A DNA stretch of 25,482 bases, taken from the IMG/VR virus record IMGVR_UViG_3300032272_000066, positions 1 to 25,482 of that record; one strand, given 5' to 3'. Positions within the stretch are counted from its first letter, which is position 1, and every line of letters starts with the position of its first letter. Source of the stretch: a virus. Lineage: Duplodnaviria > Caudoviricetes. The notes below the pieces were generated by a model. That model ran no database searches. It was given only the letters and a program-made list of their open reading frames with translations, and had not been told where the DNA came from. Both the position numbers and the translations under genes were made by a program. This document shows, piece by piece, positions 1 to 25,482 of this stretch.

Positions 1-648
1 GCATCCAGAGAAGAAATTACAATAGCAAAATCTGACGGAAACGCAGGATGGGGAAAATATGAAGGATTTGATGAATTAAATTTTAGTAGCACAATTTCAA
101 ATCCAGATACAGGACAACCCTTTGAAATTAATTACACAAACCCTCCTCTATTAGATTATGGACATAATAGTAATGCAGAAACAAGGTTATTAAATCCTAA
201 CGATTTTTCAAGCCCTTTTATAGATGGTAATTCAATAGCAGGAAACTCATTAACTGGAGGAGTAGTTTTAAAAGAAGGTTTTGGAAATTATACAGGAGGC
301 TACATTTTTAGTGATTATACACGAGGATGGTTAAATATAGCAATGAATGGATTTGATTTTACTATAAATTTTGCATCAGAAGGTACAGTAAATTCAGCAG
401 TAGACATTACACAATTAAGCGATGGTAGTGTATTGGTGGTTAAATTATTCGGAGGTATAGATAGGATATCATTTGATGGTAATTTAAGTACACCAGACCA
501 TGAGTTTAATTACGATTTAGCAACGGTTAAATATTTCACAATGCTAGGTGTAGAGCTTAAAGATATCAGTAATGCAGCAAGTGGTATTTATATAGTAGAA
601 TATTACTATAACAATCAGTACAAACGTAAAATAATCCCCAAGTTATGA
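1..648 (+). CDS. C-terminal part of a PQQ-dependent sugar dehydrogenase (glucose/sorbosone dehydrogenase-like) beta-propeller protein with a T9SS type-A-like C-terminal domain; 5' partial
   Basis: Frame 1 is open from base 1 to TGA 648, so the 343 start in the track is internal. Motifs REEITIAKSDGNAGWGKYEG, LDYGH, GNSLTGGVV, YIFSDYTRGWL and VDITQLSDGSVLV match the GSDH pattern EEIN..G.NYGW...EG / G.SITGG / Y.F.DY..GWI. The tail YFTMLG..ASGIYIVE..KRKII resembles a T9SS CTD. Confidence 0.75.
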   Translation, partial: ASREEITIAKSDGNAGWGKYEGFDELNFSSTISNPDTGQPFEINYTNPPLLDYGHNSNAETRLLNPNDFSSPFIDGNSIAGNSLTGGVVLKEGFGNYTGGYIFSDYTRGWLNIAMNGFDFTINFASEGTVNSAVDITQLSDGSVLVVKLFGGIDRISFDGNLSTPDHEFNYDLATVKYFTMLGVELKDISNAASGIYIVEYYYNNQYKRKIIPKL

Positions 649-836
649 AAACAAAAATATTATCAACTCTAGGTTTTGCTTCTTGGAGCTTGTCGGTTTT
701 AGAATTAGTTAGTTATGGAGTTGGTTTAATAGGAGCAATACTCTTTGCTTTGGCTCAATTCTATGCTTTTAAAAAAAACAAAACAGCAGCAGAGAACGAA
801 AAAAGGAAACAAAAATATTACGAAAATGAAAAATAG
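645..836 (+). CDS. Putative holin (small membrane protein)
   Basis: 63 aa, hydrophobic segment(s) followed by a highly charged C-terminus. Overlaps the upstream gene (ATGA) and lies directly before the endolysin. Confidence 0.6.
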   Translation: MKTKILSTLGFASWSLSVLELVSYGVGLIGAILFALAQFYAFKKNKTAAENEKRKQKYYENEK

Positions 837-1383
837 AGCAATTACATTAATAGTTGGGATAGTGCTTACTGCTGGAGGCTATATTATTAATAATTACACA
901 GGTAATGATATTGTTTTAGATAATGGAGAAACAATTGAAACCAAAGAATTATCATCTCACCTATATAATAAGTATAGAGACAGAGAGGTGGACACTGTAA
1001 CTGTGTACTTACATCATACAGTAACTGATAATGATGCTACAATTGAGAAAATAAATCAAATACACGTTAATAAAGGTTGGGAAAAATTATCCTATCATAT
1101 TGTTAATAGACATGATGGTGAAATTAACATAATAAATGATTTTACTAAATACACTTACCATACTAAGGGAAAAAACAAAAAAGGTATTGCAATAGCTTTA
1201 ATAGGTAATTATGAGCTAGAAAAACCTTCAGATAAAATTATAGAATCTACTAGGTTTATTATAGACATAATTTGCAATCTACCCAATTTATATGTTGAAA
1301 GCATTAAAGGACACAAAGACGTTAAAGCAACCTTGTGTCCAGGGAAATATGCTTATGAAGAATTTCAAGATTTATTTTTCTGA
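826..1383 (+). CDS. Endolysin, N-acetylmuramoyl-L-alanine amidase (Amidase_2/PGRP-like) with N-terminal signal anchor
   Basis: Zn-amidase motifs YLHHT, LSYH, YHTKGKN, GIAIALIGNY, GHKD and TLCPG. Likely start is ATG 826 (MKNRAITLIVGIVLTAGGY) rather than TTG 745. Confidence 0.9.
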   Translation: MKNRAITLIVGIVLTAGGYIINNYTGNDIVLDNGETIETKELSSHLYNKYRDREVDTVTVYLHHTVTDNDATIEKINQIHVNKGWEKLSYHIVNRHDGEINIINDFTKYTYHTKGKNKKGIAIALIGNYELEKPSDKIIESTRFIIDIICNLPNLYVESIKGHKDVKATLCPGKYAYEEFQDLFF

Positions 1384-1385
1384 TT

Positions 1386-1643
1386 ATGGAAGTTAAATTA
1401 AACTTAGTAGAGAGCATTGATGATGTCAAGAACCCAGGTGATGCTATAACGGTAATTGGAAGAGAAAATAAATTACAACTAATAACTTGCTGTCCACAAT
1501 GCGGAAAAGTTTCAGCTTCAGCTGGCAACCATGTTTATACACCAGAAACAAAATCATATCATCCATCAATAGTTCATGATAAAAAACTAGGTGGTTGTGG
1601 ATGGCATGGATGGTTAAAGAATGGAGTTTTTAAAAGCTGTTGA
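1386..1643 (+). CDS. DUF6527-like small Cys/His (Zn-binding) protein
   Basis: CCPQCG...YHPSIVH...GCGWHGWLKNG pattern. Confidence 0.6.
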   Translation: MEVKLNLVESIDDVKNPGDAITVIGRENKLQLITCCPQCGKVSASAGNHVYTPETKSYHPSIVHDKKLGGCGWHGWLKNGVFKSC

Positions 1644-1646
1644 ATT

Positions 1647-1931
1647 ATGAAAAAAATTAATGAGTTAAGCCTAAAATATTGTAAACACATTCCTGAAAAA
1701 ATAGAAGAGGGGATATTATATATATCAAAAGAATTTGGAGTTGCTATTCATTTGTGTGCTTGTGGTTGTCAAGGAAAAACAGTCACACCTATTGAAAAGA
1801 ATGACAAAGGGTGGACTATTTTAGAAAAAGACGGCTTGATTACATTAAGACCTTCTATAGGTAATTTTAGTGGAGAAAAACCGTATCACGCTCATTATTA
1901 TATTACAAACAATAAAATTGATTGGCTTTAA
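1647..1931 (+). CDS. DUF6527 family protein
   Basis: IPEKIEEGILYISKEF-AIHLCACGC-VTPI-W-ITLRPSIGNF-HYYITNNKIDW follows the DUF6527 consensus as I recall it. Confidence 0.75.
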   Translation: MKKINELSLKYCKHIPEKIEEGILYISKEFGVAIHLCACGCQGKTVTPIEKNDKGWTILEKDGLITLRPSIGNFSGEKPYHAHYYITNNKIDWL

Positions 1932-2004
1932 TGCAACTTAACAGTGAACAAATAAAGGAATTATTAATAGAGTTCCATTTTGAGGTGCTCACAAATCAAA
2001 TATT

Positions 2005-2253
2005 ATGATATCAGATTTTATTAAAGATTATGGCATTGCGGCTTTATTAATATTAGCAGCTTGTCTTTTAGGAATATTCAACATCGGAATATTAGGCTAT
2101 AAATTTACTGCAGTAACATTATTTGTATTTATAGCAGTGGTGTATTTAATGTTTCACGTTCCTACACTTTGGATTATAATCAAGGCTTTTCTTGCCAATA
2201 CATTAAATCCTATTTGGAGCTTCATTCAATCCATATGGAAATCAAAAGAATAA
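2005..2253 (+). CDS. Small membrane protein in the lysis cassette (second holin/antiholin candidate)
   Basis: 82 aa, two clear hydrophobic helices plus an amphipathic C-terminal helix. Confidence 0.55.
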   Translation: MISDFIKDYGIAALLILAACLLGIFNIGILGYKFTAVTLFVFIAVVYLMFHVPTLWIIIKAFLANTLNPIWSFIQSIWKSKE

Positions 2254-2258
2254 AAATT

Positions 2259-2328
2259 AAAGAGCAGCTTGATTAGTAGATTATTTAGGGAGGTAATTTA
2301 TTTGGTTGGTTAGAGGCTGCTCTTTTTT
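2259..2328 (+). other. Long-loop inverted repeat followed by a T-tract (terminator-like or small structured RNA)
   Basis: AAAGAGCAGC (2259-2268) pairs with GCTGCTCTTT (2316-2325) around a 47-nt loop; the T run ends at 2328. Confidence 0.5.
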
Positions 2329-2334
2329 ATCATT

Positions 2335-2955
2335 ATGAAAAAAGCAATATACATAGTAATCGTAATTTCATTATTTAGCTGCAGAGTAGCTAAAAAAGAA
2401 TGGGTCCAGGACAACTTCACAGAAAAAGCAACTATTAATAAATCCTTGATAGTTCAAGACAGTGTTTTTAAATCTGAAATCCTTAAAATCGAAACATCTG
2501 TATCAGAATTAGAAACATCTGTATCTAATATCGAAACTTCTAGCGCTTCAGAAGCCTCAAATGAAAGCACTACAGTTTCAGGATCTATTAAGGCAGAAGA
2601 CGGCAAAGAAAAAAGCGTTACCATTGGTAATACTACCATAAAAAGTAATGGAGCTAATGTGAGTTTTGAAACCACATCAAGCAAATCATTAACTAAAGAA
2701 TTTGAAACCAAGTACCAGGAACTAAATAAAATACTCCAGTCTGAAAAAGAATTTAACCAATCGCTAGAATCAGAACTCACTTCACTTAAAAGTGAATTTT
2801 CAAATTTCAAATCTACATATGAAAGTGAGAAAACATCTAAAACAAAAACAGTCACAAAGCGAGGTTCTACGTTTAGTGTTTGGCTTATGATTATTCTTGT
2901 GTTGATTGGAACAGCAATCTTTTGGTGGTTCAGGAAACGAATTCCGTTTCTTTAA
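2335..2955 (+). CDS. Putative unimolecular spanin (lipoprotein with C-terminal TM anchor)
   Basis: Signal peptide with lipobox SLFS-C, a Ser/Thr/Glu-rich coiled-coil/beta periplasmic part and a C-terminal TM VWLMIILVLIGTAIFWWF-RKR. Last gene of the lysis cassette. Confidence 0.7.
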   Translation: MKKAIYIVIVISLFSCRVAKKEWVQDNFTEKATINKSLIVQDSVFKSEILKIETSVSELETSVSNIETSSASEASNESTTVSGSIKAEDGKEKSVTIGNTTIKSNGANVSFETTSSKSLTKEFETKYQELNKILQSEKEFNQSLESELTSLKSEFSNFKSTYESEKTSKTKTVTKRGSTFSVWLMIILVLIGTAIFWWFRKRIPFL

Positions 2956-2957
2956 GA

Positions 2958-2984
2958 AATGTCACATATAGTATATATGACATT
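2958..2984. repeat. 27-bp near-perfect palindrome
   Basis: AATGTCA-C-ATATA-G-TATAT-A-TGACATT, one C/A mismatch, immediately after the spanin stop codon. Confidence 0.8.
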
Positions 2985-3109
2985 AAAGTGTTTGGTTTAT
3001 AGTTTAATGCAAATTTACAATGCAATAGTTAAGATAAGGAACACTTGCACTTAGTGTACTTTGCTGCCGAAAATTAAGGCTAAGCCTATAAAATACCAAA
3101 AACACTTCC

Positions 3110-3151
3110 AAGTCACGTCACAATTACAAACATTATTAGTGCTTTCATTTG
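3110..3151 (+). promoter_or_regulatory. Putative late promoter, copy 1 (protease/capsid operon)
   Basis: AAGTCACGTCACAATT (3110-3125) + 17 nt + TTTCATTTG (3143-3151); ATG at 3166. Confidence 0.8.
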
Positions 3152-3165
3152 TGTAAACGCTCATA

Positions 3166-4026
3166 ATGAAGACAAATAAGCTTATCAACGAAATAACTAA
3201 AGGTATCTGGTTAATGAATATTCATCAACTAGACGCTTATTTACCAATAGTTAAGAATGTCTTAAAAGGAAAAATGGTTTTCCCTGAAGGAAAAGCAGAT
3301 CCTGTTTCTTTCATGTATGCAGGAAATACTGAAGAACCTACTCCATTAAAAGCTGATGATTCTGATACAGCTCAACAAATAGCTTTAATAAATATGATTG
3401 GTCCTATAATGAAATATGGAGACATGTGTACTTATGGAGCAGACGAAATTAGTGCAGCACTTCATCATGCTAATAATGATGATAAGGTAAAAGGGATTGT
3501 TATGTATATAGATGGTCCAGGAGGATCTACATCTGCTATTTCGCCATTTGAGACTTTTGCTGAAGAAAAAAAGAAGCCCTTAGTTGTTTTAGCAGATAGC
3601 TGTTACAGTTTACACTATTGGACAGCATGTGTAGTAGCAGATCACATTATGGCAGACAATAACATTTCTTCAGGTTTTGGAAGCGTTGGTGTGCTAGCAA
3701 GCTTTATGGACGCAAGAGGATACTATGAGAAGAAAGGCGCAAAAGTACATGAGATTTACTCAGACCATAGTGAGCATAAAAACGAAGCCTTTAGATTAGC
3801 CCTTGAAGGCAAATACGATAAAATTAAACAATCGGATTTAAATCCGATAGCTCTTAAATTTCAAAAAGCTGTGAGAGCAGCTCGTCCAAATTTAAAAGAA
3901 GAAAAAGGTGTGCTTTCAGGAGCTACATTTTATGCTGACGAAGCATTAAGGTTAGGAATGATTGACAGTATTGGCAATTTAAAACTAGCCATTCAATTAG
4001 TGAATGCATTAGCAGAATTTAAATAA
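3166..4026 (+). CDS. S49 (SppA/ClpP-fold) prohead protease
   Basis: GIVMYIDGPGGS, CYSLHYW (catalytic Ser position), GSVGV, HKN and ALRLGMIDSIG; directly upstream of the capsid gene. Confidence 0.9.
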   Translation: MKTNKLINEITKGIWLMNIHQLDAYLPIVKNVLKGKMVFPEGKADPVSFMYAGNTEEPTPLKADDSDTAQQIALINMIGPIMKYGDMCTYGADEISAALHHANNDDKVKGIVMYIDGPGGSTSAISPFETFAEEKKKPLVVLADSCYSLHYWTACVVADHIMADNNISSGFGSVGVLASFMDARGYYEKKGAKVHEIYSDHSEHKNEAFRLALEGKYDKIKQSDLNPIALKFQKAVRAARPNLKEEKGVLSGATFYADEALRLGMIDSIGNLKLAIQLVNALAEFK

Positions 4027-4054
4027 ATAATTAATAATTAAAAAACCCAAAGTT

Positions 4055-6220
4055 ATGTGGAAAAAATTTCAAAACATGGCAACAGTGATGTTAGCGTTTT
4101 TAAATCTCAAGGAGATCCCAATTGAAGACGGCGCAATATCATTTAGCGCTGATCAAAAAAAACAACTTTCTGATGCATTAGGAGGCGCTGAACAGCTTGC
4201 TGAAATTGTAGAGGCAATGAATGGCGAGCTTGCTGATATTGCTGCAGAAAAAGCATCAGACGAAGATCAGGAGTTAAAAGACCTGAGAGAAGAAGCTCGA
4301 AAAATGTTAAAAGCTCATGGCTTATCAGATGAAGATGCTGATGCCTTAGTAGAAGATCCTACAAAAGCTTCAGGCGCTAGTGAAAAGCAATTATTAGCAG
4401 GATTAATCCAATCGCAAAAAGATATGAATGCAAAAATAGAAAAGCTCGTAAATGAGCCTGAAGCCGATGCGCCATTAGCAGAAGGAACCTTAAAAAATCT
4501 TAAAGCAATGCATAGTAAAACTCATTTTCTAGGATCTAGAAATATTTGGGATGCCTTTGATGGCAGAAACTGGAACCAGAGAGCAGCTGGAGTTTCTAAA
4601 ACTCCAACAGATTGGAGTGCAGAAAGCAAAGTGGAAATCCAAAAATTAAAAGACGATGTAGATTTATACTACAGAGAGAATCCTACCGAAGTAAACTCTT
4701 TACATAGAGATTTACTAGGATTACCTGGTTTTTGGAACATTCGTACCAATGTTGATGATAAGGTTGCAGATGGTAATATTGTTTCTGGAGAAATATCTCA
4801 AGCGCGTAAGTTAACATGGTTAGCAAAAAACAAGCAACTTATTCAGCCTGAAGAAAGTAAAATTTTTCCTGTTAATATTGACATTGAGCACCAAGGTTAT
4901 TATTTACAGCAAATTGAAGCAAGTTGGTTAAACTCATGGAATAGAGAAGGGTCTCAACCATACAAAATGAGTTTTGTTCGTTTCTTATTATCTGAATTAG
5001 ATAAAAAAGCACGTCAAGAAGACCGAAAAGTAGCTATTAATGGTGTTTATGTTAAAACTCCAGAAGATGCAACTGTTGCAGGAAGCGCTATAAATAGAGG
5101 TGACGGTTTACTAATTCAATTATGGAGAGCTTATTTTGTAGATTCTAAATTTAGAGTTGCAAATATTGGAGCTCCAACACTGGTAAATATAGTTGACTAT
5201 ATCGTTGAGCTAATTGAAAAGAACGTTCCTGAAGAATCTAAAAATACTGACGGTTTAGTTTTATATGTTTCTCCTACTTGGTTACGTCGTTACAAAAGTA
5301 GATATCGTCAATTATATGGCTTGGAAAATGACTTTTCTAAAGATGGTGTAATGGATATTGAAAACTATCCAAATGTACGTTTCCAAACTTTACGCGATTT
5401 AGAAGGATCAGACTTTATGTTCTTAACTTTTGATGATAACATTGAGCTTATGGAAAATGTACCAGGAGAAAAATCAATGTACAGATTTGATAGTTTAAAA
5501 CGTAACGTTTATATCTATGCAGATTATAAATGGGGAAGTCGCTTTAAGCATATTGGAACCACTGTTAAAGAGGGAGATCCAGATGCATTTAAAGTACAAA
5601 CTGTTTGGGCAAATATGGCACCATATTTACACGATACATTTGTGAGCTTATATGATGACACTACAGGTGTTGTGACAATACCTTATAGTAATATTGAAAC
5701 AAAAACTGGTTGGGCTACAGATATTACTGAGCTTAAAGGTTATTATGATGGGCAAATTGTAAGAATTAAAGGAGCTGCCTCAGGTGTTTCTGGTGTAGTA
5801 ACAGATGGAGCTAAATTTAATCTAACAGGTGATGTAGATTTTGATTTATCTAATGGAGGAACTCTTACTTTATTATCTAATGGAGATGGCACTTTTAATG
5901 AAATTAAAAGAACTGCAGCTCCTGAAGCAGACGCGCCAAGTGATATTGTGTTTACAAATGATACTGTTGATGCAGATGAAGGAAGTGTTTTTAAATGGAA
6001 TGGAGCCGCTAATGATGATTTAGCAGGTATATTAAATGGAGTTGAGAATTCTCAAACTATTACCATTTACGGAAGCGCTGGAGCAGAGACCTTAACTATC
6101 AATGATATTACAGGTAATGTAGAAGTGACTTCTGCTGCTGTTTTAGCAGTTGCTGGAGATTTTGTGAAGTTTGTGAAAATTGATGGTGTATGGACAGAAA
6201 TTGCACGTACAATAGCTTAA
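4055..6220 (+). CDS. Major capsid protein with N-terminal scaffold-like region and two C-terminal beta-domain repeats
   Basis: Follows the protease gene. Acidic helical N-terminal ~150 aa; capsid-like segments LDKKARQEDRKVAING..RGDGLL and LVLYVSPTWLRRY; own terminator downstream. Confidence 0.75.
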   Translation: MWKKFQNMATVMLAFLNLKEIPIEDGAISFSADQKKQLSDALGGAEQLAEIVEAMNGELADIAAEKASDEDQELKDLREEARKMLKAHGLSDEDADALVEDPTKASGASEKQLLAGLIQSQKDMNAKIEKLVNEPEADAPLAEGTLKNLKAMHSKTHFLGSRNIWDAFDGRNWNQRAAGVSKTPTDWSAESKVEIQKLKDDVDLYYRENPTEVNSLHRDLLGLPGFWNIRTNVDDKVADGNIVSGEISQARKLTWLAKNKQLIQPEESKIFPVNIDIEHQGYYLQQIEASWLNSWNREGSQPYKMSFVRFLLSELDKKARQEDRKVAINGVYVKTPEDATVAGSAINRGDGLLIQLWRAYFVDSKFRVANIGAPTLVNIVDYIVELIEKNVPEESKNTDGLVLYVSPTWLRRYKSRYRQLYGLENDFSKDGVMDIENYPNVRFQTLRDLEGSDFMFLTFDDNIELMENVPGEKSMYRFDSLKRNVYIYADYKWGSRFKHIGTTVKEGDPDAFKVQTVWANMAPYLHDTFVSLYDDTTGVVTIPYSNIETKTGWATDITELKGYYDGQIVRIKGAASGVSGVVTDGAKFNLTGDVDFDLSNGGTLTLLSNGDGTFNEIKRTAAPEADAPSDIVFTNDTVDADEGSVFKWNGAANDDLAGILNGVENSQTITIYGSAGAETLTINDITGNVEVTSAAVLAVAGDFVKFVKIDGVWTEIARTIA

Positions 6221-6245
6221 TGTTTAATCTTTAAAAAAATATATT

Positions 6246-7058
6246 ATGTATATACCAAAAAATATAGATAGTCCAAGTGTACCAGGTTCTGGTGCAGCGA
6301 CACCGAAAGATCCAAACGTTGCTATTATGAAGCGTGAAGATATATTATCATGGCCAGTGCGAAATGCAAATGGCGTGTTAATGGAAGGCGATTTCACTAT
6401 GAAATCTGGAAAGACAGCCATATATGTTTATATGACAGGAGTTAATCAAGCTCCTGGCTATGAAACTGAAGGTGATGTAGATATGGAAGGCGTTTTGCAA
6501 AAATTTCTTGGCACGCACCCAGGTGATACGCTTGATGCTCATGAGTTTTTCCAAAACAACTTAGGGCAAGACCTTATTGTTGTTTATGGTTCTTGTAGTG
6601 ATACTTCAAAAAGAGTGTATGGAACAAAATGTTCTCCTTTAAGAATTAAAAACGTTTTCAAAAGTGATAAAGATGGAAATCAGCACACGTTTACGTTTGA
6701 GCAAATCCAGAAAACAAGATTTGTTCCTGGATTCTATAATGGAAACATTCCTTATGCAGCTCCATTTGCTACAGATGTATCAATAGATATGACTAAAGCT
6801 AATGGTGAGCAGTACAAAGTGGAAGCGTTAGATATAACGGCTGCTATTACGGCATCGTCAATAGATCATGATCATGGTTCTATTATAACGCTTGTTGGTT
6901 CAGGTGGAGCAGATCCTGCAACACTAAGTATTGGAACTCAAGGAAGTGTTGATGTTGTTTTAACAGCACAATGGGTCGCATTGGAAAACGCAACAATCTC
7001 ATTAGAGGTGTTTGATGATGGCACTACAACCTATTTAATAGAAAAATCTAGAAGTTAG
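6246..7058 (+). CDS. Virion structural protein (possibly major tail/tube protein) with a C-terminal beta domain like those of the capsid protein
   Basis: Co-transcribed with the capsid gene. Beta-rich, Gly/Thr-rich, ends in LIEKSRS. The tube assignment is inference. Confidence 0.5.
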   Translation: MYIPKNIDSPSVPGSGAATPKDPNVAIMKREDILSWPVRNANGVLMEGDFTMKSGKTAIYVYMTGVNQAPGYETEGDVDMEGVLQKFLGTHPGDTLDAHEFFQNNLGQDLIVVYGSCSDTSKRVYGTKCSPLRIKNVFKSDKDGNQHTFTFEQIQKTRFVPGFYNGNIPYAAPFATDVSIDMTKANGEQYKVEALDITAAITASSIDHDHGSIITLVGSGGADPATLSIGTQGSVDVVLTAQWVALENATISLEVFDDGTTTYLIEKSRS

Positions 7059-7083
7059 TTTTTTTTTAGTTTGTTATGTGAAT

Positions 7084-7119
7084 AAAAAGAAGCTTGCAAT
7101 TGCAAGCTTCTTTTTTTTT
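7084..7119. terminator. Bidirectional intrinsic terminator (perfect 32-bp palindrome)
   Basis: AAAAAGAAGCTTGCAA|TTGCAAGCTTCTTTTT (7084-7115), T-tract to 7119. Confidence 0.9.
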
Positions 7120-7160
7120 AAGTCACGTCACAATTGCAATTATAAATAGCCTTTACATTG
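7120..7160 (+). promoter_or_regulatory. Putative late promoter, copy 2 (packaging operon)
   Basis: AAGTCACGTCACAATT (7120-7135) + 16 nt + TTTACATTG (7152-7160), directly after the terminator. Confidence 0.8.
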
Positions 7161-7194
7161 CTGTTCTATTAGTGACACAAAAAAACATACGTAT

Positions 7195-8322
7195 ATGAAA
7201 CCACAAGTTATTGAAGCGTTAAAAGGCAATGCTTCCAATCCGAAAAAGAAGTTTGCAGAATTATTTGAACTATATAGAAAGCATCCACATGCTACGTTTC
7301 AAATGAACAGACATTTTAATGCTGCAGGTTACTCTCCTACTCGATTACAAACTTTAGAGTATGAAGTAATGAAAGTGTATGATATAAAACCTAAAGAGCT
7401 TCACAGCGCTAAAATGAAAAAACCAGTAATTATACTTACTGGAGAAGAGCGTTTATTAAAAGTAGATTTTTCAGCTCCTGTTGATGTAATTAAACAAGAG
7501 CTTAAGGACCTTACTGAGTTTTCAAAACTAGATGAGTTATTACCTACACCTTTACCAATATTTGTAAAAGGTGCTGAAGGCAGTAAAGTAATGAAGCAAT
7601 GGCTAGTAGAAAAAGAGGTGCAGCACACCTTTACAAGAAAAGCCGATTTGTTAAAAATAGTTGAAGAAACTCAAGCAAGACTTACAGCTCACGCTTATGA
7701 TGAAGCTTTTAATAACTTAAATAAGGCACAGCAATCTTTACTAGATAAACCATTCGACTTAGCTACAGTAAATGCTGTTTCAGAACTATTTGTAAACGCT
7801 CCTGAAGAAGTAAAGCAAAGTATTAAGCTTCGTGATCAGTTTCAGTTTTTAGGAGAAGAAGATTGTCCTAATGAATTTAAAATTTTAGTAGCAGACAAGT
7901 ATACTGCATATAACAACTTTTTAGAGACAAGAGCTGAAGTAAAAGATTTAGTAGCTGCTGGAGCAACAAACGAAGACCTTTTTGAAGTTGCCAAAAAAGC
8001 TGTTGAGAATTATGAGCTTAACCTGGATATCTATGACGAATTGAATTATTACAATGAGCATAAAGAGATCTTAGGGAAGCATCCTATTTTTGAGAAAGTG
8101 ATGTTGCAGAAAAAAGTAAATGGATTATCTGGTGTAGATCTTGGTAAGCGTCAAGCTACTTTAAGAGCTAATATTAGTAGAGATAATAAAAAGCTGGAGG
8201 ACAAAAAAGTTACAGCTGCGAAAAAAGAAAACTTTGTAGCAAAGTTAGAAGGCTTCAAATCAGAATTAGTATTAGTAGACGCTCGTATTGCTAAAACTAA
8301 AGCTGCAAATGATAAAGAATAA
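7195..8322 (+). CDS. Hypothetical phage protein (helical, 375 aa)
   Basis: Long ORF with normal composition, first gene of the terminase operon. No recognisable domain. Confidence 0.8.
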   Translation: MKPQVIEALKGNASNPKKKFAELFELYRKHPHATFQMNRHFNAAGYSPTRLQTLEYEVMKVYDIKPKELHSAKMKKPVIILTGEERLLKVDFSAPVDVIKQELKDLTEFSKLDELLPTPLPIFVKGAEGSKVMKQWLVEKEVQHTFTRKADLLKIVEETQARLTAHAYDEAFNNLNKAQQSLLDKPFDLATVNAVSELFVNAPEEVKQSIKLRDQFQFLGEEDCPNEFKILVADKYTAYNNFLETRAEVKDLVAAGATNEDLFEVAKKAVENYELNLDIYDELNYYNEHKEILGKHPIFEKVMLQKKVNGLSGVDLGKRQATLRANISRDNKKLEDKKVTAAKKENFVAKLEGFKSELVLVDARIAKTKAANDKE

Positions 8323-8935
8323 GTTTTTCACGCTCCCAGAACCATCAGAAGCTGTTGCCATGACTTCTATGGCTTCTGGGAGTTTTGTTTCTAAATATTT
8401 ATTAGCGCATTACCAAAAAGTTGCCTCAGTAAAAAAAGACATGAAGCGGCTCCCAGAGCGCGAAGAGTTCTTTTTTTTACAGAGTGATAACTCCTTTAAT
8501 GCCTTTACGTTTATTCCAGTTGTACTAGAAAATCAATCGGCAAAACGATTGTTAGCTACAACTTATAGTATTAATAAACGTGTAATAAATGCATTAGTGG
8601 AGCTTCATCAAAGCGGTTTGGTTGATGAAATAACTCTTTTAATTAGTGATACGTTGTTAAAGCGGAATCAAGTCACAAGTGATTTGCTCGCTGCCATAAA
8701 TAAGGAATATGCTAATATAAATGTGTTATTCGCTTGGGTTCATGCAAAAGTGTGCTTAATAGAAACAAAAGATGATCATTATGTAATTGAAGGCTCAGGG
8801 AATTGGAGTGAAAATGCATATTACGAACAATACACCTTTGCGAATTGCGCAAAGTTATTTGCATTTCGCGAAAAGTTATTTACTGAGGTGCAAATAAGGC
8901 ACAAAGCTATAAATGGCTCCATAATTAAACAATAG
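8309..8935 (+). CDS. Phospholipase D (HKD) superfamily protein, Nuc-like nuclease candidate
   Basis: HAKVCLIE...IEGSGNWS is an HxK-x4-(D/E)...GSxN motif; also ATTYSI. ATG 8309 preferred over TTG 8288. Confidence 0.8.
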   Translation: MIKNKFFTLPEPSEAVAMTSMASGSFVSKYLLAHYQKVASVKKDMKRLPEREEFFFLQSDNSFNAFTFIPVVLENQSAKRLLATTYSINKRVINALVELHQSGLVDEITLLISDTLLKRNQVTSDLLAAINKEYANINVLFAWVHAKVCLIETKDDHYVIEGSGNWSENAYYEQYTFANCAKLFAFREKLFTEVQIRHKAINGSIIKQ

Positions 8936-8936
8936 A

Positions 8937-9407
8937 ATGAGCATAAAAAAAGGAGACATAGTTAAGGTAAAAGGCGCTGAAGGAATGAACCCTTTGCAGT
9001 TTACCGTTGAATCTATAAAGGACATAGCTGGAAATAAAATGGTTTCTGGTCCATTTGGTGATTTTGCAATTGATCTCGTTGATAAAATACCAGGAGTTAC
9101 TAAGGACTTAAAAGATTGTGATTTAACCGAAACCATTGAAAGACTTTCAGCAACGAATTATTCTTATGCTGAAATGGCTGTTTACTTAAGTATAGAGAAA
9201 ACTGAATTCATTCAGCAAGCAAACACTACAGACAGTAAAATTTGGACAGCCATACAAAAAGGAAGGTTAGAATCGGAATTTGAAATTAATGATAAGCTTG
9301 CGCAAAACGCAAAATCAGGAAACATTACTGCAGCACAAATTTTTGAGAAAAACAGAAAAGCCAAAGAAGTTGAAAACTTAAAAGCACGTATTTTTTATGG
9401 TGAATGA
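8937..9407 (+). CDS. Terminase small subunit-like HTH protein
   Basis: HTH-like IERLSATNYSYAEMAVYLSI, then AIQKGR...NAKSGNITAAQIF typical of TerS oligomerisation helices; two genes upstream of TerL. Confidence 0.6.
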   Translation: MSIKKGDIVKVKGAEGMNPLQFTVESIKDIAGNKMVSGPFGDFAIDLVDKIPGVTKDLKDCDLTETIERLSATNYSYAEMAVYLSIEKTEFIQQANTTDSKIWTAIQKGRLESEFEINDKLAQNAKSGNITAAQIFEKNRKAKEVENLKARIFYGE

Positions 9408-10029
9408 TCTACGAGATATAAGCATTGATGAAATCTATGATTTTGTTGAAAATGGCGTCGCTTCAGAAGAGAAAAGTGAAGTGATGTTGTATATGCTTGA
9501 AATGGAGAAAGTACGAGGTATGGCACTTCGTATTGATAAGTATGCAAGCAAAGACGCTATTGTAAATCATTTAATAAAAATAAATAAATACTCCAGGTAC
9601 TATGCAAACAAGTTGTATAACCAAACCATGGAGTATTTTTATTGTGACACTGATATCAGTAGAGCTGCATGGCGTAATATTTACGCAGAGAAAATGGAGA
9701 AGGTGATCAACTTTGCTATTGCAACCATGGAAAATACTGCAGACGCATCTAAGGTTAGCAAGATGATAATGGAAATGGCAAAGGTTAGAAACTTAGATCA
9801 GCCAGATAAAGATGAGTTTCCTGAAGAAATGTTTACCAGGCCTTTTAAAATTTATTCAGTGGATCCTGAATTTGTTGGAATGCCCTCTATTGATAGAGCA
9901 GAATTAGCAAAATTTATTGATGATCTTCCAGAATTACCTGAGGCTCACAAAATACAAATTAAGCGCGAAGCGAGAATTTTACCACTAAAAGTATTTTTAG
10001 ATGAACATGAAGACCCTAGAAAGGCTTAA
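9397..10029 (+). CDS. Hypothetical packaging-operon protein
   Basis: 210-aa ORF overlapping both neighbours. Confidence 0.75.
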   Translation: MVNDLRDISIDEIYDFVENGVASEEKSEVMLYMLEMEKVRGMALRIDKYASKDAIVNHLIKINKYSRYYANKLYNQTMEYFYCDTDISRAAWRNIYAEKMEKVINFAIATMENTADASKVSKMIMEMAKVRNLDQPDKDEFPEEMFTRPFKIYSVDPEFVGMPSIDRAELAKFIDDLPELPEAHKIQIKREARILPLKVFLDEHEDPRKA

Positions 10030-11710
10030 GACGAGTAATACTGAAGCTAGATACGGCACCTATGTAAAGCAATTAATAGATTTAATTGGTCCTAAACATT
10101 TGCGTTTAGTTGCTGGTAGAGGAATGACAAAAACTACTGATGTTATTGCAGATCGCTCTATTGAAGTTATCTATGATATGCCCAGGAGCCTACAAGCCTT
10201 TGTTAGTGATACCTTTGTTAATGCTAGGACAAATATAGTACCTACTTTGTTAGAAGGATGGAGAGAGTACAAGGGTTGGATTGAGGGTGTGCATTATGTT
10301 GTTGATGAACGTCCACCATCAACATTTGAGATTCCATACAAGCCAATCACCTCTTTTAAAAATACGATATCGCTTTTTAATGGCTGTGGAATTCTTCTTG
10401 GAAGTTTGGATCAGCCTTCAGGATTAGCAGGAAACTCATTTCAGCATATTTATGGTGATGAAGCCAAGTACCTGGACAAAAAAAAACTTGATGTATTAAT
10501 GCCTGCTCTTCGTGGTTATAACAAATTTAGCCATTCTCCATTTTACAGAGGCACAACCTTTACTACTGATTTACCAAACCTAGGTAAGAATGATTTTGAT
10601 TGGATATTAGATACAGAAGAAAACATGGATATTGAGCAAATAAAAGCTGCTTTTTATTGTGGTTGTGAGCTTAATGAAATTAATATAAAAATAAAACGCG
10701 CATATGATAAACGCAATACTGCAGCACTAAAAAAATTATTGATCACCAAAAATTTTTGGATGGAGCGATGGTTTAGAGCTCGTAGAGATAGCACGTTTTT
10801 TTATGTGGTTTCTAGTTTGGCCAATGTAGATGTGTTGACGCCAGGTTACATTTATGATAACCTAGAAAATTTAGGATGGGAAGAGTTTAAGCAAAGTGTT
10901 TTGAGTTTTAAAAGCACCTTAGAAGAAGGTGATCAGTTTTATACAGGACTTGGCGTACATCATTTTTACCAAGATGGTATTTTGAATGATTATGTTCAGA
11001 AATATGGCATTAAAGACAATTTTAAAGGCAATAGTCTCATGTTGCGTTATATTGATCATAATGCGCCATTAGATTGCGGTATTGACTTCGGAAAAATGAT
11101 TTCTATGGTTATTGGCCAAGAAATTGGACCATATTACTACTGTTTGAAAAGTTTATTTACACTCGTTCCAGAAAGCAGTATAGAATTAGGTGAAAAATTT
11201 CGTGATTTCTTTGGTCCACACAACTACAAAGTATTGAATATGTATTATGATCGTTCAGGAAATCAGTACGCAAGTTCTGGGCGTGATTGGGCTAGTGAAA
11301 TTAAAAACGCTATTGAGTTTGATAGGAATGGAAAACGTACTGGCTGGACTGTTAATTTGAAGAGTAAAGAGCAGGCTACTATTTATCAGCGAGAAGAATT
11401 TTTCTTTTTAAAGCAAGTGCTTCAGGAAACGGTTCCAGGACTCCCAAAATTAAAAATAGATCAGTACCAATGCAGGGAATTAAAAAGTAGTTTGGAGCTT
11501 ACTAAATTAATGACCAAAAAAAATGTAAAAACAGGTGCTACTGAGATTTACAAAGATAAGTCTAGCGAAAAATTAACCTTGCACAAACTCGCCATGCAAA
11601 GCACTAATTTTAGTGATGCGTTTAAGTATTTACTATACAGAAAACATTGGGCAAAATTAGTTGGTTACAAGCGCAGCTCTTTACCTACTGGATTGGATGG
11701 TATGGTTTGA
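10001..11710 (+). CDS. terL: Terminase large subunit
   Basis: Walker A VAGRGMTKT, Walker B HIYGDEA, motif III-like FTTD, nuclease residues CGIDFG and NFSDAFKY. Confidence 0.88.
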   Translation: MNMKTLERLKTSNTEARYGTYVKQLIDLIGPKHLRLVAGRGMTKTTDVIADRSIEVIYDMPRSLQAFVSDTFVNARTNIVPTLLEGWREYKGWIEGVHYVVDERPPSTFEIPYKPITSFKNTISLFNGCGILLGSLDQPSGLAGNSFQHIYGDEAKYLDKKKLDVLMPALRGYNKFSHSPFYRGTTFTTDLPNLGKNDFDWILDTEENMDIEQIKAAFYCGCELNEINIKIKRAYDKRNTAALKKLLITKNFWMERWFRARRDSTFFYVVSSLANVDVLTPGYIYDNLENLGWEEFKQSVLSFKSTLEEGDQFYTGLGVHHFYQDGILNDYVQKYGIKDNFKGNSLMLRYIDHNAPLDCGIDFGKMISMVIGQEIGPYYYCLKSLFTLVPESSIELGEKFRDFFGPHNYKVLNMYYDRSGNQYASSGRDWASEIKNAIEFDRNGKRTGWTVNLKSKEQATIYQREEFFFLKQVLQETVPGLPKLKIDQYQCRELKSSLELTKLMTKKNVKTGATEIYKDKSSEKLTLHKLAMQSTNFSDAFKYLLYRKHWAKLVGYKRSSLPTGLDGMV

Positions 11711-11719
11711 TATTTTTCT

Positions 11720-11727
11720 TATCTTTG
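11720..11727 (+). promoter_or_regulatory. Bacteroidota -7 promoter box
   Basis: TATCTTTG matches TAnnTTTG exactly, 9 nt after the terL stop. Confidence 0.5.
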
Positions 11728-11732
11728 AGTAT

Positions 11733-11954
11733 ATAGATTTAACAAATTACAGAGAAACCCAAGAGCCGACAAAAACAAGAACTATATTAACTTGCTATGT
11801 TAGACTTGATAAAAAGACAATGCTAAACGCCTTACAAAGTGATGGTATTTGCATAAATGGAGAATACTTTAAAGTACCTGAACATACTTTATTAGAATGC
11901 TTAATTAATAGGCGTTATGGAGAAACAAGGCTCGAATTAGAAAAGATAGGTTAG
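11733..11954 (+). CDS. Small hypothetical protein, start uncertain (ATA 11733, ATG 11820 or upstream)
   Basis: Open frame fills the gap between terL and the convergent methylase-like gene and is preceded by a -7 box. Confidence 0.4.
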   Translation: MDLTNYRETQEPTKTRTILTCYVRLDKKTMLNALQSDGICINGEYFKVPEHTLLECLINRRYGETRLELEKIG

Positions 11955-11966
11955 TATTGTTTACAA

Positions 11967-12623
11967 CTAATTAGTTGGCTTTTTTTTATAAATGAATGGT
12001 GTTTTGGTATTATGCCAATCATGGTTTATGATGTAGCTATTCCAGGGCGTGTTGTTCATTAATGTGTCCATATGGTAAACTTCACCTTTTAAGCCATGTA
12101 TAGCCATATTAATACAGCACATTTTTACGCATACATGGTCCAAATCTTGTGCTATGTAGTAATTGCCTTTACAAATTTGGTTGGCTGCTAGTAAGGTTCT
12201 GCCACTTCCTACAGCGCAATCGTTAACTTTATTGCCATAATCATCTTTTTCAACTACAAATTGCGCCATGAGGTCGCAAAGCGCTTTTGGTGTAAAGAAT
12301 TGACCAAAACCACTCTTTTTATGATTAGAGGCTAATGCTTGGTAATAATCTCCTAAAGGATCTACCCAATCATTATTTTGTATGGCGTTGTCATAAATGA
12401 TAAGTAAAGCGCCTAGAAGCTTTGCAAAATTATTTATTTCGTCTTCGTCGTATTTTCTTACTGTATCGAGATACAGCTCCTCTTGTGTTTGTCTGGCTAG
12501 GCAACAAATGACAAGAGTTAGAAAATCGTCGAAGACGCGCGACGCATCGTGTCGTCTTCCTAAAAAAGTAAAAAGGGAGTTAAACTCCCTTAAATACTGT
12601 GGCGTGTCTGTTGTTTTAAGCAT
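11967..12623 (-). CDS. N-6 DNA methylase (HsdM-like) protein lacking the catalytic NPPF motif
   Basis: Motif X GQFFTP, motif I NDCAVGSGR, QDLD and MDTL are present. The protein ends without an NPP(Y/F/W) motif. Confidence 0.85.
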   Translation of the reverse strand: MLKTTDTPQYLREFNSLFTFLGRRHDASRVFDDFLTLVICCLARQTQEELYLDTVRKYDEDEINNFAKLLGALLIIYDNAIQNNDWVDPLGDYYQALASNHKKSGFGQFFTPKALCDLMAQFVVEKDDYGNKVNDCAVGSGRTLLAANQICKGNYYIAQDLDHVCVKMCCINMAIHGLKGEVYHMDTLMNNTPWNSYIINHDWHNTKTPFIYKKKPTN

Positions 12624-12996
12624 TCTCTTTTACTTTTAATGGCTCAACTTGAGCATTACTAAAAAGATATGCTAGTGTAAAGAATTTAAATTCTCGTTCC
12701 TCGTCGCTGTTCTCGGCTTTTTCTGTTCCTACTCTTTTTTTGCTCCATACAAAAAATGCTTTAGAACCCTTTTTTACTTTAAAGCCAAGTTTTAACCATT
12801 GATGGAAATTGTTAAATTCTTGGTGTTCTTCATTTTTATACATTTCAATTAGTACAGAATTTACCGTTCTAGGTTCTGCGCTTAGTTCGATTGTTTCCTT
12901 TGCATCAAGGCTAAGAAGTTTTAATAATTGCTTTTTTTGTTCTCTTGTTTCACAGGCAAAGATTGAGCTGTGAATTGATTGTGTTAATGTTCCCAT
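12616..12996 (-). CDS. ArdC-like ssDNA-binding (N-terminal domain only) antirestriction protein
   Basis: FNNFHQWLKLGFKVKKGSKA..W and F....LFSNAQVE match the ArdC-N/DUF1738 pattern. No metalloprotease domain. Confidence 0.85.
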   Translation of the reverse strand: MGTLTQSIHSSIFACETREQKKQLLKLLSLDAKETIELSAEPRTVNSVLIEMYKNEEHQEFNNFHQWLKLGFKVKKGSKAFFVWSKKRVGTEKAENSDEEREFKFFTLAYLFSNAQVEPLKVKENA

Positions 12997-13007
12997 TGTG
13001 TAAAATT

Positions 13008-13232
13008 TTAAAAGTTATAATCTAAAAAATCGCTATTGTTTGTATTTTCCTCAATAAACATATTCGCAATACTTTGCGGAATGTTGAATGCGTCTTTGGC
13101 TTTTTCCTTAAACCAAGTATAGTCTTGATAATTAAAGACTTTTGAAAGTCCTTTTTTTTGAAGAATAGACTTTACTTGTTCGCTAATTTTAAAAGAATTA
13201 ACTTTGCTTTGGTTATTTGCTTGTGTTCTCAT
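13008..13232 (-). CDS. Hypothetical protein (74 aa)
   Basis: Tightly packed in the minus-strand operon, A-rich leader. Confidence 0.75.
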   Translation of the reverse strand: MRTQANNQSKVNSFKISEQVKSILQKKGLSKVFNYQDYTWFKEKAKDAFNIPQSIANMFIEENTNNSDFLDYNF

Positions 13233-13246
13233 TAGTAAATGAATTT

Positions 13247-13278
13247 AAAAGCCTACTACTACGAATAGTAGGCTTTTT
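13247..13278. terminator. Intrinsic terminator/attenuator inside the minus-strand operon
   Basis: AAAAGCCTACTA-ctacgaa-TAGTAGGCTTTT. Confidence 0.8.
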
Positions 13279-13282
13279 GTTG

Positions 13283-13672
13283 TTAAATAGAAAAAGTTAA
13301 AACTTCCTTTTCTGCTCTTGTTAAAGCTTCTGAAAATTCAGTTTCCACCATCAATAAAACCTTAGAAATTACTGCAGGATTTTTTAAGTTAAATGAATAA
13401 CCGTTATCGCTTCCAAATTTCATGTTTGCGTTCGTTCCGTCATTGCTTGCCATGTAGCGCGTTAACTCGTCATACTTTGAAGTCATTGCTTCGTGTTTTT
13501 CCGCAATCACTTTAAAAGTTTCTAAACGGCTAATTCTAGCTTTTGCGCTCGGGTTAATCAAATCATTGATTTTTAGAGTTGCAACAGTTTCTTTTTCCTT
13601 TTTTTCATTTAGCGGTTTAACTCCTTTTTTTGGAGCTTCTGCGGTTGGCGTTTCTCTCTTTTGTGTTCTCAT
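13283..13672 (-). CDS. Hypothetical protein (129 aa), first gene of the minus-strand island
   Basis: Disordered basic N-terminus then helical domain; downstream of a -7 box. Confidence 0.8.
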   Translation of the reverse strand: MRTQKRETPTAEAPKKGVKPLNEKKEKETVATLKINDLINPSAKARISRLETFKVIAEKHEAMTSKYDELTRYMASNDGTNANMKFGSDNGYSFNLKNPAVISKVLLMVETEFSEALTRAEKEVLTFSI

Positions 13673-13703
13673 AATTACTTGATTTTTAAATTATTATATA
13701 TAA

Positions 13704-13734
13704 TAAATATACGAAAAAGTCGGTTAAAAACCGA
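13704..13734 (-). promoter_or_regulatory. Promoter of the minus-strand island with adjacent palindromic operator
   Basis: Minus strand CGTATATTTA (13713-13704) is -7-like. Inverted repeat TCGGTT-AAA-AACCGA at 13720-13734 lies just upstream. Confidence 0.65.
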
Positions 13735-13856
13735 ATAAATTACACCAAAAACACACAGTTTTAAACCTATTTATAATCGTTCCAAACAATAAAAAACACT
13801 ATCGAAAAACCTAGTTTTTAAAAACTTATATTTCATAAATAACTGACAACTAACAC

Positions 13857-13886
13857 TTAAACACTATAAAAATTTATAGCGTTTAA
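13857..13886. repeat. 30-bp near-perfect palindrome
   Basis: TTAAAC-A-CTATAAA-AA-TTTATAG-C-GTTTAA, one A/C mismatch. Confidence 0.8.
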
Positions 13887-13978
13887 TGTTGTTCGTCTTC
13901 TTTCTCCGACCCGCTGAGTTCAGTATATGCAATTGCAATCAATGTAAATAATTAGATATATGGCGAACGCCACAGCTA

Positions 13979-14000
13979 CCACGCCACGCCACGCCACGCC
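13979..14000 (+). repeat. Tandem pentanucleotide repeat (CCACG)x4 + CC
   Basis: ccacgccacgccacgccacgcc; partial extra copy ACGCCAC at 13967-13973. Confidence 0.95.
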
Positions 14001-14043
14001 CAACACAATCAACCTAACCAATACATCCTTGCCTAATAATATT

Positions 14044-14085
14044 AAGTCACGTCACAATTAGCAACATGATGAATAATTAATATTG
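14044..14085 (+). promoter_or_regulatory. Putative late promoter, copy 3 (portal/neck/tail operon)
   Basis: AAGTCACGTCACAATT (14044-14059) + 17 nt + TTAATATTG (14077-14085); ATG at 14089, probably leaderless. Confidence 0.8.
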
Positions 14086-14088
14086 TGC

Positions 14089-14370
14089 ATGACCAAGCGT
14101 ATTGATTTATATAAAGCAATGGAGTTAATGAGGAATCTAACAGCTTCTAATATTCCATTTAGTATAGAGTTCGTTGGTTGCAACCTAACGAAGCAACAGA
14201 GTTCAGGGGTGAAGAAGGCTACCAATGTTATTCTAAGGACAGGGTTAAGCGGTGAGACAGATGGGCAGAAATCTAATAGCCTTATAGGTTATGTTGATTT
14301 AACAGACAATAGCAATAAGTGGTTCTACCTACCATTACTGATAAGTGTTAATGATTTAGAAGTATTATGA
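14089..14370 (+). CDS. Conserved hypothetical phage protein upstream of the portal
   Basis: ATG 14089 preferred because TTG 14083 is part of the promoter box. Overlaps the portal start (ATGA). Confidence 0.75.
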   Translation: MTKRIDLYKAMELMRNLTASNIPFSIEFVGCNLTKQQSSGVKKATNVILRTGLSGETDGQKSNSLIGYVDLTDNSNKWFYLPLLISVNDLEVL

Positions 14371-15734
14371 CAGATATACAATTTTATAACGATAATGCTA
14401 TAGTAAACGTAGATGACGTTTCTATGACTTACGAAACGGTTGAAAAACCAAGAGAGTTTGACAAGTACAGGACTCCAAATGAGGGATTAGACTGGACAAA
14501 TCAAGAATATCAAATCGAGAATTACAGAGTGTTCCCATATGGCGCTAGCAATGATCTACCAAAGGTTATCAAAGATACCATATTAAATAACTCATTAGCA
14601 CCAGGTATTCTAAAGAAGAAAACACAGTTGCTTTGGGGTAAAGGACCTAAACTCTATAAGGAAACAATGGTTAAAGGAGACCTAGTAAGAGAGTGGCAAG
14701 ACGACAAACAAATCCAAAATTGGCTTAACGGATGGGGTTATTTAGATTATCTAACTAAAATAGTCGTAGACTACAGCCATATAGAGGGCGTATTCACAAA
14801 GTTCTACCTATCCAAAGGCTCCAGAATAGGGAGAAATGCTATAAGTAAATTAGAACACGTATCACCAGATGATGCTAGGCTGGCAGAACCAAAAGAAAGT
14901 AATCGCAGAAAGCCAACTCATTGTATTATCACAGACTGGACTTTTAAAAAAGTAACAAGCATCACAGACTTTAAGGTGTACGCCTTATTTGATTTTTTAA
15001 ATCCATTTAAAAACAGGAACGCAATATTATATAGCAACATGTATAGTTTCTGTTCAGAATACTATACAGTACCAGACATATATGGATCTTTAGAGTGGAT
15101 TAGACGTTCTTCGGCAATACCATTAATACTTAAATCTCTATCCAAAAACAGTATTAATCTTAAATATCACGTTACTTCACCTGCTATTTTTTGGGAAAAA
15201 AAGGAAGATGAGTTAAAAGCTAAATGTGAAGAAAAAGGAAAAAAATATACGTCAGATTTACTTTTGAAATACAAAAAAATGTTTTTAAAAAAGATTGCAG
15301 AAGTTCTATCTGGAGAAGAAAACACAGGTAAGTTTTGGCACTCAGTTAAGCACATGGAAATTGATGGGCACAAAATAATAGAACATGGTTGGGAGATTAA
15401 AGAAATTAAACAAAACATTAAAGATTTCGTAGCAGCACAAATTAAAATTTCAGATCAAGCCAACAGAGCAGTTGCAGGCGGAGTAGGTATGCATCCAGCA
15501 TTAGGAGGTGCAGGCGAATCAGGAAGAGCTGACAGCGGATCAGAGCAATTATATGCTCTTAAAAATTATTTACTTACTGGAATAGATATTCCAGAAATGA
15601 TTGTACTAAAAGCAATCAACTATGCTATTCAAGCTAATTTTCCTCAAAAAGATTTAAAGCTAGGTTTTTATCATATAGCACCTCAAAGAGAAGAAGACAT
15701 CACGTCATCAGACAGAATTAAAGAGCAAGTATAA
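14367..15734 (+). CDS. Portal protein (putative)
   Basis: 455 aa; PYGASNDLP, LLWGKG, YYTVPDIYG, LSGEENTGK, GMHPALGG and SGSEQLYA resemble Bacteroidota phage portals; position after the terminase region. Confidence 0.75.
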   Translation: MTDIQFYNDNAIVNVDDVSMTYETVEKPREFDKYRTPNEGLDWTNQEYQIENYRVFPYGASNDLPKVIKDTILNNSLAPGILKKKTQLLWGKGPKLYKETMVKGDLVREWQDDKQIQNWLNGWGYLDYLTKIVVDYSHIEGVFTKFYLSKGSRIGRNAISKLEHVSPDDARLAEPKESNRRKPTHCIITDWTFKKVTSITDFKVYALFDFLNPFKNRNAILYSNMYSFCSEYYTVPDIYGSLEWIRRSSAIPLILKSLSKNSINLKYHVTSPAIFWEKKEDELKAKCEEKGKKYTSDLLLKYKKMFLKKIAEVLSGEENTGKFWHSVKHMEIDGHKIIEHGWEIKEIKQNIKDFVAAQIKISDQANRAVAGGVGMHPALGGAGESGRADSGSEQLYALKNYLLTGIDIPEMIVLKAINYAIQANFPQKDLKLGFYHIAPQREEDITSSDRIKEQV

Positions 15735-16738
15735 TGGATTTAATATTTTCAACTAATAAAGAAACAGCCTCAGAAGAGTTAAGAACAGCTCTCGGTTTTG
15801 TCGATGCAGATATTGATATTACAGAAATCTCTCCAGATATAAGAATTGCAACAAAAAAAATAATTAAAATCATTGGTAACGCAGTTTATAGCGATGTTGT
15901 AGCAAATTATGTTAAGGAGTCTGATGATGTAACAAAAGACACTGAGTTAATACAATGTGCTCAATACGCAATCGGAACATCTGCCTTTGCATTATGGGCG
16001 CCTTTAAATGATTTGGCGCACACAACCAACGGAAGGAGAATGCGTTCAAGTGAAGACTCCAAAACACCATTTGAATGGATGGTTGTAAGAGATGACGACA
16101 AATTACAACAACGGTCATACAGAGCTCTAGACGCATTACTAGAGTATATTGATAGTAAAGCCGATTACACAACTTGGACAGAATCAGATGAGTTTAAAGC
16201 ATCGCACAAACTCTTTGTAAGATCCACAGATGAATTTGAGCAGCACTATCAAATTCATTCTTTACTACTCCTAAAAAAACTAATGCCAGGGCTTAAAAAA
16301 GGAGAATCTAAAATAGCACCAATTATTGGTGATGAACTATATCAGATTTTAAAAAACAAAAGAAATGGCACTGATGATACAGCCCTAACAACAACAGAAA
16401 AGACATTGCTAGAACTCATTCAAGAAGCATGTGTTTATTACAGTTTGTCCTGGGGAATTCCACGATTACAAATCAACTTATTTCCTGAAGGTGTTTTACA
16501 ATCAATCAGATCTGATCGTGCTACAATAAGAGGACGCAAAACTCCAGAATTTATGCAAGTTGATCAAGTCGAACAAATGTTTAAACAAGATGCCGACGAA
16601 ATCATTAAGCAAATAGAAAGCTTTATTAAAGAATATTATACAACTGAAACAGATGAAGAACTTAAAACCATTAAAGACGATATATTAATTGATCTGGACT
16701 TTGGCTTTGATGACGACTCATTCTCTGTAAATACTTAA
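15734..16738 (+). CDS. DUF6712-like protein (probable head-tail adaptor)
   Basis: Two-fold internal repeat (IIKIIGNAVYS / IAPIIGDELYQ, each followed by L.......A), PFEW, YRALDALL; directly after the portal. Confidence 0.65.
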   Translation: MDLIFSTNKETASEELRTALGFVDADIDITEISPDIRIATKKIIKIIGNAVYSDVVANYVKESDDVTKDTELIQCAQYAIGTSAFALWAPLNDLAHTTNGRRMRSSEDSKTPFEWMVVRDDDKLQQRSYRALDALLEYIDSKADYTTWTESDEFKASHKLFVRSTDEFEQHYQIHSLLLLKKLMPGLKKGESKIAPIIGDELYQILKNKRNGTDDTALTTTEKTLLELIQEACVYYSLSWGIPRLQINLFPEGVLQSIRSDRATIRGRKTPEFMQVDQVEQMFKQDADEIIKQIESFIKEYYTTETDEELKTIKDDILIDLDFGFDDDSFSVNT

Positions 16739-16740
16739 AT

Positions 16741-17037
16741 ATGATTAAAAAAATTATCTTTTGGTTTAAAAAACACTTTCGAAGATTTGTTCATTCTCGT
16801 AGAATGATCAAAGCTCAAAAGAAATTAGAAATTTCTTTTAAAGAACAATTAATTGCTAGAAAACAACTCAGAAAAGATATCAATAAATTTCTTAGAGTTT
16901 TTTTTGGTGTAGATGCACATTCCTTATTTATTCCTAAAGACTTCAAAAATAATGAAGAAGTTAAAGTTGCCATTATAGATAAGTTTGGAGATACAATGAA
17001 TAGTCTAAATGTTTCATACAACGATCTATATAAATAA
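16741..17037 (+). CDS. Hypothetical basic protein (98 aa)
   Basis: Translationally coupled within the operon. Confidence 0.7.
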   Translation: MIKKIIFWFKKHFRRFVHSRRMIKAQKKLEISFKEQLIARKQLRKDINKFLRVFFGVDAHSLFIPKDFKNNEEVKVAIIDKFGDTMNSLNVSYNDLYK

Positions 17038-17906
17038 TGAGTCAACCAACACACCATATAATAGAAATACCAAAAAAAGGAATTAAAAGATATATACCAA
17101 AAGAGCTAGCTTTTTGCAATGCTAAAGAATATAGCGCAATGTGTGGCCTTATATTTAAATGGCAAAATGGTACAATCAATTATGAAGAGCTAAGAGTACA
17201 GGCTGTTTATAATTTAATGGGCTTAAAACAAGGAAATCGCAAAATTAATGAACTAGAAAACGAAATATTCTTATCTAATGTTTATGAAATTTCAAAACTA
17301 ATCGATTCTTTTTTCAGACCAGCCTCAAAGGAAGGGTTGATCATCAACCAAAACTATACAAATAATCACTGTCCAACAGTACGCCCAATATTTAAAAAAC
17401 TGTATGGACCAAAAAATGAATTTGAAAACACAAGCTTTGGTCAGTATGAAGATGCTCTAAATTTGTTTCATATGTATTATGAGCATCCAAAGAAGGAGTT
17501 ATTGTATAGGTTGTTTGCAACCTATTACCTGTTCAAGGGCGAGCAGTACGACCAAAATAAAGTAGAGAAAAAAACAAAGCTATTAAAGCTCATAGATTTT
17601 AATATCATCTACGGTTTTTTTATGTTCTTTGGAAGCTTTCAAATTTACCTAACAAGTTCAACAGTGTATTATGAGGGTAAGCCAATAGACCTATCCATAC
17701 TTTTTAAAGAACCAAAAAACAAAAGCCAAAGCATTATTCCAGGACTAGGCACTAAAAGTCTAGCTTATCAATTAGCAGAAAGCGGTGTGTTTGGCGATTT
17801 AAAAAACCTACGAAAAGAAAACCTTTGGGAAATTCTATTAAGACTATATGATATTACCAAAAGAGATCTAGATCACGAAGCAAAAGAAAAAGTAAATTCA
17901 CAATAG
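17037..17906 (+). CDS. Hypothetical protein, possible tail assembly chaperone
   Basis: 289 aa; C-terminal LAESGVFG..NLWEILLRLY. Function inferred from position only. Confidence 0.6.
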   Translation: MSQPTHHIIEIPKKGIKRYIPKELAFCNAKEYSAMCGLIFKWQNGTINYEELRVQAVYNLMGLKQGNRKINELENEIFLSNVYEISKLIDSFFRPASKEGLIINQNYTNNHCPTVRPIFKKLYGPKNEFENTSFGQYEDALNLFHMYYEHPKKELLYRLFATYYLFKGEQYDQNKVEKKTKLLKLIDFNIIYGFFMFFGSFQIYLTSSTVYYEGKPIDLSILFKEPKNKSQSIIPGLGTKSLAYQLAESGVFGDLKNLRKENLWEILLRLYDITKRDLDHEAKEKVNSQ

Positions 17907-17907
17907 T

Positions 17908-18360
17908 ATGAGCAAAATTAATTGGTTTAAAGATTATCTTAAGGAAATTCAAGATGATTGTCCTGAAATTAATAAAAACAAATTAGTGGTTGATGATAGT
18001 CAACTCACAAATTATTTAGGGAGTCACAAACGGGCTGATAATATTATGCTAATTGGTGTGCTTCCGGAGTTTGGAGCTAATGCTACAAATCCAGACAATT
18101 TTTTATTAAGAGGCTCAACACTGCTTATGGTGTTAGAAAAAACAAACTATTCTAATGAGAACTATGATAGTTACTTTCAAATATTTGAAAACACATATAT
18201 TGTAGCTGAAAAAATAGTTAAAAAACTATTGTCAGATGCCACAAGGGGTTGTACTTACTTACGTTATTTACAACCACAAAGCATTCAGGTTGTACCAGTA
18301 TGGAACAAATCAGAATGCGAAGGCTGGAGCATTCAATTTAATTTTGATGCCACATTATAA
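17908..18360 (+). CDS. Hypothetical protein, possible tail terminator/completion protein
   Basis: 150 aa, alpha/beta pattern ending GWSIQFNF, size typical of tail terminators. Confidence 0.55.
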   Translation: MSKINWFKDYLKEIQDDCPEINKNKLVVDDSQLTNYLGSHKRADNIMLIGVLPEFGANATNPDNFLLRGSTLLMVLEKTNYSNENYDSYFQIFENTYIVAEKIVKKLLSDATRGCTYLRYLQPQSIQVVPVWNKSECEGWSIQFNFDATL

Positions 18361-18377
18361 AGTCGTATATTAACCGA
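18360..18377 (+). promoter_or_regulatory. Operator overlapping a -7-like box upstream of the small HTH-like gene
   Basis: AAGTCG-TATATT-AACCGA has the same half-sites and spacing as AAGTCG-GTTAAA-AACCGA at 13717-13734. Confidence 0.55.
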
Positions 18378-18391
18378 CAAATAATGTAGTT

Positions 18392-18562
18392 ATGACTGAA
18401 GCACAAATAGACGAGGCTATTGAACAAATACTAAGGTCTAAAGAACTTAAAGCAACATTAGGTATTACTAATAAGGTTGCTTATGATGTTAGAAACAGGT
18501 ATAAAAGAATGGCAAAGCTTGACATTCTATTTAAAGCAGGTAAGCTAAAAATTATTACATAA
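18392..18562 (+). CDS. Unannotated 56-aa HTH-like protein (putative small repressor)
   Basis: MTEAQIDEAIEQILRSKELKATLGITNKVAYDVRNRYKRMAKLDILFKAGKLKIIT. SKELKATLGITNKVAYDVR looks like a helix-turn-helix. Stop is 2 nt before the next ATG. Confidence 0.7.
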   Translation: MTEAQIDEAIEQILRSKELKATLGITNKVAYDVRNRYKRMAKLDILFKAGKLKIIT

Positions 18563-18564
18563 TA

Positions 18565-18954
18565 ATGAACCTACTCGACAAACGTAAATCACCAAATAAC
18601 GAAGAATTGCTTCAGCAACGCTTTATTGCAAGAATTTTACGTGAAGAAGGTGGCAACATTGACCAGGAACAAATTAAAACAATGGTATCCAGAGGCTTCT
18701 CCTCTAGCGATTGGTTTCAAGGAAGATCATTTAGTGTTAATGACACAATCCTATCATATGAACACTTAAAAAAACATAGATTTGTTGATATGTCTACAAG
18801 ACAAACCAAAAACGGTAAAATTCGTAAAGTCTCTCACCCTATTCACAACCGTATTTTATTTGCTCATGCCAATAATATTGTAAGGCGTCTCTCTTTTGAA
18901 TACACTAGCCGCATGAAAGCCATGATTATGGCAGAATTTCCTTCAAATATCTAA
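18565..18954 (+). CDS. Hypothetical protein, possible neck/tail completion protein
   Basis: Basic 129 aa with HRFVDM and IHNRILF; last gene of the tail-associated operon. Confidence 0.6.
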   Translation: MNLLDKRKSPNNEELLQQRFIARILREEGGNIDQEQIKTMVSRGFSSSDWFQGRSFSVNDTILSYEHLKKHRFVDMSTRQTKNGKIRKVSHPIHNRILFAHANNIVRRLSFEYTSRMKAMIMAEFPSNI

Positions 18955-19069
18955 ATAATATTTTTCGATAAGTTGCATATAAATTCGTTATTAGGTAATG
19001 TATTTCATCGAATAAATGTAAAGTGTTGGTTGTCAGTTAAATATTTTTTGTATAATTACGCTCTTAATT

Positions 19070-19152
19070 TACGGTTTTTCCGTAGTATTTAACAAATACG
19101 TTTTGTGTATAAAAGCATGATTTCGTGATTGTTATAAAAAACTATATATTTA
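19070..19152 (+). promoter_or_regulatory. Promoter of the moron cassette with upstream palindromic site
   Basis: TACGG-TTTTT-CCGTA (19070-19084); -7-like TATATTTA (19145-19152). Confidence 0.55.
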
Positions 19153-19265
19153 ACAAAAGTATTCTCCCTTAAGAATCTTTTTGTTGTAGTTTTTTTCTAC
19201 ACAAATACAATCCATTGCTGCTAATGACTAGGTTTTAGTCGAATGTTTAACTAAAACCCAGTATT

Positions 19266-19421
19266 ATGAAAAAAGTAATCGCAGCAGCATTGGCTGTAAC
19301 CTTATGTACAGTAATAGCTGTAACAACAGTATCATCTGAAAACGAAAACTATGCTGAAATCGACAAATCAAAAGCTAAGCCGCCTAGTCAAAACGGTAAT
19401 GGTACCAATTTCCTCGCATAA
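19266..19421 (+). CDS. Unannotated 51-aa secreted peptide precursor
   Basis: MKKVIAAALAVTLCTVIAVTTVSSENENYAEIDKSKAKPPSQNGNGTNFLA: Sec signal peptide plus short polar tail; A-rich leader tgtttaactaaaacccagtatt. Confidence 0.8.
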   Translation: MKKVIAAALAVTLCTVIAVTTVSSENENYAEIDKSKAKPPSQNGNGTNFLA

Positions 19422-19866
19422 ACGAGCTATTATATCCAAAGTAATTGGAACAGTATTTATAGTCGCGTCTGGAGCATTATTGCATCTGGACGTGATTTTT
19501 GATATTTTAGGACTAACCGTTAATAGCTTTCATGGTTGGCCAGACCAAGACACGTACATTCACTATTTAGGACAAACACTGTGTCCTTTATTTATTATCA
19601 TAGGCTTTTATCTGCGTAATTATTCTCTAGCCTTATTGGTACCACTTTTTTTTATATGCTTACAATTTTTATTCACCACGAACGAGAACATGAAAACAGA
19701 CGATGCTCTCACTTATATTTATGCCTCTGGCTTTCTTGCCATAGTTGTTGTATTAATGTTTGTTGTAAAAATTAGTATGCTAAAACTTGATGAAAGAAAG
19801 AACCAAAAAATTAAAATTATGGAAGAGCTTATTAATTTAGATCAAAAAACAAAACAAGTGTCATGA
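19351..19866 (+). CDS. 4-TM inner-membrane protein with C-terminal cytoplasmic helix (candidate peptide receptor)
   Basis: Four hydrophobic helices. Overlaps the peptide gene (start 19351 or 19399) and the next gene (ATGA). Confidence 0.8.
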   Translation: MLKSTNQKLSRLVKTVMVPISSHKRAIISKVIGTVFIVASGALLHLDVIFDILGLTVNSFHGWPDQDTYIHYLGQTLCPLFIIIGFYLRNYSLALLVPLFFICLQFLFTTNENMKTDDALTYIYASGFLAIVVVLMFVVKISMLKLDERKNQKIKIMEELINLDQKTKQVS

Positions 19867-20159
19867 GCGATAAAAACAACATTGTAGAAGCAGTTGATAA
19901 ACTAAAAACTCAATTTGATAGCAATCAAATATCCGAACCACAATTCAGGACTCAGTTATTAGAACTTTTACAAGAAGTAAACACCTTAAGTGCGGCTGAA
20001 TGGAAAGAAGAGCTCTTGTCTATAGATGAGCCAGAAAAACTTCGCAAAACTTTTACCAATGTGCTAGAGGCATATTTGTTTAGTCCATTTTCTAACAATA
20101 ACAATGAGCGCGTAAATGCACTATTGTTATTTAAGCACATCAAAAAAATATTTTATTAA
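19863..20159 (+). CDS. Small cytoplasmic helical protein (98 aa)
   Basis: Translationally coupled to the membrane protein gene. Confidence 0.75.
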   Translation: MSDKNNIVEAVDKLKTQFDSNQISEPQFRTQLLELLQEVNTLSAAEWKEELLSIDEPEKLRKTFTNVLEAYLFSPFSNNNNERVNALLLFKHIKKIFY

Positions 20160-20174
20160 TATAATTTCATAATC

Positions 20175-20702
20175 TTGAGAAATAAAGCTGTTTTCATTCT
20201 ATTCTCATTATTTTTTATAATAACTCTATCTAGCAATAGTCAAACTAACATTGAAAATGTTGTAAAAGTAGATAGCGCTTCACAACAATCACTGTATCAT
20301 AGAGGTGTTAATTGGGTGGCTACTATTTTTAAAGAGAGTAAAGAAATTTTGGTTTTATCTGATAGTACACAAGGTGTAATTAAGCTTAAACCAAGTTTTA
20401 ACTATAAGAGTAATATTGCTTACGGAAGAGAAACAACATCAAGCTATATTCCATATACTATAGATCTTTATTTAAAAGATGGCAGGTACAAATATATAAT
20501 AGCAAATTTCATACATAAAGATTTTGGCTTAATATCAGATCAAACAGAAAATCCCATCACCTCAAAAAGTCGAGCGGAACAAAAGTGGTCTAATAAAGTT
20601 TGGAAAGATCTTCAGGAAGAAGTCAAAAAACATGTAATTAACATTGAAAGCGCTCTCAGGCTTGCAATGAATAAAAAATCAGAATCAGAAAAAGACTGGT
20701 AA
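20175..20702 (+). CDS. DUF4468-like exported protein (moron)
   Basis: Signal peptide; VVKVDS..QSLY..GVNWVA..F..S..D...G and YTIDLYLKDGRYKY.I.NF.H pattern. Confidence 0.75.
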   Translation: MRNKAVFILFSLFFIITLSSNSQTNIENVVKVDSASQQSLYHRGVNWVATIFKESKEILVLSDSTQGVIKLKPSFNYKSNIAYGRETTSSYIPYTIDLYLKDGRYKYIIANFIHKDFGLISDQTENPITSKSRAEQKWSNKVWKDLQEEVKKHVINIESALRLAMNKKSESEKDW

Positions 20703-20726
20703 TTCACTTTTAATAATCCCATTCCT

Positions 20727-20873
20727 TATATTTACAGTGTCCAACACATAGAGTTTCTTATCAATGATGACAACATGGTCCTCATTATAAGGAAGCAGTT
20801 AGTACTGTAACATAGAGGAAACTCAGGTGTTGGACAGCCTTATTTGAGGGCCTTTGTTTGTATGTCCAACACC
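20727..20873 (+). ncRNA. Putative C4-like antisense RNA / riboregulatory leader
   Basis: -7-like TATATTTA (20727-34); target TGTCCAACAC (20738-47) + GAGTTTC (20751-57). Stem 20777-92/20838-52 encloses the complements GAAACTC (20818-24) and GGTGTTGGACA (20826-36). Second target TGTCCAACACC (20863-73) covers the ATG. Confidence 0.75.
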
Positions 20874-21047
20874 AAAAAAGCGATTTTATTTCGCAATAAA
20901 GAAGACCTGAAATCAATAGAAAAAATTGATATTGATGCAGGCAGTCTCTGGAAATTAAACCAGGAAACAAATCAACTTGTATTAGTTGATGATGATCAGC
21001 ACGTAACGCATGCGTTCGAGAAAAATAATTTTATTAAAGCAACTTAA
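20862..21047 (+). CDS. Small protein (61 aa) under RNA-switch control
   Basis: ATG 20862 (MSNTKKAILF...) overlaps the antisense target; followed by a terminator. Confidence 0.7.
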   Translation: MSNTKKAILFRNKEDLKSIEKIDIDAGSLWKLNQETNQLVLVDDDQHVTHAFEKNNFIKAT

Positions 21048-21052
21048 AATTT

Positions 21053-21076
21053 AAGCCGGTTAACGCTGGCTTTTTT
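21053..21076 (+). terminator. Intrinsic terminator
   Basis: AAGCCGG-ttaacg-CTGGCTT followed by TTTT. Confidence 0.8.
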
Positions 21077-21085
21077 AATGAGAAA

Positions 21086-21126
21086 AAATCACGTCACAAT
21101 TATATAGATAAGCGCACTTTACATTG
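21086..21126 (+). promoter_or_regulatory. Putative late promoter, copy 4 (tape measure operon)
   Basis: AAATCACGTCACAATT (21086-21101) + 16 nt + TTTACATTG (21118-21126); ATG at 21143. Confidence 0.8.
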
Positions 21127-21142
21127 GCTCAAAATTTAAGCC

Positions 21143-24100
21143 ATGGCTAAGCGTATTGTAGACGAAGATTTAAGGTTCAATGTCATTATTAATGGCAATG
21201 AGGCACAGTCACAGCTTTATAAGTTAGAGCAACGCAATCGTTCGCTTACTGACGCTAATAAAAACTTAAGAGCTGAGAGATCTAAATTAGAGGCTCAAGG
21301 AAAAAAGAATTCAAAGGCGTGGAAACAACTATCTACTCAAATAACTGCAAACAATAAAGAGCTTAAACAAAATCGTAGTGAAATGCGTCGTCTTCAAGAC
21401 GAAATTGGTATAACAGGTCTCACGCTTCGCCAATTAGGAAAGAAGGCGTCTTTTTTAAGGCTTCAATTAGCCAATATGTTGCCTAATGATCCTAACAGAA
21501 AAAAGCTAAAAGCAGATTTGATTGCAATTAATAGACAGATGGATAAGATGTCTGTTAAAGCATCTATGGCGCAGTCTGGTATTTCAAAACTTGCAATGGG
21601 CTTCAATAAATATTTTGCGTTAGGAGCTTCAGTAATTGCTACAGGAGCAGGTATTGTGCTTTCGTTACAAAAAATGATTGACTATAACGGGAAGCTTTCA
21701 GATGCACAATCCGATGTTCAAAAAACAACAGGGCTTACTAAAAAAGAAGTTGACGAGCTTACAAAATCATTTGGAGCGCTTAAAACAAGAACAGCGCGTG
21801 TGGAGTTGTTAGAACTTGCAGAAGAAGCTGGGCGTTTAGGCATTGAAGGAGCAAAAAATGTTCAGGATTTTGTGAATACTGCTAATGAGCTTAAAGTAGC
21901 ACTTGGTGACGATTTATCAACTGAGCAAATTCGTGAAGTTGGTAAAATGGCAAAAGTATATGGAGTTGCAGCAAAAAACAATCTTACTTATGCAGAATCT
22001 TTTCAGGCTATAGGTTCTGCAATCAACGAAGTTTCAGCCTCAGGGGAAAATCAAGCAGGCTTTTTGGTCGATTATTTAAAGCGCACAGCTGGTATTAGCA
22101 AACAAGCCAATATCTCAGCCGAACAAAACATAGGGTTTGCAGCAACCTTTGACGAAATTGGAACTAGTGTTGAAATTGCAGGAACTGCAATGAACAAAGT
22201 CCTCCTAGATATGTTTGAGAATTCAAAGGAGTATGCTAAAATAGCCGGAATGTCTGAAAAGGCATTTAATACGTTACTACAATCAGACGCTAATGAAGCC
22301 GTTATAAAATTTCTTGAAGGCTTAAATAAAGGAGGTGAAGGTTTGGCTCCAATGGTAAAACGTCTTGATGAAATTGACGTTGGTGGCACCAGAGGTAAGG
22401 CTGCGCTGACTGCTTTGGCTGGAGCTACAGATTTATTACGTACAAAACAACTTCTAGCTGCAGATGCGCTTAAGCTAAATATATCACTTACAGATGAGTA
22501 CAAATTAAAAAACAATAATTTAGCGGCTTCTATTAAAAAAATACAAAAGCGCCTTATAGGAACTTTTACTTCAGAGAGAGTGGTAAAAGGACTAACAAAT
22601 TTTGTCGAGTGGTTTGCTAAATTTATTGGAGCTAGTGAAGATGCAGACGGAAAAGTAACCAGGTTTCGTAACCGTTTAGTTAATTTGCTTAAAACTATTA
22701 TTATTATTACAGCTGCTGTCTTAGCCTACAGAACAGCAACAAAATTAACAGCATTATGGACTAACAACGCTTATCAAGCAACAAAGCTCTATAATTTAAT
22801 TTTAAAAATAACTTCAGTTACAACCAATGTTTTAAAAGGCGGTACATTACTATTAAAAGCGGCTTACTATTTAGTTACGGGTCAAATTAAAAAAGCTGCA
22901 GCAGCAATGCGCTTGTTTAACATGATCACCAAGCTAAGTCCTATAGGTTTAATTCTAGGTCTTGTTGCGGCTTTAGGTACAGCCTATTTATTGTTTTCTG
23001 AAAACTCTAAAAAAGCATATTCAGCTCAAAAGCAAATGAATGATGCTATTAAAGACGCAAACATTCAAACTGCAGCTGAAGAAAATGCGCTGAGGCAATT
23101 ACTAAAAGTAGCTCAAGATGAAACCAGAACAAAGCAAGAACGTCAAAAGGCAATTGATGAGCTTAACAAAAAAGTTCCAGAGTATAACAATAATCTTTCA
23201 TTAGAAGCTATAAATACAAAAGAAGCTTCAAAACAGCTTGATACTTATATTGAAAAAATCAAAGCTGCAGCACGCGAGAAATTCTTTAAATCTTTAGTAG
23301 ACAAAAAAGCTGAAGAATTAGCAGCAGCAGAAGCATCCTCATTAGAGGATAATCTTAATTGGTGGGACAAAACAGTTGTGACAGTAAAATCCTTTGGAAG
23401 TTTAAGTTTACAGGCAGTAAATTCAACACAAAGAGCATTGAAAAATCAAGCTGAAACGGTTGCTAAACTTAATCAAGAACTTGAAAATGCCAATAAAAAC
23501 TATCAAAAACAAAAAGAATTAAATGGAGATTCTGGTAGTAAGCCTGATGGACCAAATGAAGGTGATACACAGGTAATCAATGGCATTACATTTATTTTCA
23601 AAAACGGAAAATGGAAAGCACTTAAACCAATTGGTGGAGGTGGTTCTGGTGGAAATAAAAAGAAAATCACTCAAGCAAAAAAAGAGGCAGAAGCTTTATT
23701 GAAGCTTCAGAGGGATACTGAGGATAATAGAATTGCATTAATTAACGATGCTTTTGAGCGTGAAATGAAGCAAGCAGAAGCCAATCATCGTCGTAAAATT
23801 GAAGACCTGAAAGCGAAGCTTATTTCTCAATCTGAAATAGACAAAGCTACTAATGCAGGAAATACAGATTTAGCAGCTATTTACACTAAACAAAATAGTG
23901 AAATCCAAGCGCAAATTTTACAACAAGAACAATTGCATCAGCAATCTCTTAATAAAATTTTAGATTCAGGCATTCAAGATCATATCAATAAACAAATTAA
24001 GCAATTCAATCGTGAACAGCAAGAGCGTTTAACAGCTCACAATAATGAATTAGCAGCACTTGGAGAAAATGAGGAGGCAAAAAAGGAGCTCTCAGATAAA

Positions 24101-25285
24101 TTCAACAAAGAGCAATTAGAACGTGAAAAAGGAAATCAACAACTCCTTATTAATGAACTTCAAAAAATATTATCAAACGCAGAGTTTGAAGGTTTTAATA
24201 TTGAGTTACTAAGTGATGAGCAGCTTAAAGCTATTAAAGATCGTCTAGCATCTTTAGGCTTTTCAATATCAGAAATTAATGTGCTACTTGCTAAAATGCA
24301 AGGAAAAGATGGTGACGAATTAGGTTTTGCAGATGGTGGAGCTGTAGACGTGTTAGGGTTTACGCAAGAGCAATGGGAGCAGATCTTTGCAAACACAGAT
24401 TTACTATCAACCAAAATAGCTCAAATAGGATCCATTTTACAAGCATCAGCACAAGCTTACAGCATGTATGATAAGTTTGTGTCATCATCAGAAAATAAAA
24501 GGCTTCAAAAACTTGAGAGAGAAACTCAAAAAGGTGTAGAAAAACAAAAAAGATTATTAGACAATGGGCTTATTACTAAAAAACAGCACGATGATGCTGT
24601 TAAAGCCATGGAAGATAAGCTTAACAAGAAAAAAGCCGAAACAGAATACAAGCAAGCTAAGCGTCAAAAACAAATTAATATTGCTACTATTCTTGGTAAT
24701 CAAGCTGTGGCGGTTTCAAAGGCGCTGGCTCAAGGTGGTTTTGTTCTAGGTTTGCCTTGGGCTGGTATTGTTGCGGCATTAGCAGGGATCCAATTAGCTA
24801 TGGCTGTTGCGCAACCACTACCTGCTAAAGGGTTTGAATCTGGTTACTACAATAAATTTCCAGTTCAAAGAGAACAAGACGGTAAAGTTTTTAATGCGGC
24901 TTTTGGAGGTGATTCCAGAAGCGGCATTGTAGATAAGCCAACAGTCTTTTTGGCTGGAGAAGGTGGTAAAAACTTTCCAGAAATGATAATAGATGGTCGT
25001 ACACTTAAACAGTTTGATCCTGAACTAAAAAACAGATTGTACAACGAGCTCTCAAGAGTTAGGGGATTTGAAACTGGTTTCTATAAAGAAAACACCAATC
25101 AAAGTACTAACAGTGGTTTTGACGCTGGATTATTAAACGAGACATTAACCAGGACAAATCAATTGCTTAACACATTAGAAAAAGAAGGTGTCATCGCATA
25201 TATATCTAAACGCCCAAAAGACATTAAGAACATTAGTGAAGAAATTGACAAGCATAAAACCAGAATTAAAAAAAACGAATTATAA
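21143..25285 (+). CDS. Phage tail tape measure protein (TP901-type core)
   Basis: 1380 aa, Ala/Lys/Glu-rich helical; LSDAQSDVQKTTG..ELAEEAGRLG core, hydrophobic central segments, C-terminal GFESG..PTVFLAGEGG..PEMII. Confidence 0.93.
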   Translation: MAKRIVDEDLRFNVIINGNEAQSQLYKLEQRNRSLTDANKNLRAERSKLEAQGKKNSKAWKQLSTQITANNKELKQNRSEMRRLQDEIGITGLTLRQLGKKASFLRLQLANMLPNDPNRKKLKADLIAINRQMDKMSVKASMAQSGISKLAMGFNKYFALGASVIATGAGIVLSLQKMIDYNGKLSDAQSDVQKTTGLTKKEVDELTKSFGALKTRTARVELLELAEEAGRLGIEGAKNVQDFVNTANELKVALGDDLSTEQIREVGKMAKVYGVAAKNNLTYAESFQAIGSAINEVSASGENQAGFLVDYLKRTAGISKQANISAEQNIGFAATFDEIGTSVEIAGTAMNKVLLDMFENSKEYAKIAGMSEKAFNTLLQSDANEAVIKFLEGLNKGGEGLAPMVKRLDEIDVGGTRGKAALTALAGATDLLRTKQLLAADALKLNISLTDEYKLKNNNLAASIKKIQKRLIGTFTSERVVKGLTNFVEWFAKFIGASEDADGKVTRFRNRLVNLLKTIIIITAAVLAYRTATKLTALWTNNAYQATKLYNLILKITSVTTNVLKGGTLLLKAAYYLVTGQIKKAAAAMRLFNMITKLSPIGLILGLVAALGTAYLLFSENSKKAYSAQKQMNDAIKDANIQTAAEENALRQLLKVAQDETRTKQERQKAIDELNKKVPEYNNNLSLEAINTKEASKQLDTYIEKIKAAAREKFFKSLVDKKAEELAAAEASSLEDNLNWWDKTVVTVKSFGSLSLQAVNSTQRALKNQAETVAKLNQELENANKNYQKQKELNGDSGSKPDGPNEGDTQVINGITFIFKNGKWKALKPIGGGGSGGNKKKITQAKKEAEALLKLQRDTEDNRIALINDAFEREMKQAEANHRRKIEDLKAKLISQSEIDKATNAGNTDLAAIYTKQNSEIQAQILQQEQLHQQSLNKILDSGIQDHINKQIKQFNREQQERLTAHNNELAALGENEEAKKELSDKFNKEQLEREKGNQQLLINELQKILSNAEFEGFNIELLSDEQLKAIKDRLASLGFSISEINVLLAKMQGKDGDELGFADGGAVDVLGFTQEQWEQIFANTDLLSTKIAQIGSILQASAQAYSMYDKFVSSSENKRLQKLERETQKGVEKQKRLLDNGLITKKQHDDAVKAMEDKLNKKKAETEYKQAKRQKQINIATILGNQAVAVSKALAQGGFVLGLPWAGIVAALAGIQLAMAVAQPLPAKGFESGYYNKFPVQREQDGKVFNAAFGGDSRSGIVDKPTVFLAGEGGKNFPEMIIDGRTLKQFDPELKNRLYNELSRVRGFETGFYKENTNQSTNSGFDAGLLNETLTRTNQLLNTLEKEGVIAYISKRPKDIKNISEEIDKHKTRIKKNEL

Positions 25286-25482
25286 TGGCATATAGTAAAT
25301 ATACAACCGAAGTCGTCTTTGCAGATCATAACTTAAATGTGATATGTAACACCATCTTAAATGCGTTGGAAACCGAGTTTGATAAAGTAGATGTTGATAC
25401 AGATTTCGGTATTACTGGAACAGTTGCAAAAATTATTCAAGCAGATCCTTTAGTTGCAGTAAAAGGCATTGCCTTTGCCACA
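25285..25482 (+). CDS. 5' part of the next tail-associated gene (3' partial)
   Basis: TAATG overlap with the TMP stop; frame open to window end (MAYSKYTTEVVFADHNLNVIC...). Confidence 0.75.
   Translation, partial: MAYSKYTTEVVFADHNLNVICNTILNALETEFDKVDVDTDFGITGTVAKIIQADPLVAVKGIAFAT

Follow-up and report, generated by a model that had tools for sequence, protein, structure and literature searches.

A conserved cassette of export-tagged propeptide, four-pass membrane protein and small partner in Flavobacteriaceae and their phages: a candidate kinase-free peptide switch

Introduction

Phages of Bacillota are known to communicate by peptides, which they sense with cytosolic TPR receptors, and peptide quorum sensing has been found mainly in Gram-positive bacteria. 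Three small genes carried by a phage of a Gram-negative host raise the question of whether a peptide signal could be sensed at the membrane there, and whether such a system would belong to the phage at all. The window, by which we mean the whole stretch of 25,482 nucleotides analysed (IMG/VR record IMGVR_UViG_3300032272_000066), covers that half of a temperate flavobacterial phage genome which encodes lysis, head and tail functions, as judged from amidase, head protease and tape-measure matches. An initial annotation had read the three genes as a membrane-sensed, kinase-free module of the phage.

Results

Organisation of the cassette

The ORF list of the window agrees with the initial annotation on the three ORFs, on the overlap of the first two and on the ATGA that couples the last two (Table 1). 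The gene for the four-transmembrane (4-TM) protein lies in the +1 frame and overlaps the peptide gene by 71 nt. The N-terminus of the propeptide is basic, and a hydrophobic stretch was located, by hydropathy only, at roughly residues 3–24. Positions 17500–22500 are spanned unbroken and without differences by one DNA run, which is possibly the source of the window itself.

Table 1. Features of the cassette and its immediate surroundings (window coordinates)
Feature	Position	Strand	Remarks
Bacteroidota sigma-70 -7 box, likely	19229..19236	+	One mismatch; 37 nt before the peptide ATG; position of the box in homologues
Imperfect inverted repeat, 10-8-10	19231..19258	.	10-bp arms, 1 mismatch
51-aa propeptide	19266..19421	+	Sec-type signal without lipobox, short acidic linker, IDKSKAKPPSQNG at residues 32-44
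4-TM inner-membrane protein, candidate peptide receptor	19351..19866	+	171 aa (155 aa from ATG 19399)
98-aa cytoplasmic partner, candidate transducer/anti-repressor	19863..20159	+	N-terminal SHOCT-like helical hairpin; ATGA-coupled to 4-TM gene
Exported DUF4468 protein	20175..20702	+	Pfam PF14730, E 2.5e-9; same slot in phage 6H

The cassette had also been credited with its own promoter and a palindromic site. The Bacteroidota -7 box has the consensus TAnnTTTG, no exact copy of which occurs on the + strand in the gap before the peptide gene. In the homologous loci an exact box was present in 25/58 and a relaxed one in 45/58, compared with 5% and 9% of random windows; a scan for enteric-type sigma-70 promoters stayed at chance level. 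The promoter was thus corroborated by a box position shared with the homologues, with one mismatch. The palindrome is real as a structure (fold z -2.6; 3/200 shuffles equally stable), but it did not stand as a regulatory site, because one arm coincides with the T-rich -7 box and the other with the A-rich start region. It may be a by-product of pairing between these two segments and is probably not an independent operator.

Distribution of the family

A word-index search returned a single receptor homologue of 57% identity, in another assembly, and a profile search of 1.84 billion representatives returned 87 clusters with 4-TM homologues. Loci for comparison came from IMG/VR (7), GTDB (24) and profile searches of 401 Flavobacteriaceae genomes; after removal of duplicates (identical C-termini, plus L020 and L021), 60 were kept, the window included. 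With the best nine candidates per genome scored, at least 148 of the 401 Flavobacteriaceae genomes match the 4-TM profile at E<=0.001, and the scores of these candidates are bimodal, with 19 strong matches in 15 genomes followed by a tail of weak ones. Sixteen further matches were inspected (15 weak and one other), and 14 of them stand directly behind tsaE and a gene for a PglZ-domain response regulator, which we take to be PorX. Most of these 14 precede an alanine dehydrogenase gene (ald). These chromosomal copies form one clade (100/100), and the window receptor falls on the mobile side of the tree, near P0002, P0003, L058 and L060. A phylum-wide sample yielded matches in 10/401 genomes, eight of which were already in the Flavobacteriaceae set.

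The chromosomal pair of peptide and 4-TM protein is widespread in Flavobacteriaceae at porX-tsaE-ald (L049, L065-L079, L089-L093, L097, L099), and it is possible that this pair is a host quorum-sensing or secretion-linked system. Genes with a double 4-TM domain (370-440 aa) occur around porX-tsaE in L098, L102-L105, L107, L108 and L111. By eye, they often stand tail-to-tail with a conserved HTH-like gene of 122-141 aa, two of which were scanned in Pfam and gave no match. An HlyD-like export gene, recognised by eye and without a Pfam match, lies near L098 and L050. The view that the module is specific to phages had to be given up, since a paralogue occurs on the chromosomes of many Flavobacteriaceae and many of the repressor-linked copies form chromosomal islets.

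The propeptide is conserved and under selection

A short export-tagged ORF was present upstream of the 4-TM gene in all 59 other non-redundant loci (55 found by script, 4 by eye). The absence of such an ORF from homologues had been named in the initial annotation as grounds for abandoning the idea, and no locus lacked it. The same peptide filter was positive for 11/194 other genes in those loci, and a loose form of the motif was found in 48/60 peptide loci compared with 2/194 control genes. A peptide profile trained without the window placed the 51-aa ORF first among 226 window ORFs (E 5e-8). Across the 60 loci the propeptides are 45-103 aa long, the 51 aa of the window lying within the 10-100 aa used as the RRNPP criterion. 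Peptide and receptor genes overlap in 55/60 loci, and in the other five they lie no more than 100 nt apart, counted from the ORF's first start.

The peptides end in a recognisable motif that differs between groups. The mobile-clade consensus is [VI]-D-[KR]-x-K-I-x-R-P-G-x-Q-G, the chromosomal-clade end is looser (D-K...K...P...G), and four viral loci carry an end of the form GGDP...PP[KR]R. There were 38 distinct 11-residue motifs among 40 loci, tandem copies in 6/60 peptides (by pattern), and at L109 three peptide-receptor pairs in tandem, the motif differing from pair to pair. The peptides would be short, polar and charged in their mature form, and the window motif has three lysines. A strict motif pattern occurred at five places in 3/301 genomes, all at 4-TM loci; the occurrence of IDK/PP/NG-type peptides beside other membrane sensors, proposed in the initial annotation, was accordingly not borne out by this one pattern in these 301 genomes.

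The export tags also vary. A lipobox is present in 50/60 peptides, and in 45 the cysteine is followed by an acidic stretch that resembles the Bacteroidota surface-export signal as given in the available part of PMC5080379. The window, L058 and L060 peptides have a plain signal without lipobox, and at L094:1951-2103 the same cassette has a peptide with a double-glycine leader in place of a Sec or lipoprotein signal.

Peptide pN/pS was below 1 in 14/14 pairs, with a pooled value of 0.42, although the protein-guided alignment favours low values in distant pairs; close pairs gave 0.09-0.35. Third codon positions under the invariant motif residues vary freely, which indicates that selection acts on the peptide frame. 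For the same reason we rejected the explanation that the motif is conserved merely through the overlapping receptor frame.

The four-pass protein carries a probable input domain

The AlphaFold2 model of the 155-aa form (pLDDT 95.4) has helices at residues 6-28, 30-37, 50-71, 76-94 and 103-154, i.e. four predicted membrane passes and a long, predicted cytoplasmic tail helix. Homologous receptors are mostly 140-230 aa long (155-171 aa in the window). Across 45 homologues the N-terminus, middle loop and tail are basic and the two outward loops are acidic, with means of 3.4 and 2.9 D/E; this pattern indicates that both termini face the cytoplasm (N-in, C-in) and that the outer face is acidic.

The strongest evidence for the role of the membrane domain comes from its fusions. 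It is fused to an AraC HTH_18 domain in P0014 (E 7e-12) and to a PF06580 histidine kinase in two genes (E 1e-13 and 7e-16), which are adjacent complete LytS-type genes at L106:909-3113 (G136:C12) scoring 55 and 62 bits against the family profile. Because the domain is joined to both histidine kinases and AraC, we regard it as an input or sensor domain. Neither a peptide gene nor a response regulator gene adjoins the two G136 kinase fusions, so that this locus is peptide-less. Searches for longer homologues, weak by the tool's own account, gave no further fusions.

No family in PHROGs, Pfam, NCBIfam or PADLOC matched the peptide or the 4-TM protein beyond generic or sub-threshold matches, and Pfam gave no TPR match in the 4-TM protein. 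Comparison of the 4-TM model with the PDB by Foldseek and with a viral library returned nothing usable, from which novelty of the fold does not follow; VIA-align matches were confined to coiled coils aligned with the tail (best Z 6.3). Three Bacteroidota clusters of the ESM Atlas match the 4-TM protein.

Databases start the membrane protein at ATG 19399. With loci that are not independent, the +1 frame contained 3 stops in 840 codons across the motif compared with 149 in 1200 in the signal part, and stop-making Val-Asp and Ile-Asp codon pairs occurred in 0/40 cases in the motif compared with 50% and 36% elsewhere. This protection of the +1 frame suggests that the motif is dual-coded with the N-terminal tail of the receptor, and the start at 19351 consequently appears more likely than that at 19399; a fusion of the two products by frameshifting is a possible alternative.

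Joint divergence of motif and receptor

Two Tenacibaculum loci, L019 and L024, are 99% identical upstream and 97% identical in the signal and linker, and then fall to 61% in the motif part, where there is a gap, and to 64% in the membrane part, in what is one pair only. Identity rises again downstream (tail 81%, partner 88%, repressor 85%). As read from these two sequences, the motif and the membrane part of the receptor have diverged jointly as a block.

Across 29 loci, identity of the motif end correlated with identity of the receptor (rho 0.52; partial 0.50, 0/2000 permutations), although linkage, common descent and dual coding of the overlap confound this co-variation. With the receptor held fixed, the value for motif end and partner in the 29 loci was 0.01. 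The same analysis gave a weak partial value of 0.12 (p 0.01) for partner and repressor.

The small partner and the convergent repressor-like gene

A small ORF is coupled behind the receptor gene in 38/43 mobile-clade loci, compared with 0/16 chromosomal-clade loci. These partner ORFs are diverse, many beginning with a SHOCT-like hairpin, and are under purifying selection (pN/pS 0.38). A profile of the downstream small ORFs, built without the window, ranked the 98-aa ORF first among the non-training ORFs in a set of 3665, with a weak E value of 0.013. Among 260 sequences the partner profile gave its top ranks, again weakly (E 0.013 and 0.019), to the extensions at the C-termini of receptors P0041 and P0031. 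The model of the 98-aa protein (pLDDT 70.7) is confident in the helical hairpin at residues 5-39. Its comparison with the PDB gave nothing usable, which does not make the fold new, and the ESM Atlas held no usable match for the partner. Pfam gave no match for the window protein, one partner homologue matched PF22746 at E 6e-4 with 19.7 bits, short of the curated cut-off, 27, and no family beyond generic or sub-threshold matches was found for the partner in PHROGs, Pfam, NCBIfam and PADLOC. No LytTR domain was detected in the 98-aa protein or in the five partners and five repressors scanned.

In 29/43 mobile-clade loci the cassette is followed tail-to-tail by a convergent short ORF of 118-188 aa, and 28 of these 29 ORFs match PHROG regulator or HTH families, with mixed HTH types. 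The stop codons of partner and repressor lie -16 to +36 nt apart in all 29. Five convergent repressors scanned in Pfam contained no S24 peptidase, for which the lengths leave little room. All seven viral loci stand tail-to-tail with a cI-like gene, followed by divergent cro-like or early genes, an arrangement that fits lysis-lysogeny control; a Mu-type transposase lies further along in L012, L014 and L025. Many repressor-linked copies are islets flanked by housekeeping genes, and no phage gene was noticed in the surrounding 2 kb or so. The convergent ORF is absent from 14/43 mobile-clade loci, four of which end within 500 nt, and L058 and L060, the closest located relatives of the window receptor, have neither partner nor repressor. 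We found no sign of a shared operator, cassette and repressor promoters having 10-mers in common in 3/26 loci compared with 17% of unrelated pairs.

The window copy occupies a late cargo slot

The 569-aa terminase-like protein of the window shares 48-52% identity with proteins of Flavobacterium phages laban6-1, 1H and 6H. In phage 6H (Duneviridae, Unahavirus), a DUF4468 gene and a single small ORF occupy the slot preceding the tape-measure gene, and the window cassette lies in the late cargo slot of this 6H-like phage. The DUF4468 protein of the window is probably a neighbour in the slot, outside the core module, and by eye DUF4468-looking ORFs occur near the cassette in L013, L016, L018 and L036. 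By eye, the cassette was not found in the cargo slot of any of 11 IMG/VR relatives, retrieved via a flanking 129-aa gene, and the content of the slot is changing cargo. A profile search found the 4-TM gene nowhere in five complete related phages. The cassette is therefore accessory in the 6H-like group. No close loci for the window's own three proteins were found in IMG/VR, GenBank phages or JGI metagenomes, and no repressor-like gene adjoins the cassette within the window.

Other features of this region were noted in passing. Positions 20703-21047 hold a short or broken remnant (weak phrog_38077, with an in-frame stop upstream of a 67-aa ORF), whose counterpart in relatives is an ORF of 130-180 aa directly before the tape-measure gene, and a terminator-like hairpin at 21053-21080 closes the slot ahead of that gene. 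In related phages the slot can hold a HicAB-like pair (L005:6564-7202 and L008:7452-8144, by eye). An inverted island in the late region, at 11967-13672 on the minus strand, comprises an N6 methyltransferase, an ArdC-N anti-restriction-like gene and phrog_19224; phage 6H also has an inverted island at the equivalent place.

Discussion

The cassette is real and conserved and apparently undescribed in print: no publication describing it was found among the titles and abstract openings of largely open-access papers. The terms Gram-negative, Bacteroid and Flavobacter are unmentioned in the available text of a 2026 phage-communication review (PMC13389391) and a 2026 arbitrium paper (PMC13220667). 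Where the initial annotation had proposed a membrane-sensed kinase-free module, the conserved exported propeptide, the 4-TM protein and the partner were borne out, and the phage specificity and a repressor beside the window copy were not.

We lean, on balance, towards reading the cassette as a kinase-free, membrane-sensed peptide switch acting on an HTH repressor. Processing of the exported propeptide would leave its C-terminal motif, and this motif peptide would bind the acidic outward loops of the 4-TM protein. Binding would shift the small partner between a membrane-held and a freed state, and the freed partner would act on the HTH repressor as an anti-repressor. We infer export, processing, binding, partner sequestration and anti-repression from the anatomy of the locus and its evolutionary signatures. 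In prophages whose cassette abuts a cI-like gene, peptide density would then govern induction or lysogeny, as it does in arbitrium with unrelated components. Since the window copy occupies a late cargo slot, we would expect its target in trans: either this phage's repressor, encoded beyond the window, or an element that belongs to the host or is co-resident. One point against the switch is that a peptide arriving from outside has to pass the outer membrane before it can meet a receptor in the inner one. The neighbourhood of the cassette encodes no importer; SusCD-type peptide importers are a possible route.

More tentatively, and at rather less than even confidence, the cassettes could be parts of a Flavobacteriales-wide peptide signalling system with a new receptor domain. 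The host copy would sit behind porX-tsaE, and lambdoid and Mu-like prophages and islets would wire the same sensor, via a small anti-repressor, to repressors without an SOS-cleavable domain. The outcome would be a dialect-specific lysis-lysogeny channel in which dual coding interlocks the signal and receptor genes.

The outer-membrane problem would vanish if the peptide acted in cis, as a reporter of the same cell's envelope or export machinery that meets the 4-TM protein and triggers the switch when it stalls in outer-membrane transit, a logic like that of RcsF-IgaA. A double-glycine export route bypasses the periplasm, which does not suit such a reporter, and the use of three export tags (lipobox, plain signal and double-glycine) is hard to explain by it. 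It does agree with the chromosomal copy behind porX-tsaE and with the 50/60 lipoprotein-type peptides, 45 of them with an acidic stretch like the surface-export signal described in the available part of PMC5080379. The diversity of motifs, the joint divergence of the receptor and the tandem motifs are difficult to reconcile with any private tether, and we consider surveillance in cis unlikely. A small exported peptide with a co-varying membrane protein is also the layout of a bacteriocin and its immunity protein, and lambda has rexB beside cI; the cassette might thus serve toxin-immunity, abortive infection or superinfection exclusion, with either a bacteriocin-like peptide and 4-TM immunity or a RexB-like 4-TM effector held off by peptide and partner. 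The variable cargo that the window slot holds in relatives, such as exported proteins and the HicAB-like pair (by eye), points the same way. Yet the mature peptides, being short, polar and charged, are unlike membrane-active bacteriocins, and none of 11 proteins matched a PADLOC 2.0 family at E 0.01. Moreover, kinases and AraC use the membrane domain as their input, and one conserved clade occupies a chromosomal housekeeping locus. We judge a killing or defensive role improbable.

An RNA-level mechanism, in which the peptide-receptor pair controls read-through, the cassette transcript is an antisense silencer of the convergent repressor and the small ORF is secondary, would account for the narrow stop-to-stop spacing in 29/29 loci, with its little room for a terminator, and would tolerate the mix of repressor HTH types. 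It seems very unlikely to us, given that the small ORF is under purifying selection, resembles the C-terminal extensions of two receptors and is intact in the window, where there is no convergent gene. A different question is whether the window copy still controls the phage life cycle or is cargo displaced from a host islet or another prophage, either neutral or jamming or eavesdropping on host signalling; this would be compatible with a real sensor family. The late slot, the lack of an adjacent repressor, the absence from 11/11 related slots (by eye) and 5/5 complete relatives (profile) and the lack of a close homologue in IMG/VR, GenBank phages and JGI metagenomes all speak for displacement. 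However, the three frames are intact, as are their overlap geometry and the promoter box, and another assembly holds the 57% identical receptor; displacement strikes us as rather unlikely.

Should the switch reading be right, phage peptide communication and peptide quorum sensing would both reach into Bacteroidota by an independent route, through a pair of peptide and membrane receptor common to flavobacterial chromosomes and the immunity regions of prophages. The pair would add a sensor domain family absent from all libraries searched, and would hint at how a prophage whose repressor is not cleavable decides on induction. Marine and soil flavobacteria drive the turnover of bloom organic matter, and in phages the cassette possibly controls host killing versus dormancy.

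Comparison with known systems

With arbitrium (AimP-AimR-AimX) and the RRNPP systems the cassette shares a small propeptide, here predicted to be exported, beside a candidate receptor gene and a third element downstream; with arbitrium it also shares temperate phages, a place near lysogeny control, varied peptides and tandem copies, the last described for RRNPPA propeptides in the available part of PMC11343458. RRNPP receptors are delimited, in the part of PMC10075063 available, as cytosolic proteins of 250-500 aa with TPRs, whereas the receptor here is a 4-TM protein of 150-210 aa without TPRs. Because it is too short and lacks TPRs, the cassette is, on its predicted proteins, not a member of RRNPP/arbitrium. 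It further differs from arbitrium in its Gram-negative host, in the lipoprotein type of most propeptides and in having the peptide gene first and overlapping the receptor gene.

ComX-ComP-ComA, Agr and ComCDE/Blp likewise have a membrane receptor for an exported peptide (binding being a candidate function here) and a co-varying peptide-sensor block. One double-glycine leader and the occurrence of the same membrane domain on LytS-type kinases add to the likeness with peptide two-component systems. In contrast to these, the cassette has no kinase or response regulator, and its output apparently runs through a small, helical partner and an XRE-type repressor in convergent orientation.

Kinase-free signalling through a membrane protein, predicted here, is known from the LytTR Regulatory Systems HdrRM and BrsRM, for which the available part of PMC6193735 proposes that the membrane protein keeps a cytoplasmic regulator in an inactive state. 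The cassette differs in lacking LytTR, in having its own peptide gene and a separate partner, and in a regulator that is convergent rather than co-transcribed. Two phage systems also come to mind: lambda RexAB places a 4-TM protein near cI, and in T4 lysis inhibition the RI-T-RIII trio of periplasmic, membrane and cytoplasmic proteins senses an outside cue. We found no sequence or fold match to either, and the cassette is set apart from them by its opposite orientation to cI, its wide chromosomal occurrence and its sensor-type fusions.
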